Shown here in pieces: positions 1 through 64,000 of a stretch of DNA of 64,000 bases. The DNA lies in IMG/VR virus record IMGVR_UViG_3300028840_003067, positions 3,786-67,785 of that record; one strand, given 5' to 3'. Numbering within the stretch: the first letter of the stretch is position 1; each line of letters opens with the position of its first letter. The stretch is from a virus. Below the pieces are notes generated by a model. It was not told where the DNA came from. It ran no database searches and saw only the letters and a program-made list of their open reading frames with translations. The position numbers and the translations under genes are program-made.

Positions 1-17
1 CGTTTTCGACGGAAGGG

Positions 18-404
18 TTGACGGAGAAGACGCGTGTCGGCGAGTACCCGTTTCGATCACAGTACACGACCTATCAGGCGATCTGTGACGCACTGGATCG
101 GATGGAACTGTCCGCACGAAAAGATTTTAAGAACGGCGAGGCGTTCAGAGTGTTGGGACGGTACCAACGGTTGTCGGAGGTCGAGGCGGTCACCGTGACA
201 TCTCTACCGGACGAACAGACGGCCTGGATCCGGACGGCGAACGGAGAGCGACAGAAGGTCTCACGGTCGTCTCTCTATGCGAGCCGAGCGGCCTGTAACG
301 CGTACGTCAAGGCATTGGCCCACGAGGAGCACCGGCATCGGAAGGTCTGTGAGGACTTACAGGTGGCATTGAATGGGTCGTTGTGGCAACCGAAGTCGGA
401 GTAA
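18..404 (+). CDS. hypothetical phage protein (may be 5'-truncated by the window edge)
   Basis: 128-aa ORF co-oriented with the early gene array. Confidence 0.55.
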   Translation: MTEKTRVGEYPFRSQYTTYQAICDALDRMELSARKDFKNGEAFRVLGRYQRLSEVEAVTVTSLPDEQTAWIRTANGERQKVSRSSLYASRAACNAYVKALAHEEHRHRKVCEDLQVALNGSLWQPKSE

Positions 405-485
405 CACAGATGTTGGAGAAATGAGACGGTCCCTGTGTGAAAGACGACACACAGCACGAGACACGCAGTACGCCATGCGTCATGT

Positions 486-529
486 TATCAAGGGGTTCGA
501 GGGTCGTCGTCGGTGGTACGGGGTTTGCA
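486..529 (+). promoter_or_regulatory. sigma-54 promoter with upstream IHF-like site
   Basis: TGGTACG-GGGT-TTGCA at 514-529; TATCAA-GGGG-TTC at 486-498; GGGAGG RBS and ATG 560 downstream. Confidence 0.7.
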
Positions 530-559
530 TTCTCTTCAGGTATGGGAGGCGCGACGAGC

Positions 560-718
560 ATGTGTGAACAGCAGTGTGGAAATTGTACGTGCGAGACACA
601 GAACGAACCTGAGCGATGGTTCGATACCGAGACACACACGGAGCATCAGAGCGCCCTGTGCGACCTGTGCCGGTTCGATGCAGTGCTCGGTGAGGAGTCC
701 CTGCGGTACGTCAACTAA
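560..718 (+). CDS. small Cys-rich (Zn-ribbon-like) protein
   Basis: GGGAGG RBS before ATG 560; CGNC and CDLC motifs. Confidence 0.55.
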   Translation: MCEQQCGNCTCETQNEPERWFDTETHTEHQSALCDLCRFDAVLGEESLRYVN

Positions 719-738
719 GACACGGAGGCAAGACGAAC

Positions 739-903
739 ATGCACGAAGAACAATGCGATTGGTGCCGTAAGGGAACGAGTCAGGTGATCAAGCGAATGAA
801 GCGCGTGTATATTGACGACGAGGGCGAATGGGAGCCGGAGTACGTCTGCTTCGCGTGCCTCGATGCTGATGCCCGTATGAGGTCGTACGATGCCCGATGG
901 TAA
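739..903 (+). CDS. small Zn-ribbon-like protein (not in ORF track)
   Basis: GGAGG RBS; MHEEQCDWC...VCFAC. Confidence 0.55.
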   Translation: MHEEQCDWCRKGTSQVIKRMKRVYIDDEGEWEPEYVCFACLDADARMRSYDARW

Positions 904-1084
904 TGAACTGACGCACGTGTGGCAAGCGTGCCTGTATACCAAAGGGCATGTGACTCCGATGTGCGGTCGGATCTTCCGGACGTACGAGGGGTACAAGCGG
1001 TTCGCGGAGTCGTTCCCTGAAGAATCGAAACGAGTGTTAGGTGTGGTCGCCATCACGTATCAATGTTTGCGTATTGAAGATTAG
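890..1084 (+). CDS. hypothetical protein
   Basis: ORF packed between co-oriented genes, GAGG upstream. Confidence 0.45.
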   Translation: MPDGNELTHVWQACLYTKGHVTPMCGRIFRTYEGYKRFAESFPEESKRVLGVVAITYQCLRIED

Positions 1085-1095
1085 GGGGTGAACCG

Positions 1096-1284
1096 ATGTC
1101 ACTATCTGAACCACGCATTGTTCGAATCGGCGAGACGCATTACGTGTGGCTGTGTGGATTTCATCGGGAGAGTTATACCGAGTGTGAGAGTTTCGCGGAG
1201 GCGGTGGCGCTCAAGCGGAGGATCCGGAGAGATCCGGCCTACGCGGAGCAGGGCATACATGGATTCGAGGCCGGTATAGCTTAG
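1096..1284 (+). CDS. hypothetical protein
   Basis: AGGGGG RBS; 62 aa; 3' end overlaps tRNA-Thr. Confidence 0.5.
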   Translation: MSLSEPRIVRIGETHYVWLCGFHRESYTECESFAEAVALKRRIRRDPAYAEQGIHGFEAGIA

Positions 1285-1345
1285 TGTTCAAAGCTCTCGC
1301 CTTGTAAGCGAGTGATCGGGGGTTGAAATCCCTCTACCGGCTCCA
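1270..1345 (+). tRNA. tRNA-Thr(UGU)
   Basis: Cloverleaf: acceptor GCCGGTA/TACCGGC, D stem GCTT/AAGC, anticodon stem CTCGC/GCGAG with loop CTTGTAA, T stem GGGGG/CCCTC, encoded CCA. Confidence 0.85.
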
Positions 1346-1360
1346 ATAATAGGTGTAACG

Positions 1361-1561
1361 ATGTTTAATCACTGTGTGGTCAAATTGACGGGGAAGACCA
1401 AGAAGGGGAAGGAACGCGTCAAGCAGTTCGGCACGCTCTGGACGATTGAGACGCGGGTCGATCCGACCGGACAAGGCCGATGGTGTGTCGTCTGTCCACC
1501 GAGTATGCGATGGGTCCATCCGACACACGATGCAGATTTCGATGTGGAGTTGCTACCGTAG
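1361..1561 (+). CDS. hypothetical protein
   Basis: AGGTG RBS, 66 aa. Confidence 0.6.
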   Translation: MFNHCVVKLTGKTKKGKERVKQFGTLWTIETRVDPTGQGRWCVVCPPSMRWVHPTHDADFDVELLP

Positions 1562-1811
1562 TGCACAGTTCTCACGAAAGGGGATGGAGATGCGAGCACG
1601 TGAATTGAAGGCGCACTTGAACACACTGGCGGAGGCAGAGCTAGATCGAGATGTCGTGATCGAGGGGTGTGATTGCTGCGGGGAGGCGTTGGACGTAAAG
1701 CTGGAAGACTGGCCGTGGAGAAAGGAGAGCGAGAAGAATCCGGAGGTTCTGTTTATCACACGCGATATGAGTCAATGGTAGTCAGTGTATATCTTAACCA
1801 CGAGGGAGGCG

Positions 1812-2321
1812 ATGATGGGCACGAAAGCGCAAATTGGATTTCACGAGACCTTGGCTGACCGACCGGTGGCCATTCTTACACAGCATAACGACGGGCATCC
1901 GACCGGTAAGTCCGGCGTGATGTCGGAGTTGATGGAAATTTGTCCGTCGTTGCTCAAGCGGTACGGGTTTTACGAACCGGCGTATCTTGCGGCTCGAACG
2001 CTCGTCATGCTCGCGTTGCGGTTGGATGAACGCAAAGAGGATCCTCACAATGTATGGGGCTACACGGTAGGCGCTGAGCTTCGTGATGCGACGCGGTTTT
2101 ACTACGCGGTGACGAAAGAGGGCGTACACGTGTACGACGCACGAGGGATGGTCGATGAGGATCTGGGGAAGTTGGAAGATATCGAGGAAATGTTTTTCAC
2201 GGCCTGGGTCAACGACGACGAGCGGCGTGAATTGGAGAAAGAAATCGCAACAACCGATGCGTCACTGAAGGCGATGAAGCTTCGCCTTGAAAGCCTCAAG
2301 CGGAATGGAGCGTTAGTCTAA
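1812..2321 (+). CDS. hypothetical phage protein
   Basis: GGGAGG RBS; MGTKAQIG...HNDGHP motif resembles the conserved 'MGTR...HxDGYP' early phage proteins; C-terminal coiled coil. Confidence 0.7.
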   Translation: MMGTKAQIGFHETLADRPVAILTQHNDGHPTGKSGVMSELMEICPSLLKRYGFYEPAYLAARTLVMLALRLDERKEDPHNVWGYTVGAELRDATRFYYAVTKEGVHVYDARGMVDEDLGKLEDIEEMFFTAWVNDDERRELEKEIATTDASLKAMKLRLESLKRNGALV

Positions 2322-2521
2322 TGCGTCGGTCGGATCCACGTCACTATACCTGGGGGGTGAAGATCCGGAGCATCGACAAAGTTCTGATGTATAACATGAC
2401 ACGAGAAGAGGCGGAGGCAGTCGCGGGACAGGTTGAGGGCCTGTCCGCGGTGCCGATCGACAAGAAACGCTGTTCACCGAATCGACGACAGCATGAAGAA
2501 GGGCATGGGATTCAGATATGA
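2321..2521 (+). CDS. hypothetical protein
   Basis: TAATG stop/start coupling with the upstream gene. Confidence 0.5.
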   Translation: MRRSDPRHYTWGVKIRSIDKVLMYNMTREEAEAVAGQVEGLSAVPIDKKRCSPNRRQHEEGHGIQI

Positions 2522-2754
2522 TGGGCATCGCGCTCAGTATCAATGATAAGCTGTTAGCATTTTACGAGGTCCGTCGTGTCGAGCCGGTGGATCGACTACC
2601 GGCACCGACGACCCTCTGTACGTACCGTGTCTTTGACGACGAGGGAAACGAGGCGTTGCCTGAACCGATTCAACATCGGTATGGATGGGGAGCGGAGTCA
2701 CTGGCGTATCGAGTCCTCGGAAAACTGAAGAGGGCGCATGGTCAGCGTTCGTGA
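2518..2754 (+). CDS. hypothetical protein
   Basis: ATGA coupling, 78 aa. Confidence 0.5.
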   Translation: MMGIALSINDKLLAFYEVRRVEPVDRLPAPTTLCTYRVFDDEGNEALPEPIQHRYGWGAESLAYRVLGKLKRAHGQRS

Positions 2755-2759
2755 AGCAG

Positions 2760-2775
2760 TGGCACATATGTTGCA
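2760..2775 (+). promoter_or_regulatory. sigma-54 -24/-12 element
   Basis: TGGCACA-TATG-TTGCA, near-consensus; upstream of gene 2877 and tRNA-Met. Confidence 0.6.
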
Positions 2776-2876
2776 GCTTTGTGATTATGTGACAGATGCC
2801 ACGACGCTGTCCGATATCACAGTGCTCAAACAGAAGGCGCAGCAGGTTCGCCGGTTGTTAACCGAGGGGGACGACA

Positions 2877-3068
2877 ATGGTGTACATGTGGACGGTCAAA
2901 ATTCTCAAGGAGACGGGCATACCGGACAGAGCACAATACAACGTCGCGGCACGAACAGCAAAAGAGGCAATTAACAAGGCGGTTCGACAGGCGCAGTGCG
3001 ATATCGGCTATAAGCGACCGTATGTCTGTGTGTTTCTCGAACGTAGCGATACGTTCGTGGTGGTGTAG
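2877..3068 (+). CDS. hypothetical protein
   Basis: GAGGGGG RBS; stop codon overlaps the tRNA 5' end. Confidence 0.55.
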   Translation: MVYMWTVKILKETGIPDRAQYNVAARTAKEAINKAVRQAQCDIGYKRPYVCVFLERSDTFVVV

Positions 3069-3141
3069 CGGGGTAGATCAAAGGTAGATTACCGGCCTCA
3101 TAAGTCGGATGGTGAAGGTTCAAGTCCTTCCCCCGCTACCA
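3067..3141 (+). tRNA. tRNA with CAU anticodon (Met, initiator-like)
   Basis: Acceptor AGCGGGG/CCCCGCT, D stem GATC/GATT, anticodon stem CCGGC/GTCGG with loop CTCATAA, T arm GAAGG-TTCAAGT-CCTTC, ACCA end. Confidence 0.9.
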
Positions 3142-3170
3142 TTTTCATGTCTGGGGTTGAGTGGCACTAA

Positions 3171-3329
3171 ATGAGATCCGAGCCGACATTCTGTCCGATG
3201 TGCCATCGGAGGGCGTTTGAATGGGAGGGAAATTTTGGATGGTGTATGCTGTGTAGTTATAGTTGCACGAGATCGGACGGCGACGATCTGTCGGACGATG
3301 AAACAGGTCCGGAGGCGGTCAACGTATGA
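3171..3329 (+). CDS. small Zn-ribbon protein with acidic tail (not in ORF track)
   Basis: MRSEPTFCPMC...WCMLC; ATGA coupling to the next gene. Confidence 0.45.
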   Translation: MRSEPTFCPMCHRRAFEWEGNFGWCMLCSYSCTRSDGDDLSDDETGPEAVNV

Positions 3330-3691
3330 TGCCGACCGCTGAGTACATTGCAGGTTTCTTCGACGGCGAAGGATTAGTCGGCCTTTACTATGCCAAGCGC
3401 GACTCGCGGTGGTGTCCGGAGGTCGCTATCACACAGAAGTCCGATAGTCGGACCATGTTATTGATGCGACGGATTGCCGAGAGGTATCATGCGAAAGTCA
3501 AGTACGTGAATGGTGGGTATCTCGCGCTCAGTATCCGACGGAAAGATCGTGTCAGAGAATTTATTCGTGATGTGTTGCCGTTCTGTACGGTGAAGCATAC
3601 ACAGTTACTCGTGCTCGATGCGTGGTTGGAGACCGGCACGTACTCATACCGTACGGCTCAATTGTTAAAGACCTTAAAACGGAGGGCATGA
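3326..3691 (+). CDS. single-motif LAGLIDADG homing endonuclease
   Basis: N-terminal YIAGFFDGEG motif, AITQK strand, LPF..VK near the C-terminus. Confidence 0.85.
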   Translation: MMPTAEYIAGFFDGEGLVGLYYAKRDSRWCPEVAITQKSDSRTMLLMRRIAERYHAKVKYVNGGYLALSIRRKDRVREFIRDVLPFCTVKHTQLLVLDAWLETGTYSYRTAQLLKTLKRRA

Positions 3692-3823
3692 TGCGTCAAG
3701 GTACGAGGGAGCAGTTTCAGACCTGGTTAGCAGGGCGTGGGTTGACGCTGACGAAGTACAATCAACTCACCCCAGAGGCGAAGCGAGCGATCTATCAACA
3801 ATATCAGAAGCGAGGCACGAAAG

Positions 3824-4255
3824 ATGAAACCTTGGATTCACGCGGAAAATAGTGCGAAAAAGTGGGGCGGAAGTCCTGAAGACTATCTGCATATCCATGA
3901 TTGGTTCGATCAAACGAAGGCGCACTTCCCCGATATGCGGCATCGCGCCATTCTACATTCGAGCTTCGGGATCTTCCTTTGCGAATCTCAGTTTGGTACG
4001 TTCATCACGAATGAGTCCGGCAAGGCGGTCCAGGTGCGAGACATTGCAGAGCACCACGTGATCGAAGACCTGGGTTTCATTCCGACGATACAGGATTATC
4101 TAAAAGACATGCCGTTCTACGCATGGCTTGGTGGTAGGCCGAAGGTGAAACGGAAGATCAAGATCGAGGATCTTGATGACGTGGTATTCGACGGAGGGCG
4201 ACCGGCACCCTTGCCTCCATCACAGCCATTTGATACGACGAAGATCGTCGATTAG
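3824..4255 (+). CDS. conserved phage protein (DUF6915-like)
   Basis: MKPWIHAENSAKKWGG..DYLHIHDWFD..HRAILHSSFG..AEHHVIEDLG signature. Confidence 0.75.
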   Translation: MKPWIHAENSAKKWGGSPEDYLHIHDWFDQTKAHFPDMRHRAILHSSFGIFLCESQFGTFITNESGKAVQVRDIAEHHVIEDLGFIPTIQDYLKDMPFYAWLGGRPKVKRKIKIEDLDDVVFDGGRPAPLPPSQPFDTTKIVD

Positions 4256-4264
4256 GGAGGGGAT

Positions 4265-4537
4265 ATGTGGAAGGCGAATGTTCACGCTCCGATGTTTCTC
4301 ATTCAAGAAATTGACTGGCAGTACAACGACGAAATTTTCTATCGCTCGGATAACGGGCAGGGAGGTATTCCGAAGGTCATCTATACGACACAAGACGCGG
4401 CATACGCTGAGTGCAAGCGGTTGAACGCGGAACAATTAAAGAGGAACCCTGACATGCCGTGTGGGTACGAGCATGACGGAACGTACCCGACCGTGAAAGA
4501 ATTTTACGAAGTGGTTGAAGTGGAACTTGGAGGGTAA
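4265..4537 (+). CDS. hypothetical protein
   Basis: GGAGG RBS; WQYNDE motif. Confidence 0.6.
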   Translation: MWKANVHAPMFLIQEIDWQYNDEIFYRSDNGQGGIPKVIYTTQDAAYAECKRLNAEQLKRNPDMPCGYEHDGTYPTVKEFYEVVEVELGG

Positions 4538-4538
4538 C

Positions 4539-4967
4539 ATGATACCGAACGAGATCACCGAGTTTTTGAGCAAGAAGAGAGAGTTAGACCAACACGTGCA
4601 AGCGATTGGGAAAAATTCACTGCGCGAATTGTTCAACACGTTGTTCGAGTCCGACGAGCAGATGACGAATATTCGATGGACACAATACACGCCACACTTC
4701 AATGACGGGGAGCCGTGTGTGTTTCGGATCAATACGATCACGGTTAAGATGGACGGGAACGATGAAGACGGGGACAATGCCGACGGGTACCTGGACGCCT
4801 ACGATCTGGGTCGTCTCGGTAAACCCGCGGTCGAGGCTGCGCTCGAATCGTTGCAAGCGACGGCCTCTGAACTTGAACATGTGTTTCAGACGGTGTTTGG
4901 GGACGATGCCGAAGTGACGGTTTGGAGGAATGGCGAAATCGAGGTTGATTGCGTCGAGCACGATTAA
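4539..4967 (+). CDS. conserved acidic phage protein
   Basis: GGAGG RBS; WTQYTPHFNDGEPCVF motif. Confidence 0.7.
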   Translation: MIPNEITEFLSKKRELDQHVQAIGKNSLRELFNTLFESDEQMTNIRWTQYTPHFNDGEPCVFRINTITVKMDGNDEDGDNADGYLDAYDLGRLGKPAVEAALESLQATASELEHVFQTVFGDDAEVTVWRNGEIEVDCVEHD

Positions 4968-4978
4968 AATACCTCACA

Positions 4979-5036
4979 TGTCTCGTTTTTCCCACAACGC
5001 TGTGTCCGGAATGGCACATGTGGGAAAAACGAGACA
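4979..5036. repeat. 18-bp perfect inverted repeat / long hairpin
   Basis: TGTCTCGTTTTTCCCACA (4979-4996) and TGTGGGAAAAACGAGACA (5019-5036). Confidence 0.9.
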
Positions 5037-5041
5037 CGTAA

Positions 5042-5083
5042 TATCAAGCACTTATACTTTTTAAGCGGGGCATCCCGTTTGCA
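5042..5083 (+). promoter_or_regulatory. IHF site plus sigma-54 promoter
   Basis: TATCAA-GCAC-TTA matches WATCAANNNNTTR (5042-5054); GGGCATC-CCGT-TTGCA at 5068-5083; intergenic, before GGAGG RBS and ATG 5129. Confidence 0.75.
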
Positions 5084-5128
5084 TTGTAGAATGGTATCAG
5101 TGACATTCACCAATCAAACGGAGGGTTT

Positions 5129-6019
5129 ATGAATACACCAAGAGTCCCGATGCAAAGTGTGTTGGCGTATCAAGAGCGGTATGGGATTGCGTCTCAGATG
5201 GACGCGTTGAAGTCCCTCGCGCCTTCAGTGTTTACAACCGATTCCTCGCCGAAGGTTTCGGCGAAGTATCAACACGTGAACACCATCGACATTATCAACC
5301 ATATGTTGCTGAAGGGCTGGAACTTGGATCAAGTCGGAGAGACACGCGTTACACAGAAGACCCGTGAACGTGGTCTTGCTCCGTACGTGCAGCACGCGGT
5401 CACGCTCCGGCATCCGGAGTTCAAATTGGGGAAACTCAAGAAAGATGATGTGACTCCGAACATCATGCTCGGTGGCTCACATAACACGTCGTCCGTCGTG
5501 TGGATGATGGGTGGCATCTATCGGTGTTGGTGTGACAATCAGGCCCTCGTATCCATCGGAGATTTATTCTATTCGAAACATCGTCACATCGGGAGCTTCC
5601 AGGTCTTGATGGATGGGATCTATCGGTCCTTGGACAACATGGTCGCGCAAGTGGATAAGATCGGGGAGCCGATCCAGAAGTGGCAGAGCCTCACCCTGAC
5701 GGTCGAGCAGCGGTACGAGTACTTCCGACGCGTGATCGAACTTCGTCCGGAGAGCAAAGCGAAGACATTGGCGAAAGAGAACTTCGAGTCGTTCGACTAT
5801 CGGAGACGCGGAGCGGATCTTTCCAATGATTTGTTCACGGTGTACCAGGTCGTGCAAGAGCATACGATGCGTGGTCTCCGTGTTCCGATCCTTGTCAATG
5901 GTCAGAGTGCGGAGCGTTCGCTGACGAGGCCGGTTTCCGGAGTCAATACGTTCGTCGATTTGAATCGGGCGCTGTGGTCGGTGACAGATCGGTTCGCGGA
6001 CGAATTGGTCAATGGCTAA
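5129..6019 (+). CDS. DUF932/DUF945-family protein
   Basis: APSVF..SAKYQHVNT, GGIYRCWCDNQ, RR..D..NDLFTVYQVVQE..LNRALW motifs. Confidence 0.8.
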   Translation: MNTPRVPMQSVLAYQERYGIASQMDALKSLAPSVFTTDSSPKVSAKYQHVNTIDIINHMLLKGWNLDQVGETRVTQKTRERGLAPYVQHAVTLRHPEFKLGKLKKDDVTPNIMLGGSHNTSSVVWMMGGIYRCWCDNQALVSIGDLFYSKHRHIGSFQVLMDGIYRSLDNMVAQVDKIGEPIQKWQSLTLTVEQRYEYFRRVIELRPESKAKTLAKENFESFDYRRRGADLSNDLFTVYQVVQEHTMRGLRVPILVNGQSAERSLTRPVSGVNTFVDLNRALWSVTDRFADELVNG

Positions 6020-6225
6020 GCGCGAACGATCAAAGGCGGGAGAGGAGAACGATGTGGGCTCCTCTCCCACGGGGAGGTCTTGCTATGTCTGTGGCAAGCC
6101 GATCAAGAGAAACGATCTAGGTTTCTTCCCCGTCTCGCACATAATGTGCAAACCAGGCACGAGCAAGTGGCTCGCATGGTTCGACGAACTTCCGGCATCG
6201 AAGCAGACGGAATGTGGAAGGCTGA

Positions 6226-6825
6226 TTGCCGATCATGCACGAATTAAGTTGGTGGAGACACGTAAACGATTCGAGGAGTGGCGAAAACGAAAGGCGGACG
6301 AACGTGAACGCATTTACGACGGCCCTGTTGGAGAAGGCAGCGGAAGAGGAAGCGGGGATCTATCGCCCGTACTACCAAGGTCTGCGCGGTCTCGAAGTCG
6401 AGTATCGAAAGGTCTTCGAAAATCAACTCGCGCTGTTTCAAGACAACGAAGAGCCTCTTGAATACGCGCTTGCCAATTTAATGTACTCGGCTCATACAGC
6501 ACACTATTATCCCCTTGCGCCACCCTTTTGTCGGAAGGATATGTTACAGGCGGCACAGGCGGTGCTCAGTGTTCCGACCGGTCATGCGTGCCTGGTCTCG
6601 TTGATTGTGACAAATTTTCCGCAGGCGATGTTTTCCGCGGAGTACCTGTACTTCAAAAATCGGACGGCACTTCGATTCTTCGATCTGCCGGAAAAGGAGA
6701 GGCCCCCCGTCCTTCACGGCCACGACAAGAAGGATTGGGCAATTCCCTCGGAGCGGGTCGAGGCACTCCGTGATCTAGCACTTGAGATTTGGCAGAAGGA
6801 GCAATCGAGTGATTCTGAAGCATGA
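6226..6825 (+). CDS. hypothetical protein (start uncertain; overlaps ORF 6012-6461)
   Basis: 199-aa ORF with protein-like composition. Confidence 0.55.
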   Translation: MPIMHELSWWRHVNDSRSGENERRTNVNAFTTALLEKAAEEEAGIYRPYYQGLRGLEVEYRKVFENQLALFQDNEEPLEYALANLMYSAHTAHYYPLAPPFCRKDMLQAAQAVLSVPTGHACLVSLIVTNFPQAMFSAEYLYFKNRTALRFFDLPEKERPPVLHGHDKKDWAIPSERVEALRDLALEIWQKEQSSDSEA

Positions 6826-7123
6826 ACCAAAGGGCGATCCGCGGGGTCTTGCCGTATGGCGAACCGACTTGTCGTGGTTTGAGGGAGGGAAGTTCATCCC
6901 GATTACGGTGATCATCCAGTACGCGTATCCGAACATGGAAGTGATCGACGTGGATATCGATTGTCCGCGGAGCGTGTTAGAGTCAAGCGGGTTTCGAATC
7001 GAATCGGTCCTAGCAGCAACGGCATTAGAGGAGTTTACTAAACAACGGGAGACGTTACGACGTGAGCACAATAAGTCAAAAAAGAACGAGCCGGTTAACC
7101 GGATTGACCCCATGTTTCATTGA
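6782..7123 (+). CDS. hypothetical protein
   Basis: ORF in the co-oriented array. Confidence 0.5.
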   Translation: MRFGRRSNRVILKHEPKGDPRGLAVWRTDLSWFEGGKFIPITVIIQYAYPNMEVIDVDIDCPRSVLESSGFRIESVLAATALEEFTKQRETLRREHNKSKKNEPVNRIDPMFH

Positions 7124-7296
7124 TTGGCACAAGTACGCGTCCGTTACAAACCTGCTGGATCAGTACTCGCTCTCTCGAACCATGCACGATACCGTGGAGC
7201 AGCTTCGTATCGCGGACGTACTGGTCGAAGCTGTCATTCCGGAGTTACTCGAAAAGGCAAAGCAGTTCGATCAAATTGTGAATGAAGACGAGAAAC

Positions 7297-7863
7297 ATGT
7301 CTGAACGATTTGTAAAACGAGTTTACACGAACGAGACGTATGCGGATCGAGGCAATCGGTACGCGCTCGGTGCGCTGATTGCGGAGACGGTCGCGGCGTA
7401 TTATTGGGTCGATGCGTTCATCGAACGACGGAAGAGGCCGCGGACGTTCTGTGTGATCGGACAACGTGGTCTCGCTGAATACGCGGCAAAGAAAATCGAT
7501 GCGGTCCTTCGGTTAATCGAGCGATCCGCGGCACAGAACAACGAGACAATCGGTTGGCAGTTTGGAGCCGCGGTCTCACTCCGCAACACGCTACACGAGA
7601 AACGAGAATCGGAACGCAAAGATCCACGATACCATGAACAGATGGCGGCATCCGTGTTTCGCGCAAGGCGAGAACTGAATCACTCGTATAAGGTCGGGCA
7701 GTCTCAAGCCAAGGCGACGTTCGATATCGACGGATACAATCGAGGCAAGGCGGTGCCGTGGTCGGAGACAAGTTTTCAATCCCCGATTCAAGTGTTGGAT
7801 CGGTTTGCGTATACCCTCAACAATCCGGAGGAGATCAATGTACACGAAGGCGCACGTCCTTAA
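7297..7863 (+). CDS. hypothetical protein
   Basis: 188-aa ORF overlapping both neighbours. Confidence 0.55.
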   Translation: MSERFVKRVYTNETYADRGNRYALGALIAETVAAYYWVDAFIERRKRPRTFCVIGQRGLAEYAAKKIDAVLRLIERSAAQNNETIGWQFGAAVSLRNTLHEKRESERKDPRYHEQMAASVFRARRELNHSYKVGQSQAKATFDIDGYNRGKAVPWSETSFQSPIQVLDRFAYTLNNPEEINVHEGARP

Positions 7864-8608
7864 CGGACAAGGCCATGTGGCCTTAGTCGGATTCCTGGGA
7901 GGCGATAAGTCGATTGTCGATGCCGCACGCGTCTCGTACGCGCAGGATTCGATCGGTGACGAGCGAATCCTAAATGCGAAAGACGAGAAGCTGATCGAGT
8001 ACTTGATGAAGAACCGGCACACGTCTCCGTTTGAATCCGTGGTGTGTTCATTCGAAGTCGAGGCTCCGATCTTTGTGTTTCGGCAATGGCACCGTCATCG
8101 AACGTGGAGCTACAACGAAATTTCCGCACGCTACACCGAGCTACCGGAAAAGTTTTACGTGCCGTCCCCCTCGGATATCGGGGTACAGCATTCGAGCAAC
8201 AAACAGATGCGTCATGAGGTTGTCCTGACCGATGAAGAATATGCGAAGCGCGAGACGGAGATTACGAACTACACGACACAATGCCGTGATGCGTACGCAG
8301 CCTATGAGGAGCTAATCAAGGCGGGATGGCCTCGTGAATTAGCACGCGCAGTGCTCCCCGTCTCAATATTCTCTCGCATGGTCGGGACAGTGAACCTGCA
8401 TAACCTGTTTCACTTCCTTCGGCTGAGGCTCCACGTGCACGCGCAGGCCGAGATCCGAGAATATGCGGAGCAGATGGTCAACCTGATTCTACCCCACGTC
8501 CCGTATGCAGGTAGGGCCTTTATCCGGACGCTACAAATGGAGCCGACAGAATTTCCCTTAGCAAAGGTTGATTTAGCCATAAAAGGTGACTCATGCACCG
8601 AAATTTGA
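7838..8608 (+). CDS. thyX: FAD-dependent thymidylate synthase
   Basis: HTSPFE, RHRTWSYNEISARY signature, ELARAVLP, HAQAEIR. Confidence 0.97.
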   Translation: MYTKAHVLNGQGHVALVGFLGGDKSIVDAARVSYAQDSIGDERILNAKDEKLIEYLMKNRHTSPFESVVCSFEVEAPIFVFRQWHRHRTWSYNEISARYTELPEKFYVPSPSDIGVQHSSNKQMRHEVVLTDEEYAKRETEITNYTTQCRDAYAAYEELIKAGWPRELARAVLPVSIFSRMVGTVNLHNLFHFLRLRLHVHAQAEIREYAEQMVNLILPHVPYAGRAFIRTLQMEPTEFPLAKVDLAIKGDSCTEI

Positions 8609-8943
8609 AATTATGCGGGTTGGCACTGGTCTTGCTTACGGTAACGTGTCAGGGGCCAGAACCGAGTTATGCGGACGACCCCTTACATGTCCCACTTGAC
8701 TCTGTGCCGGTCGATGGGTACGATAAGAACCTTTGTAACGATAGATGGAATACATGTACAGATTATGACAGACAACAATTCGATACCAGATACCCAGGAA
8801 CCCCTCTTGAAGAAATCTCGCGTTACCCGCTCAAAGAAGACTCACGACGTGAGTACTCAGGAGCGGAAGAACGGTCGTTTCAATCGTACGGCTCAAGCGT
8901 GGAAAGAAGTACCCTTGGGCTTCAAGATGGGGAAAGATGGTAA
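8593..8943 (+). CDS. putative exported protein
   Basis: N-terminal hydrophobic signal-like segment; AAGGTG RBS; 3' half overlaps the next ORF. Confidence 0.4.
   Translation: MHRNLKLCGLALVLLTVTCQGPEPSYADDPLHVPLDSVPVDGYDKNLCNDRWNTCTDYDRQQFDTRYPGTPLEEISRYPLKEDSRREYSGAEERSFQSYGSSVERSTLGLQDGERW
8621..8636 (+). promoter_or_regulatory. sigma-54 -24/-12 element
   Basis: TGGCACT-GGTC-TTGCT, upstream of the replication gene block. Confidence 0.55.
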
Positions 8944-9331
8944 GTTGCGAAAGAGGGTAGGCCCACCGACGAAAGGTGAAGTCTTAGCCGGTCGGTTTCC
9001 ACATCGAGCGTACGATCTGATTTTTCAGGATGGCGGTCAGGCTACGCCTCGCACGTACCGCGTCCTCTTCACGAACTTTATCGATCCGGACAAATCGTTT
9101 GAGACCGAGCTTGTGGCATCCAGCCTCAAGCATCTCTTCAGACAGCTTCCGTTTCATATTGCTACACTCCGCAATCCTAAAGTCACTCATCATTTCACCG
9201 TGTCCTTCAAGCGGGTCACCCTTGACGGAGGCGTGGCGGAAGAGATTATCCATGTACCATTGGGCCAGCCGCTTGAGGAATCTCAGAGACCCGTGTCAAT
9301 TAATGGTCCCTTACAATTGGAGGAAGACTGA
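8765..9331 (+). CDS. basic hypothetical protein
   Basis: Long ORF, TGATG coupling to the next gene. Confidence 0.55.
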   Translation: MTDNNSIPDTQEPLLKKSRVTRSKKTHDVSTQERKNGRFNRTAQAWKEVPLGFKMGKDGKLRKRVGPPTKGEVLAGRFPHRAYDLIFQDGGQATPRTYRVLFTNFIDPDKSFETELVASSLKHLFRQLPFHIATLRNPKVTHHFTVSFKRVTLDGGVAEEIIHVPLGQPLEESQRPVSINGPLQLEED

Positions 9332-9729
9332 TGTTCTACGTTGGCGTGTATCTACATTATGAGGGGTCAGAGAAAGCAAAAGAGGCAACGGTGAAGGTGA
9401 TCGAGAAGCTTGGTCACAGTCGCGGACGGGCCGACCGATTCCTGAACAGCTACCCGACACTTGAGACAGACGGCAAGAAGTTCCGCGCCTTGGTCCTGGT
9501 CCTGCCGGATCGTTTCAGGCTGTCAAACGATGTGATCAAAATGTCGATGCGAGCCTACGAGTGTGACTGGCAGCACGCCAAGTTCCATGCGTACCGTATG
9601 TCGTGTCAAGACGTGGTGGGCAATCAGGACGTGTGGAGCGACATATTCCCAAAACCAGGAGAGAAGAAATCCGAAGTCCCGTTGATTGTGAAACCAACTG
9701 AGCAGGATATCGCGCACGTGGCAAAATGA
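9331..9729 (+). CDS. hypothetical protein
   Basis: GGAGG RBS; coupled on both sides. Confidence 0.6.
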   Translation: MFYVGVYLHYEGSEKAKEATVKVIEKLGHSRGRADRFLNSYPTLETDGKKFRALVLVLPDRFRLSNDVIKMSMRAYECDWQHAKFHAYRMSCQDVVGNQDVWSDIFPKPGEKKSEVPLIVKPTEQDIAHVAK

Positions 9730-11186
9730 TGAGCTACACGTATATCTATCCTCCCTTCAAGCATCAGCTTGAGGGGATTCAAATTTTGCGAAGTAATCGG
9801 TACTTCGGTTTCTTCGATGAACCAGGTACGGGTAAATCGAAGGTCATTGTCGATGGAACGAACCAACTCTTCTTAGATAACGGGAATAACCTGACGGTTG
9901 TGGTGTGTCCGAATACCGTCAAGTCTACGTGGTCGAATCAGGGTTGGGGTCAGATCAACGTACATACGCCAAGCGAACTTGAGCCGTTCATCTACCGTAT
10001 TGAATCGGGGAAGCGATTGTTGAGCACAGATGAGATCCTGCAATTCAAACGGACGCGCCCCTTATGGGTTGTTGTGAATTATGAAGCACTCCGAAGTGCG
10101 GAGATCCAAGATTGGCTGTCAGTCATCTTGAGTCAAAGTGCTCCGAGTACATTGGTGCTCGATGAATCGACACGAATTAAGAACCGCACCGCATTGCAAA
10201 CGAAAGCCGCGCTCCGTCTGTCGAAGTTTGCCTCTCGACGATACATTCTCACGGGGACACCGATTACGAAGAATCCGTTGGATCTGTACACGCAGATGAA
10301 TTTTCTTTCTCCTGATATTCTTCGGTTTCCCTCGTTTGTCGCGTTCCGTAATCGGTATGCGAAGATGGGCGGCTACTCGGTCGGCGGAAGGCCGGTCGAA
10401 GTCGTGGGCTGGCAGAATCTCAGTGAATTAAAACAGAAGATTGCGAAATTTACTCGCGTCGTCGAAAAGAAGCAAGCACTGCCCGATCTGCCGGACAAGT
10501 TGTACACCAGAATCGATGTGCCGCTCACGACGGAGCAGGAACGGTCCTATGAACAGATGCGCGAATACGCTATCGCGGAGTTTCCTGATTCAATGGATCG
10601 TGCGATGGCTCCGATTGCCTTGACGAAGTTGCTCCGCCTGTCACAGATTACGAGCGGACATTTGACGGTAACGGACGGCCTCGGTACGAGTACGGTCAAG
10701 CATTTCGCCAAGAATCCGAAGATCGATGTGGTATTAGATTTGCTAGAGGAACATGAGCATATGGTCGTGTTTGCGATGTTCATCGCAGAGGTTCATCAAC
10801 TGTCCGCAGCGTTAAAGGCAAAAGGGATTTCACATGGTTTGATTTATGGGGAGACTCCAAACAAGGAGCGTGAAGCGATTCAAGAGGCGTATCAGAAAGG
10901 GGAGATACGGGTTGTGGTCTGTCAGGTCGTGACAGGCGGGATTGGTATTACCTTGACGCGTGGGCACGCGGCGGTCTTTCTCACGAATCCATATTCGTAC
11001 GAAGCACGTGTTCAGGCCGAAGATCGGCTACACCGGCCAGGGCAGAAACATAACGTCACGTACTTTGATCTCGTGGCGACATGTCGAGGCCGACAGACCA
11101 TCGACAACACCGTTCTCGATGTACTGAAGAAGAAAGAACGTCTGAGTGAATCAGTCCTCGGACGCACCATAGAGGAGATCACATAA
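9726..11186 (+). CDS. SNF2-family (SF2) helicase
   Basis: DEPGTGKS, VVNYE, LDES, ILTGTP, QAEDRLHRPGQ. Confidence 0.93.
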   Translation: MMSYTYIYPPFKHQLEGIQILRSNRYFGFFDEPGTGKSKVIVDGTNQLFLDNGNNLTVVVCPNTVKSTWSNQGWGQINVHTPSELEPFIYRIESGKRLLSTDEILQFKRTRPLWVVVNYEALRSAEIQDWLSVILSQSAPSTLVLDESTRIKNRTALQTKAALRLSKFASRRYILTGTPITKNPLDLYTQMNFLSPDILRFPSFVAFRNRYAKMGGYSVGGRPVEVVGWQNLSELKQKIAKFTRVVEKKQALPDLPDKLYTRIDVPLTTEQERSYEQMREYAIAEFPDSMDRAMAPIALTKLLRLSQITSGHLTVTDGLGTSTVKHFAKNPKIDVVLDLLEEHEHMVVFAMFIAEVHQLSAALKAKGISHGLIYGETPNKEREAIQEAYQKGEIRVVVCQVVTGGIGITLTRGHAAVFLTNPYSYEARVQAEDRLHRPGQKHNVTYFDLVATCRGRQTIDNTVLDVLKKKERLSESVLGRTIEEIT

Positions 11187-11473
11187 TGGATGAACCACGG
11201 TTGACAATTGTATCGGAGACTCAGATGACGTGGACACCGTGGGCGCTGGCGACGGTCCGCTATCGTCGGGACGACGGCCAGGATTGGGTTGTACAGGTTC
11301 CATACGGGACAGTCGAGACGATGGCGTTGCTCCCACAAGGGAGTGTGATGATTGTACCATCGCTTCCACACCCCGTGAAAATCTCGGTGCTTGGTGATCG
11401 TTTTATTCTTGAGCAGCAGGGACTTGAGCCTCTCTGTATCACGTGGGAAGAGTATCAGAAGGAGTGGCTCTAA
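11186..11473 (+). CDS. hypothetical protein
   Basis: TAATG coupling. Confidence 0.55.
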   Translation: MDEPRLTIVSETQMTWTPWALATVRYRRDDGQDWVVQVPYGTVETMALLPQGSVMIVPSLPHPVKISVLGDRFILEQQGLEPLCITWEEYQKEWL

Positions 11474-11943
11474 TGGCACGACGGAAGACGGCTGGATGGC
11501 AGAAACAAAAACACACGTTACAGCAACGGCGTGACGCGATCCAGACGTTAATGGATCAGTACAGCACCGGAGAATCAGTGTCCTTGTGCCGGAAGATCGC
11601 CGATATCCGAGAAGAGCAGGCGCAACTCGAAGTCAGAATGCAACAGCTTTCCGAAAATCTTGAAGCGTTGGGGCAGGTCTTAGCGGATCGGTGGCACGCG
11701 GAAGGGATCACATCATTGAACGTCGATGGTCTCGGCACATTCTCATTGTTCCCAAAACTCTATGTCTCAACTGAGAACAAGGAGGTCTATCAGCAATGGC
11801 TACGTGATAACGGGATGGAGAATTTAATTCAGCCGTCCGTTCCACCGAAGACTACCGAGTCTTTGGTCCGCGAACGGCTGGAAGAGGGACAACCTTGTGA
11901 TGCAATGGGCTTGAGTATTACCTACAAAACCACAGTCAGATAG
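11473..11943 (+). CDS. coiled-coil phage replication-module protein
   Basis: Coiled coil followed by WLRDNG..LI..SV..T..SLVRE, typical of genes preceding phage SSBs. Confidence 0.6.
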   Translation: MARRKTAGWQKQKHTLQQRRDAIQTLMDQYSTGESVSLCRKIADIREEQAQLEVRMQQLSENLEALGQVLADRWHAEGITSLNVDGLGTFSLFPKLYVSTENKEVYQQWLRDNGMENLIQPSVPPKTTESLVRERLEEGQPCDAMGLSITYKTTVR

Positions 11944-11951
11944 GAGGCGTT

Positions 11952-12701
11952 ATGAGTAAAGAGGTAGCCGTCATTGATCAAAGTAAAGCCTTGGCCGCGG
12001 CAGGGCTCACCGAGGAGCAGTTAGCTGCGAGTCACGGTGTGTTAGGGATGGAGGCCATTAGGCCGGAGCATTTGCAGATCCCACGATTGCAGATCGCTCA
12101 GCCGTTGTCCCCGCAGATGATTCGGAGCAAGCCGGAGTACATCGATGGATTGATGGTCGGGCAGTTTTTCAATTCCGTGACACGAGAAGTGTACGGAGAT
12201 ACGGTGTCGGTTGCCCCTATCAAGTATTCCGTCAGCCGTCTCAAGTTCACCAACAATGCGCTTGATTGTCGTTCACGGAACGGCATCGACGGCGGACACT
12301 ACAGTCCGACGTGTAAAGGGTGTGACTTTGCCAAGTGGGGGTCGGGGAAAGACGGCAAGGGCACCGACTGCAAAGAGTACCTCAATTTCTTGGTGATTGA
12401 ACAGAAGTCACAGCAACCGATGGTCATTTCCTTCAAGTCGGCTTCGCTCGTGGCTGGCAAAACGTGGAGCACGTTGATCTTAGGGAGAAAGATCACACTG
12501 TCGAGCGGTCAGAAGGTGGGCGCACCGGCCTTTATGACGACGTACAAACTCCATACGGTCGAAAAGACAGCCGGACAAGGCGTGTACTTCGTACCTGTGG
12601 TGTCTGTTGCGGGACCGTCCGACGAATCACTCGTAGCAGAAGGGGCGAACCTACATAGGTCGTTCAAGGGCGAACTGGACGGAGAAGTGACTGAGGAGTA
12701 A
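11952..12701 (+). CDS. putative ssDNA-binding protein
   Basis: IPRLQIAQPLSPQ motif, internal Cys cluster (C..CxxC..C), acidic C-terminus; lies just before the primase. Confidence 0.6.
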   Translation: MSKEVAVIDQSKALAAAGLTEEQLAASHGVLGMEAIRPEHLQIPRLQIAQPLSPQMIRSKPEYIDGLMVGQFFNSVTREVYGDTVSVAPIKYSVSRLKFTNNALDCRSRNGIDGGHYSPTCKGCDFAKWGSGKDGKGTDCKEYLNFLVIEQKSQQPMVISFKSASLVAGKTWSTLILGRKITLSSGQKVGAPAFMTTYKLHTVEKTAGQGVYFVPVVSVAGPSDESLVAEGANLHRSFKGELDGEVTEE

Positions 12702-14359
12702 TGGAGCAGATACGAGTAGAACAGTTCGCACTTCTGTTCGCGGGTCTCACCAGAGCGAAGGGCCGGTATGTGTCTACTACCGACCCTTCGCAACTCGTCA
12801 CGGGAAGCAAGGCGAAGGGGAAGGCGACAACAGTACAAGAAACGGTCACGGTCGAGGATTACCGGAAACATTTGGCCGGTGAACTCAGCCTTGGGATTGT
12901 CCCAATTCGTGACGATGGTACATGCGTTTTCGGTGCAATCGATATAGATCAATATGCAGGACTCGATCATCAGGCACTTGTTAAGGCGCTCGAAGCACTC
13001 GGCATTAGAGCGATGGTATGCCGTAGCAAAAGCGGTGGGGCACACCTCTACGTCTTCATCCAAGAACCAGGGGTACCCGCGCCCGTCTTCATTGCGTTCC
13101 TCAAGAATCTCCGTACCGTACTTGGTATCGATTATCGTAAGGCTAGAGAAATATTCCCAAAGCAAGCCAAGCAGCAAGGCGGCATAGGGAACTGGATCAA
13201 TCTCCCGTATTTCGGAGATTCATCACGAAAGGCGATTAAATCAGACGGCACTGAATACAGTCTCGAAGAATTTCTCGACACAGCCGTTCGTCTCGATCCA
13301 AAAGAGATTAGTGTGACGGCGGATCAGACGGTGCTCGTGCCGACAGAACTGCCTCCATGCCTTGAGCGATTGGTGCAGGACGGTGTACCGGCGGGGCAAC
13401 GTAATGAGGCCCTCTTTAATTTTACCGTGTTCGCGGCAAAGAAGTTTCAGTTAGATCGTGGCAACACGATGAAGGTACTTGATGTCATCAACACACAGGT
13501 CTGTACGCCTTCGGTTCCGAGTCGTGAACTCAACACGACGCTCGATAGTGTGCTGAAGCACGAATACAATTATCGATGCGATCAATCACCGTTGGTTGAT
13601 GTGTGTGACAAAGTGAAGTGTGCCATGCGTCCGTACGGTCCACCGGCATCGATGCGACCGTCGAACATTCCTGAGATCGAACGGATCGAAGTTCGTGGTG
13701 ATGAAGTGAACGAGACACGGTACTACGTGAAGCTGAGTACCTGTCCAAAGATGGTGGTGTGCGATGCCAAGGCACTATTTAACTACGATCTACTCAGGCA
13801 GTATACGCTCGATACGTTGAACGTCATGCTTCCGTCTGTGAAGAAAAAAGATTGGGACACGTACATCACGGCACGTTGGACCGCGCTCTCTGAACAAGTA
13901 CGTGTGGCGAAGGAGCGCAGTAAGTCAGGTATGTCGGAAGTGATCCTCGATCAGTGGATCCGCGACCAAGGCACGAACGATGTCACAGAATTTGATCTGG
14001 GAAATCCGTACGTGGAAGGCAATCGTGTGTATATTAGCTTGCTGCATTTCTGCCGACGGGTGAAGCCGGTGATGTCCGGCAAACCGGACTTCCCCGCAGC
14101 CGCGACCTTTCTCGAAGATAATGGATGGGAGAAGATCGATAGAAAGATCGGAGATCGTTTCTATAGTGGGATCTGGACCAAGCAGGTTGCCGATGCCGAG
14201 ATTACACGAACAAAGACCGAAGAGGTTCGAGAAATCTCCGGCGAGGTTATTGTACACGCGCCTGTGGCGACCCCAGGCAGCATGTTAGAAGACCTGGATT
14301 GGTCTCAATTTAACCCGAAACAGGAGAACACCGATGATTCCCTACAGAATGACTCCTAG
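12701..14359 (+). CDS. AEP-superfamily primase with PriCT-like domain
   Basis: AIDID, RSKSGGAHLY, GNWINLPYF motifs; LPPCL..GQRNEALF domain; Cys cluster. Confidence 0.85.
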   Translation: MEQIRVEQFALLFAGLTRAKGRYVSTTDPSQLVTGSKAKGKATTVQETVTVEDYRKHLAGELSLGIVPIRDDGTCVFGAIDIDQYAGLDHQALVKALEALGIRAMVCRSKSGGAHLYVFIQEPGVPAPVFIAFLKNLRTVLGIDYRKAREIFPKQAKQQGGIGNWINLPYFGDSSRKAIKSDGTEYSLEEFLDTAVRLDPKEISVTADQTVLVPTELPPCLERLVQDGVPAGQRNEALFNFTVFAAKKFQLDRGNTMKVLDVINTQVCTPSVPSRELNTTLDSVLKHEYNYRCDQSPLVDVCDKVKCAMRPYGPPASMRPSNIPEIERIEVRGDEVNETRYYVKLSTCPKMVVCDAKALFNYDLLRQYTLDTLNVMLPSVKKKDWDTYITARWTALSEQVRVAKERSKSGMSEVILDQWIRDQGTNDVTEFDLGNPYVEGNRVYISLLHFCRRVKPVMSGKPDFPAAATFLEDNGWEKIDRKIGDRFYSGIWTKQVADAEITRTKTEEVREISGEVIVHAPVATPGSMLEDLDWSQFNPKQENTDDSLQNDS

Positions 14360-14792
14360 TGAGTGGGCCGCGGAAATCCGCTGGCAACTTCGTCGAATCG
14401 GTTCATTCTTTTATCGCGGGTGGAACGGGTGGGCACCGATCGACACGTGGTCGTTGGACCACTATCTTGCCGGTGTGTTGGCTCCGGCGCTGCGTCACAT
14501 GGCACGTGAGGCTCACGGGTGTCCGACGTGGATCTGTGAGGAGTACAACCTACCGGTCGATGAACACGGTTCACCTGTTGATTTTGAGTATGCGCTGACG
14601 CGTTGGAAGGACTGGTTGACCGAAACCGCGGACTGGTTTGAGTGGTACCACAAGGACGAGATCGATCTTGTACCTGGGATGACGGATGCCGCGAAACGTG
14701 AAGTGATTGCCTTTCACGAAAAGAAAATGCAGACGTTCAAGACTATTATACTTCCGGCATTCGTCCGACACTTCGATTCATTGTGGGATTAA
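14334..14792 (+). CDS. conserved hypothetical phage protein
   Basis: DTWSLDHYLA..L..HGCP..F..LWD signature. Confidence 0.7.
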   Translation: MIPYRMTPSEWAAEIRWQLRRIGSFFYRGWNGWAPIDTWSLDHYLAGVLAPALRHMAREAHGCPTWICEEYNLPVDEHGSPVDFEYALTRWKDWLTETADWFEWYHKDEIDLVPGMTDAAKREVIAFHEKKMQTFKTIILPAFVRHFDSLWD

Positions 14793-16319
14793 ATGGAACA
14801 GACACGTATCAAAGTCTACGGGCCACCAGGTACGGGGAAGACCACGTACTGTATTGATTTGCTGTGTGATCATGTGATGGCCGGAGACAGTGTGTTGTTT
14901 ATTTCATTTACACGTGCCGCGAAAGAGGAAGCGCACCGTCGAATGCGTACCATGTTTGGCGATATCCCGCCACAGGCACGCGTCCACACCATTCATGCGT
15001 ATTGTATGAAACTCCTGAACATTCCCCCGATGTGTATCTTCGAGACGCAGGGTGATGTGAAACTCAAGTTCTATCAGACGGTCGATCATATGGGGATGAA
15101 TAATTCCGCGATTAAACAAACCCTGTCCTTGTATCATCGACTTCGCAACGAGCAGTCCTACAGTAAACGTGTCTTCGATCAGTGCCGAGAGCTAGAAATC
15201 GACGATGTGTTTACGGCATCAGGGTTGAACAGTGGGTTTATTGAACGGTATGAGGAGTGGAAGAAGCATGAAGCCTATATCGATTTTACAACGGTGGTGG
15301 AGAAAGTGGCAGCAGGAGAGGGCACGCCTGAAAAAATCGATGTGGTTATCATTGATGAAGCTCAAGACCTTACGACGTTACAGTGGCACGCCGTCTCTCG
15401 GATCTACCAGGAAGCGAGGACAATTTATGTGGTTGGTGACGATGATCAGAGTATCTACAGCTTTTTGGGTGCTGATGTTCATAGTTTTCTTTCTTGGCAC
15501 TGTAGCGTGGTGCGTCAATTGGACCATACCTATCGGCTACCGAAGAAAATCCTCGACTACTCGCTGAAGATTGCCGACCGAATCTCGTACCGACAAGACA
15601 AGGCGATCCAGACGAACGTCGAACGCGAGGGACAGATTGTTCGGGCGGCATTGTCAGACACGATGCGCTTCAATGAACGCGACAGTGAACTCTATTTGAC
15701 GCGAAACGATTACATGTTGGATCGTGTGAAAGACATTCTTCTGGTCGATGGGGTACCCTATCGCGGGAAACGGTCGCCGTGGGAAACACGTTCTGTGAAG
15801 ACAATTCAAACGCTGGTTGGGTGGGAGCATCGAGAGTTGTCCGACCACGATTGGCGCATGTCAAAGTACGTGTTGCCTCCGACATTTGTGACGAAGATCG
15901 AAGGGAAGTTCCCACAGCTTCACGAACGAAACCTCGCGGTCTCGATCCCTCCGTTGCGTAAGTTGCTGGACAATACACTGTTCAATCGCCCGTTTTGGTG
16001 GGAACTCTTACTTCCACGGATCAATCCACAAGTGCTCCCTGGCATCAAACTTGGTATACGGAAGTACGGTCTCCAAACGTGTATGAACCCGACAATGGAA
16101 CTCTCGACGATACACGGCGCGAAAGGGAAAGAGGCTGACCGCGTGTATCTCTGCTCCGGCTTGACCGACAAGATTAAGAACATGATGGACACGAAGGACG
16201 ATGAACATCGGTTGTTCTATGTCGGTGTGACACGAGCGAAGAAAGAGTTGGTCCTCATCGATGATTTATATATGGCGGAAGAGAATAATTATCCATTCCC
16301 CTCAACAAAGGAGTGCTGA
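14793..16319 (+). CDS. UvrD/Rep-like SF1 helicase
   Basis: GPPGTGKT, IIDEAQD, VGDDDQSIY, STIHGAKGKE, RLFYVGVTRAK. Confidence 0.93.
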   Translation: MEQTRIKVYGPPGTGKTTYCIDLLCDHVMAGDSVLFISFTRAAKEEAHRRMRTMFGDIPPQARVHTIHAYCMKLLNIPPMCIFETQGDVKLKFYQTVDHMGMNNSAIKQTLSLYHRLRNEQSYSKRVFDQCRELEIDDVFTASGLNSGFIERYEEWKKHEAYIDFTTVVEKVAAGEGTPEKIDVVIIDEAQDLTTLQWHAVSRIYQEARTIYVVGDDDQSIYSFLGADVHSFLSWHCSVVRQLDHTYRLPKKILDYSLKIADRISYRQDKAIQTNVEREGQIVRAALSDTMRFNERDSELYLTRNDYMLDRVKDILLVDGVPYRGKRSPWETRSVKTIQTLVGWEHRELSDHDWRMSKYVLPPTFVTKIEGKFPQLHERNLAVSIPPLRKLLDNTLFNRPFWWELLLPRINPQVLPGIKLGIRKYGLQTCMNPTMELSTIHGAKGKEADRVYLCSGLTDKIKNMMDTKDDEHRLFYVGVTRAKKELVLIDDLYMAEENNYPFPSTKEC

Positions 16320-17038
16320 TGTTTCCTACAATTTGGTTATCACCGACAACCTTGAATATGGTTCGTGACTGTAAACGCTGCATGTGGGAACACGTGTTGT
16401 GGAAGCAGAAACGCCCGATGGGGCCGTTCCCAACGCTTCCTCGTGGGGTAGACGAAGCGCAGAAGAACTACTGCGATCAATATCGCGGAGTCCTGCCTCC
16501 GGCCTTAAAGACGTTAGCGGCACAAGAGCCGAGCATTATGGAATTTTCGCTCCACAAGGATCAACGCTGGCTAAATAGCCTGCGTGATTGGAAAGGTGGA
16601 TTGGTGGCTAATATTAAGATCGATAACCAGAGCTATCGGATCTCTGGTGCAATCGACGATCTTCTTGTTCGAGACTCGGACGGGGCACTTGCGATTCTGG
16701 ACGGGAAGTCGAAAGCCAAGCGGCCAGAGCCAGGAGAAGGCGCAAAGTACTATGGCGCTCAGATGGATACGTACGATTTGATTTTCCAGAAGAACGGGAT
16801 TCCAACGACCGGCGAGGCGTTCCTGTGGTATATGGTGCCGGTGTCGATGGAGGATCGTGATGTGGCGGTCGGGTCGGTCAATCTGATTTTCGACCAAGTT
16901 CTGCAAAAGGTCGAGGCCAATGCGGATCGTGCGATGGCACAAATTCAAGAGGTTCACAAGATGCTCGTCGATCATCCAGATCGGACGAAGCCGCCTCAGA
17001 GTGGGAACTGTGATTTCTGTGCATGGGCAGGACGATAA
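16313..17038 (+). CDS. PD-(D/E)XK exonuclease (Cas4/RecB-like)
   Basis: LSPT..CKRC, GAIDDL..ILDGKS, QMDTY, C-terminal CDFC. Confidence 0.85.
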   Translation: MLMFPTIWLSPTTLNMVRDCKRCMWEHVLWKQKRPMGPFPTLPRGVDEAQKNYCDQYRGVLPPALKTLAAQEPSIMEFSLHKDQRWLNSLRDWKGGLVANIKIDNQSYRISGAIDDLLVRDSDGALAILDGKSKAKRPEPGEGAKYYGAQMDTYDLIFQKNGIPTTGEAFLWYMVPVSMEDRDVAVGSVNLIFDQVLQKVEANADRAMAQIQEVHKMLVDHPDRTKPPQSGNCDFCAWAGR

Positions 17039-17188
17039 CCGAACGGACGACAGGATCGACAATACGAACCGTGATCATATCATACGGTTCCGTCGATCCT
17101 GTGGGCATAGCGTGTATCTGCTTGCGCGTGACTTTCAGTTAACGCAGAAGGAGATCCAACTTATTCTGGATGGGAAGGAGATCAACAG

Positions 17189-17440
17189 ATGATTACGGTC
17201 CCTGTCCAAGCGACCCTCATTGAAGGGTGTATGCGTTCCGGTTACAAGATGGGAATGCTTTTTGAGATCCTCGTCGGGTTGCCAATGGACGCACAGCTTG
17301 TGAATGCCACATTCGACAACGGGATGGTGGTGTTCCATTTTACACAACCGCGTGTTCCGGATACTGAAGTGACAGAATTGAATATGGTCATTAAAGGTAT
17401 TCCGGCTCGCCCACTTTCGGAGGAGAAAAAAGATGTTTAG
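17189..17440 (+). CDS. hypothetical protein
   Basis: AAGGAG RBS. Confidence 0.5.
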   Translation: MITVPVQATLIEGCMRSGYKMGMLFEILVGLPMDAQLVNATFDNGMVVFHFTQPRVPDTEVTELNMVIKGIPARPLSEEKKDV

Positions 17441-17603
17441 CGCCATTATCGAGTCCCTCACGACTCCGTTCTGTCAGGTAACAATCTTGCAAGGAGTGAT
17501 CGCATACAGCACGATTATGGTGGCCATCACCGCCATTCTGCTCGTGTTGGCGGTTGGCCGCGGCGTATACGATACGTTTTCGACACCGAAAAAGAGGAGA
17601 TAA
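17433..17603 (+). CDS. small membrane protein (not in ORF track)
   Basis: GGAGG RBS; hydrophobic IMVAITAILLVLAVG; TAATG coupling to polA. Confidence 0.5.
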   Translation: MFSAIIESLTTPFCQVTILQGVIAYSTIMVAITAILLVLAVGRGVYDTFSTPKKRR

Positions 17604-19453
17604 TGGGCTATCAAGTACCGAGACCGTTTAACCTGGAACCGTACAAGAATGTCTATCTCGACATTGAAACGACGGGGTTTAATATCTACGGGGAAGACTA
17701 CCCGATAGGGGTGTCTCTCGGTGTGGAGACCGGACCAGGGCAAGCCGAGTTTCGGTACTTTCCCATCGCGCATAAGGTTGGCCCGAATATTCCGAAAGCG
17801 GCTCTGTACGAGTGGCTGCAACGGGAAATGCGGAACAAGGTGGTGATTGGGCACAACATCGGCGGGTTCGACCTTCCAGGGTTGCGCCACGACGGGCTGA
17901 ATCTGATCGGCCACGGCAACACGTTCCGAGACACGATGCACGCAGCAATCATCGATAATGCTGATGCACCGAGCTACTCTCTGGACGGGTGCGCGAAACG
18001 GTATCTTGGCGAAGCCGGAAAGATTACCGGCCTCGACAAGTCGAACCTCGTGAACGTGCATCCCGAACAAGTCGGAGCCTACGCAGAACAAGACACGAGA
18101 CTCTGTTGGTTGTTGGATCCGATACTCCACGGATTTCTCAAACGGCGTGACGTGCTTCGTGTCTACGATCTTGAATGTCAGACCATCGAGCCGGTCGTCG
18201 AAATGCAGGAGAATGGTTTGCTGTTCGATCATGCCAAAGCAAAATCGTGGATTGATCTCGCCCAACGTGATTTCGATGCGGTGAAAAGTGAGATCGGCGG
18301 GATCAACATGAACAGTGGCAAGCAGACACAAGAAGTGTGCGACCGTCTGGGTATTGTGTATCCGTGGAATTGGAAGTGCCCGAATCCCGAATGTGAAGAA
18401 TCGTTCCCAGATTATAAGCACGACGGGCAAGTGTACACATGCTGGAAGTGTAAAAAAGACATGCTCGCCGTCTCTCCCCACTTCGGCAAGAAGTTCTTGA
18501 AACATATTGACCATCCGTTTGTGAAGGCGATTTTGAAAGCCAAGCAGCTTCATAAACTCCTTCATACGTTTCTCATTCCGTGGGTCGAGACTATCGATCC
18601 CACGAAACCGATCCTCCGGTTTCAACTGCATCAGCTTCGTGATCGAGACGAAGAAGGAAGCACGTCCGGAGCCGTCTCTGGTCGCTTCTCATGTTCGTCA
18701 ATGGGTGAAGGGGCACAGCCGCAACAGATTTGGGCGACAGCCAACCAAATTGAAGAGATCGGGGACGCCTACCTCCTGCGTTCGCTCTTCATACCGGAAA
18801 ATGGCCAGCGTTTCTTGTCTATTGATGCTTCTCAAATCGAGTTCCGGCTGTTCGCCCACTATTCCGAGAACCCTGAGTTGATTGCGGCGTACGTCGATCA
18901 TCCAGACACGAATTTCCATAAGTTCGTGGCTGAGCATGTCTTGAAGGGACGGCTCCCGTACAAGAAAGCGAAGAATATTAACTTCGGCACGCTCTACAAC
19001 ATGGGCGTCGCGAAGTTCGCTCGTGAGATGAATGTCTCGACGAAGGAAGCCGCGGAAATGGTTGCCATTTATGACGAGGCGTTTCCCGCAGCCAAAGACC
19101 TCCGCAATCGATGCAAACGGGCCGCGCTCAGTGGGATTCCAACGCTCACCTTACTTGGTCGGCGCTTTGATTGGCCTGCGGAGCGAAAGAAGAAAGCCTA
19201 TATCGCATTGAACCGTCTGATCCAAGGATCTGCCGCAGACCTGATGAAAATGGCATTGGTGAAGGCGTATCATGGAGGGTACTTTTCAAAGATGCGGCTC
19301 ACGGTGCACGACGAGATCGACGGAGACATTCCCAATGACGAAGCGGCACGAGACTTGAAGAGAGATTTAGAGTCACCAGAGTTTCACCAACACCTGTTGC
19401 GCGTGCCGCTCTTATGGGAGACACAGATTTCGGATAATTGGAGTGGGCAATGA
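17603..19453 (+). CDS. polA: family A DNA polymerase with 3'-5' exonuclease
   Basis: Exo motifs DIETTG, HNIGGFD, YAEQD; motif A DASQIEFR, motif B KNINFGTLY, motif C VHDE. Confidence 0.95.
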   Translation: MGYQVPRPFNLEPYKNVYLDIETTGFNIYGEDYPIGVSLGVETGPGQAEFRYFPIAHKVGPNIPKAALYEWLQREMRNKVVIGHNIGGFDLPGLRHDGLNLIGHGNTFRDTMHAAIIDNADAPSYSLDGCAKRYLGEAGKITGLDKSNLVNVHPEQVGAYAEQDTRLCWLLDPILHGFLKRRDVLRVYDLECQTIEPVVEMQENGLLFDHAKAKSWIDLAQRDFDAVKSEIGGINMNSGKQTQEVCDRLGIVYPWNWKCPNPECEESFPDYKHDGQVYTCWKCKKDMLAVSPHFGKKFLKHIDHPFVKAILKAKQLHKLLHTFLIPWVETIDPTKPILRFQLHQLRDRDEEGSTSGAVSGRFSCSSMGEGAQPQQIWATANQIEEIGDAYLLRSLFIPENGQRFLSIDASQIEFRLFAHYSENPELIAAYVDHPDTNFHKFVAEHVLKGRLPYKKAKNINFGTLYNMGVAKFAREMNVSTKEAAEMVAIYDEAFPAAKDLRNRCKRAALSGIPTLTLLGRRFDWPAERKKKAYIALNRLIQGSAADLMKMALVKAYHGGYFSKMRLTVHDEIDGDIPNDEAARDLKRDLESPEFHQHLLRVPLLWETQISDNWSGQ

Positions 19454-19662
19454 ACAGGAAGAACTTTCGCTTGTCCATCAGTAATGGATACGATACCTAT
19501 GATTGTCGGTACATGCTCGGTGTGCCGAATACACTGTCCGAGCGCGGACGGACGTTGTGGACTCCCTATCTCAACCTCTACGATGAACGGGGCATTGTCG
19601 GGACGCTGCGGATACAGGAACTTCGACGACTGAAGCGATGGATGGAGCGAGTCGGTGTATGA
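19450..19662 (+). CDS. hypothetical protein
   Basis: ATGA couplings on both sides. Confidence 0.5.
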   Translation: MNRKNFRLSISNGYDTYDCRYMLGVPNTLSERGRTLWTPYLNLYDERGIVGTLRIQELRRLKRWMERVGV

Positions 19663-20453
19663 TCGCCGAAGCGATTCTCGTCCTGGCCTTGTCGAAGCCG
19701 ACAATGCTCGTGACGACCGGCTATTGTCGGCATTGGCCATGTGTCAATCCGGTGTGGAGTGATGGAGTCACCGCAAGTGGAACACGAGCACAACGAGGGA
19801 CGTGCGCGGCAGACTGGCGGCACTTTCCGAGAGGTACCTGGCTCTATGTATCTGGCTACGGATTGTGTCGAGTCGAGGATACTGGCCGTCTCATTCAAGG
19901 GCACATTATTGATTTGTACTTTGAAGACATACGACTGGCAAGAGAATGGGGTAGACAAACAACAAAGATATGGAGGGTGACGATGGAGGTCGTGGCGAGT
20001 CCGCGGACAATAGAGGTTGGTGAGTTGGAGCGATTGCTGGAAGACGAGACGACGATTGGCTCATGGGCCGAGGAGCGTTTCGGGCGACCGAATATCCTCG
20101 CGGTGCTCCGTCGTATGTGCGACGAGAACCTCGAAGCAATGGAAGCGTGCGTCGTGAGTAACGCGGCGACACGTACGATGTTCCAGGCCATGCGAAAAGG
20201 GTTAGCGCATTTAGATAATTACAAGCTCTCAGACGAGGAGTTGCATCAGCGCATTCCCTCTATCGCTGAAGAGGTCGCGGATTGTTACATTGTCGCGTGT
20301 CATGCGTCAAAAGTGATGAACGTGAATCTCAAATCCTATATCGATGAAAAGATGTTAGTCAATCGACGGCGGCGGTGGAAACAGAATGCCGACGGTACCG
20401 GCCAGCATGTTGATGAAGATATTATTTTGACCTCTATCGATCAAGAAGAATAG
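19659..20453 (+). CDS. 3D-domain protein fused in frame to a MazG-like pyrophosphatase
   Basis: TASG..AADW..VEDTG..IDLYF..WGR (3D domain); EEVAD..KMLVNRRRRW (MazG-like); internal GGAGG and ATG 19983. Confidence 0.8.
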   Translation: MIAEAILVLALSKPTMLVTTGYCRHWPCVNPVWSDGVTASGTRAQRGTCAADWRHFPRGTWLYVSGYGLCRVEDTGRLIQGHIIDLYFEDIRLAREWGRQTTKIWRVTMEVVASPRTIEVGELERLLEDETTIGSWAEERFGRPNILAVLRRMCDENLEAMEACVVSNAATRTMFQAMRKGLAHLDNYKLSDEELHQRIPSIAEEVADCYIVACHASKVMNVNLKSYIDEKMLVNRRRRWKQNADGTGQHVDEDIILTSIDQEE

Positions 20454-20471
20454 ATGTGAAAGGATCTCGAC

Positions 20472-22430
20472 ATGAGCATTTTATCAGATGAATTTGTGCG
20501 CTCGTTTCCAGTGAAGTTCGAAACATTCATGGGGGAGTTCACCTACTGGCGGACCTACTCGCGTAATCTGTGGGATGAAGGCCGAAAAGAGCAGTGGCCG
20601 GAGACAGCCGCCCGTGTAATCAACGGCACGTTCGACTTGCTTCGGGTTCATTGCATCACGAATAATCGCAAATGGGACAATGCACGAGCCGAACGGACAG
20701 CGCAGGAAATGTTTGTCCGGATGGTGACGTTTAAGTTCACACCCCCTGGTCGTGGGTTGTACGCAATGGGATCGGAAGCGGTCGAAGCTCACGGAGGAGC
20801 CGTCCTGAACAACTGTGCGTTTGTCTCGTCACGAAATCTGAGTTCACAGGTGTTTACGAATCTGATGAACCTGACCATGCTTGGAGTCGGCGTGGGGTAC
20901 GACACACTCGGTGCGGGACAGATGGTGCTTTCGAAACCGCAGCCATACGAGGCACGAGTCGTGATCGACGACACCCGTGAAGGGTGGGTACATTCGTTGG
21001 AAGTGTTACTTGACTCGTATTTCGTGTCTTCACCGAATCCGACCGTGGTGTTTGACTACGGTAAGATCAGGCCAAAAGGACAGCCGATCAAACGGTTTGG
21101 TGGGATCAGCAGCGGACCAGAGCCCTTGATCCGAATGCACAAGAGTCTTCGGATGCTGTGTGACCAGTACGTCCATAAGCGGGTTGACTCGACCTTCATC
21201 GTCGATGCCGCGAATCTCGTGGGACGGTGCGTCGTGTCGGGGAACGTGCGACGGTCGGCACAGATTGCGCTTGGCTTGGAAGGGGACAAAGAATTTCTGC
21301 ATTTGAAAGACGATGCGGAACTCGTACGGGACCGTCGAGGATTTTCCAACAACTCTATTCGCGCCCACGTCGGGATGGACTATCGGGAAGCTGCCGCGCA
21401 CACGGCACTGAATGGTGAGCCTGGGTACCTCTGGCTCGATAATGCACGTATGTTTGGCCGGATGAATGGACAAATTTCAACACGGACGGACTTCCTCGCA
21501 ATGGGGACTAATCCTTGTTCCGAACAAACATTGGAGGATGGGGAGCTATGTTGCCTCGTAGAAACGTATCCGGCGAAGCACGAGACGTTGGACGATTACT
21601 TGAAGACCCTCAAGCTCGCCTATCTCTATGCCAAGACGGTGACGCTCATCAAGACCGGCATCCCAGAGACGGACAGTATTATTGCTCGGAACCGGAGAAT
21701 TGGGTGCAGCATGTCCGGAGTCGTGCAGGCCATCCAGAAACACGGCGCAACCGAATTTATTCGATGGTGCAATCGTGGATACGACTTCCTCACCGGCTTG
21801 GACGCCAGTTACTCCGATTGGTTACAGGTACCGGAAAGCATCAAGCGAACGAGTGTGAAGCCGTCAGGGACCGTCTCAATTCTCGCCAACGCGACACCTG
21901 GCATTCACTATCCGCACGCCGAGCACTACATACGGAGGATCCGGTTCGCCAGCAATTCACCGATCATCCCCCGCTTGGAGCAGGCGAAGTACAAGATTCT
22001 ACCGGACATTTACGGGCAGGAACAGGGGAAAGAGAATACGTTGGTGTGCGAATTTCCGATTAAGGAGCCCTACTTTTCGAAAGGGAAGGCGCACGTATCG
22101 ATGTGGGAGCAACTGGCATTGGCCGCGGCCATGCAGCGGTATTGGGCCGACAATCAGGTGAGTATTACGGTGCACTTCACGAAGGACGAGGCCAAGGATA
22201 TCCCCCTCGCCTTGGAAATTTACCAACATCAATTGAAGTCGGTGAGTTTTCTCCCCTACGATCCGCACCAAGCCTATGAGCTTGCTCCGTACGAAGAAAT
22301 CACGGCCTCGGAGTACGCAGCAATGGCATCAAAGTTGCGTAAGGTGGAGGTACCATACGACAGACTCGATACCGAGGCAAGTCCGCCACGGGGTTGTGAT
22401 TCTGATGTGTGTGAAATAAAGGGAGTGTAG
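20472..22430 (+). CDS. nrdJ: class II (B12-dependent) ribonucleotide reductase, monomeric RTPR type
   Basis: FTPPGRGL, NNCAF, TNPCSEQTL..CCLVE, TSVKPSGTVS, C-terminal GCDSDVCEI. Confidence 0.95.
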   Translation: MSILSDEFVRSFPVKFETFMGEFTYWRTYSRNLWDEGRKEQWPETAARVINGTFDLLRVHCITNNRKWDNARAERTAQEMFVRMVTFKFTPPGRGLYAMGSEAVEAHGGAVLNNCAFVSSRNLSSQVFTNLMNLTMLGVGVGYDTLGAGQMVLSKPQPYEARVVIDDTREGWVHSLEVLLDSYFVSSPNPTVVFDYGKIRPKGQPIKRFGGISSGPEPLIRMHKSLRMLCDQYVHKRVDSTFIVDAANLVGRCVVSGNVRRSAQIALGLEGDKEFLHLKDDAELVRDRRGFSNNSIRAHVGMDYREAAAHTALNGEPGYLWLDNARMFGRMNGQISTRTDFLAMGTNPCSEQTLEDGELCCLVETYPAKHETLDDYLKTLKLAYLYAKTVTLIKTGIPETDSIIARNRRIGCSMSGVVQAIQKHGATEFIRWCNRGYDFLTGLDASYSDWLQVPESIKRTSVKPSGTVSILANATPGIHYPHAEHYIRRIRFASNSPIIPRLEQAKYKILPDIYGQEQGKENTLVCEFPIKEPYFSKGKAHVSMWEQLALAAAMQRYWADNQVSITVHFTKDEAKDIPLALEIYQHQLKSVSFLPYDPHQAYELAPYEEITASEYAAMASKLRKVEVPYDRLDTEASPPRGCDSDVCEIKGV

Positions 22431-22494
22431 GGACGGTGACGGACGGCGGTTATCTCGTGCCTCTGGACGTGATTGATGATTTACGGAGGTTTTT

Positions 22495-22728
22495 ATGCCG
22501 AAACAACGAGTTGCGAAGATTGTCCAAGCCGATGAAGAGATTGTGGAGAGGCCCGTCCTGGCGACAGCGATTAGGAATCTCTCACGCGGAGTACAAAAAC
22601 TGTTATCGCAAGGGCTTAATGAGAGGGCCATTACGTGTCTTCTCCATGAGTTTTCAGGAGTGGGGAAACCCGATATCCGATCCGTCTTGGCAAGCCTCAA
22701 GAACCTCGAACGGGAGTACTGTAAATGA
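22495..22728 (+). CDS. hypothetical protein
   Basis: GGAGG RBS. Confidence 0.65.
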   Translation: MPKQRVAKIVQADEEIVERPVLATAIRNLSRGVQKLLSQGLNERAITCLLHEFSGVGKPDIRSVLASLKNLEREYCK

Positions 22729-22780
22729 AGTTAAAATATGGCATCTTTCGAAGCGCGTGGCAGGCGCATAAACGATTCGG

Positions 22781-23020
22781 GTGTCGCATGACGTGTTGGT
22801 ATTGTCGCATGGCGAAGAAGTTGCGGGGCGCGTCATGAACCTCACCGGTCTCGATAGCCGACTCGACGGGCTAAAGAACATCGATCCTGGGACATGGGAC
22901 ACGTTTCTTGATGAAGTGGAGGGCTTGCTCGACGCCATTAATGACGGAAGTATCCTGGCGATTGCGAGGCGGCACGTTGTCGTAGCAGACGGCTTAAAGT
23001 ATATCCGAAAACAATGTTAG
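22781..23020 (+). CDS. hypothetical protein
   Basis: ORF in the array. Confidence 0.45.
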   Translation: MSHDVLVLSHGEEVAGRVMNLTGLDSRLDGLKNIDPGTWDTFLDEVEGLLDAINDGSILAIARRHVVVADGLKYIRKQC

Positions 23021-23030
23021 GGAGGCAACC

Positions 23031-23264
23031 ATGAGCCAGTTGACACCAGAACAGTTTGACCATGTACGGTTGACGAAGCGCACCGAGTTGGTTGTTGAGG
23101 TTGACACGCTGAGTTTGCTCAAAGCGGCTGGCGTGGATCCAAAGAAGTATGGGGTCTACTCCGCGTCCGTGGAGCAAGGCGTCATCCCACGGACCCGCGT
23201 TCGACAAGGGATGGCGAGCACCCTCGTCTTGGTCTTGAATGAACTTAGGAGCTTGGACGAATGA
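23031..23264 (+). CDS. hypothetical protein
   Basis: GGGAGG RBS. Confidence 0.55.
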   Translation: MSQLTPEQFDHVRLTKRTELVVEVDTLSLLKAAGVDPKKYGVYSASVEQGVIPRTRVRQGMASTLVLVLNELRSLDE

Positions 23265-23860
23265 AGCCAGAGAATAAGTTTCGTCTGTGGTACATAAAGA
23301 GCTTTCAATCGTACCTGCATACACGGTATCCTGGTACAATTACGTCGGTTCAGAAACATGCGGACTATGCGACCGGTGGCATACCGGATTTAGATATCAC
23401 GATCAATGGCTTCACCCTGTGGGTTGAAGTGAAACTACTGCCAGCGTGTACACGAGCGAGGAGGCTTGATGTTTCGGATCTGCAACGCGACAATCTCGCA
23501 AAGAAATATGCCGCAGGTGCCCCTTCGGGTGTACTTGTTGGCTTGCCTCTTGGACCGCGTCGGGGATACACCGCGGCCTGGTTCCCGACGCCCGAAATTC
23601 CGCGGGTGGTTACGAACTCTTGTTTTGTCGACGTTCAGCAGACGATGGATGCCTTGTACCACATGGCGAAAGAGTACGCGGAACGGACCCATCTCAAGTT
23701 TATCCAGCGTCCTCAATATGTATTCCCTACAATTGATCCTGCTACTCTCGATGTTGTTGTGGACACCGGCGAATGCCCAGGCATCAAACCCATGCTGGAC
23801 CAACTACAAAATTCCCCAACATCTTGTCGGAGAGGAGACAAACTACAGCGTCGGTCTTGA
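23261..23860 (+). CDS. VRR-NUC / Holliday-junction resolvase-like nuclease
   Basis: E..F, GIPDL, WVEVK, S.LQ motifs. Confidence 0.8.
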   Translation: MKPENKFRLWYIKSFQSYLHTRYPGTITSVQKHADYATGGIPDLDITINGFTLWVEVKLLPACTRARRLDVSDLQRDNLAKKYAAGAPSGVLVGLPLGPRRGYTAAWFPTPEIPRVVTNSCFVDVQQTMDALYHMAKEYAERTHLKFIQRPQYVFPTIDPATLDVVVDTGECPGIKPMLDQLQNSPTSCRRGDKLQRRS

Positions 23861-24059
23861 GATACGGTCGTATGACCAGGATCTTGACGGTGTGCCGGAG
23901 TTGTTTTTGATGTTTCAAATTTTAACTGAAGGCCAAGGCGATTTGGTTTATTCCACCAACGACGTGCCTCTGTTTATCGCCCTTGATGTGAATCAAGACG
24001 GAAACGTCGATATCGTAGGAGTTGTCGATGAAGATATGGATACGTGCCGGATTTATTAG
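23718..24059 (+). CDS. exported protein with DxDxDG Ca-binding-like motifs
   Basis: Signal peptide ending ANA; DQDLDG and DVNQDG. Confidence 0.6.
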   Translation: MYSLQLILLLSMLLWTPANAQASNPCWTNYKIPQHLVGEETNYSVGLEIRSYDQDLDGVPELFLMFQILTEGQGDLVYSTNDVPLFIALDVNQDGNVDIVGVVDEDMDTCRIY

Positions 24060-24384
24060 TGCAGCGATGATGTTGATGACGATGCCGGTGTTCGCGGCCA
24101 ATTTGGTCTGGGACCGCAACACTGAATCAGACATGAAGGACTACCAGGTCTGGGCCTGCTTCACGGCGAATTGCGTCGTGGCGAAGACACAGGCCGCGCT
24201 CCAAGGGACGGTGGCGCAACCGGCGGTTGGTGTGCAGCCGACCTTCCCGATTGACTTGGTAGACAAGGAAGGGGCCGTTGCAGTATCGGCAAGGGATATC
24301 ACTTTGAACGAGTCGGGGTTAAGCGTGGCAGTCCCTTTCGACCGGAAGGCTCCATCGATCCCTATGAATCCTGCGCTCAAATAA
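24028..24384 (+). CDS. exported fibronectin-III-like protein
   Basis: Signal peptide ending VFA; LVWDRNTESDMKDYQVW...AVSARD..NESGLS. Confidence 0.7.
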   Translation: MKIWIRAGFISAAMMLMTMPVFAANLVWDRNTESDMKDYQVWACFTANCVVAKTQAALQGTVAQPAVGVQPTFPIDLVDKEGAVAVSARDITLNESGLSVAVPFDRKAPSIPMNPALK

Positions 24385-24472
24385 AGAGCTTCGTCCAACG
24401 GCATCGTTGTTATAATGATGTGGTTCGAGGCGAGCGTAAAGGACACAGGGAAAAAGGACACCAGAACAAACG

Positions 24473-24619
24473 ATGAGAGTCACGATATACAAAGCGCCCT
24501 GCCCGAAGTGTGGCGGGGCGCTGACTCCGCACCACATTGATAACGACACGTTGTACACGTGGGTACGGTGTATCAACTGTGGCAAGCTGATCCGATCCGA
24601 TAAAGAGAAACGGCCATGA
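24473..24619 (+). CDS. small Zn-ribbon protein (not in ORF track)
   Basis: CPKCGG...RCINCG; ATGA coupling. Confidence 0.6.
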   Translation: MRVTIYKAPCPKCGGALTPHHIDNDTLYTWVRCINCGKLIRSDKEKRP

Positions 24620-24948
24620 AAGAGTACAACGTCAAAGAACTGCCGGTTGACGGCGTACTCCCAACGGGAGAAATTGGTATCGAGTATACCAATGGACGAT
24701 GGGAGCGCAACGGGCAACGCCTGTTGTGTCCCGTCTGCCGTGTCATGCTACAGCGACAACCGGCTTCCGAGAATTGGACGAAGGCCGCGTCTCTCACGCT
24801 TGGCTGGACAATTCAACGCACCCTCGCGTTCAAGTTGGCATTAGGGAACGCGACGATCAAAGGAAATTCACATGAGGCCAAAAAAGGAATCCTCGACGCT
24901 CAACTTTACCGTCTCCTGCACAAGCTGGCTCGGAAGATTCATCCATGA
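24616..24948 (+). CDS. hypothetical protein
   Basis: Coupled to the upstream ORF. Confidence 0.5.
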   Translation: MKEYNVKELPVDGVLPTGEIGIEYTNGRWERNGQRLLCPVCRVMLQRQPASENWTKAASLTLGWTIQRTLAFKLALGNATIKGNSHEAKKGILDAQLYRLLHKLARKIHP

Positions 24949-25083
24949 CTCTGTCCCGTATGCGTCCGTCATGCTGGATGATGCGCGTGAGCAGTACGAG
25001 TTGACCGAGGATGAATACCTGAATTATACCGCGGCGTGTTATGCAGATGTGCGCCGACCTCTTAACATCTAGGAGCACGACAC

Positions 25084-25374
25084 ATGTACTACGAAATCCA
25101 TCTCACCCTCAGTACTGTCCCCGATGTGTTCTCGGTGAAAACGAAATGCCTGTTCCCGTATGGGTGGTACTTCTCACAGATTACCGGTGACCATCCGCAA
25201 CTCGGTCCCGCGGCCACTAGCTATGCGACGGTGAATCTGACCGGTGATTGGCCCCTTCCTGACGTGATGGATGCGATGAACCACATGGCAAAAATCTTAC
25301 AGGAAAATGGGTGTACACTCATACGAAAGAGGGTCGAAATCATTCTATTCGATGAACGAATCACGGAGCATTGA
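25084..25374 (+). CDS. hypothetical protein
   Basis: AGGAG RBS; YYEIHLT..RKRVEIILFD. Confidence 0.6.
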   Translation: MYYEIHLTLSTVPDVFSVKTKCLFPYGWYFSQITGDHPQLGPAATSYATVNLTGDWPLPDVMDAMNHMAKILQENGCTLIRKRVEIILFDERITEH

Positions 25375-25590
25375 ATGATGCGGACCTGGTGGCTGCGACT
25401 CTTAAATCGGGCGGCGAAAGTGTATCTCCTCCTCTTAGGTGTGGTGATCGTGGTCGGCTTCGGCATTCTGATCGCAAAGATGACTGCCGTAGCCGGACCG
25501 GTGGTCCCTCTTCTCCTTGGTGGGGGACTTGGCTTCATCGTCTCCGTGATTGTCGTGACGGAACATATTGGAGAGGATCCTCGTGAATGA
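25375..25590 (+). CDS. two-TM membrane protein
   Basis: Two hydrophobic segments. Confidence 0.55.
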   Translation: MMRTWWLRLLNRAAKVYLLLLGVVIVVGFGILIAKMTAVAGPVVPLLLGGGLGFIVSVIVVTEHIGEDPRE

Positions 25591-26068
25591 ACGACAAACC
25601 AAATGGGACCGACGCTTCCTCCAATTGGCGGAGCACATTGCCCAATGGTCCAAAGATCCAAGCACCAAAGTTGGTGCCGTTCTCGTGCAAGACGGGAACG
25701 TCGTCGTGGGTCTTGGCTACAACGGGTTCCCGCGTGGGGTGCGCGATGATGCCGATCGATACGAGGACCGAGACACGAAATACAAGATGGTCGTGCACGC
25801 GGAAGTGAACGCGGTGCTCATGGCCGGTGAACGCGCACGAGGAGCCACGTTGTACGTGTGGCCGTCCTTCCTGGTCCCACCGATTTGCAATGAGTGTTGT
25901 AAGATGGCGATTCAAGCCGGTGTGGTCAAGATCGTGGGGTATGAAGTTGCAGAGGACCAATTGACCGAACGACAACTCAGGTGGAAAGATTCGATCCTCG
26001 TGTCTCGTACCATGTGTGAAGAGGCGGGGATTTTAATGAAGGGGATCAATGGAGGATATTATGAGTAA
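25568..26068 (+). CDS. dCMP deaminase
   Basis: SKDPSTKVGA, GYNGFPRG, HAEVNA, PICNEC. Confidence 0.93.
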   Translation: MERILVNERQTKWDRRFLQLAEHIAQWSKDPSTKVGAVLVQDGNVVVGLGYNGFPRGVRDDADRYEDRDTKYKMVVHAEVNAVLMAGERARGATLYVWPSFLVPPICNECCKMAIQAGVVKIVGYEVAEDQLTERQLRWKDSILVSRTMCEEAGILMKGINGGYYE

Positions 26069-26351
26069 CATCGGACCGGCACGCGTTTTTAGTCTCCCGT
26101 ATGGGATCCGTCTTCTTTCGAACGGCTACCTTGAAGTCTTTAATCGAGAGTGGCAGACGATTGGTGGGCCGTTTAAGTTTCTCACGTCTGGGGGGAAAGC
26201 GTTTACGCCAAAGAGCGAGCGAGACGCGTTTATGTTTTACAATGACGCGACCAATCCCACACGGACCGCAAAAAACATGGAAGTGTACCTGAAAAAACTC
26301 TCGCAATTTATGAAGCGTGAGACGGAATGGCATGAAGGAGCGAACCAATGA
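26049..26351 (+). CDS. hypothetical protein
   Basis: GGAGG RBS near ATG 26061. Confidence 0.55.
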   Translation: MEDIMSNIGPARVFSLPYGIRLLSNGYLEVFNREWQTIGGPFKFLTSGGKAFTPKSERDAFMFYNDATNPTRTAKNMEVYLKKLSQFMKRETEWHEGANQ

Positions 26352-26932
26352 AAATCGCCTTTACAGGATCAGGGGGAACCGGCAAAACAACGATGGCGAA
26401 ATACCTCTCCGAGAAGTGGGACGTGCCGTACATCGGCAGTGTCTCACGGGAAGTCATGGCCGAAATGAATGTGCTGCATGAAGATGCACAAGAATCCATG
26501 ACAGAAGGTATGCTGCTGGAATTACAGCACGCCATTATGCAGCGTCGAAAGGATAAGATCGCAGGCCGAACCTCGTATGTGACCGACCGGTGTGCGCTCG
26601 ACAACTATGTGTACGCGCTGCGTCGGTGTGGGGCCGCGATGACCGAAGAGGCCCGTCAAAAATGGGAAGCGTTGGCCGTCGAAGACTTACTCTCGCACGA
26701 CCTCGTCTTCTACGCTCCCGCGGGTTTGTTTCGCGTCGAAGACGACGGGACGCGCACTGTGAGTCCGTCTCACCAATCGTTAATGGATCTGGCGATGTAT
26801 GGGTTCCTCTGCAAGCATGGGTTTGATCGATGCGCGGAGACGATACACATTCTCAGTATGCCCGACCTTGACCGGCGGAAAGCCTACTGTGACGCGCTGT
26901 GTTCGGAGTTATACGCGCTACAAGATGAGTAA
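26348..26932 (+). CDS. P-loop nucleotide kinase (AAA_28/NadR-like)
   Basis: KIAFTGSGGTGKTT, TDRCALD, EDDGTR. Confidence 0.8.
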   Translation: MKIAFTGSGGTGKTTMAKYLSEKWDVPYIGSVSREVMAEMNVLHEDAQESMTEGMLLELQHAIMQRRKDKIAGRTSYVTDRCALDNYVYALRRCGAAMTEEARQKWEALAVEDLLSHDLVFYAPAGLFRVEDDGTRTVSPSHQSLMDLAMYGFLCKHGFDRCAETIHILSMPDLDRRKAYCDALCSELYALQDE

Positions 26933-27080
26933 CACGTATGCCGTTATCGCTTGTCCCGTGTGAACATTATTGGCTAGAAATGGTGCGTCGGGCGACGACC
27001 ACGGTCGCTATCTGCAAGCACTGTCGCAAACGCGGGGAGTTTACGCAGGAGGAATGGAAACAACTCGCGGCAAGGGGCGC

Positions 27081-27434
27081 ATGTCTCAACAAACCGATCC
27101 GTGTCTAATTCCACCTGAGCTTATACCGGCATTGGTGCGCGGCTTGAAAGCGTATACCGAAGTCTGGACGCTCGAAGAGCCGCACACACGGATTGGTTGG
27201 CTGAAGCTCCAACCTCCATCTGCGCCGTTCCTCCGTCTTCCGATTCTCTTTTCGTTGGGTGACTATGCGAAGGATCCCCTGCGTCCGACTCCGATCGTGA
27301 CGCTACACGTGCTTCCGTATCGAGATGAGCATGGTGTGATTACGGTGTTTGGTGTCTCGCGTCAGGAGGCCCAATATTTGTGGCGCGTCAAAGAGTTTTG
27401 GGCTTCAGATCCGACGCGGTTACCCAAGCTTTGA
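27081..27434 (+). CDS. hypothetical protein, last gene of the + arm
   Basis: AAGGGG RBS; overlaps the convergent gene's stop. Confidence 0.45.
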   Translation: MSQQTDPCLIPPELIPALVRGLKAYTEVWTLEEPHTRIGWLKLQPPSAPFLRLPILFSLGDYAKDPLRPTPIVTLHVLPYRDEHGVITVFGVSRQEAQYLWRVKEFWASDPTRLPKL

Positions 27435-27761
27435 GAGAAAGAGTCCGACCCCACCTGTCACGAGAGCCCCAATCGCTGCCCATAACGTTTTCCACATATT
27501 CGACACTTTATTATCGAGATCGTGCACTTTTGTCGTGATCCCAGGAGACCCTTGAATGCCGTACAACCGTTCTTGCATGAGCTTCACATCTTGGTGAATC
27601 ATGTCGTCAATCGCTTTGTGCTCACGAAGTTCGATCAACAGCGTTTGTAAAGCTTTCTGGTTCTCGTGAAAGAGCACCGCGTTCTCGTGAACGGCTGCGG
27701 TGACTCGTTCCACGTCTTTCGACAGTGAGATTATCATTGCCTCTGGTGACTCCAATGCCAT
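27420..27761 (-). CDS. coiled-coil protein with C-terminal TM (holin/XhlA-like)
   Basis: Heptad region then WAAIGALVTGGVGLFL; last late gene. Confidence 0.55.
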   Translation of the reverse strand: MALESPEAMIISLSKDVERVTAAVHENAVLFHENQKALQTLLIELREHKAIDDMIHQDVKLMQERLYGIQGSPGITTKVHDLDNKVSNMWKTLWAAIGALVTGGVGLFLSKLG

Positions 27762-27774
27762 AACCCGCCTTCCT

Positions 27775-28893
27775 TTACACGATCCGGTACCATTGTGTTC
27801 CGTTACAGAACACCATAGCCACATCGTACTGTGAGGCTAAACTCACACTGCCTGCTCCGTTGATGTTACTACCGTTTCCGCTGAGGGTGACGGCGTTTGC
27901 ACTTGCGTCGATTTTGATGGCGATGACGATTTTGTCGGCACTGCTGGCGGCAGCGGGGAGGTTGAGCGTGAACGCACCACCAGTGGCATCGCCCGTAGCA
28001 ATGACCGTATCCGCGATAGTGGTTGGTCCTGACGTGTAGTTCGTGACCTTCCACCCAATATCGCCGAGAGCATGGAGAAGGAAAGTGGGAGCGCCTCCGA
28101 AGCCGAACTTTTGGTCTGTGGCACTGTTGCCGAATTGGACGTTGTCATTGGTATTCACCTTTGCAATGTTGACGTTCCCTGTACCGGCATTGTTGCGACC
28201 GATGAGCCAATTGTCGTTGGCGAGTCGAACGGACGTTGCCGGTAATGCGAGGATATCATCGGACGCAATCGTGAGCGAGAAATCAGCCGTGTTGCCGTTG
28301 TTCCGCCATGCCACGAGTTGCCCGTTCGCAAGACGAATCACGCCAGCCGCGGCGGGATTCGTGGCGCTGCCTTTTAATGCGGTACCGAGGGTGATCTGGT
28401 CGATCGTCGGGGTTGTCGTCCATGCCGGTACGTCTGTGGCAACTTGAAGGATGGCCCCATTGGACCCAATCACGAGCTTCGAGAGTGTATCGACGGCGCT
28501 CGCGTAGAGCGTGTCACCTTTTGCGTAGGTCGATTGTGCCGTTCCGCCTTTCGTGGCGGCGAGCGCACCGGTCAACGCGAAGGTACTGAGATTGATTTCG
28601 GTGAGTGGATTGGCGAAGGCCGCGGTGACGGGTGCCAGAATCGAGTCTCCCGCTGAGAAGGCGGATCCACTCGTGCCTTCCTGAGCACGAACGATCGTGA
28701 ACGTCCCACCAGACCGAGACGTGAGATGCACCACTTCAAAGGTTGTGCCGTTATCGATGACGCAGACCTGCCAATCGCCAGCAGTCGGGGACGCAAAGGC
28801 CGACCCGTCCGTGACGGTGATGGAGGTCTGACCGCCGGTAATACCCGCCGCCAGAGTCGTCCGCGCAAAGTTTGTGAAGACTTGTTTCGCCAT
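27775..28893 (-). CDS. tail fibre / receptor-binding protein
   Basis: N-terminal FTNFARTTLA..RAQEGT attachment motif; Gly/Thr/Asn-rich; C-terminal fibre-tip domain. Confidence 0.75.
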   Translation of the reverse strand: MAKQVFTNFARTTLAAGITGGQTSITVTDGSAFASPTAGDWQVCVIDNGTTFEVVHLTSRSGGTFTIVRAQEGTSGSAFSAGDSILAPVTAAFANPLTEINLSTFALTGALAATKGGTAQSTYAKGDTLYASAVDTLSKLVIGSNGAILQVATDVPAWTTTPTIDQITLGTALKGSATNPAAAGVIRLANGQLVAWRNNGNTADFSLTIASDDILALPATSVRLANDNWLIGRNNAGTGNVNIAKVNTNDNVQFGNSATDQKFGFGGAPTFLLHALGDIGWKVTNYTSGPTTIADTVIATGDATGGAFTLNLPAAASSADKIVIAIKIDASANAVTLSGNGSNINGAGSVSLASQYDVAMVFCNGTQWYRIV

Positions 28894-28918
28894 AGTTCTC
28901 CTAGTGTAGCAAAATTCC

Positions 28919-29203
28919 CTATGGAATCAAACCGGTATCTTGGAACCCGTAACGTGGCTGTTTATGGTTGCCTACCACGCTAAACAGATGGGCTTGTTGC
29001 TCGATACGCGGTAATGGGAACACCCGCTTCGGTGGGGGTTCGAGTTGGATCAACACGTCTGCGAAGACCTGCGTGACGCGGACCTTGGGGTCGTTCGACC
29101 GCAACATGAGTTCCGCGGAGATATTCGTCAACGAGACATCATCTGATGTCGCATTTTCGTAGGCAACTTCGGCTCCGACTGAGGTAATCCGATATTCCGC
29201 CAT
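28919..29203 (-). CDS. small virion protein with three internal repeats
   Basis: YRITSVGAEVAY / VSLTNISAELML / VRVTQVFADVLI. Confidence 0.65.
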   Translation of the reverse strand: MAEYRITSVGAEVAYENATSDDVSLTNISAELMLRSNDPKVRVTQVFADVLIQLEPPPKRVFPLPRIEQQAHLFSVVGNHKQPRYGFQDTGLIP

Positions 29204-30282
29204 TAGGCTAACTCCACTCCGGCTTCAACGCCATTGACTGTGGTCTGTGACCAGGCCCCACCGAGACTGTCTTTATCGAAGATTTGTTTCATCATACCCC
29301 GTTTGTAGGCATAGTTGACTTCAAGGGCCGCGCTCTGTTGCACACCGGACGCATCGCGCAAGCGGAGCTTGATATCTTTTCCCAGGTGACTATACCGTTG
29401 AGGCACCGCATTGACACCCACCGCGATTGGCACTTCCGGATCGCTCACAGAAATGTCCCCCATCGTGTACTCGTCAATATGACCGGCGGTCGAGGATTCG
29501 ATATAGGTCGTGTCGCTATCCGGTTCATCTTCATCGACGGCTTGAAAGTTCGAGCCGGTGTTGGGGGTGAAGTTGTTCGTGGTGCCGTTCGCGGTCGGGG
29601 AGATCCGATCAATTCGGATCGGTCCGAGAAACGTGTTCGGTGTGGCTCCGGCTGGATCCATGATGTAGAGATCGTCATATTTGAGACTATTGCCAGCCCA
29701 CGGCTTGTACAAGCCCACCGACCGAATCGTCGTCGCGTCTTGCTTCGTATCAAGACCAGTGGCTTCATGCACCGTAATGCCGTTCTTCCGGACCGTCCAG
29801 GCTCCGAGCGTGTCATGGATCCGCACATAAAATTCGAGGAACGACCAGACACCGGCCTGCAACACGACGGGCGTCGTGGTCGAGACCGCGGTCGTATAGC
29901 GCACGAGGCGTAAATGGCCAGTGGTGTCCGAATCAATGAAGAGGCCAGGAAAGTTTTCATACGCATTCGTCACGAATTGGCACACGTACCCTGCGCCGGT
30001 AAATCCTGGCAAGGCCCCACACTTAAACCACATGCCGACGATGACTTCCTCTAAACAAAAGGCAGGGCCAAGGACGACCCCTTCATTTGCATTCGTGCCC
30101 AAATTAAAGTGTCGCCCACCAAACTTTCCACCGGTCCCGACGACCTGTGAACGGTTGGCCGCTGTGGTGGAGGCGTCCATGTAGTTGAGCGCGATACGTG
30201 GGCGTGGTCCTCCGCCTCCGCCCCATGTGAGCGGAGCTTCAACCGGCAGTCCATCCCATCCTTCCATATGAATAATTGACAT
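29203..30282 (-). CDS. LamG/concanavalin-like tail protein, paralog 3
   Basis: MSIIHMEGWD..W.FLEFYVRIHDTLG..YDDLYI..AVDE..DTTYI. Confidence 0.7.
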   Translation of the reverse strand: MSIIHMEGWDGLPVEAPLTWGGGGGPRPRIALNYMDASTTAANRSQVVGTGGKFGGRHFNLGTNANEGVVLGPAFCLEEVIVGMWFKCGALPGFTGAGYVCQFVTNAYENFPGLFIDSDTTGHLRLVRYTTAVSTTTPVVLQAGVWSFLEFYVRIHDTLGAWTVRKNGITVHEATGLDTKQDATTIRSVGLYKPWAGNSLKYDDLYIMDPAGATPNTFLGPIRIDRISPTANGTTNNFTPNTGSNFQAVDEDEPDSDTTYIESSTAGHIDEYTMGDISVSDPEVPIAVGVNAVPQRYSHLGKDIKLRLRDASGVQQSAALEVNYAYKRGMMKQIFDKDSLGGAWSQTTVNGVEAGVELA

Positions 30283-31376
30283 TAGGCCCTCGACTCGATT
30301 CCAATTTGTAGGTTATTCAAATCTGTCTGATCCCATGCACCCCCATCGGGCGCGAGGGTATAGTACTCTTTCTTATGACGCCAGTTTCCCTGCGGGGGCA
30401 CGAAGTCCGCGCTATTCACGACGGTCGTCCCGTCACTGATCCGAAGTCGCGCCTTCAGGGTGTTGGCGCGGTTGGCTCGTACGCGTGCGTTGACGCCGAC
30501 GGCAATGATTTCTTCCGTCGACCCAAGTGTGTAGGTCTCACAATTATAGGAGTCGATGTTGGCCGCGGTCGCGGTATGCACGTAGGTCGTGGTATCGTCC
30601 GGTGCGTTCCCTTCATCAACACGATCATAGTTGGCGGAGCCGGTCCCGACGGCAGTCCATGCGGAGTTCGAGCCAGCCGCGTTCGGGCGCAAGGGACGAA
30701 TCTCGTGACGCCCAACACGGGTATCGCTGAAGATCATGTCCGCAACGGGCGTTGACGGAATCGACCCACCCATTGCGAAATGAATGCGGTTGAACGTCGT
30801 GGCTCCGGCAAATCCTCGTGTATCGAATCCCGCCCGATGCCACACCGTTTGGCCGTTCTGCCATACGCGAATCTCACCGGTTGATGCGTGAAGTTTGAAA
30901 TACACTTCCCAATGGGACCACTCCGGACCGTTTACCGAATGGTACAGATGGGTACCCGCCGAGCCACGAACAGTCGTGACATGCTCGACAAGACCGGTAT
31001 AGCTGCCAGCGGTCGCGTTCGTCTTGAGAATCTCCACGGATCCGTTGCCGCCGAATGATTTAATGCAGAACATGAATCCCGCGTCAAACGTCTCGGTATC
31101 TTGAAACTCAAGAAACTGTTCCAGGTTATCGGCGTTGTTCACGTTATGGTTCGACCACCACGCGCCGTAGATTTCACTGATGTTGCTCCCGATATCAATA
31201 TGCCACGGCAACAGAATACCGGCAGTCGTATACCCTGGACGGCCAAAGTTATCATTCGACGTGCTGATGGTCGAGGGGTTCAACCCGCCGCTGACCGCAC
31301 CATACCCGATACCGGCTTGTACCGGTCCGGCGTTCGCGTATTGGTCCCATCCTTCTGCGCCATAGATCGTTGGCAT
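30282..31376 (-). CDS. LamG/concanavalin-like tail protein, paralog 2
   Basis: MPTIYGAEGWD..WSHWEVYFKLH..RVDE..DDTTTYV..APDGGAW. Confidence 0.7.
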   Translation of the reverse strand: MPTIYGAEGWDQYANAGPVQAGIGYGAVSGGLNPSTISTSNDNFGRPGYTTAGILLPWHIDIGSNISEIYGAWWSNHNVNNADNLEQFLEFQDTETFDAGFMFCIKSFGGNGSVEILKTNATAGSYTGLVEHVTTVRGSAGTHLYHSVNGPEWSHWEVYFKLHASTGEIRVWQNGQTVWHRAGFDTRGFAGATTFNRIHFAMGGSIPSTPVADMIFSDTRVGRHEIRPLRPNAAGSNSAWTAVGTGSANYDRVDEGNAPDDTTTYVHTATAANIDSYNCETYTLGSTEEIIAVGVNARVRANRANTLKARLRISDGTTVVNSADFVPPQGNWRHKKEYYTLAPDGGAWDQTDLNNLQIGIESRA

Positions 31377-32398
31377 TATGCTGAAATCTCCAATGAGGCG
31401 ATGAGGTTATCTAAATCCGTATCATCCCATGATGTGCCGTCAGGCGCAAGTTCTCGAACGTACGAGAAGAAGCGATACCCTGAGACACCCGTCATGGCGG
31501 CAGATGAGACGACGTTCGTCCCGTCTTCTAAACGGGTGATGAGCTTGTTGGTCGACGAGGCGTTGTTCTCGCCGCGGACCTGAAGCTGCACACCGAGAAT
31601 CGTGCGGGTGTCACTGTTATCCGGCATCGTGTACTTATCGATATGCCCGACGGTATTACTCGACACGTAGGTCGTGGCATCGTCAGGAGAGGCTCCGTCA
31701 TCCACTTCCGTATAATGGGTGGACCCGCCTGTTGCGGTGAAGTTCAACGTGCCTCCGTCCCCATTCGGCGTAAACGGCACGACTTCAAACGGTTTCAAGA
31801 AGGTGGACACACCGGTTCGGATGATCGTGTCTCCCCAATCACAAATGCCGAGGAGACTGACTCGCCCCACATCGATGTTGCCTGAACCGGTCCGTGTATC
31901 GATGTTCGTCTTATCGCACAACGTCATGCCGTCGAGTTCAATCTTGACGGCTCCCACCGTGTCACTAATTTTGACGTACATCTGCAAGAATTGCCACACG
32001 CCCTTGATGACGCCGCCGCCCCCAACGGTTGAGAACATCGGGACACCATTATTCGGCATGATCCGGAACGATCCGTTTCGATTTTGGCCACCGTGTAACG
32101 AGATATGGTTGGCGAATAAATCCGAGTTGGCAAATTCGAGATAGAAGTGGTTCACCGTTGACGGACTCCGAAACCACGTCGAGACGACACACTCCGCGTT
32201 CCCTGTAAACACATACGACCGCATCGCGTTATTCGTGGCACACGCGAGGTATTGCCGTGAGAATGGGTCAGACGCCGCGGACGGGATCGTCGCGGTCCCA
32301 AATCCACCCGCCGACCATCCCTGCCCTCCTGAGACGTTCAGGTCGACGTTGGCATTATTCTTGTGGTAGTCCCACCCTTCGATTAAGACGACGGCCAT
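31376..32398 (-). CDS. LamG/concanavalin-like tail protein, paralog 1
   Basis: MAVVLIEGWD..WQFLQMYVKISDTVG..EVDD..DDATTYV..APDGTSW. Confidence 0.7.
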   Translation of the reverse strand: MAVVLIEGWDYHKNNANVDLNVSGGQGWSAGGFGTATIPSAASDPFSRQYLACATNNAMRSYVFTGNAECVVSTWFRSPSTVNHFYLEFANSDLFANHISLHGGQNRNGSFRIMPNNGVPMFSTVGGGGVIKGVWQFLQMYVKISDTVGAVKIELDGMTLCDKTNIDTRTGSGNIDVGRVSLLGICDWGDTIIRTGVSTFLKPFEVVPFTPNGDGGTLNFTATGGSTHYTEVDDGASPDDATTYVSSNTVGHIDKYTMPDNSDTRTILGVQLQVRGENNASSTNKLITRLEDGTNVVSSAAMTGVSGYRFFSYVRELAPDGTSWDDTDLDNLIASLEISA

Positions 32399-32410
32399 AC
32401 ACGTGCTCCT

Positions 32411-34267
32411 TTACGCGAACTGCTCACTAATCAGGTCAAAGGTAAACGTTCCGTTGTTCGTGGCATCTTTATTCACGATCCGAATATGGAGTTCGACCGT
32501 GGCGTCCAGGTCTTCATAAAACCACGGCAGACGATCGGTATATACCCGACTACTTGCTGCGGGATCCACGTCGGCGGCTTTGTACAAGAGGTCCGCGGCG
32601 GCGAAGGTATCCTTCGCATAAATTTCCAGATCATAGAGACCCGTCATCGTCGCGCCGGTCTCCGTGGCTTTCAAGGTGTGCACCAACCCACGGTTGATGA
32701 ACGCGGTCAGATTAAAGCTCGTGGTCGTATTCGCCGTGGCGACATTCCCCGCGCTTTGGAACGTATCGCGTCGTGATCCTGTACCGGTGACTTTCTTGAA
32801 GTACCCACACAGGAAGATCCGCACATTGGCAGTACCGGCACCGGACGCGGTGACAATGTATTCATATCCGATTGTGCCAGCCCCATCATCACCAGGAATC
32901 ACGATGGTCGCCACATCATCTTGTTCGTTCGTCCCACCCCAGACCGTGTAACTCTTCGTGGGAGCCGCGGCGTCACCATATTTTCTGAACTTCACATTCA
33001 CGCCAGCACCAGGTGACGAGTCCCAGAACTGGACCCGCAGCACCAAGGCTTCGACCCCTTGGGGTGCGTCCGTAATAATGTTGTCCCCTGTTGGCCCGAT
33101 ATCTTCTTGAACGTACCCCCCGTCCGAACTGATGGCCAACCGTTCAACTAATTGCGTGGGGTCGTTCTTCGAGACATATGATGTCAAGCCTTGTGTGCCG
33201 ATGTCTGCGCTCCCTGTCCCAATCTCTTGAAAGGTGGAGCCGTCATTCGTAAATTCCCATTTATCGGTGGCTTCGTTCCATCGGAGACTCGCATCCGCAC
33301 TTGAGCCGCGCTCAACCGAGAACAGGCAATTTGACGAGGGTGCACCGGTATGCAATCGATTCAGCTTAAACTCGGTGTTGTCCGTCCCCAGATCGGTATT
33401 CTGGGTATGCCCCCCGCCTCCGCCTCCACCGGCTCGTGCCCATGTCCGTTGATCGGTGACGACACTAATCGTTCCACCTGACGTTGTCACGGTGAAGAGC
33501 GGGATACGTCCGGCTGTAAACGCGGTCGTGTTCTTCGAGACAACACCGGTCCCAGGATGCACTTCGACATAATTGGTCGTGGCGTCTGTCAGGAGCACCG
33601 TCCCGTCAGCGGTCGTGGTGACCACGTTATCGTTATGCACTTTCCCGCCGAAGTACCCGAAGTTGAGTCCGGAATGGCTTCCCGCATCTTCCGCATAGTA
33701 CCCGCTGATGGTTCCCGCCAACGCTTCGATTGCGGCCAGCCGATCCGCTACGCTCAGGTAGCTCCCCAACATCCCGTTGTAGTCATCGCCGTCGAGGAGA
33801 ATGTCGGCAGTCGCGGAGTAAAACGTCACGGCACTGACCACATGCGTCGTATCGTTCCATGAGAACGACCACACGGTATCAGCACCGGCTGAAGAATTTA
33901 CGGTTGGGACACCACCGGTCGGTACATCGACGTACAAGGTGCTGGTCGAGAAGGCATCAAGGGGAACCAGTGTGGTTGTCCCCGCGCTCCGAAACTCGGT
34001 GCCGGAATAATATGCACCCGCGGCAATACTGAGATTGTACGGTGGACCGGTCAACGTTGCGGCAACCGGCTTATAGGACGCCTTCCCAAAAATTCCGTTC
34101 CGATCAAACAGTTGATCCACACGAAGATCGCGTGTCCCGACGCTCGCGTTGTTCAGCGAGTCACTCAGGCTGTTGACCGCACCTTCGATGAGGGTGTAGT
34201 TCCCTTCATGATCGACGGCGTAGGATGTGGATCCTTGAAATGTCTTCACTAACGTAATCAATGCCAT
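32411..34267 (-). CDS. tail fibre / baseplate-associated protein
   Basis: 618 aa beta-rich; TNYVE..RIPLF.V.T and LRWNE..DKWEFTND fibre modules. Confidence 0.7.
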   Translation of the reverse strand: MALITLVKTFQGSTSYAVDHEGNYTLIEGAVNSLSDSLNNASVGTRDLRVDQLFDRNGIFGKASYKPVAATLTGPPYNLSIAAGAYYSGTEFRSAGTTTLVPLDAFSTSTLYVDVPTGGVPTVNSSAGADTVWSFSWNDTTHVVSAVTFYSATADILLDGDDYNGMLGSYLSVADRLAAIEALAGTISGYYAEDAGSHSGLNFGYFGGKVHNDNVVTTTADGTVLLTDATTNYVEVHPGTGVVSKNTTAFTAGRIPLFTVTTSGGTISVVTDQRTWARAGGGGGGGHTQNTDLGTDNTEFKLNRLHTGAPSSNCLFSVERGSSADASLRWNEATDKWEFTNDGSTFQEIGTGSADIGTQGLTSYVSKNDPTQLVERLAISSDGGYVQEDIGPTGDNIITDAPQGVEALVLRVQFWDSSPGAGVNVKFRKYGDAAAPTKSYTVWGGTNEQDDVATIVIPGDDGAGTIGYEYIVTASGAGTANVRIFLCGYFKKVTGTGSRRDTFQSAGNVATANTTTSFNLTAFINRGLVHTLKATETGATMTGLYDLEIYAKDTFAAADLLYKAADVDPAASSRVYTDRLPWFYEDLDATVELHIRIVNKDATNNGTFTFDLISEQFA

Positions 34268-34276
34268 AACAACTCC

Positions 34277-34804
34277 TTATGGTAACGCCAAGACTGTGAG
34301 TAGATTCCCGTTCGCATCGAATTTTCCCATCACACCGTACGGTAATTGTCCGTACGCAAACCCTCCATTCAACGCGGGTGTCCCAAGTTCCGTATATGTG
34401 AGCGGTCGGTAGGTGGATCCGTACGTCTGTGTCGCCCCAAGTGTGATACCCACATCGCTATACGTGACTTCCACAACCACAATTTGCCCGTTGACGATGG
34501 CCGCGACGCCGACGATCTCATACCCACGCCGAGCTTCTAAGCGTCGAAGTCTGAGCTTGGTGCTCGGTCCAGTTTTATGTACGCCGTGTGACGCGTCAGC
34601 AATCGGGACCGCTTTCACAATCTGTGCAGAGTCGGGTCGAGTTCCGCTCAAATCCAAGTCAACATCCATTACCCAAATAAACTGCTTGAGACCCACATCG
34701 AACCATTTGTAAGCCGGTGACGCGCTGGTACCAATGATTTCGGTCGCGGACCGATCAATACGGGTATCAATCAGGGTAATGAGGGGCTCGCGTAACCTTG
34801 TCAT
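34277..34804 (-). CDS. tail tip protein
   Basis: Position after the hub gene, coupled. Confidence 0.55.
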   Translation of the reverse strand: MTRLREPLITLIDTRIDRSATEIIGTSASPAYKWFDVGLKQFIWVMDVDLDLSGTRPDSAQIVKAVPIADASHGVHKTGPSTKLRLRRLEARRGYEIVGVAAIVNGQIVVVEVTYSDVGITLGATQTYGSTYRPLTYTELGTPALNGGFAYGQLPYGVMGKFDANGNLLTVLALP

Positions 34805-36345
34805 TACAACACCGTCTTAAATCCTGTGAGAGTCATTTTCATCGTATCTACCGCTCCGCGCATCAAGGTTCGCTGCATCTGATCCACATAGATCCGGACC
34901 GTCGACGACAAGGCAATCACGTCCCCTGGCTCGAATCTCGGATCGTACCGCATCAAGAGAGTCCGCGGCTGTTCCTTCATAACTTCGTAGTGCAATTGAT
35001 TCTCAACGAGCGGGAGCGCCCGTTCTTCCGTTGAAATGAAGTCGTTACGGATCTCCTTCTCACGCTCTTGCCAGAACTCTAGTCCTGATTTCTGTGCGAT
35101 GGCTTGCTTTTCTAAGTATACCATTTCGTAAGGCGTTCCCCAAACCTCATATTGACCGGTTCCAATGCTGGACATGACGATCAAAATAAAGAACAGGACG
35201 ACGGCCTGAAGCACACGGCCCACAGGAATTGTCGTAAAGTATCCGAGGCCGTCTGGGAAGCCTGATAAGATGAGGTACACGGCAAACAGCACCGCGACGA
35301 GAATCGAGGTCCAAACACTAATCGTGACGGTGATCTTGCTTGAAAACTCATCAAGTTTGACCATCGCTTCCGAACCGACGGGAACCAACCCAGAGTTGAC
35401 ACTCTGGATCACGATGAACCGTGGGTTATCACTCCGCGATTTTCGTTCATCACTGTAATACACGATGATATCCTGCTTCGGACGAAAGAATCCGGTTGTC
35501 ACCATCGCTGAACCGAGAATCTGATCGTCCCCATCGACTCTCGACAAGGAGTTACTCAAATAGATCAAGATGACTTTGTTAATGGTCTCGGCGCTGGATG
35601 CCCGAACATCGTACCGTATCAGGTATTTATCATCAGGCAGCGTATGCGTGGTGCGGTGCTGATCGATACTAATCAATTTCAGCTTCCCTCGTCCGTCAAA
35701 CCACGGTCGCGCATTTAGCCCGAAGGTGAGTCCCTCGATAGCCTCCCACGGTGGGGTATTGACGACTTGGTTCGTATTCTTATCGAAGGTCAGATTCCAC
35801 GGATTCGGAACGTCAATTTCTCCTGGCCCCATCAACATAATGTCCTGCACGATATTATAGAACATCGCGCCCCAATCCGACCCGATGGTGAAGTCGGATG
35901 ACGTGACATTCCGTCGTCGCCATGCCTGATTGTTCTGTCGACTGTAGACTGAGAACTGTATATCGATGTTCGTATCACGCTCATACTTCCATGAGTAGGT
36001 GCCTTCGACGGTACCGGTAAAAGTCCACAGCCATTCTGTTTCCGCAAGATTCTCGAACCCTTCTCGAAGGCGAATGACGCGGCCTTGTCTGATGGAGGTC
36101 CGGAGACTGCCCCCATCAGGATGAAACAAGAGGCTCCCATCATCCACCATTGCGACCTGGATCCGATCATACGAATAATCAATCTTCGTCACGAACGGAG
36201 TCAGGTCAAGCGGCGTCTGGGTATATTGATCGGTAACAATGTCTTCCCACGAATCCAGGTCGAGCGAAAATGAGTAGAGTTTGAACTTGGGAAAGATCAC
36301 GTCTCGTGCGAGATACTCTTGATATGTCGTGCTTGCGGTAATCAC
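34804..36345 (-). CDS. tail hub/Tal-like protein with internal hydrophobic hairpin
   Basis: WFDGRGKL and DPRFEPGDVI hub-like motifs; two TM-like segments. Confidence 0.65.
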   Translation of the reverse strand: MITASTTYQEYLARDVIFPKFKLYSFSLDLDSWEDIVTDQYTQTPLDLTPFVTKIDYSYDRIQVAMVDDGSLLFHPDGGSLRTSIRQGRVIRLREGFENLAETEWLWTFTGTVEGTYSWKYERDTNIDIQFSVYSRQNNQAWRRRNVTSSDFTIGSDWGAMFYNIVQDIMLMGPGEIDVPNPWNLTFDKNTNQVVNTPPWEAIEGLTFGLNARPWFDGRGKLKLISIDQHRTTHTLPDDKYLIRYDVRASSAETINKVILIYLSNSLSRVDGDDQILGSAMVTTGFFRPKQDIIVYYSDERKSRSDNPRFIVIQSVNSGLVPVGSEAMVKLDEFSSKITVTISVWTSILVAVLFAVYLILSGFPDGLGYFTTIPVGRVLQAVVLFFILIVMSSIGTGQYEVWGTPYEMVYLEKQAIAQKSGLEFWQEREKEIRNDFISTEERALPLVENQLHYEVMKEQPRTLLMRYDPRFEPGDVIALSSTVRIYVDQMQRTLMRGAVDTMKMTLTGFKTVL

Positions 36346-36956
36346 TACGCAGCCTCTCCCAGAATCCGAAACCGTAACTCGACGGTCCCTGCCACATAGC
36401 CGTGGCGCGTGACAATGTAGTCAAACTCGAAGTCACCGGCCCCGACTCCGGCAGAACCGGTCAGTGAGAGGGTGAGCGCCTCAAGCACAATGTTGTAGAC
36501 TTTACTGGTCCGGTCCCTCGGTTCCCATTGAATATATGTCCCGTTCGTCGGGGGGTTCCGATAATAGTTTTGGAGTTCCGTGAAGAACGCCAATGTCATG
36601 CGAGACTTCGTCGTCGACCCAAGCCATCGTTCTGCAATTGACACATCCTTCGATTGCCCAAGCCATCCCATAATCACGTTATCTTCGAGCGTTCCGACCG
36701 TCAACGCACGAGGACGCACATCTAATGGTGAGGTATTGAAATTCGTGTACACATCGGGGTTCGTCTCGTAGATGATTGGCGCAAACAACGTACTCGGATA
36801 CACGAGTCGCCGTAGTTCGCCAGCCGTGACGCCGAGAGGATCCCCTGGTAAGATGACCGACGGCGATGCGGTCCCTAAGACAATGTCCGACTGTGTTGTG
36901 GCGACAGGGGTGTTATCGCCAACTGTGAAGGTAATTGAGTTTGAAATAATAGCCAT
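36345..36956 (-). CDS. distal tail (Dit-like) protein
   Basis: About 200 aa, between tape measure and hub. Confidence 0.5.
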   Translation of the reverse strand: MAIISNSITFTVGDNTPVATTQSDIVLGTASPSVILPGDPLGVTAGELRRLVYPSTLFAPIIYETNPDVYTNFNTSPLDVRPRALTVGTLEDNVIMGWLGQSKDVSIAERWLGSTTKSRMTLAFFTELQNYYRNPPTNGTYIQWEPRDRTSKVYNIVLEALTLSLTGSAGVGAGDFEFDYIVTRHGYVAGTVELRFRILGEAA

Positions 36957-38113
36957 TACGTCACCTTTGTTTCGTCATACGAGACAGTAATCGTGTCAAC
37001 TTCCTGACTGCTCTCTGGATACGCGTTGAAGACCGCACTTCCTGCGCCTTCGGTTACGACTGAGGTTAAGTCCAGTAAATCAGCCTTCGACGCCGAGAGT
37101 TCAATCCGTCGACCTCCGGCCCCACTCTCACCTTTTGCACCGGACAGGGAAGTCACGAATGGGACTTGCAGTCCTGGGGCAAGACGACTGACATTGACCG
37201 GTACTGCAATAAACGACATGACCGGTCGTGGATTATACACTTCAAACGCATTGTTCGCTTTGCCATCGGCATCTTCCGCTTTGATCCGCATCACCCCAAG
37301 TTTCTTGCGCTTGCTGTCCCATGCGACTTTCGCTATACGGTCGGGCGGATCCGTCTTCTGAAGCTCCGTCACGAGTTCCACGCGTCCGGTGAAAAAGTTA
37401 TATTTCAGCAATGTGGTTTGTGCCGATGTTGACGGCACCCAAATATTGTCCGAGAAGAGTGCCCACATGCGTTGTGTATCTTCATATCCCGCGCTCCAAC
37501 AATACGATTCGGGAAACGGATGCCACGTCAACAACGTCGATGTGGCAGGGTAGTTGGAGTAGTCATACGTGTACATGCCGCCGCCACTCGTACAAATCGT
37601 CACGAGCTTTCGTTCGGGACAGACGGCCATCCCCGAAATACCGAGATTCAGATTACTAATTTGTGTGGCATTGACAATCGGATTGGCCACTTGCCACGTC
37701 GTCGGAATCAAATCATCACGCGTTAATTCGATAATGCCCTGCTTCCCTTCTCCTGCGGTATTGGCGTATGTGGCGTACAGTTTATTCAAACCACCACTAA
37801 ACACTTCACCGGTCCAGGCATGTGCAACGCCGAATCCGACCAACGTGCGGTGTGACTCCACCGCGCCGGTCTCAGGGTGGATCGTCCACTCTTGATACGA
37901 CCAACTCGGCCAGCCGTATTGCGACATTAGTGCGATGAATCGGTAGCGGTCGGTTGCGGGATTGTACACCCACGCGTCGATGAGGGAAATTTTTTCACTG
38001 TATGTAATTCCTCCCGTACAATACGGCGGGTACCCGTCGAGAGCGCCCCACGGCCCTGAACAGTCCGCGTATTCGAAAACATTCTGTACTCGTAATGCTA
38101 ATTCAAGTGCCAT
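36956..38113 (-). CDS. virion protein (beta-rich, C-terminal Ig-like domain)
   Basis: Ends ..VVTEGAGSAVF.. like its neighbours. Confidence 0.55.
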   Translation of the reverse strand: MALELALRVQNVFEYADCSGPWGALDGYPPYCTGGITYSEKISLIDAWVYNPATDRYRFIALMSQYGWPSWSYQEWTIHPETGAVESHRTLVGFGVAHAWTGEVFSGGLNKLYATYANTAGEGKQGIIELTRDDLIPTTWQVANPIVNATQISNLNLGISGMAVCPERKLVTICTSGGGMYTYDYSNYPATSTLLTWHPFPESYCWSAGYEDTQRMWALFSDNIWVPSTSAQTTLLKYNFFTGRVELVTELQKTDPPDRIAKVAWDSKRKKLGVMRIKAEDADGKANNAFEVYNPRPVMSFIAVPVNVSRLAPGLQVPFVTSLSGAKGESGAGGRRIELSASKADLLDLTSVVTEGAGSAVFNAYPESSQEVDTITVSYDETKVT

Positions 38114-39153
38114 TAAATCCCCGTCCATGCCTGAATGGTCGCAGAGGTTCCCACGAAGTCCGCCGCGCCTGGTCCGCAATACGTATTATGTGCCTCGCCT
38201 AAGTCGTCCGTCACACTGTACTCTGTTTCTAAATGCCCTTCGGCTGTTCCCCCTGGCTGTCCACTCGACCCAAGCGGAGCCATCCCAAGCGCCTCGTCGC
38301 CAAGGAATCCTCCACCTGGAACGGGCTGTGTGAGTCGCCAGCCGACCGGCCACCCCACGACCTTTTCGTTGTTTGAACCGGTGAGCGTCGCGGTCAACGT
38401 GTCTTCATTGTACCGTTGACGGTTCGACGACATCGCCAATGCCATCGCGTACGGTTCAACCTGGAATGAATGGATCTGTAGTCGATTCGAGACGATCCCT
38501 ACACTCCAAATATTTTTATTCACGTAGTCGACAGCCACTTGATACGCTCTCGGAATTGTCGTCTCATACAGTAATTGGCTCTTCCAAAGATCGTAAAATT
38601 GGAGGACGCCATATGTCCCATTATCTTTATCAATCAAGATACAGAGACCTTCCGGTGTAATGACGGTGATATCCGAGACGAATGGGGTGAGGGTCGCAAC
38701 CGTTTGAAACGACCCTAATGTCGTGCCGGTTACCGGATCTTTTTTCGTCACGGTCGTCGTGCCAGCCGCGGTTATCCCTTTGTATATCTCTCCTCGGAAA
38801 ATCGTCCCGTAATAGAACAATGCACTCGACGCATTAAATTGGATAAACGGTGTTTCATTCGGATTATAGATGTGGTGCATCGTATCGATATTGTAGTTAA
38901 TTGTCGGTGACCCGACACCGATATGGATGATCCGATCCCGATCCACATCATAACTGTAAAACGCGGTTCCCCATGCCCGAACACGACGAATGGCCGTCCC
39001 ATCTCGAAACACTTTATACGTTCCGTTAAACGGATTCCCGAAAAAGAGACACCCATCATCTCGTTTACTGAACATCAGGTGACCGCTTGACCACGCATCA
39101 GATCCGTGGAATGCGGTCGCTGCATTTGCTTCGTAGAGTTTATGAAGTGCCAT
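38113..39153 (-). CDS. virion protein (beta-propeller-like plus Ig-like domain)
   Basis: Aromatic beta-rich N-part; LTATLTG..VTDDLGEA.NTY (Big-1-like). Confidence 0.55.
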   Translation of the reverse strand: MALHKLYEANAATAFHGSDAWSSGHLMFSKRDDGCLFFGNPFNGTYKVFRDGTAIRRVRAWGTAFYSYDVDRDRIIHIGVGSPTINYNIDTMHHIYNPNETPFIQFNASSALFYYGTIFRGEIYKGITAAGTTTVTKKDPVTGTTLGSFQTVATLTPFVSDITVITPEGLCILIDKDNGTYGVLQFYDLWKSQLLYETTIPRAYQVAVDYVNKNIWSVGIVSNRLQIHSFQVEPYAMALAMSSNRQRYNEDTLTATLTGSNNEKVVGWPVGWRLTQPVPGGGFLGDEALGMAPLGSSGQPGGTAEGHLETEYSVTDDLGEAHNTYCGPGAADFVGTSATIQAWTGI

Positions 39154-39155
39154 AC

Positions 39156-39425
39156 TTACACAACCTGCGCTTCGTGAACTTTAATCCGATCATAATTGCC
39201 CACACCTGGATCTGCTGTGGGGGCGGTGTAGACCGCCGTTGCATACCCGTCGCTATCCGTGATGTGCTGAATATTATCGAGAGAGCCATACGGGGCACCT
39301 TCAATCATTGACGCGACACCCACCAACTCCCACCAGATACACGCGTTGGTGTTACCTTTATAGGTGATGGTCCCGCCCCCACCAATGAATTTTGCGTGTG
39401 CCGGTATCCGAATCGTTCCTGCCAT
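39156..39425 (-). CDS. small Ig-like virion protein
   Basis: ITDSDGYATAVYTAP. Confidence 0.55.
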   Translation of the reverse strand: MAGTIRIPAHAKFIGGGGTITYKGNTNACIWWELVGVASMIEGAPYGSLDNIQHITDSDGYATAVYTAPTADPGVGNYDRIKVHEAQVV

Positions 39426-39427
39426 GC

Positions 39428-42400
39428 TTACACCGATGCCGTTTGAATTTGTAAGGAGTCCGCGACCGCGTTCCCAATCGCTGTCTCAATCGCTTCCGCG
39501 CTCAAGCCGGATCCCACACTGAGACGGTCCACGCCACGCGCAATTCTCGCCAGCAGTAAGTTCGTGGGCACGAGCGCATCTTGCAGGCTCTCACCGACCA
39601 AACCAATCGGGATCTGTGTCTCTCCTCCGATCAAACCGCGAACCTGTTCACTACTCTGAATCCCGACTGTCGGATTCGCGGCATTCGCGCTTGACTTATT
39701 CCCTTGCAGGATTTGCCCCAACACAAATGACGCGATCAGTCCAAAGCCAGCCGAGAATGCCGGTCCTAATGTCGAGGCCATCTCACCCGTCACGTCGCCG
39801 GTCAATTCCTCGAACACACTCTTCACACCCTTTTGGAGCGCAGTCGTCACTTCTTGGAATGTGTTCTTGAGGGAGTCCTTGACCAGACTATCCGCAATGT
39901 CTTTGAACACACGGGTAAAGTCTGTCTTCTTCCCTTCAAACGCATCGAGAATTGAGTCGGTCAACGCGTCCAACGTGGATTGTGTGGCATTGCCCACCGC
40001 CGTTAGCGTCACGGCATAGTTGGCATTTGATAACGCCGCGGCTTGGGCCGCATTTGCACCCTCTTGAATGGACTGCAAATACCGCTGTTGCGCTTCCACA
40101 AACCGTAAATTCGCTGCTGCTGCGGGATCACCCGCTGCCGCCAGTTCTTGTAACTCAACCTGCAACGCGTTGAGTTGTCCAACCGCCGCGCCGATATCCG
40201 TATTGATCTGTAACGACACATTGTTGATCTCAGCGCGTGCCGCTTCTAAATCTGTTCGTGGTGCGGCTGCGGCGGCTCCCTGCGCTTGTTGTGCGACCCG
40301 ACTTTCAAGCTGCACGTTTGTCTGTGCCGCCCGTCCGATCTGTTGTTGAAGCTGTTGCGTAATACGTAATTCGTCTTGCTTCAGACGATTTTTCTCAGCC
40401 TGTAATGCGATAGCTGATTGCTCCTCAGCTTTGAGTTGTTTTTGGATGCCAATCTGCTGCTCAAGCCCCGCGTTCGTCTTCTGAAAATTCAGTTGCTCTT
40501 GTGCGGTCTTCGTGCCGAGAATAAGGTTCTGCTGCGCGTCGGCAAGTTCCTTCACCGCCTCGGCTTCCGCTTTCGGGTCGCTAACCTCTTTTGCCAATTC
40601 GATCTTCCGGTTCGCAACGGCGATATCCTGTTCAAGCCCCGCCACTGTCGCCTTAAACACCTTCTCCGCATCAGTCAGGATCTTCGTCGAGGCGGTAAAG
40701 TGTGGCTGCGCCTCGGCTTGAATCACTTCAGCTAACGCCGATTTGGAGACTCGCTCAAACTCTTTGAGACCTTCTTTCGCCACATCAAGCTGCCGTCGCA
40801 GATTCGAAAAGATCGAGAAGGTGGTTTCCTCTGTTACACCACTCACACCGAGTTGCAGGACGCTAAAATCACTCACCGCACCCTTCGCAAGATCCCCTAG
40901 ATTTTTCTTGATGAACGAAGTCGTCTCTTCGGAAATCGAGCGGAGCCGTTCTAACCCACCCGTCGGTCCAACCGCGAATCCTTGTTCAATGAGCGCAAAC
41001 TCTCGCCGAAGTGCGTTGAGTTGTGTGTCAATAAGCTGCGCGGATTCTTGCTGCCGACGCGTGCGTCGCGCACGTGCTAAGGCGATCTCCGCTTCCGCGA
41101 GTTGCTTGGTCAGTCTCCCTTGTTCCGCAAGTTGCTCCGGCGTTGGTGCAAAGGGGAGTCGTGGTGCCGCAAAGGTCTCCTGGTTAATCTCCGTCAGTTC
41201 TTTAATCCGAGCTTGAACACCCTTAACCGCGTCTTCCATCGACTTGATGTTCTCGTTGACTTCACCTGTGAAATCAAATTTCCCCAACTTCTCAAGATCC
41301 GTTCCAAGCGCCTCGGCTGCTTTCTGTGCCGCATGGAGCGCCGACCCTGCTTCGGATGCACCAGGAACCAGACTTTTAATAAACGCCTTGACGCTATCAA
41401 GGAATGGAAAGGAGGCTCCACGATCACCTAAGAAGTCATCAACGATCTTGACCTGTTTCTTCAACTCCTCGATGTTCCGTTTGGTAAACTCGTTGATATC
41501 CTTATTCGACGATTCAGGGAGAGACTCTAGTATCTTAATCGTACGCTCAACCTCAGCGCGGTACTCCTTCATGGCACGCTTCTGTGGGTCGATATCGAAG
41601 GTGTCTAATGCGTCGGTGAACGCCTGGATCGCGGAAGGAATGTTGCGAAGAATAATACCGATCGTTTCGACAATTCGGAACAAGGCACTCCCGACCGCCT
41701 GTAACACGGCAGCAATTTTAATGAACGGACCAATACTCTTCTCAATGCTCTCACCACTCAAAAACGCTTCAACCGTTGAGCGAAACCGGTCCAGCACATC
41801 ACCGAGCACATCGCCAATCGCGGCGGCGACCGAAGCCAGCTTCGTTTTATTCGCGTCAATGAAGGCGGTAAACCGTTGGATGCTGTGGACCAATGTCGAG
41901 AAGAATCCCTCTCCCGCAATACGTGACACCTGACGCACAATAGTTTCAAGGCCGTTCAGAGCGGCTTGATACGTCTTTTGTATCTCGTTGGTCGCGGCTT
42001 TCGCGCCGACGAGAATCCCCTCTAACGGTTTCAAACTTTGTGTCGCACGAATCTGCTGACCGACTTCTTTGATATCGACCCCGAACGCTTTCAACAACTG
42101 ACCTAACTGCGCGGTTGGCCGCAACGTGCCAGTCATTAACGAACGGATTTCTTCTTGAACCTGAATCGTGCTTTGCTGTCCCTGCGTCAACAGTAAGATG
42201 AGGTCGGTTAACTGTGCGAGTTGCGTCAATTCCGCACGACGAATGACGACGCCTCGTTGTGCGAAGGTGTTGTACGCCAACTGCAAATCAATCGATGAGG
42301 AGAAGTAACGAGCCGCTAACCGCTCCAACTCGATAAAGATCCCACGCGTGGCGCGTAAATTTTGCAGGAAGATGGACTCATAGGTCCGGCCAGCATTGAC

Positions 42401-42805
42401 GGACTGATCGGCAATGTTCGTGATCGCCGCGGCGGTCCCGATTGTGGCACGATTGAAATCGTCGATGTTCTTAACGGCAAACTTGACGGTGTCGCCAAAG
42501 ACGGAGAACGCTTTCTTCGCCGCTTCATATAAGAACAAGTAGAGAGCCGCGGATCGACCAATGATTCCTGCGGTTTTCTCAAGAGCCTTTCCCGCAATCT
42601 CCGTGGCCTTCGCGCCCTTTTCCTGCTCTTTGTTTAAGTCTCGTTGCGCCTTGGTCTGCTTCTCCGCACCCTTTTCCGCTTTCTCATTTCCGCTGGTCAG
42701 CGCACGAAAATTAGAGAGCAGCTTCTCGGCAGACTTCGCCGCGCCATCTAAGCTGTTGATGAGTTCTTTACTGACTGCCTCTAGTTCTATTCTTACGTCC
42801 GCCAT
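39428..42805 (-). CDS. tape measure protein
   Basis: 1125 aa, Ala/Gln/Leu-rich helical; follows the chaperone genes. Confidence 0.9.
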   Translation of the reverse strand: MADVRIELEAVSKELINSLDGAAKSAEKLLSNFRALTSGNEKAEKGAEKQTKAQRDLNKEQEKGAKATEIAGKALEKTAGIIGRSAALYLFLYEAAKKAFSVFGDTVKFAVKNIDDFNRATIGTAAAITNIADQSVNAGRTYESIFLQNLRATRGIFIELERLAARYFSSSIDLQLAYNTFAQRGVVIRRAELTQLAQLTDLILLLTQGQQSTIQVQEEIRSLMTGTLRPTAQLGQLLKAFGVDIKEVGQQIRATQSLKPLEGILVGAKAATNEIQKTYQAALNGLETIVRQVSRIAGEGFFSTLVHSIQRFTAFIDANKTKLASVAAAIGDVLGDVLDRFRSTVEAFLSGESIEKSIGPFIKIAAVLQAVGSALFRIVETIGIILRNIPSAIQAFTDALDTFDIDPQKRAMKEYRAEVERTIKILESLPESSNKDINEFTKRNIEELKKQVKIVDDFLGDRGASFPFLDSVKAFIKSLVPGASEAGSALHAAQKAAEALGTDLEKLGKFDFTGEVNENIKSMEDAVKGVQARIKELTEINQETFAAPRLPFAPTPEQLAEQGRLTKQLAEAEIALARARRTRRQQESAQLIDTQLNALRREFALIEQGFAVGPTGGLERLRSISEETTSFIKKNLGDLAKGAVSDFSVLQLGVSGVTEETTFSIFSNLRRQLDVAKEGLKEFERVSKSALAEVIQAEAQPHFTASTKILTDAEKVFKATVAGLEQDIAVANRKIELAKEVSDPKAEAEAVKELADAQQNLILGTKTAQEQLNFQKTNAGLEQQIGIQKQLKAEEQSAIALQAEKNRLKQDELRITQQLQQQIGRAAQTNVQLESRVAQQAQGAAAAAPRTDLEAARAEINNVSLQINTDIGAAVGQLNALQVELQELAAAGDPAAAANLRFVEAQQRYLQSIQEGANAAQAAALSNANYAVTLTAVGNATQSTLDALTDSILDAFEGKKTDFTRVFKDIADSLVKDSLKNTFQEVTTALQKGVKSVFEELTGDVTGEMASTLGPAFSAGFGLIASFVLGQILQGNKSSANAANPTVGIQSSEQVRGLIGGETQIPIGLVGESLQDALVPTNLLLARIARGVDRLSVGSGLSAEAIETAIGNAVADSLQIQTASV

Positions 42806-43555
42806 CGATCTTCTCCGTTATGACTTTTGCACCGAAGCCACCGAGCAGCGTCTCTGCGTCTGCTTGCCCTCCCTGACCTTTTGCTTGCGCCCGTTTAATC
42901 GCGTTCGTAATGCCACGCTGAAACTTCCGCAACGCTTGTGGGGTCTTCCCACTAAATCCTGCCTCAATCGCGTGTACCGCACCGACCGCGATGACGTTCG
43001 ACATCGTGATCGTCTCATACGCCCTATTGATCGACGCACATCGTGACAGTGACCGCACAACCGAAATCGGATACTCGTTCAGTAGCGTCGATAAGTCATG
43101 CCCTCTGCTTGTCAGCAGTTCGAGCGAACAATCAAACTCTACTTCGGACTCGCTGGTCCTGCCGCTCCGAGTTGAGCGGCGAGGCTTCCGAAAAAACCGT
43201 TCAGGTGCTCCATGTTCGTCTTAATGACGAGCAGTGTCAAGATCGCACCGTCTGTAAACTTCAACTCTTCAAGCTGCTTCTCAGTGATCCCACACGAGAC
43301 CGATAAGATCGCCGGAGAATGTTCGAGGAATGGCTGCAACGCATCCATCAAACTCGTCGAGACGCTCAGCATCCCTTTGGTGTCGGTCTGTTGAAGGGTC
43401 TCTGAAAATGCGTCCCACGAAATGTTCGACGCTGCATACTGTTTGGCAATGGCCGTGATCACGCCGGTCAGCTTCGAGAACTGAACGATGTTCCACTCCT
43501 TCACCTTGTACCCTGCGTACTCGGTGATTGACATAAGGGACAATAACCCGTCCAT
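42768..43555 (-). CDS. tail assembly chaperones G (43139-43555) and GT via -1 frameshift
   Basis: GGT TTT TTC slippery run at 43198-43190; the -1 frame is open to the stop at 42768. Confidence 0.8.
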
Positions 43556-43592
43556 GATGGGGAACTCCTTTTGTGGTGAGAATGAGGGAAAC

Positions 43593-43617
43593 GTGCCCCC
43601 TGATATACAGGGGGCAC
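43593..43617 (-). terminator. hairpin/terminator after the tail tube gene
   Basis: GTGCCCCCTG / CAGGGGGCAC perfect 10-bp stem. Confidence 0.7.
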
Positions 43618-43633
43618 TTTAGAACGTTCCTAC

Positions 43634-44797
43634 TTAGGCTGACGCGTCGTACAGGAGGATACGACCGTATGGGTAGGTCGGCGTATTCTCTGTATCGTCC
43701 AGCACCGTCAACTGCAACGGAATCTGCATGAACTCTTGATCGTTCAAGCTCAGATCACCATTGCTGGAAATCTGGCACTTCGGAAACTCCAAGTCGAAGG
43801 ATAGCCCACGACCACTCTGAGGATGCACTTCGAGTCGGGCTGATCCTTCCGCAGCACCGCTCTGCACCAGGTTGCTAATGAGCGCGGTGTAGGTGGTGTA
43901 GGTGTAGGAGACCTTGATCTTCTCACCATCAACCAACGACCCACCGGAGACCGCTCGAACGCGACCATCCTGTGTTGCGCTTCCGTAGTCCACCACGTAA
44001 TCCGTGTTCTCCACCAACGCTTGACGACCAATGCTGAGCAAGGTCGCGGCAGTCGGAGAAGCCGCAGTCTGTGTGAAGCGGATCCAGTAGGCCGTCACAC
44101 TGTTGACCGCATTCTGTGCCCAATCACCAGGAACCGTGAACGTCAAGGTCGCATCGACCGTGAAGTCATCAGTGCCCGTCATGGACAAGGTTGACCACGT
44201 TGAGCCGTTCCAATATTCCCAGAGCGGAGCGGTATACCCGACCGACGCGACTTGCACATCGATGTTCAATTCCTTGAACTGTGTGGTTTTGCCGATGTAC
44301 AACACATCGTTCGCGTCCGCATTGATGGCAAACGGCGTACCGGCTGCGGTATCCGCTTCTGCACTGTTGTCCGTATACACAGACACACCATCGTACAGAT
44401 AGCAGTAATCGATGTACTGCCGAGCCGAGACCGCCGAGATCGCCGGTTTTCCAACCGAGGCAAACCCGAAGCTCGTCGCCAGCGAAACCACTTGATCGAT
44501 CACGTTACTTGTTCCGGCTGCTTGCGAAGCTGCCGTATCACCCTTGAAGAACAGGATGAAGTTGTCGATGACGGGTTCGTCCAAACTGAAATCGATCGTG
44601 ATGCTCTCACTGAGCGCGATGATCTTGTCCTTCACACGGGTACCAGGGCGGTTCGTGTAGTGCTCAAGATTCTCCGTCTCCCGACCGAGGGATACGTCGA
44701 CCATGTTGCCAAGGTCGCGTTCGCCTGTTCCATCATTGAAGAACAGCTTAATCCCACCAGGTACGGTGTAGTTATCGGTATCGTGAATTTGCGGCAT
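43634..44797 (-). CDS. major tail tube protein with inserted domain
   Basis: NYTVPGG..RDLGN N-terminus, GDLSL..EFMQIPL C-terminus; precedes the chaperones. Confidence 0.8.
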   Translation of the reverse strand: MPQIHDTDNYTVPGGIKLFFNDGTGERDLGNMVDVSLGRETENLEHYTNRPGTRVKDKIIALSESITIDFSLDEPVIDNFILFFKGDTAASQAAGTSNVIDQVVSLATSFGFASVGKPAISAVSARQYIDYCYLYDGVSVYTDNSAEADTAAGTPFAINADANDVLYIGKTTQFKELNIDVQVASVGYTAPLWEYWNGSTWSTLSMTGTDDFTVDATLTFTVPGDWAQNAVNSVTAYWIRFTQTAASPTAATLLSIGRQALVENTDYVVDYGSATQDGRVRAVSGGSLVDGEKIKVSYTYTTYTALISNLVQSGAAEGSARLEVHPQSGRGLSFDLEFPKCQISSNGDLSLNDQEFMQIPLQLTVLDDTENTPTYPYGRILLYDASA

Positions 44798-44812
44798 ATC
44801 TCTCCTCCTCTG

Positions 44813-45271
44813 TTAGCTAAAAGCGTTCCCTCTATCGTGCCGATATTCAACGTCAAACGTCGAAGTCAGCACCCCTACGGAATCATTCGTAATGATCCTA
44901 TCGTACTGAATTTCCACTATATTAACAAGTCCATTTTTCGATAATCCGACATTGGTATGGTAAATCGCATGGAGCCTTGCCGCCACGATATCCATCTTAT
45001 CGTAGATATCCACGAAGCTCGTTTCGGCCTGATCTAACATCGTGGTCTTAAAGAAGATTTGGGCCAATAAGTGCATCCGGCCTACAGCCAGCCGATTCGA
45101 AATTTCACGCTCTTCAGGAGCGATTTCGACCAGGTATAAGGCCGGTAGCTCCACCGCCATCAGGTCTGTTGGGGGAGCCGTCCATGCACGTACGGTCTGG
45201 ATTTCATCGATCCCTCGAAACGTGTCAAGGAGTTTGTTCACAATCTCAGTTCGAACGGGGATGGTCGCCAT
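44813..45271 (-). CDS. tail terminator protein
   Basis: LPALYL motif, size and position. Confidence 0.65.
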   Translation of the reverse strand: MATIPVRTEIVNKLLDTFRGIDEIQTVRAWTAPPTDLMAVELPALYLVEIAPEEREISNRLAVGRMHLLAQIFFKTTMLDQAETSFVDIYDKMDIVAARLHAIYHTNVGLSKNGLVNIVEIQYDRIITNDSVGVLTSTFDVEYRHDRGNAFS

Positions 45272-45855
45272 TAGCCTGCAAACTCCTCTAAGACACGGTC
45301 AAGTAAGATGTTCCGTAAAATCTTCTTGGCCGCTGGTTTAATATCCGTCTGCACGTGCACCCGCGCCGGAACAAACACCGACTCTCGAAGTCGAAATACC
45401 GGCTGCACGCCACCCTGCAACGCCGCATAAATCACACCGGAATGCACAAACCGTCGGGGATACCCTGTCGCCGGACGAGGAGGACGGAGTTGACTATTTT
45501 CCAAAATCGGAACGGTCAACGCGGCCTTCGATCTCGGTCGAATCGTCGTCCCAGGTCGATTGTCGTGCACAATATGCGTGGACGCATACGGGACACGAAT
45601 CTCGATACCCGCTGTCACCGACCCATTAGGGGCAATCACCGCAGGTGTTGCCACCGTACGGCGTTCCATTTGCCCCGTGTTTCGTGCTAAACGAGGCCCA
45701 CCACGTGATGCCGCCCCCATATAGGTACGCTTAATAAAATCACGTACCAACGGCATCCCCTCATTCATTGCCGCACGAATACGCTTGCGTATGCCGTCGT
45801 TCAGCGTGCGGTGTGCGAGCTTTTGGAACCGTTTTGAAACTACTAATTTTGCCAT
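45271..45855 (-). CDS. neck / tail completion protein
   Basis: Very basic; RNTG.M, PYA..H, TIRP motifs. Confidence 0.65.
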   Translation of the reverse strand: MAKLVVSKRFQKLAHRTLNDGIRKRIRAAMNEGMPLVRDFIKRTYMGAASRGGPRLARNTGQMERRTVATPAVIAPNGSVTAGIEIRVPYASTHIVHDNRPGTTIRPRSKAALTVPILENSQLRPPRPATGYPRRFVHSGVIYAALQGGVQPVFRLRESVFVPARVHVQTDIKPAAKKILRNILLDRVLEEFAG

Positions 45856-45857
45856 TT

Positions 45858-46451
45858 TTAGTAGATGTTTTTAAGCCGTATCGCTCGCACCACGTCCAAC
45901 ACATCCGGCAAAAACCATCGATTCGTAATCTTCGTCAGCACACCGTCTCCCACATTGACGTTATCAAAACCAATCGTCTTGCGATTCTTAAAGAGATAGA
46001 CCACTTGCAGTGTTGCCGCCTGTTTCACCATTTCAGGAATATTCGAGTTCGCTACGTCTGCGCCGATGTATCCCCCAACATACGTGACCTTCAAGGACTC
46101 AAGGCCACCCACAAAGACCCCGTACGTGGAATAAATCGCCTCTTTCTTGTCTGATGGATCCAGCACGTACTCTGCCGCCGCGAGTGTGGTCCCGTTCGCA
46201 AAGTCATAGTCCTCCGCGTAGACGATTGACGTAATCGAGGTAATGGGTGGAGCCTTCACAAATAATCGTGACGTGCCGCCACCGTGTAGCTCAACCCTCG
46301 TCGCGGAAAACAACGGGCGATTGGCCGCGAACTCGAACTTTTGGGATACGCCGAGAATGAGCGCGTCGAGCAGCGCGTCGAACGAGCTTATCCCTGCCGT
46401 ATCTTCGAGATACTTCTTCACTTCCTCTTTCGTCGTCAGCACATTGCTCAT
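45858..46451 (-). CDS. head-tail connector (gp6-like)
   Basis: LTTKEEVKKYL..D.LL..VTYVGGY..IP..VKQA. Confidence 0.85.
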   Translation of the reverse strand: MSNVLTTKEEVKKYLEDTAGISSFDALLDALILGVSQKFEFAANRPLFSATRVELHGGGTSRLFVKAPPITSITSIVYAEDYDFANGTTLAAAEYVLDPSDKKEAIYSTYGVFVGGLESLKVTYVGGYIGADVANSNIPEMVKQAATLQVVYLFKNRKTIGFDNVNVGDGVLTKITNRWFLPDVLDVVRAIRLKNIY

Positions 46452-46522
46452 AAAGATCACACTCCTCTATCATTTCGTGAACAAACACACCAACAGGACT
46501 CAAGTGTATGCGTGCCATCGTC

Positions 46523-47062
46523 TTATGCTCGGTGATACGCTCCGTACAACGCTCGCCGATCCTCTTGCTCTTCCATCCCCATCAGGTACGGTGTGAGTCC
46601 AAGTTTCGCCCCCTCGTAAATGGCCTCAAGAATCTTTCCCAATCGTGGATCACGAATCGGGACGTTGGGATTCAAATCGTATTTCTCAAGTTCGTGCGCC
46701 GTCAATTGGATGATCACCATTGCGAGCGCCTGATAGCGAACCGGCACATCACGTTTCACAACGGGTGCCCACTGCTCAGGTACGATAGCTCCGCCCTCAA
46801 GTCGATACTCATTCACCGATTCGAGGATCCCGACCAAGGCTTTCGCGTCGTCAGGTTTAATGCCATCTTTCTGTGCCGCGGCCCATGCCGCCACGGATGC
46901 CGAGGCGATGAGACGAACAGACTGGTAATCCGGTTCGTGCTGGACTACCTGTCCATCTGGCCCCATAGTCGTAGGGACACAAGCGCCCAGAGATAGCGCA
47001 AGGCCCACCACACATGTAACAACCGCACTACTTACCCGACTTCTTAATCTTCGGTTCCGCAT
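46523..47062 (-). CDS. lipoprotein in lysis cassette (spanin candidate)
   Basis: Basic N-terminus, hydrophobic core, LGAC lipobox. Confidence 0.55.
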   Translation of the reverse strand: MRNRRLRSRVSSAVVTCVVGLALSLGACVPTTMGPDGQVVQHEPDYQSVRLIASASVAAWAAAQKDGIKPDDAKALVGILESVNEYRLEGGAIVPEQWAPVVKRDVPVRYQALAMVIIQLTAHELEKYDLNPNVPIRDPRLGKILEAIYEGAKLGLTPYLMGMEEQEDRRALYGAYHRA

Positions 47063-47261
47063 TGACTTGTCCTTCCGCTAGAGTTTGTGCCGCCTTCTCG
47101 ATCTTCCCGCCAATACCCCACAGCCCAAAACCATTCCCGACGAGCATCGCTCCCGTTGCCGGATCGACTACGCCGAAGGCCATGCCAGCCACGCCGCCAC
47201 CGACCAAGATCAACCCACCGATAAAGGTTTTGAATCCGTTGAAAAAATTTAATAGGTCCAT
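47028..47261 (-). CDS. holin candidate
   Basis: GFKTFI.. two TM segments, basic tail, next to the endolysin. Confidence 0.6.
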   Translation of the reverse strand: MDLLNFFNGFKTFIGGLILVGGGVAGMAFGVVDPATGAMLVGNGFGLWGIGGKIEKAAQTLAEGQVNAEPKIKKSGK

Positions 47262-47271
47262 TCGTTCCTCC

Positions 47272-47715
47272 TTAATTCGAACTTGTCTCACCCCGACTAT
47301 AGTTCCACAAGCCTTCGCTATAGTACGGTGCAGACTCTACGTCGATATGAATAAACGTGTCCGCAATGCCGACACGTGCGCCACACGACAATGCGATCTC
47401 CACGATCTTCCCACGCACCGCGGATGACCACCGAGATGTGTCAATATCCGCTGCGCGAGACTGGCTCTCGTATCCAGGGGTACACTGTCCGAGGACTCCT
47501 GGTACATGTGTTGACTGTTTCCCGCCACCTACCGAATCATTGTGCTTGACGCAACGTGCGCCGGACGTAATGACGAAAGGTACAGCGAGGTTCACCCTCA
47601 ACACATGGAGCAGATGCACGAGATCGGCTGCGATCTGTTCCTCTCGTGAGCCAAATCCACACCCACACTGACACGCAAACTCCTTTGCAGCAAAATATTT
47701 CGATCCGTGTAACAT
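47272..47715 (-). CDS. endolysin, peptidase M15A family
   Basis: F...EFACQCGCG, ITSGARC..HN..VGG...STH, AADI, FIHID. Confidence 0.9.
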   Translation of the reverse strand: MLHGSKYFAAKEFACQCGCGFGSREEQIAADLVHLLHVLRVNLAVPFVITSGARCVKHNDSVGGGKQSTHVPGVLGQCTPGYESQSRAADIDTSRWSSAVRGKIVEIALSCGARVGIADTFIHIDVESAPYYSEGLWNYSRGETSSN

Positions 47716-47724
47716 ACGTCTCCT

Positions 47725-48060
47725 TTACGTTAACTTCGGGCCAACTTCAAACTCACGAATCCCTGTCTGAGAAATCTTTTTTCCTGTTGATATCTCGGTA
47801 ATCTCAACTTGGGCCTGCATCGTACCAACCCCTAATTCTGTGCCGCTGAATTGATACTCCGCGCTGCCGTCATCTGCACCGGTCAACACCGTCATAGCGC
47901 GTGATTGAAGCGTTCCACCCTCGGCCTTAAACAGAAGGTTCACGGTATAGACACCATTCAAAGGAATGATCCCCTTGCTATATTTGTCTCGTGCTGTGAT
48001 ACGCAACACACTGCCTGTATCATTCTCTGTAAAATCGTAATTCACAACATCTTTAGCCAT
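47725..48060 (-). CDS. BppU-N-like virion protein
   Basis: ENDTG..L.IT..G..EY.F...L.VG...AQVEIT pattern. Confidence 0.6.
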   Translation of the reverse strand: MAKDVVNYDFTENDTGSVLRITARDKYSKGIIPLNGVYTVNLLFKAEGGTLQSRAMTVLTGADDGSAEYQFSGTELGVGTMQAQVEITEISTGKKISQTGIREFEVGPKLT

Positions 48061-48248
48061 TAGCTTACCTCTGTTCGTTCTGTCGGTTGCCCTAACACTG
48101 TTTCGGGAACCACCTTCCCAAAGTATACCTCAATTCGAGCCGTCGTCGTCAGGCATTCTTCCCTCTTTTTTCGCGCACCCCAATTCTCATCCTGAATGTA
48201 ATCCGTTTGGTTCTCTAGGTACCCCGAATCTAAATACGTCCATGCCAT
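48060..48248 (-). CDS. hypothetical protein
   Basis: Coupled in the late operon. Confidence 0.5.
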   Translation of the reverse strand: MAWTYLDSGYLENQTDYIQDENWGARKKREECLTTTARIEVYFGKVVPETVLGQPTERTEVS

Positions 48249-48250
48249 AA

Positions 48251-48952
48251 CTATGTCCAGAATGGGGGTTCTTTTTGTTTCGTTCCAATCGCTGTTGTTT
48301 GCATGTGCAAATCCACTTCATGTAAGAACGGTTCAGGAACGCCCCCGCCTGAGACCGTCATATTGTTTGCCGACAAAAACACGCGGCCAAGAATCAATGT
48401 ATCTGGTTCAATCAGTGCTTGGTCAACCGTTCCACCAGCCCCACCGATCGCTGTACACGCGACCTCGGCGATCATGTGCTGATACTGCACAAGGGGCGCA
48501 TTCTGAACGGCCAGCAACGTCACTGGTGTACTGAACGGCCCTCGATCATGGCTCAAGGCGGCTGAGAGTTCGAATCCCCACGTCACCGAGCCTCCTGTCA
48601 CGAGCGTACTGGCGTGAGACCAATGCGCGTGAATATAGACCACAGACCCCACCACATACTCATGTGGAAGATGGAACGTAAAAAAGCCGTGGTCGTTGAC
48701 CGCAAATCGTAACTGCCGATAACTTCCTTGATACGTGACCCACGACGGCTTTCCCGATCCGACTTCATCGATCCTCAACGGTACCGTCACATCACGCCAT
48801 GAGTACGACGGGGAGCCAAGACTATCGGTTCGTATTCCCGCGTTTTGTGTCTTCGGAACTTTCATGTCCACGCCATCACGAAGATCCGTGAGGTTCGTGT
48901 CCATTTCATTATGCGAAAGCGCGGCTCCCTTACCGGCTCGTGTCGTAATCAC
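48251..48952 (-). CDS. fibre-like virion protein
   Basis: ITTRAGKGAALSHNEMDTNL N-terminal motif common in phage fibres. Confidence 0.65.
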   Translation of the reverse strand: MITTRAGKGAALSHNEMDTNLTDLRDGVDMKVPKTQNAGIRTDSLGSPSYSWRDVTVPLRIDEVGSGKPSWVTYQGSYRQLRFAVNDHGFFTFHLPHEYVVGSVVYIHAHWSHASTLVTGGSVTWGFELSAALSHDRGPFSTPVTLLAVQNAPLVQYQHMIAEVACTAIGGAGGTVDQALIEPDTLILGRVFLSANNMTVSGGGVPEPFLHEVDLHMQTTAIGTKQKEPPFWT

Positions 48953-49293
48953 GAAATCACCATATCGAACTCAGCATCAGCGTGTACTGTCCGCTCTGAA
49001 AGTTGAACCTGTCGAATTGTGACGGGGAATTGGGCTGCGTGTGAGGCGACTAAGGTGACCTCTAATTCCTCGATCACGTTTACCGGCACAAATGCCTCGC
49101 CCTCCAACAACAACTCGAATTCAGACTGAGCAATTCTACGTAGACCTAAGTTTGCCACAGTCGGATACGAAATGCAAAACTGCGAAGTCGCGTAAACCGT
49201 TCTTATTGCAACGGTTTGTCCCTTTGGAAAGAGATCAAAGTACGCCGTAGGGATGCCAAAATAGTGCAACTCTGTTAAATCTTCGTTTGCCAT
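48949..49293 (-). CDS. hypothetical virion protein
   Basis: GAGG RBS, coupled. Confidence 0.5.
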   Translation of the reverse strand: MANEDLTELHYFGIPTAYFDLFPKGQTVAIRTVYATSQFCISYPTVANLGLRRIAQSEFELLLEGEAFVPVNVIEELEVTLVASHAAQFPVTIRQVQLSERTVHADAEFDMVIS

Positions 49294-49300
49294 AGCCTCA

Positions 49301-50005
49301 CTAGACTACGATGAGCGTGTCCCCTATCGATGGAAGCGCAGACAAGGACGTAATGGTGAGCTTCGCCGGACTCGCCCCCTGGCCATCGTAGGCCGTAATT
49401 CGTGCGGCTTCATGCTTGCGTGCGCCTGACGTAAACACAATCCGCCGACCTTGCAGGTTGGCCGTCTCCTCTTCTGAGAAGCTTGAGAATGTGACTTCAA
49501 GTTCTGAATTTGATATCACCGTGGCCACGGTCCCAAGGAGCATCGTCTCAGAGGCAATCCGCATGAGCGCCGGAACTGTCGTGGAGCCGTCAATCGAGAG
49601 AATGTTGGCATCGACCAACGTCGGTCCAGCCGCCGCTTCGTGGACAATCAGACCCGCGGCGTTTCCGACGATCATACTCATTCCACCATCGAAATTCGTC
49701 ACATCAGCGAAGTTATGGTTCGCGCCCTGCACTTCAACCGTGTAGGGTGTTCCTGTGTTCTCGAAACTGATCGTGTACCCGTTGATAATCTCAATAACCC
49801 GCGCATACGTGACACCCGACAACACCACTTGCGTATTGTGGCGATGGGTCGTCTCAAATGCGATACCTGCCGTGTCATCTTCCAGGTCTTTCAGAATCAA
49901 CCTGAACGCGTCGGCATCGAGGGTGTAGCGTGTCCCACTCACAAACGTCAGATCCGCTTGTGGGACATTGATGATCTTCTGGCCCCAATCAATTGTAATC
50001 GCCAT
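49301..50005 (-). CDS. hypothetical virion protein
   Basis: MAITIDWG..THRHNT.V..SGVTYARVIEIINGY. Confidence 0.6.
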   Translation of the reverse strand: MAITIDWGQKIINVPQADLTFVSGTRYTLDADAFRLILKDLEDDTAGIAFETTHRHNTQVVLSGVTYARVIEIINGYTISFENTGTPYTVEVQGANHNFADVTNFDGGMSMIVGNAAGLIVHEAAAGPTLVDANILSIDGSTTVPALMRIASETMLLGTVATVISNSELEVTFSSFSEEETANLQGRRIVFTSGARKHEAARITAYDGQGASPAKLTITSLSALPSIGDTLIVV

Positions 50006-50006
50006 A

Positions 50007-50228
50007 TTATGCCGTTGGGCCTCTCCCCATTCGTTCCACACGGAGGACGTTCACAAACTGTTCAAGCAATAACACACGATTTGTGAGGGTCGCAATCGTT
50101 GCGTGTAAGCCGGAGACTTGATCCTTAAACGCGGCAAGCTGCTCGTTCATTTGATGCAGCGTCACCATCACAGACTGCCCGTTTCGTCGTGCGAGGACCG
50201 CGTCTGATATGTCTCGTACCTCGCTCAT
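50007..50228 (-). CDS. small coiled-coil protein
   Basis: Heptad pattern. Confidence 0.5.
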   Translation of the reverse strand: MSEVRDISDAVLARRNGQSVMVTLHQMNEQLAAFKDQVSGLHATIATLTNRVLLLEQFVNVLRVERMGRGPTA

Positions 50229-50231
50229 CGT

Positions 50232-52586
50232 TTACTCGTCAGCAACCAACTGCACGTTCGCGGAAAATCCGGTGACGTTACTCACCGAGCCAGAGAACGG
50301 TCCTGTCTTATAGTACGGCGCGGTGGAACTTTTTCGAGCGCGACCGCTAAACGGCTGTGACGATGAGTAGACTCTTGACGTTGTCACGTTTCCGCTGGCA
50401 TCCGTCACATCATAGAGACACAAGAACGTGGACGTGATCGTCCCCGTTGGACTCGACCCTGGCGCAGACGGCATGACATAGGTGTACGTATTGGCACCTG
50501 TGACCGTGATCGAAAACGGCCCATTGTTCTGCCAGTGTGACGCACCGTTGATCATCACCTTATCGTTCGTGGCGAGGCCGTGAGCGGTATGCGTGACCGT
50601 GGCGGTCGTTCCTGAATTGCTGATCGACACGGACGCATCAACGGGGAATGGGCCACCTGATGTTGCGGCCATAATCACCCGCGCACCAGAGATATTTGAC
50701 CCACCTGTTGTTTTGACGTTGACCGTAATCGTGACGGACCCCGACACGATAGTCACCGTCGCGCCGTCACTCTTGTACGTCGGGGTCGTTCCACCCGTAA
50801 TATTCAGCGTCACCGTTCCGGTTGTTCGTCGAATCCAGATCGCAGCATCCTTGTTACCTGTCGAACCATATCCACTAAACGTCACCCCCGTCAATGTCAT
50901 GGTCGTCGGAGAATTGAGTCCGAACTCGATCGCGTGAGACGGGTTATCACCCTTCGTAAATGTCATCCCATCCAACTCACCGTCTGGATCGGAGTTCACG
51001 TCCCACACCATCGCAGCGGCTTCCACTAAGTTGTCAACGTCGGGAGTCAAGGTGAACCCTGTTCCTGACCCTGATGTATGGACCTGCGTGAGTGCGACAT
51101 TCTGTTTCGCGGCTCGTCCGTTCGCGACTGTAAATTGCGTCACGACACCTGCGCTGACTGCGTCTACCGTGAGAACCGAGCCGTCAGAAAGTGTGATGGT
51201 ATCCGATGCCGCGTATCCTGAACCGCCCGAAAATGTCCCTTCTGTCGTGGGGCTGTTATCGTAGCTCGTTTCATCCTGTGCATTAATAAGTGGTTGGCCG
51301 TGAAAGTTTGTGACCGCACTATCGGTAAACACCGCGCCATTCGCGACGATTCGTTTACACCCGACCCATCGGCACCCTAGAAGTTGCGCCGTACTTTGGA
51401 ACACCGTCTCACCGAAATCGATAAACCCGACGTTCGTAAATGCCAGATCCGGAGCCGTCACAATGTTGTCGGTATCGGGCGTCAAGGAAAACCCAGTGCC
51501 GGATCCCGTTGTCGATTGCTGAGTCATGGCGGTTCCTGCAACGGCAGAACGGCCATTCAAACTCGACACGGTAAATTGTGTCACCACTCCACCTGAGACC
51601 GCGTTCACGGTGACGGTTGTCCAACCATCACTCAAAGTAATCACATCGCTGACCGCATGGCCGGTCCCACCTGAAAATGTCCCTTCACTCGTCGGGCTGT
51701 TGTCGTAGCTCGTATGGGTTTGGCCGGTGATAAGTGGAGTCACCATCTCAAGACGACCACGATTGAACGTGCCTAGCGTAATGAAATTGACGTTCGTCAG
51801 GGTCCAGATCGAGAGATCATCTGAGAGAATAAACTCGGTAAAATCTTCGAGGGTATGGGTGTCCAGATTGGCGGTCAAAAAGATATTCGTATTCAAGTCG
51901 AGAAATTCACACTCAGTCCCGCTCCGACCAATACGAATCTTGCCTTGGATGGAATATCCTCCCGATGCCGGTTGGCAGATGCCTTCAGCCGTTGAGGTAT
52001 CATCAGCCGCGATGCCTGCAAACGTGGCTTCAGGATCCGCGCCCGTTCCACCAAGGATGGTATAGCCGGTTCCTTTACGGGCCGCGTCTGCGCCAAGGTT
52101 CGAGAATTTCGCGGTACCGGTTGTGAATGCTCCGCAGCCGATTTGACTCGGTGTGGTCCCAGGACTCCCAACCAATGTTTTTCGATTTGTGAATGCGGTA
52201 TTACTGAACCGAATCGCGTAGGGATTATGCCCACCGCGAGGAAGGGTGTCTTTCCCGTTGACATGGAACTTCACAAACGCGGTCGTCGAGTCTCCAATGC
52301 ACACCACAATGCCACGATTGTTGCGGGTATTCGTCAGACCTGGCACACCCACAATGACCCAAATAAAGAAGTGATCGTGTGGGCCTATCGAGAATGCGGA
52401 TCCACTGTTGTACAGAAACCCCTTCTCAGAGTTATCGATCTGTTTGTCAACCGCGTTCGTCCCTTCAATCGAATAGTCCGGTGATGCACCAAGTCCCGAC
52501 GCACCACCACCATACGCGGATACTCCGGTTGTCACTTCAAATAAGAAGATATCAACTAAATCTGATGTGTAGGATGCTGTTGCCAT
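50232..52586 (-). CDS. large Gly/Thr/Ser-rich virion protein with internal duplication
   Basis: 784 aa; two copies of SYDNSPT.EGTFSGG...GSGTGF.LTPD.DN. Confidence 0.75.
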   Translation of the reverse strand: MATASYTSDLVDIFLFEVTTGVSAYGGGASGLGASPDYSIEGTNAVDKQIDNSEKGFLYNSGSAFSIGPHDHFFIWVIVGVPGLTNTRNNRGIVVCIGDSTTAFVKFHVNGKDTLPRGGHNPYAIRFSNTAFTNRKTLVGSPGTTPSQIGCGAFTTGTAKFSNLGADAARKGTGYTILGGTGADPEATFAGIAADDTSTAEGICQPASGGYSIQGKIRIGRSGTECEFLDLNTNIFLTANLDTHTLEDFTEFILSDDLSIWTLTNVNFITLGTFNRGRLEMVTPLITGQTHTSYDNSPTSEGTFSGGTGHAVSDVITLSDGWTTVTVNAVSGGVVTQFTVSSLNGRSAVAGTAMTQQSTTGSGTGFSLTPDTDNIVTAPDLAFTNVGFIDFGETVFQSTAQLLGCRWVGCKRIVANGAVFTDSAVTNFHGQPLINAQDETSYDNSPTTEGTFSGGSGYAASDTITLSDGSVLTVDAVSAGVVTQFTVANGRAAKQNVALTQVHTSGSGTGFTLTPDVDNLVEAAAMVWDVNSDPDGELDGMTFTKGDNPSHAIEFGLNSPTTMTLTGVTFSGYGSTGNKDAAIWIRRTTGTVTLNITGGTTPTYKSDGATVTIVSGSVTITVNVKTTGGSNISGARVIMAATSGGPFPVDASVSISNSGTTATVTHTAHGLATNDKVMINGASHWQNNGPFSITVTGANTYTYVMPSAPGSSPTGTITSTFLCLYDVTDASGNVTTSRVYSSSQPFSGRARKSSTAPYYKTGPFSGSVSNVTGFSANVQLVADE

Positions 52587-52649
52587 GTGCCTCTGAAATG
52601 TACGCTACCCCTCTCGTCGTAAAGAGGGGCAGCACACATGGTTTGAAGG

Positions 52650-55229
52650 TTATACGTCTACTGTCCGAATGGCTGTCGTCGAGCCTCCCGCACTGGTAAG
52701 TGAGCCGGTCGTTTCGAATGTTTTGATCGGCGTACTGGCTCCGTCACGAACCCTGATGAACAGAGACCGTGTGGTGCTGAAGACGACGGTGAAGGATTCA
52801 CCGGTCCCCGTTGCCAGTTTATCGATGAACGATGAATAGACACCGTTCCCACTCGCCGCAGGGTCGGTCGCAAAGTCAGACGAAGAAATGTTAAAGACAC
52901 TTCCCGACCAACTTGTCACCGTCTCAAGCGAGTAAATCCCGCTATTCCGCATCACGCGGATCGTCGTGGTCTGTGGCGTATCGGAGTCAATCGTCTCATT
53001 GACCGTAATGGTCGTCTGGGTGCCGCTGTTATGGACCCCATTCAGTGAATACTGTTCGGTATCCACCGCTGGACTCACCGCGCCGTTCACATCAGCCGTG
53101 GCCAGTGATGAGACCCCATAGATTTGCTGCCCATCCACCGGAGGAACCCCCGATGTGACGCGAATCCGCATGTAGCCGGTCAACCCTTCATCGACAACCT
53201 CAAGGAGCTTCCCGACGTTTCCACCACCACTTCCAGGCCAATTGATCGTTTCATTATCTGTAAACGGCCCACCCGCTTCATTGTCGTACTGGAAGAAGTA
53301 CGCCAAGCGTGTGACCAAGACACGATCTTCACCGGACACTAGTCCGTTGACCGTGAATTGTACGTTATTCGGAGGCGTGCGCTGCGTGTTCGACAAATCG
53401 AAGAGCAAGTCACTCGCGGACAAGTCTGCCGATTCGACACCGGCACCGTAGCTCCCAATCAACGCGGACCCTGTTGAGACACCGATGAACGGAGTTGAAA
53501 TCGTTCGCTCGGTGACCGGTGTTCCCGTCGAATTGGCGGTAATCGTCCCACCCGCTCCTGTCACAACTTGTCCCGCTGTTGGTGCGACACCCGCCGTGAC
53601 CTGAATCCACGCATGAGTCGCGCTCATGGTTTCATCGCCGGATCCGGTCTCTAGCACCAATCCGCTTGTATCCGTCACGGTAATGATCGTCGCCGTCACA
53701 CTGTCAATGATCTTCGTGGTATTGTTCCCACCATTGGTGAAGGCCGCAGTCGTAATGTGCATCCCTTTGCGGTACCCGTCAGCCAGGAAGTCTCCCGCTG
53801 GACGAGTAAATTGCAACGAGCCATTGACACTCAGGGTTGTCGCCGCCGTGGACACATCCACATACGCCACGACTTGACCCGCGCCTCCGCTCGGCCATGT
53901 CACGCGCTCTGCGGTGGCGAGTCCGGATCCTGTTGGAGCCGTCTCACCCGCATTGATTTGATGGGTGATACCACGGAACAAGGCCCCTGGCATTCCATAC
54001 AACTTCGGTGACGTTAAGAAGCTATACGTTAAGTCCGAAGCCGCAGATGCCGCCCATGTGCCGGTATTCTCAGCGCGGTTGCCTGGGCTTGCGCCTGATG
54101 CCGCACCTTGCACATCAACATAATTCGAACCGTCTCCACCGGAGTACTCAATCGCCACGAAATAATTCGTGCTGGCAAGCGCCTCAAATGCCGTCGAAAA
54201 ATAAAACTCGATGCTCTGATACGAAGTCGTGAGGGTGGCCACGTCGAACGTGTCACTCGTCGCCAAGGCTGCGCCGGTCGGCGTTCCTGTCGAACCGAAC
54301 GTGCCGGTGTGTGCGTACACCTTGGCCGTCGCGGTGCCCGTCGGTGATCCCACCTTCTTCAGTGTGAAGAGGGCCTTCAGGATATACTGTGCCTTGGCCC
54401 CATGCGCGTAGGACTGTGCTTGACCGGTGATCGTCCCGTTACCGAGGGCGTAGTTCGTACCGGTGTTCGTGCCGGACCCTTCCGCAGTTGCGCGGCGAGA
54501 GAGCCACTTCGTCCGCTCATACAATTGATTGATAGTGAACGTGTCACGATTCCATTCACTGTAGTAATTTTCGGTGGGTGCTGAGCCGTCCACGTCAATC
54601 AGACGGTAGCCTTCGGTGTTCGTGATGGTATTCCATCCGGCAACCGTGGCAATCGCGGTTTGGTTGTTCAGGTCCGAGGCATACGTGAGCGCCATGACGT
54701 TGTTCCCACGCGCTGTCCCGTTGATCTTAAATTCAGAGGCGGTAAATCCGTGTTCTCGTGTGATCCCGATCAACCGTCGGCCATCAATATCCACACCACC
54801 AGACCGGACCTTCACCATGAATCGATGTGAGATACCGTTTCCCGCGTCGGCGTTCAAGCCGGTCGTCCAGAAATTCGGTGCTACCAATTCTTCGTTTTGG
54901 AGAATTTCGAGGTACATACCCGCGCCGGAAATGACCACGAGACCGTCGTAGATCGTATTGCCGTTGTCTTGCACGATAGATCCATCATACAAATGCTGCG
55001 CGGCAATATCGTCGATGTTGAATGGCGCATTGAGCGTAATCAAGTTGTCGGTCGCTCGCTCTGACGCGGTCGCATCGGTGATATCCAAGATATCGTTACC
55101 GGTGGCTTGAGCATCGTCCATCAAGTCTCCGAGCCAACGGTGAAATGCAATAACCGTATAATTTGTGCCTGATCCGGTATAACGAATGTCACCGTTTGCG
55201 GCGATACTGAAATCGTCACCAATAGCCAT
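52650..55229 (-). CDS. large Gly/Thr-rich virion protein
   Basis: 859 aa, AGGAG RBS, beta-rich modules. Confidence 0.75.
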   Translation of the reverse strand: MAIGDDFSIAANGDIRYTGSGTNYTVIAFHRWLGDLMDDAQATGNDILDITDATASERATDNLITLNAPFNIDDIAAQHLYDGSIVQDNGNTIYDGLVVISGAGMYLEILQNEELVAPNFWTTGLNADAGNGISHRFMVKVRSGGVDIDGRRLIGITREHGFTASEFKINGTARGNNVMALTYASDLNNQTAIATVAGWNTITNTEGYRLIDVDGSAPTENYYSEWNRDTFTINQLYERTKWLSRRATAEGSGTNTGTNYALGNGTITGQAQSYAHGAKAQYILKALFTLKKVGSPTGTATAKVYAHTGTFGSTGTPTGAALATSDTFDVATLTTSYQSIEFYFSTAFEALASTNYFVAIEYSGGDGSNYVDVQGAASGASPGNRAENTGTWAASAASDLTYSFLTSPKLYGMPGALFRGITHQINAGETAPTGSGLATAERVTWPSGGAGQVVAYVDVSTAATTLSVNGSLQFTRPAGDFLADGYRKGMHITTAAFTNGGNNTTKIIDSVTATIITVTDTSGLVLETGSGDETMSATHAWIQVTAGVAPTAGQVVTGAGGTITANSTGTPVTERTISTPFIGVSTGSALIGSYGAGVESADLSASDLLFDLSNTQRTPPNNVQFTVNGLVSGEDRVLVTRLAYFFQYDNEAGGPFTDNETINWPGSGGGNVGKLLEVVDEGLTGYMRIRVTSGVPPVDGQQIYGVSSLATADVNGAVSPAVDTEQYSLNGVHNSGTQTTITVNETIDSDTPQTTTIRVMRNSGIYSLETVTSWSGSVFNISSSDFATDPAASGNGVYSSFIDKLATGTGESFTVVFSTTRSLFIRVRDGASTPIKTFETTGSLTSAGGSTTAIRTVDV

Positions 55230-55246
55230 ATCTATTCTCCTTTACG

Positions 55247-55279
55247 AAAAAAGGCTAGGGCTGAGATTCAACCCTAGCC
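55247..55279 (-). terminator. intrinsic terminator after the head decoration gene
   Basis: GGCTAGGG/CCCTAGCC stem followed by T6 on the minus strand. Confidence 0.8.
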
Positions 55280-55309
55280 CAAATTCTACTCGACAGGTAT
55301 CGTCGTAAC

Positions 55310-55717
55310 TTACACAGTAAAGGCAGGAGTTTGATCCGGCTTATACTGCTTGTTGGACAACAGAACCGTCACACCGTGATCAGCAACGAAAGTCGCTTGC
55401 ACAGTCGAGACGATACGGATGTACCGCTTCGCGGTGTTACCATCCAATTTGACCATCCCAATGTCAGCGGAATTGTCATCCGTAGCGGTCTTCTGTACAA
55501 AAGCCGCGCCGACAATGTCAGCCCAACCCGTCGACCCATCAAGGGAATCCTGAACTTTTACGTCCAGCGTACCCGTTGCATTTCCGAGAGCCAAACAGAT
55601 CGTCGCTTCGCTGTAGCCAACGGTATCAATCGAGGGACCGTTGATCGTTCCAGCAGCGGAACCAGCGACACCGTACTTCGGGGTGTGGTTATGAGCGATA
55701 TTCACGTTTGCAGACAT
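55310..55717 (-). CDS. head decoration protein
   Basis: Directly after MCP; NG..IDT.GY..VKVQDS.DG..W.DI..KRYIR pattern. Confidence 0.7.
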   Translation of the reverse strand: MSANVNIAHNHTPKYGVAGSAAGTINGPSIDTVGYSEATICLALGNATGTLDVKVQDSLDGSTGWADIVGAAFVQKTATDDNSADIGMVKLDGNTAKRYIRIVSTVQATFVADHGVTVLLSNKQYKPDQTPAFTV

Positions 55718-55745
55718 ATTAAAATCCTCCTTCGTTTTCGGTTCA

Positions 55746-55779
55746 GAGAAGTGGGGAGAAAATCTCTCCCCACATTCTC
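55746..55779 (-). other. stem-loop after the major capsid gene
   Basis: GAGAA-GTGGGGAGA..TCTCCCCAC-ATTCTC. Confidence 0.6.
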
Positions 55780-55786
55780 AGTTTAA

Positions 55787-57013
55787 TTACAGCGTCGCGT
55801 TGAGTGTGAATCCATGACAGAAGGACTCAGGGTGTCTCACCATGCAATCCACTTCCGTCACGAACCGCACCCAGGTCTGGTTCTTGGCGAACGCATCACT
55901 GGCTTCCTGCGAGGCCATGATGGTCAACCCTTGCCACATACCAACGATCAGTTCTGACCAGTTGGCGAACAACACGCTGACCGTATCCGGTGAACCGGTC
56001 GTGATCGGCAGGTTGGTTGTCGCAGCATACGGATAGCCGATGTAGTTCGCCAACTGTGACTGTGTCACAGGGCTGGCGACAAACGATCCGGCTTCGTCAG
56101 CGGCAGACACCGCATCGACGCGGCCTTGCGACAACATCTTCTTCACGCGGGGATGCCACGCGAAGGCGAGCTTCCCACGGAGTGAGTTGGCTTCGGCCAA
56201 CTTGTTTTCGAGTTCGTACAACTCAGTCCAAATATCTGCTTTGCTGGCCACCGAGGACAGGTCGTGGGACAGAATGCCAGGAACGTTCAACACGCCCAAC
56301 GGCTGACCGTTCGCACCGACACCCGTCAACGCGGCGATATCGATGGCTTCCGCCACCGCGAAGGCCACGTCCTGACGAACGAGAGCTTCAATGGACGGAT
56401 TGCTCATGCGAAGCAGTCTGTTCGACAGCTTCACAAGTGCCGCCGCCATATGCGGAGTCATCTGGCTCTGCTTGAGGGTCAAGTCAGAAGCGGTAATCCC
56501 GTTAGGATTATCCTCTCCGAGCCAGTAGACCGTTGCTCCACCAGCTTGACCAGGAACTTCAACCGGCGAACCCATCAACCCTTCGATGTAGTTTGCGCCA
56601 AGCTGCCTGGTGACGAGATTAGCCCGAAGCAATTCGAGGAAATCTCCAAGCACCTGAACAGGCACCACGTACCCACCGGCAGTATCAACTTCCGTGGACA
56701 TGGTTTTCTTGAGGTCGGACGTATTCTGAAACACTTCCTTCTCGAAATCAGCCCCGCGCCACGACTTCGTCGCAATGGCGTTCACCGCACGCAGCAACGA
56801 GAACTTATCCTTCTCAAACTCCAAGCCAGGGAGCGAAGCTTTCTTCGCAGGCTTCTCGGCCTTGATCTCACCCATTTCGGCTTTCATCTTCACGTAATCT
56901 TCACGAAGGCCCTTGATCTCGTCCTGAATCGCCTTCACCGTCTCGGCATCTTTGCCGATTGCGGAATCCAGCTTCCCGTTCAGGTCTTCGAGTTTCTTCA
57001 TCAATTCATCCAT
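55787..57013 (-). CDS. HK97-fold major capsid protein
   Basis: Coiled-coil delta domain, GGYVVP, LSNRLL, G.G...QPLGV, F.KNQT..R. Confidence 0.95.
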   Translation of the reverse strand: MDELMKKLEDLNGKLDSAIGKDAETVKAIQDEIKGLREDYVKMKAEMGEIKAEKPAKKASLPGLEFEKDKFSLLRAVNAIATKSWRGADFEKEVFQNTSDLKKTMSTEVDTAGGYVVPVQVLGDFLELLRANLVTRQLGANYIEGLMGSPVEVPGQAGGATVYWLGEDNPNGITASDLTLKQSQMTPHMAAALVKLSNRLLRMSNPSIEALVRQDVAFAVAEAIDIAALTGVGANGQPLGVLNVPGILSHDLSSVASKADIWTELYELENKLAEANSLRGKLAFAWHPRVKKMLSQGRVDAVSAADEAGSFVASPVTQSQLANYIGYPYAATTNLPITTGSPDTVSVLFANWSELIVGMWQGLTIMASQEASDAFAKNQTWVRFVTEVDCMVRHPESFCHGFTLNATL

Positions 57014-57044
57014 ATCCGTATCCTCCTCGTATAAAGCGAGACGA

Positions 57045-57980
57045 TTACTTTCGTCCGCCAAGTTTAGTAGTCATCTGATCCAACATGGCGAACATCTTCT
57101 TCGTCATGTCTGCGACCGGCGTGCCTTCCGGTAGCGCATTCAGAATTGCCTGCGTGTCCGGAGTCTGCTTCTTCTCCATCTGATTCATCACGGCACCGAA
57201 CAACGTATTCACCGCGTCCGTTGTTTTCTTCACATGCTCCGCGGACATGGCCTGCTCCGTAAGCTTCTTTTCGAGTTCCGCGATTCGTGCTTCGAGTGCT
57301 TTCGTTACTTCATTCATGTGCGCCTCATCTTCGGTTGCATCGTCTGTGACCCCGTGTTCGAGATCAGTAGTAACCCCATCAGTATTTACTTGTACATGAT
57401 TTTCCTCAAGTAAATCAAGTGGGGCTTCAAATGTTTTTGCCACACAATCCTCGAAGTCCTCACAGGTGACTTTTCCGGCTTTTACCGCTGTCACCAGGGC
57501 CTTGCTGTCCGCGGGAATCGGCACGATAGACAGTTCCAATAGCTCAAGGCTCGTGAACTTCCGTCCCACAATGTGCCCGTCGTCATCCTTGATCCACTCC
57601 GCTTCTTTGACCCTGGCCCCAATGGACACGCCGTTGAGATACCCACCCAGGACCAGTTTGTACACGGTGTCCGCAAAGGCATATTCCTCAGCCGTGGCGA
57701 ACTGGATCGTCATCACCAGTTTTCCCTTCAGCACCGCAACCTCGACGGCCTTGCCAACCGGCAGCGCGTAGTGATCGTGTGCCCACAAGATGATCGGATT
57801 CTTCATGTAGTTTTCGACTTCAATGCCGTCGATCTTGATAATGTCACCGACACGATCCGCTTTGCCGCTGGCCGCGATCACCCGAATGCGCCGTTGCTCT
57901 TTCAGGGTCTCGTCCGAGGCCAACGTGATCTCCGGCAGGAGTTTTCGTTTAATCCCTTTCACGATACATGCAGTCTCCAT
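57045..57980 (-). CDS. HK97-type prohead protease with C-terminal extension
   Basis: DRVGD, NPIILWAH, SIG, LLELSIVPIPA. Confidence 0.9.
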   Translation of the reverse strand: METACIVKGIKRKLLPEITLASDETLKEQRRIRVIAASGKADRVGDIIKIDGIEVENYMKNPIILWAHDHYALPVGKAVEVAVLKGKLVMTIQFATAEEYAFADTVYKLVLGGYLNGVSIGARVKEAEWIKDDDGHIVGRKFTSLELLELSIVPIPADSKALVTAVKAGKVTCEDFEDCVAKTFEAPLDLLEENHVQVNTDGVTTDLEHGVTDDATEDEAHMNEVTKALEARIAELEKKLTEQAMSAEHVKKTTDAVNTLFGAVMNQMEKKQTPDTQAILNALPEGTPVADMTKKMFAMLDQMTTKLGGRK

Positions 57981-57991
57981 AGCGGTCTCCT

Positions 57992-59344
57992 TTATTCTCT
58001 AGGTTTGTCTTTTTTCGACTTCGGCTTGGGAGGTCCACCCTCGTCCTCGTTGCCGTCGTCCTTCCCGTCACCCTCCAACATCGGCGGAGCGGCGACAATG
58101 ATCTTGCCCGTCTCATCCACTTGATTGACGTTCTGCATGACGTAGGTCGCGTTGCCATTCTTGAGTTCCGGCAAATTCAGCTTGAAGCGTTTGTTCAGTT
58201 CATTTGCGGGATACCCCATCTGCCACAAGGAGAAAAACATTTCGACCTTCTCCGCCATGTCCCCTTGCAGGGCTTCCACATCGGAGGTATCGAACTCGGC
58301 ATAAATGTTTCCCGTTCCCGTCACACTGAACAACTGCGCCCACATGCACCACTCGATCAACTTCATCTTCGGGATCAGTGTCTTCACCCAAAACTCTCTC
58401 GCCTGCACTTTCGCCACCGCGAAGTTCACGTCATCCCATACGCCTAACTCAAGTTTCGGCACTTTGAAACACGCGAGGACTTCATCGCGGTTCCACTTCT
58501 TCTGATTCAAAAACTCCATGTCCTTTTGGGAAATGGCGAGTTGCTTGTATTGTGCCCCGCCTTCCAGCAACGCGAGGGTGTGGGCTTTACTCACCCCTTG
58601 ATGATGTTCCTTGAATTGCAGGACCATGCGGTTGAATTGTTCTTCCGTCAGATCGTCTGCCACTTCAATGACCCCACCAGGGAGCGCACTATTGAAGAAG
58701 AAGGCTTTGTTGTACTGCGAGGCAAGATAATCCTGATCGATTCCAAGCTGTGCCGCTTCCAGTGGAGCCAAGCCTCGTAGCTCGTCATACGGATTGAAGA
58801 GCTTGATATGCACGACTTCCCATTTCGCAAACTTCAAATCGACTTCTTGTCCGTTTTTCTTCCCCTTGACTTCCCATCCCACGAGTTTGTCGTTCTCGTT
58901 CAGTACCGCTTCGAAGAGTTTCCCGTTGAAGGGTTGAATCTCCCGTGGCAACGCCGTCCGTTCATCACGGTCGAGCACCCACATACATTCGCCATAGTGC
59001 AGCAGATACACCAACGTCGCTTCAAATAACTGTTGCTGTCCCATTGCGTCATTCGGTCGTTCGAACAACCGCAACCAGCGAGCGGCATCGCCCCGATCTG
59101 CGGCCAGCTTGTCCCGTGAATTTTTCCACAAGAGCGGCGTTTGCGAAATGTTCATCGCCACCGACTCAATCGCCCCACGCACCCACGCGTGAATGCGGTA
59201 CGGTTCTTCGACTTGCTGTGGATTGAGCACCGAGGAGAGCGACCCACCACGTGTCGTGCCGAGAAAATCAAATTGTGTCTTACTGAGTCGTTGAATGACG
59301 GGAATGCTCTTCGTCACCATCCACTGATACATCTGTTCAAACAT
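57992..59344 (-). CDS. HK97-family portal protein
   Basis: PN..M, GLAPL, FF.N...PGGVI, LEGG..Y, DMEFL, FKVP. Confidence 0.93.
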   Translation of the reverse strand: MFEQMYQWMVTKSIPVIQRLSKTQFDFLGTTRGGSLSSVLNPQQVEEPYRIHAWVRGAIESVAMNISQTPLLWKNSRDKLAADRGDAARWLRLFERPNDAMGQQQLFEATLVYLLHYGECMWVLDRDERTALPREIQPFNGKLFEAVLNENDKLVGWEVKGKKNGQEVDLKFAKWEVVHIKLFNPYDELRGLAPLEAAQLGIDQDYLASQYNKAFFFNSALPGGVIEVADDLTEEQFNRMVLQFKEHHQGVSKAHTLALLEGGAQYKQLAISQKDMEFLNQKKWNRDEVLACFKVPKLELGVWDDVNFAVAKVQAREFWVKTLIPKMKLIEWCMWAQLFSVTGTGNIYAEFDTSDVEALQGDMAEKVEMFFSLWQMGYPANELNKRFKLNLPELKNGNATYVMQNVNQVDETGKIIVAAPPMLEGDGKDDGNEDEGGPPKPKSKKDKPRE

Positions 59345-60686
59345 TGATAAACCTCACGCGAGGGCGTTTACGTTCCACGATCAACCAGGTGAGCGCAAAC
59401 ACCAAGGCGTCTACGCGGTCAGGGGACAGGCCCTTTTTTGCTGTCTCCTCCGGATTGAACGTGACCATTTGCTCCACCAACTGTTCAAAGTACGCACAGT
59501 GCTGAATGCGCTTCTGTTCGTACAGCGAGCCCACCGGCTCCGCACGCAGGCGCTTCCCGCGTGACGAATGCAACTTGAAAAACGGAACGGCCAGTCCCCC
59601 CTTCGCCTGTCGCAGCGTATGCTCGACGAGGTCGCCTCCGTTATTGACTTCTCCTAGAACTTTATCTGCTTTCCACTTCTGAAACAAGTGGATGACGAGT
59701 TCCGCCCACTCGTTCGGTTTGTAGTGACCGGAGTGATCCTCCAACACATGCGCGAGTTGCCCGTCGTTGTAGCTCCCCGCCACAATGATGCCCGTCTCGT
59801 TACTGTCTTCTCCGGCACTCACCGCGGGATCGACCGCGATACAAATCCGATCATACTCACTCAGCGGCATCGGCCCATCGCGTTTGAGAATGTGTTCCTC
59901 CGAGAAAATGGCTCCTTCAATCTGCGCCAGGAACAACCCCTCGATCTCCTGCTTGCCGAGTCGCGTCCCCTGGTACCGTTGCAGAATGGCGTGAATGAAG
60001 GACTCCGGCAGATTCTTGCGGTTGTCGAGCATCGACCCGCGTGTGATGACGAGCCCAGGCAGCTTGAGGATCCGCGACACGAAGGGCGAGGGTTTCGGGG
60101 TCGTGCTGATCATCGTCTGCGGCAGCGACCCTAACCGCATCCCGAACTGCAACATGTCCCACGTCTTTTCATCCTGCCACGCGGCCAACTCATCGCACCA
60201 CGCTTTCTCGTGCTGCGGTCCGCGCAACCGTTCGCTTTCTTCTGCGGAATACATCATGGCGGTCGAGCCGTTCGGCCAGATCAACCGTCGTTTGGACGGC
60301 TCGTAGCGCGGCATGAACTCATTCGTGCTCACCCCGACGATGCCCGACTCTCCGTTGACCATGACATCGCGCACGTCCGCGGCGGTCGGCCCCACGAGGG
60401 CGATGCGTTTGACGTGATGTTTCTCGACTTGCTCTCGGACCCACTCTGCGCCTGCCCGTGTTTTGCCGCTGCCCCGACCGGCCATGAATAACCAGTAGGG
60501 CCAGGTGTCAGGCAGTGGCGGGAGTTGGTTGTCCCTCGCCCACAGGATCCACTCTTTCTTCGCGGCTTCCTGCTCCACGTCCGTCAGCGAGTTCAGCAAC
60601 TCGGTTCTTTCGTGCTCGGTCAAGAGTGTCAGCGAGTTTATCACGGAAGTTTCGTTTTTCTTGTCGTTGTTCTTCGGTAAGGACAT
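59337..60686 (-). CDS. terL: terminase large subunit
   Basis: AGRGSGKTR, LRGPQ, WCDELA, STTPKP, AVDPA, SPDRVDA. Confidence 0.95.
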   Translation of the reverse strand: MSLPKNNDKKNETSVINSLTLLTEHERTELLNSLTDVEQEAAKKEWILWARDNQLPPLPDTWPYWLFMAGRGSGKTRAGAEWVREQVEKHHVKRIALVGPTAADVRDVMVNGESGIVGVSTNEFMPRYEPSKRRLIWPNGSTAMMYSAEESERLRGPQHEKAWCDELAAWQDEKTWDMLQFGMRLGSLPQTMISTTPKPSPFVSRILKLPGLVITRGSMLDNRKNLPESFIHAILQRYQGTRLGKQEIEGLFLAQIEGAIFSEEHILKRDGPMPLSEYDRICIAVDPAVSAGEDSNETGIIVAGSYNDGQLAHVLEDHSGHYKPNEWAELVIHLFQKWKADKVLGEVNNGGDLVEHTLRQAKGGLAVPFFKLHSSRGKRLRAEPVGSLYEQKRIQHCAYFEQLVEQMVTFNPEETAKKGLSPDRVDALVFALTWLIVERKRPRVRFINV

Positions 60687-61095
60687 TGGACTCCGTTTTC
60701 TCCGTTTGGTCGAGATATTGTTTGCCGAGATGGACGAGCATCCGTTCACTGCCCATCGCGGCGGAATCCCACTGCATGAGTCGCAAGCGTGCTTTCGCCC
60801 GTTCGCGTCCGCGTGCCCACGGCACTGAGAAGGTGTGATTGAATTGATCTTTCGTGAGGCCGGTGATCGCCAACACTTCGGTCGGCTCGCACATCAACGC
60901 GCCCAACCGCTCGACCAACTCCACATCGCGCTCCGAGGGCGTGAGCGGGTCGTCAATGATCTGCGTGTCCAACGCGTACACGCGCTCGCTCATCGGCAAG
61001 CTCGCTTCCGGCGGCAGCAGCACTTGAATCCGGTCTAAGGCTTTCAGACGACTGGGTTTGTCGGGTGTGTGAACCGTGGCACATTCATCCTGCAT
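60508..61095 (-). CDS. terS: terminase small subunit
   Basis: HTH-like core, LR..QW..A..G..RML.HLGKQYLDQ; directly upstream of terL. Confidence 0.75.
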   Translation of the reverse strand: MQDECATVHTPDKPSRLKALDRIQVLLPPEASLPMSERVYALDTQIIDDPLTPSERDVELVERLGALMCEPTEVLAITGLTKDQFNHTFSVPWARGRERAKARLRLMQWDSAAMGSERMLVHLGKQYLDQTEKTESNVLTEEQRQEKRNFRDKLADTLDRARKNRVAELADGRGAGSREERVDPVGEGQPTPATA

Positions 61096-61336
61096 CGCGT
61101 TTCTCCGTAGGTGCAGACACGTATGACGTTATTCGTAGCACGTGTCGCGTGTTTCGTCAATCGTGTGGGGTGAGATTTAAGGGGGTACCTTATTTTTCAC
61201 CCCCCGAAGAATACGGTGGGAGTTATTTTTCGGGGAGGAATAGTCTACACGTTATTTTTCCTGGGGTAGATAACTTTTAAGGGGGTACCTTAAATCCTAA
61301 CCTATACTCCTAAGCGACTCCTTAGCTGTATAGATC

Positions 61337-61364
61337 GTACTTCTAAGACCTGTCTTAGAAGTAC
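61337..61364. repeat. 13-bp perfect inverted repeat
   Basis: GTACTTCTAAGAC-CT-GTCTTAGAAGTAC. Confidence 0.9.
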
Positions 61365-61503
61365 ACGTTTGTAGACGTTTAAGTATATAATTTACCTAGA
61401 AGTGCTTATATTTCGCGGGGTTATGAGCCTGAACGGTTTTTTTCTGTGTATATTCCAGCAGGCCAGCGCATATACCGAGGCCCCCGAAAAAATTTTCCGG
61501 ACC

Positions 61504-61621
61504 TGGCACCGGTTTTGCATTAGCACGTTTCGTGCCGCGTGCCTCGTGTCTTACGTAGTTCTACGTATGTCCTACGTAGTTATACGTGTGGCACGTTTCT
61601 TGCTAAGGCACCGATATTGCA
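61504..61621. promoter_or_regulatory. cluster of four sigma-54 -24/-12 elements
   Basis: + TGGCACC-GGTT-TTGCA (61504), - CGGCACG-AAAC-GTGCT (61537-61522), + TGGCACG-TTTC-TTGCT (61589), + AGGCACC-GATA-TTGCA (61606). Confidence 0.75.
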
Positions 61622-61682
61622 TAGCGCGAAGCACGAAACACCCCACCCGAATAACCCCTAGTGGAGACTACGTAGGGCGAAC

Positions 61683-61863
61683 TACGTATCTCGTCTTTCC
61701 CTACTGAAAACTACGTAGAGCGGCTTTCCCTACTGAAAACTACGTAGCGCGGCTTTCCCTACTGAAAACTACGTAGAGAAAAAACCCCTAGGGAAAACTA
61801 CGTAGAGAAAAAACCCTTCAGAAAAAATACGTAGAGGAAAAACACGTAAGGAAAACTACGTAG
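61683..61863. repeat. 29-bp-period iteron-like array with TACGTA core
   Basis: TACGTA at 61683, 61712, 61741, 61770, 61799, 61828, 61857; three near-identical CTTTCCCTACTGAAAACTACGTAG units. Confidence 0.9.
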
Positions 61864-62022
61864 AGGGAAAATACGTAGGTAGAATTTCGTGTCTCGTGTT
61901 TCCGTAGGGAAAACTACTTAGTCGGAATTTTGTGGGGGAAATACGTAGGTAGTACTACGTAGGGCCGATCACAAGGTATAGTGTACATTCTTGCACACTC
62001 GCCCCCATATATACGTACAAAA

Positions 62023-62051
62023 TTGTACTGTACCAAAAAGGATACCATACT
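62023..62051 (+). promoter_or_regulatory. possible sigma-70 promoter
   Basis: TTGTAC-17 bp-CATACT ahead of the first + genes. Confidence 0.3.
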
Positions 62052-62126
62052 TCAGTAGGGTATGAGTACCATACCATTATAGGCGATAATTCACCCATGC
62101 AATCCACTTCAACAATAGGGGGAACT

Positions 62127-62213
62127 ATGGGACGAAAGAATCTGAAAGCTTTTCTAACTAGCTACGTCTTTTGGACATGCTATTGGATAGGTCCATTAAT
62201 TATTAACGTGTAG
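62127..62213 (+). CDS. 28-aa hydrophobic peptide (not in ORF track)
   Basis: AGGGGGA RBS; MGRKNLKAFLTSYVFWTCYWIGPLIINV. Confidence 0.4.
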   Translation: MGRKNLKAFLTSYVFWTCYWIGPLIINV

Positions 62214-62236
62214 CAATTTACAAAGGAGAAAATACT

Positions 62237-62428
62237 ATGCAATTCGAAGTCTACAAAAACAAAAAAAGCTTGGGAATTATCGAAAGCAACGCAAGCTTTG
62301 CCTTGCCTTACTGGAAAAACAAGGGGAAAGAATATGAATTGAAAGCACGCGATAGTGAAGCACGCCTATATCTTTCACAATACAATTTTCTGCAAACCAT
62401 TACAGGGAAGAAAGGATTAGGACTATGA
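62237..62428 (+). CDS. hypothetical protein
   Basis: AAGGAG RBS. Confidence 0.65.
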   Translation: MQFEVYKNKKSLGIIESNASFALPYWKNKGKEYELKARDSEARLYLSQYNFLQTITGKKGLGL

Positions 62429-62754
62429 GAGAACTACATTGCGAGAAGTGTGGAAAAGAGGATAACGGATTTGACCTACAGACCCACCTGCTAACAGATG
62501 CTATGCTATGCGCTTATTGCGTAAGCAAGCTTGTTAACGCATGGGCTCAAAAGAAACGCGCCCAAAAGAAACGAGAAGACTACACGTTAAACTTTGAAGA
62601 GTTTACCGGTCAATTAGCAGAAAATCAGATTTACGTTGAAAGCAGAAAAGACTTCGCCCACCTAATAATCAGAGGAGAGAATCAGGATTACGGACTAGCT
62701 GCAATTCACGAGGAGAACGGAAACTTAATTTTCGATTTAGGCCATACAATCTAA
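62425..62754 (+). CDS. Zn-finger-containing hypothetical protein
   Basis: CEKC..CAYC; ATGA coupling. Confidence 0.65.
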   Translation: MRELHCEKCGKEDNGFDLQTHLLTDAMLCAYCVSKLVNAWAQKKRAQKKREDYTLNFEEFTGQLAENQIYVESRKDFAHLIIRGENQDYGLAAIHEENGNLIFDLGHTI

Positions 62755-62773
62755 CAAAGAGGAGAATAGAACA

Positions 62774-62938
62774 ATGTTTCATCATTGCCTGATATGTGAA
62801 CGGAAGACTTGGATAGAAGGGGAACTATGTAGCGCTTGCGAGAAGACTAACACAGTATTAGAAGAAACTGGCGTGCTCTTCTCGTTTGCTACTGAAGAGG
62901 AATTAGAATTGACGGAACTATTCAACCTTGACAGATAA
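62774..62938 (+). CDS. small Zn-ribbon acidic protein (not in ORF track)
   Basis: GAGGAG RBS; CLIC..CSAC, Glu-rich tail. Confidence 0.6.
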   Translation: MFHHCLICERKTWIEGELCSACEKTNTVLEETGVLFSFATEEELELTELFNLDR

Positions 62939-62950
62939 GGAGAAACGAAA

Positions 62951-63646
62951 ATGAGATTACTTACACGGACCGCGGAAAATGCAAAGTTAGCGAAAGCAAG
63001 TCTAACCATGTACGAAATAGTTTCATTGTTTCTTCACCCGTCAATTACGATTTGCCCGTGGGCCTCGAAGCATTGCCTCGCGGCATGTCTCAATACATCG
63101 GGACTAGCATCGGTATTCCCGAAAATTCTTGAAGCAAGAAAAGCCAAAACAAAATTGTTTCAGGATAATCCAACGGCGTTTCTTGCGATACTCAAAAAAG
63201 AATTAGCACGTGAAGAGAAACGCGCCCACAAAAAAGGAAAGAAACTCGCGTTTCGTCCTAATGGTACAAGCGACCTAGATGAATTGACTACACTAGCAGA
63301 TTCTTTCCCCTCAATTGCAATGTATGATTATACAAAAAGCATTGATAGGGTTAGGCGATACGCTGAAGGAAAATTGCCTAAGAATTATCACCTAACATTC
63401 TCTTTTTCAGGAGAGAACGAAAGCGAAGCAAGAGAAGCTCTTCGCTTAGGTGTTAACGTAGCAGTAGTTTTTGAAACTGATAAGTTTCCGGCAGAATTTT
63501 GGGGCTACCCTGTAATCAATGGGGATGTTACAGACTTGCGATTCTTAGATAAGCGAGGGGCTATTGTAGGGCTCAAAGCAAAAGGCAAGGCGAAGAAAAA
63601 GTCTTCGCCTTTCGTTATTCCTGTAACCTCGTTAAAGACTACATAG
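62951..63646 (+). CDS. Gp88-like conserved phage protein
   Basis: NAKLAK, CPWAS..C...CLN.SG, RPNGTSD, YDYTK, NYHLTFS, GD.TDLRFLD. Confidence 0.8.
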   Translation: MRLLTRTAENAKLAKASLTMYEIVSLFLHPSITICPWASKHCLAACLNTSGLASVFPKILEARKAKTKLFQDNPTAFLAILKKELAREEKRAHKKGKKLAFRPNGTSDLDELTTLADSFPSIAMYDYTKSIDRVRRYAEGKLPKNYHLTFSFSGENESEAREALRLGVNVAVVFETDKFPAEFWGYPVINGDVTDLRFLDKRGAIVGLKAKGKAKKKSSPFVIPVTSLKTT

Positions 63647-63652
63647 CAGAGG

Positions 63653-63686
63653 AAAGACTAGGGGGAATTTCCCCCTAGTCTTTTTT
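63653..63686 (+). terminator. intrinsic terminator
   Basis: AAAGACTAGGGGGAA-T-TTCCCCCTAGTCTTT followed by a T run. Confidence 0.85.
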
Positions 63687-63730
63687 GTATCCTCTCAAAA
63701 TTGAGAGGGTACAGAAAAGACTAGGAGAAA

Positions 63731-63922
63731 CTAGAGGCCGATGCTAGAGCCCGATGCTAGGCCGATCGATGCTAGAGCCCGATGCTAGAGGCCGATGCTA
63801 GAGCCCGATGCTAGAGCCCGATGCTAGAGGCCGATGCTAGAGGCCGATGCTAGAGCCCGATGCTAGAGGCCGATGCTAGGCCGATCGATGCTAGAGGCCG
63901 ATGCTAGAGCCCGATGCTAGAG
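63731..63922. repeat. tandem array of 13-bp units CTAGAG(G/C)CCGATG
   Basis: 14 full units (two are the 15-bp variant CTAGGCCGATCGATG) plus a partial unit. Confidence 0.95.
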
Positions 63923-63936
63923 CACAATCTATGCCA
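63921..63936 (-). promoter_or_regulatory. possible sigma-54 element pointing into the tandem array
   Basis: TGGCATA-GATT-GTGCT on the minus strand. Confidence 0.4.
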
Positions 63937-64000
63937 GGGCATGTTTCGACCGCTACCACCTGGTAACAGGTTCGGGAAGGGGCCTAGAATTGAATATGAG

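Follow-up and report, generated by a model that had tools for sequence, protein, structure and literature searches.

Organization of the locus

The phage record analyzed here (G000) is a genome of 67,785 bp whose DNA was found only in sediment and seawater metagenome runs. The phage is complete and tailed, with a genome of roughly 67.6 kb. Positions in Table 1, and those prefixed with w, refer to the window, the whole stretch of 64,000 nucleotides that was analyzed; G001, G002 and G003 are three related phage records, with nucleotide identities of 62-77%. The TerL protein is at most 46% identical to those of the closest isolated phages (best 15 of 304 matching records). A TerL scan of bacterial genomes and a megablast search with 20 kb of the phage gave no match. 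A Pfam scan of 65 ORFs named only 17 families, and most early ORFs have none.

The window carries copies of a motif of the -24/-12 type, scored here as TGGCAC-N5-TTGCW, both singly before genes and clustered beside the terminase genes (Table 1). The sequence-only reading had reported such sites on the + strand at 514, 2760, 5068 and 8621, with more near 61.5 kb; all four were found there, and the others proved to be those at 61504, 61589 and 61606.

Table 1. Motif copies and accompanying elements in the window
Position	Strand	Feature	Sequence	Mismatches	Context
486..498	+	IHF-like element, lead only	TATCAAGGGGTTC	1 (to WATCAA-N4-TTR)	27 nt upstream of w514 site
514..529	+	-24/-12 site	TGGTACGGGGTTTGCA	1	155-bp gap before ORF w560-718
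2760..2775	+	Exact consensus	TGGCACATATGTTGCA	exact	6 nt past stop of ORF w2518-2754; 101 nt before ORF w2877-3068
5042..5054	+	IHF-type consensus	TATCAAGCACTTA	exact	13 nt upstream of w5068 site; conserved in G002
5068..5083	+	-24/-12 site	GGGCATCCCGTTTGCA	2	161-bp gap before DUF932 gene (w5129-6019)
8621..8636	+	Exact consensus	TGGCACTGGTCTTGCT	exact	13 nt past thyX stop; same position at G002:13710 and G003:3946
22324..22339	+	Weak candidate	TGGCATCAAAGTTGCG	2	Inside 3' end of class II ribonucleotide reductase gene
61486..61498		A/T palindrome	GAAAAAATTTTCC		Just upstream of first control-region site; similar element in G001, G002, G003
61504..61519	+	Exact consensus	TGGCACCGGTTTTGCA	0	First of three rightward sites
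61522..61537	-	Leftward candidate	CGGCACGAAACGTGCT	2	Faces 61504 site; about 427 nt upstream of terS
61589..61621	+	Tandem pair	TGGCACGTTTCTTGCT-A-AGGCACCGATATTGCA	0 (61589), 1 (61606)	17-bp phasing
61680..61878		29-bp repeat array	ACTACGTAG (core)		Downstream of the three rightward sites

Single sites before early and middle genes

At w514 the predicted transcription start is a G at w540, followed by a GGGAGG ribosome site and the ATG at w560. The exact copy at 2760 would fall inside an alternative 78-aa ORF (w2738-2974), which codon-usage scoring did not choose. The w5068 site is not above chance on its sequence alone, because matches with up to two mismatches are not enriched, and it is rescued by G002, where both site and flanks are conserved at the corresponding place and the site reads GGGCATCTGGTTTGCA. 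When the gap before the DUF932 gene is compared between the present phage and G002, the IHF-like box, the -24/-12 elements and a GTATC alone are conserved, while the rest has diverged; the GTAT lies at the predicted start (w5094-5097). An IHF-type box is found about 17-26 nt upstream of the GG at w5068, G002:10185 and G002:849, and over the window as a whole the IHF consensus is about as frequent as expected (2 observed vs 1.81).

The copy behind thyX lies within the signal-peptide codons of the conserved ORF w8593-8943, and in G003 it is likewise inside the ORF; in G002 the thyX-side motif is upstream of the ATG of the homologous ORF. Since the codon phase is the same in the present phage and G003, w8621 may be kept in part by coding constraint. 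The weak candidate at 22324 is matched in position by G002:26907, and protein-coding conservation may be the cause of this match.

Enrichment, spacing and conservation of the motif

In the window, the exact consensus occurs 4 times against 0.04 expected from 100 shuffled sequences, none of which had at least 4 copies. With up to one mismatch there are 6 sites vs 1.52 expected, and again 0/100 shuffles reached 6 or more. With up to two mismatches there is no enrichment (32 vs 26.15; at least 32 in 13/100 shuffles). A fifth exact copy, beyond the window, precedes the first early gene by 27 nt. All five exact copies are on the + strand, within the + strand gene block, and nine of the ten listed sites lie outside our own gene calls (binomial P about 3e-9, against the 8.9% of the genome that is intergenic by these calls). 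The coding-strand placement given in the sequence-only reading is borne out, with the correction that 8621 is inside the signal-peptide part of its ORF. Spacing is strict: in the whole genome TGGCAC and TTGC are found five times with a spacer of 5 and never with 4 or 6. A crude weighted score, whose weights did not come from a published matrix, gave 5 matches vs 0.07 in 30 dinucleotide shuffles for the present phage, 5 vs 0.23 for G002 and 2 vs 0.10 for G003. Sigma-70-type sites were not enriched (9 vs 8.9 and 1 vs 4.2).

The motif was found in all three related records, and control-region clusters in all four. Two positions are shared, one after thyX (present phage, G002 and G003) and one before the DUF932 gene (present phage and G002). 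With up to one mismatch, G002 has 10 forward matches and 1 reverse, compared with 1 and 2 for a backwards control pattern, and G001 has 3 vs 0. Four distant phages, linked to the present one only by a PolA homologue, stay at background level, with 3 to 5 matches each vs 2 to 4 for the backwards control.

Among about 27 sites in the four phages, the GG and the GC are invariant, C/T is permitted at two positions and the N5 spacer is strict. This is the variation profile expected of sigma-54 promoters. A sigma-54 start is expected about 11-13 nt downstream of the GC, and besides those at w540 and w5094 the predicted starts are w2786, w8647 and w61632. GTAT is conserved at the predicted start in 6/10 single sites; we know of no sigma-54 feature of this kind. 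An ATG with a good ribosome site follows 27-45 nt downstream of the sites G000:980, w514 and w5068. The variation also agrees with the sigma-54 consensus as quoted in the available excerpt of a published account (PMC12316311).

Chance, or an effect of composition or codon usage on the coding strand, would account for the two-mismatch class being at chance level and for the w8621 motif being readable as Leu/Ala codons of a signal peptide. Simple tandem repeats that carry the motif are also common; 74/89 bacterial triple-site matches have at most two distinct spacers. However, exact and one-mismatch copies greatly outnumber those in the shuffles, and the sites are intergenic, one-stranded and kept in relatives that have diverged to 62-77% identity, so that we consider this origin very unlikely.

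The control region beside the terminase genes

The three rightward sites are in a 1-kb non-coding region between terS, on the - strand, and the first + strand ORFs. The two-site unit of 61589 and 61606 is present also in G001, and longer arrays are found in G002. Leftward sites similar to that at 61522 occur at G002:63717, G002:63743 and G003:52484. The 29-bp repeat array is probably a replication-origin iteron array or a regulator-binding array. In the present phage and G001, small conserved early ORFs of zinc-ribbon-like type come after the arrays.

The sites here form both tandem arrays, phased at 16-17 bp, and face-to-face pairs (61504/61522 and in G003); in G002 the leftward and rightward sites stand back to back, as in ordinary divergent promoters. 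Neither the tandem arrays nor the face-to-face pairs fit easily with the sites being promoters and nothing else: at a distance of 16-17 bp, holoenzyme cannot occupy all of the tandem sites simultaneously, and the face-to-face pairs look more like operators than promoters.

The motif could instead be the site of a phage-encoded DNA-binding protein, such as a repressor, an activator, an origin- or packaging-associated protein or an over-diverged specificity factor, its likeness to sigma-54 sites being coincidental. We consider this doubtful. Direct-repeat arrays with such phasing and inverted pairs are typical of operators and iterons, the arrays adjoin the terminase genes and the iteron array, there is no activator gene, and both the zinc-ribbon-like ORFs and the many early ORFs without a family could supply such a protein. 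Moreover, the locus was chosen among many windows for its sigma-54 likeness, which brings some look-elsewhere effect. Nevertheless, 10-11 specified positions and the exact spacer all match the sigma-54 consensus, and the single sites hold a fixed geometry to ribosome sites and ATGs. A wider survey also argues against this reading. Two scans of IMG/VR, with N5 and N6 spacing, were each sampled at the 120 loci listed; arrays of at least five sites with differing spacers made up 28/120 loci with N5 and 0/120 with N6. Variable-spacer arrays of the motif occur in viral contigs that have no detectable genes in common with the present phage, among them an SU10-like-portal group and a 147-kb contig, and a single phage protein family could not account for this. 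The survey suggests that banks of sigma-54-type sites recur in other uncultured phages. Among bacterial genomes, Sigma54_DBD was detected in 4/5 with clear variable-spacer arrays, one of the five array-bearing bins being without it, compared with 4/14 named control genomes over the cut-off.

A further reading accepts that E-sigma54 binds. The clustered sites would act chiefly as a sink or roadblock, blunting host sigma-54 stress responses or insulating divergent early and late units, and firing would be limited to some of the single sites. The missing activator gene fits this proposal, as do the overlapping sites in tandem or face to face, which cannot all fire. Closed complexes of E-sigma54 are known to be stable without activator, and a Salmonella study reportedly deals with sigma-54 binding in regulatory, non-promoter roles. 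Yet the single sites have the geometry of promoters in front of genes, where they are conserved, and the back-to-back sites of G002 are placed like divergent promoters; we regard the proposal as distinctly improbable.

Search for an activator, a sigma factor and an RNA polymerase

The sequence-only reading had seen no activator gene and no phage RNA polymerase in the window, and both statements extend beyond it. Six-frame searches across G000-G003 found no Sigma54_activat domain (PF00158) at E<=10 and no Sigma70_r2 or Sigma54_DBD at E<=1, and no GAFTGA-like peptide was present in the six frames of the whole 67,785-bp genome. The search for a T7-type RNA polymerase (PF00940) was negative in all four records, and positive in no control genome either. 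None of the families named among the 65 ORFs is a sigma factor, an enhancer-binding protein or an RNA polymerase. The phages thus appear to have no recognizable protein of these three kinds; very diverged factors would escape such searches. No upstream activator palindrome common to all sites was found, nor a cognate activator gene nearby. The word CGAGACAC is recurrent (10 vs 3.85) and is a candidate only for an upstream activator-binding site.

To our knowledge, sigma-54 promoters are the sole bacterial promoter class that needs an ATPase to unlock it, and we know of none that works without an AAA+ activator. Should transcription after injection begin from these sites, a host activator would have to be active already, which is an unusual dependency.

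A model for the sigma-54-type sites

We consider that the motifs are probably real promoters of the RpoN holoenzyme. They would serve the rightward early and middle genes, and either an enhancer-binding protein of the host or an unrecognized phage factor would open them. Host E-sigma54 would form closed complexes on the motifs, and transcription would begin about 11 nt past the motif once an ATP-driven host activator, or else a so far unrecognized type of phage factor, had opened them. The cluster on the terminase side would be a bank of early promoters heading the rightward genes and firing through the iteron array, the probable origin. The sequence-only reading had likewise placed early and middle genes under sigma-54 promoters. 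What stands of this is a non-random, strand-specific and conserved motif; that the sites depend on sigma-54 and are used by RpoN holoenzyme we infer from sequence.

The closest known case is YuA, a Pseudomonas aeruginosa phage (Yuavirus), whose development is described in the available part of a later account as strictly dependent on host sigma-54 (Ceyssens et al. 2008, J Bacteriol 190:1429; PMC5053324). The earlier statement that sigma-54 sites are known in few phages fits the excerpts cited here, in which YuA is the one cited case (PMC5053324, PMC10914365); sigma-54 promoters without an own activator gene are rare in phages and, as far as these excerpts go, so far reported for this Pseudomonas phage only. 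By the same excerpts and the annotation of its record, YuA resembles the present phage in being a lytic-type, tailed phage of about 60 kb with -24/-12-type promoters, with neither an RNA polymerase of its own nor an annotated enhancer-binding protein; tandem arrays are found in the present phage, whereas none are described there for YuA (PMC5053324, PMC10914365). The GenBank record of YuA (NC_010116) annotates three active '-24/-12' promoter fragments. However, these are in the structural (late) region, while our sites are placed ahead of early and middle genes, with a cluster in the control region. In contrast to the five exact copies in the present phage, YuA has weak matches, and over the first 50 kb of its record (58.7 kb in all) the canonical consensus shows no enrichment (15 vs 18.4 with up to two mismatches, 0 with up to one). 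YuA was absent from the best 25 of 830 portal matches, the best 15 of 304 TerL matches and the best 15 of 2301 PolA matches, the 2301 including 94 Pseudomonas phage records.

Canonical bacterial sigma-54 promoters (pspA, glnHp2, nifH, Pu) have an upstream activator site and an IHF bend. The phage sites recall them in the IHF-type box upstream of the GG at the three positions given above. They differ in having neither a nearby activator gene nor an activator palindrome common to all sites, in being stacked at 16-17-bp intervals and in the GTAT conserved at the start. The TGGCAC-N5-TTGCW core with invariant GG and GC is common to both, according to the excerpt cited for the consensus (PMC12316311). 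With respect to arrangement, the same-direction sites heading early genes, beside the packaging genes and the genome end, are similar to A1-A3 of T7. The T7 cluster, a set of strong early promoters at the leading genome end, is sigma-70 and fires without activator, while the phage sites are sigma-54-type and would be locked until an ATPase acts. Iteron and operator arrays share with the control region the fixed-phase direct repeats and inverted pairs in non-coding DNA; unlike them, the phage repeat is a host sigma-factor consensus, which also occurs singly before genes in promoter position.

Implications for phage biology

If early genes are placed behind sigma-54 locks, the phage must either read the physiological state of its host through a host activator or carry a new key. 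A more far-reaching proposal, which we offer as speculative and rather unlikely, is that a phage lineage, possibly several unrelated ones, runs its immediate-early program from banks of sigma-54 promoters without an AAA+ activator of its own. One option would be a small protein of the phage, perhaps delivered together with its DNA, that unlocks E-sigma54 unlike any known enhancer-binding protein. The other would be a host activator of the PspF or RtcR kind, which respond to membrane or RNA damage, turned on by infection; the cell's own alarm would then be the start signal of the phage. The present lineage provides sites of consensus grade, which its relatives conserve and which are easily tested in vitro. 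If the recurrence of such banks in other uncultured phages is confirmed, phage use of sigma-54 would be commoner than the literature implies. As a compact and portable system, the sites would also lend themselves to tests of whether E-sigma54 can be opened without an activator or in response to infection.

Genome organization and provenance

The whole phage record (G000, 67,785 bp), of which the window covers bases 3786-67785, has a CheckV completeness of 100%. Its final 100 bases are found again at position 45 from the record start, an end overlap of about 145 bp that points to a circular or terminally redundant assembly. Two gene blocks, one on each strand, are separated by a non-coding region (see table; w, window coordinate). 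The rightward block harbors many small ORFs, two tRNAs, a DUF932 protein, ThyX, an SNF2 helicase, an AEP primase, a UvrD helicase and PolA, together with genes of nucleotide metabolism (class II ribonucleotide reductase, dCMP deaminase and thymidylate kinase). For ten ORFs at w22495-26929 compared with PHROGs, dCMP deaminase and thymidylate kinase were the sole matches apart from a weak one to a helicase, three early proteins had no match at E<0.4 in a PDB sequence search, and Rfam recognized two tRNAs and nothing else. A weak LAGLIDADG homing-endonuclease match (PF00961, E 0.0012) was detected behind the tRNA-Met gene, ORF w3326-3691 being its most likely bearer. The 13-bp tandem repeat that adjoins the overlapping ends may be linked to packaging or genome termini.

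Megablast of 20 kb against GenBank phages gave no match, and tblastn with portal, PolA and TerL (best 25 of 830, 15 of 2301 and 15 of 304 records) found only distant isolates from mixed hosts, with at most 46% identity; no close isolated relative was present among these matches. Likewise, 185,579 bacterial species genomes scanned with a TerL profile yielded no relative. Pseudomonadota were considered as host since they were the commonest among Atlas neighbours of TerL, and were set aside because the signal was too weak to use. The phage DNA occurs in two metagenome DNA runs, labelled sediment and seawater, which are possibly the source runs; the listed datasets containing phage sequence include no RNA runs.

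Coordinates of features in the phage genome
Feature	Position	Strand	Remarks
Sigma-54-type sites	w514, w2760, w5068, w8621, w61504, w61589, w61606
Fifth exact copy of the motif	G000:980, outside the window	+	27 nt before ATG of the main early block's first gene
Gene block	about w62100, across record ends, to about w26900	+	from gene calls
Structural gene block	w27400-61095	-	last genes portal, TerL, probable TerS
Non-coding region between the two blocks	w61096-62096		1 kb
29-bp repeats, about six	w61680-61878		ACTACGTAG core; between motif cluster and first + strand ORF
Low-GC module	w62000-63650		43% against about 53%; small ORFs
13-bp tandem repeat, CTAGAGCCCGATG x14.5	w63731-63923, plus first ~70 bases of the record
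CGAGACAC copies	w457, w592, w628, w5030 and others; G000:734, 835, 1876
tRNA-Thr (TGT)	w1270-1345
tRNA-Met (CAT), small ORF, LAGLIDADG match	w3067-3691	+	in this order
Inverted repeat, ACATGTCTCGTTTTTCCCACA ... TGTGGGAAAAACGAGACACGT	w4977-5040		21-bp arms; directly upstream of the w5068 site; no T tract behind
Conserved blocks before DUF932 gene			TATCAAGCACTTA (exact IHF-type consensus); GGGCATC..GTTTGCA; GTATC at predicted start
Two ORFs in different frames	w8593-9331		overlap of about 180 nt

Sigma-54-type sites and their placement

The sequence-only reading proposed that early and middle genes are served by sigma-54 (RpoN) promoters of the -24/-12 type, and the seven sites it named are all present as written. 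Exact TGGCAC-N5-TTGCW occurs four times in the window against 0.04 expected, a number reached in none of 100 shuffles. The excess over shuffled sequence holds at up to one mismatch (6 against 1.52 expected; no shuffle of 100 reaches 6) and is lost at up to two (32 against 26.15; 13 of 100 reach 32). As this last class is at chance, the w5068 site needs other support. The whole genome has five exact copies, all on the + strand, and zero matches when the spacer is 4 or 6; the gene that opens the main early block carries an AAGGAGG ribosome site. A crude weighted score, with weights not drawn from a published matrix, gave five top matches in G000 against 0.07 in 30 dinucleotide shuffles. Sigma-70-type consensus sites are not above chance (9 against 8.9 expected, and 1 against 4.2).

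An intergenic bias was also found: nine of the ten listed sites are intergenic, while intergenic DNA makes up 8.9% of the genome by codon-usage gene calls, with the caveat that the w8621 site lies inside the signal-peptide codons of a conserved ORF. The w2760 site would fall within a 78-aa ORF, one not chosen by codon score. Among ten single sites, information is high only at the GGCAC and TTGC cores, and GTAT stands at nt 11-14 past the motif in at least six. In the late-gene gaps on the - strand hairpins are present and the -24/-12 motif is absent.

The word CGAGACAC is found 10 times in the window, 3.85 being expected and 10 being reached in 0 of 100 shuffles. For several copies a sigma-54-like site follows 38-60 nt downstream, and in two related records (G001 and G002) similar words, ACACGAR, stand beside sites. 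The word may be a regulator site or an enhancer site.

Conservation in related phages

Three related records were found through TerL and PolA searches of IMG/VR: G002 (64 kb), which is colinear with G000 and has 62-77% nucleotide identity in conserved genes; G003 (52.6 kb), which is without the early region; and G001, a 14.4-kb fragment. At up to one mismatch the motif has 10 forward and 1 reverse matches in G002, where a backwards control pattern has 1 and 2; in G001 it has 3 against 0 for the control. In G003 there are 4 matches against 5 for the control overall, one exact site being among them. The motif is at background in four distant phages with only a PolA homologue in common.

One site, right after thyX, is common to G000 (w8621), G002 (13710) and G003 (3946). 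Its position outside the downstream ORF in G002 counts against pure coding constraint. Both ORFs at w8593-9331 are conserved in G002; the first encodes a small secreted protein with a signal peptide followed by a YADDP...YPLK core, and the second starts near w8763 (MTDNNS...). Over the gap that precedes the DUF932 gene, the alignment of G000 with G002 has three conserved blocks only. The IHF consensus is not enriched in the window (2 against 1.81 expected), and the IHF-type box at w5042 is a local lead only. The inverted repeat in front of the w5068 site may terminate the operon before it or form a dyad for protein binding. The motif observation itself is real and conserved.

The control region beside the terminase genes

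In all four records, motif clusters are located in non-coding DNA adjoining terS/terL and are directed away from the terminase genes. The G000 cluster has one site followed by a 17-bp-phased pair, and that of G001 two 17-bp-phased pairs. About nine copies with 16-17-bp phasing are present in G002, along with two in leftward orientation that are placed back to back with these. In G003, where the cluster is ended by the contig end, one rightward and one leftward copy stand face to face, an arrangement also found in G000 (61504 and 61522). The first + strand ORFs of G000 begin about 475 nt downstream of its cluster. Stacked sites are unlike ordinary promoters, and this stacking is the main support for two other readings: that the sites are look-alikes bound by a phage DNA-binding protein, which we consider unlikely, and that the arrays act as a sigma-54 sink or roadblock, which seems less likely still.

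The 29-bp repeats are likely an origin iteron array or a regulator array. A similar set is present in G001 (ACTACGTA), and the control region of G002 has no such repeats (CTACGTAG count 0). The low-GC module contains a zinc-ribbon-like ORF, conserved in G001, along with a protein of the GP88 family (PF17338, E 1.8e-41) that has homologues in eight or more further IMG/VR loci with arrays (L148, L150, L121, L112, L057, L079, L094 and L103).

Transcription genes

The lack of an activator gene, noted earlier for the window, extends beyond it. Six-frame HMM searches of G000-G003 gave no match to Sigma54_activat (PF00158) at E<=10, with a model that matched 14 of 14 control genomes, and none to Sigma70_r2 or Sigma54_DBD at E<=1. 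No GAFTGA-like peptide was found in G000, and no T7-type RNA polymerase in a search run without a positive control. Among 65 ORFs scanned with Pfam, 17 families were named, with no sigma factor, polymerase, HU/IHF or activator among them. We infer sigma-54 dependence of the G000 sites, and the most likely reading is that they are true RpoN-holoenzyme promoters of the rightward early and middle genes, whose activation would come from something other than the phage genes that can be recognised.

Arrays in other phages and bacteria

When IMG/VR was scanned for pairs of sites at sigma-54 spacing within 30 bp, at least 120 loci were found, and with the N6 spacing control likewise at least 120; raw counts therefore carry no evidence, and the within-sample comparison alone was used. 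Among the loci listed, five or more sites of differing spacers occur in 28 of 120 N5 loci against 0 of 120 N6 loci, and three or more sites in 96 of 120 against 31 of 120. A 147-kb contig has 21 strict sites and the TTGCTAAGGCAC junction as in G000. Of the 50 loci listed with at least four distinct-spacer sites, 25 fall into a single further group by gene content, characterised by a T4-type TerL and an SU10-like portal; in one of its members (L062) the array is immediately upstream of the TerL and portal genes and directed away. Sigma54_activat was found in none of five array-bearing records.

A 10.5-kb contig (L129) shows what resembles a family of regulated promoters in an unrelated phage: five regions about 0.7-1 kb apart each have an A-rich tract and a promoter-like tandem pair of sites with the sigma-54 consensus, followed by two CTGCCATTTTGGCAG palindromes. 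An ORF near these arrays has a weak Sigma70_r2 match (E 3e-4).

In bacterial genomes a triple-site scan gave 89 matches, 74 of them with two or fewer distinct spacers (simple or coding repeats), and the 89 loci have no protein in common with G000. All actinomycete and Bifidobacterium titles (80 of 89 titles covered) fall among the low-spacer repeats, so the taxonomic spread of raw matches is uninformative and was rejected as evidence. Clear variable-spacer arrays number five, and Sigma54_DBD is present in four of the five genomes, which is consistent with sigma-54, the number being small.

Comparison with phage YuA

Sigma-54 use by phages is described as 'rare' but 'not unprecedented', YuA development being strictly dependent on host sigma-54 (PMC5053324), and another source reports one sigma-54-like YuA promoter mapped by ONT-cappable-seq (PMC10914365). 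In the structural region of YuA, its GenBank record (NC_010116) annotates three fragments as active '-24/-12 consensus' promoters. Over the first 50 kb of the record (bases 1-50000) the canonical consensus occurs 15 times against 18.4 expected at up to two mismatches and 0 times at up to one, so the annotated promoters must match the consensus poorly. YuA, the only cited sigma-54-dependent phage, is thus without canonical consensus enrichment in this part of its genome, unlike G000. Our full-text literature search found no description, beyond the YuA work, of sigma-54 promoters for phage early genes or of arrays of them. The sigma-54 reading of the G000 sites is sharply testable; sigma-54 use by a phage is known but rare, and the arrangement in G000 would be a new form of it.
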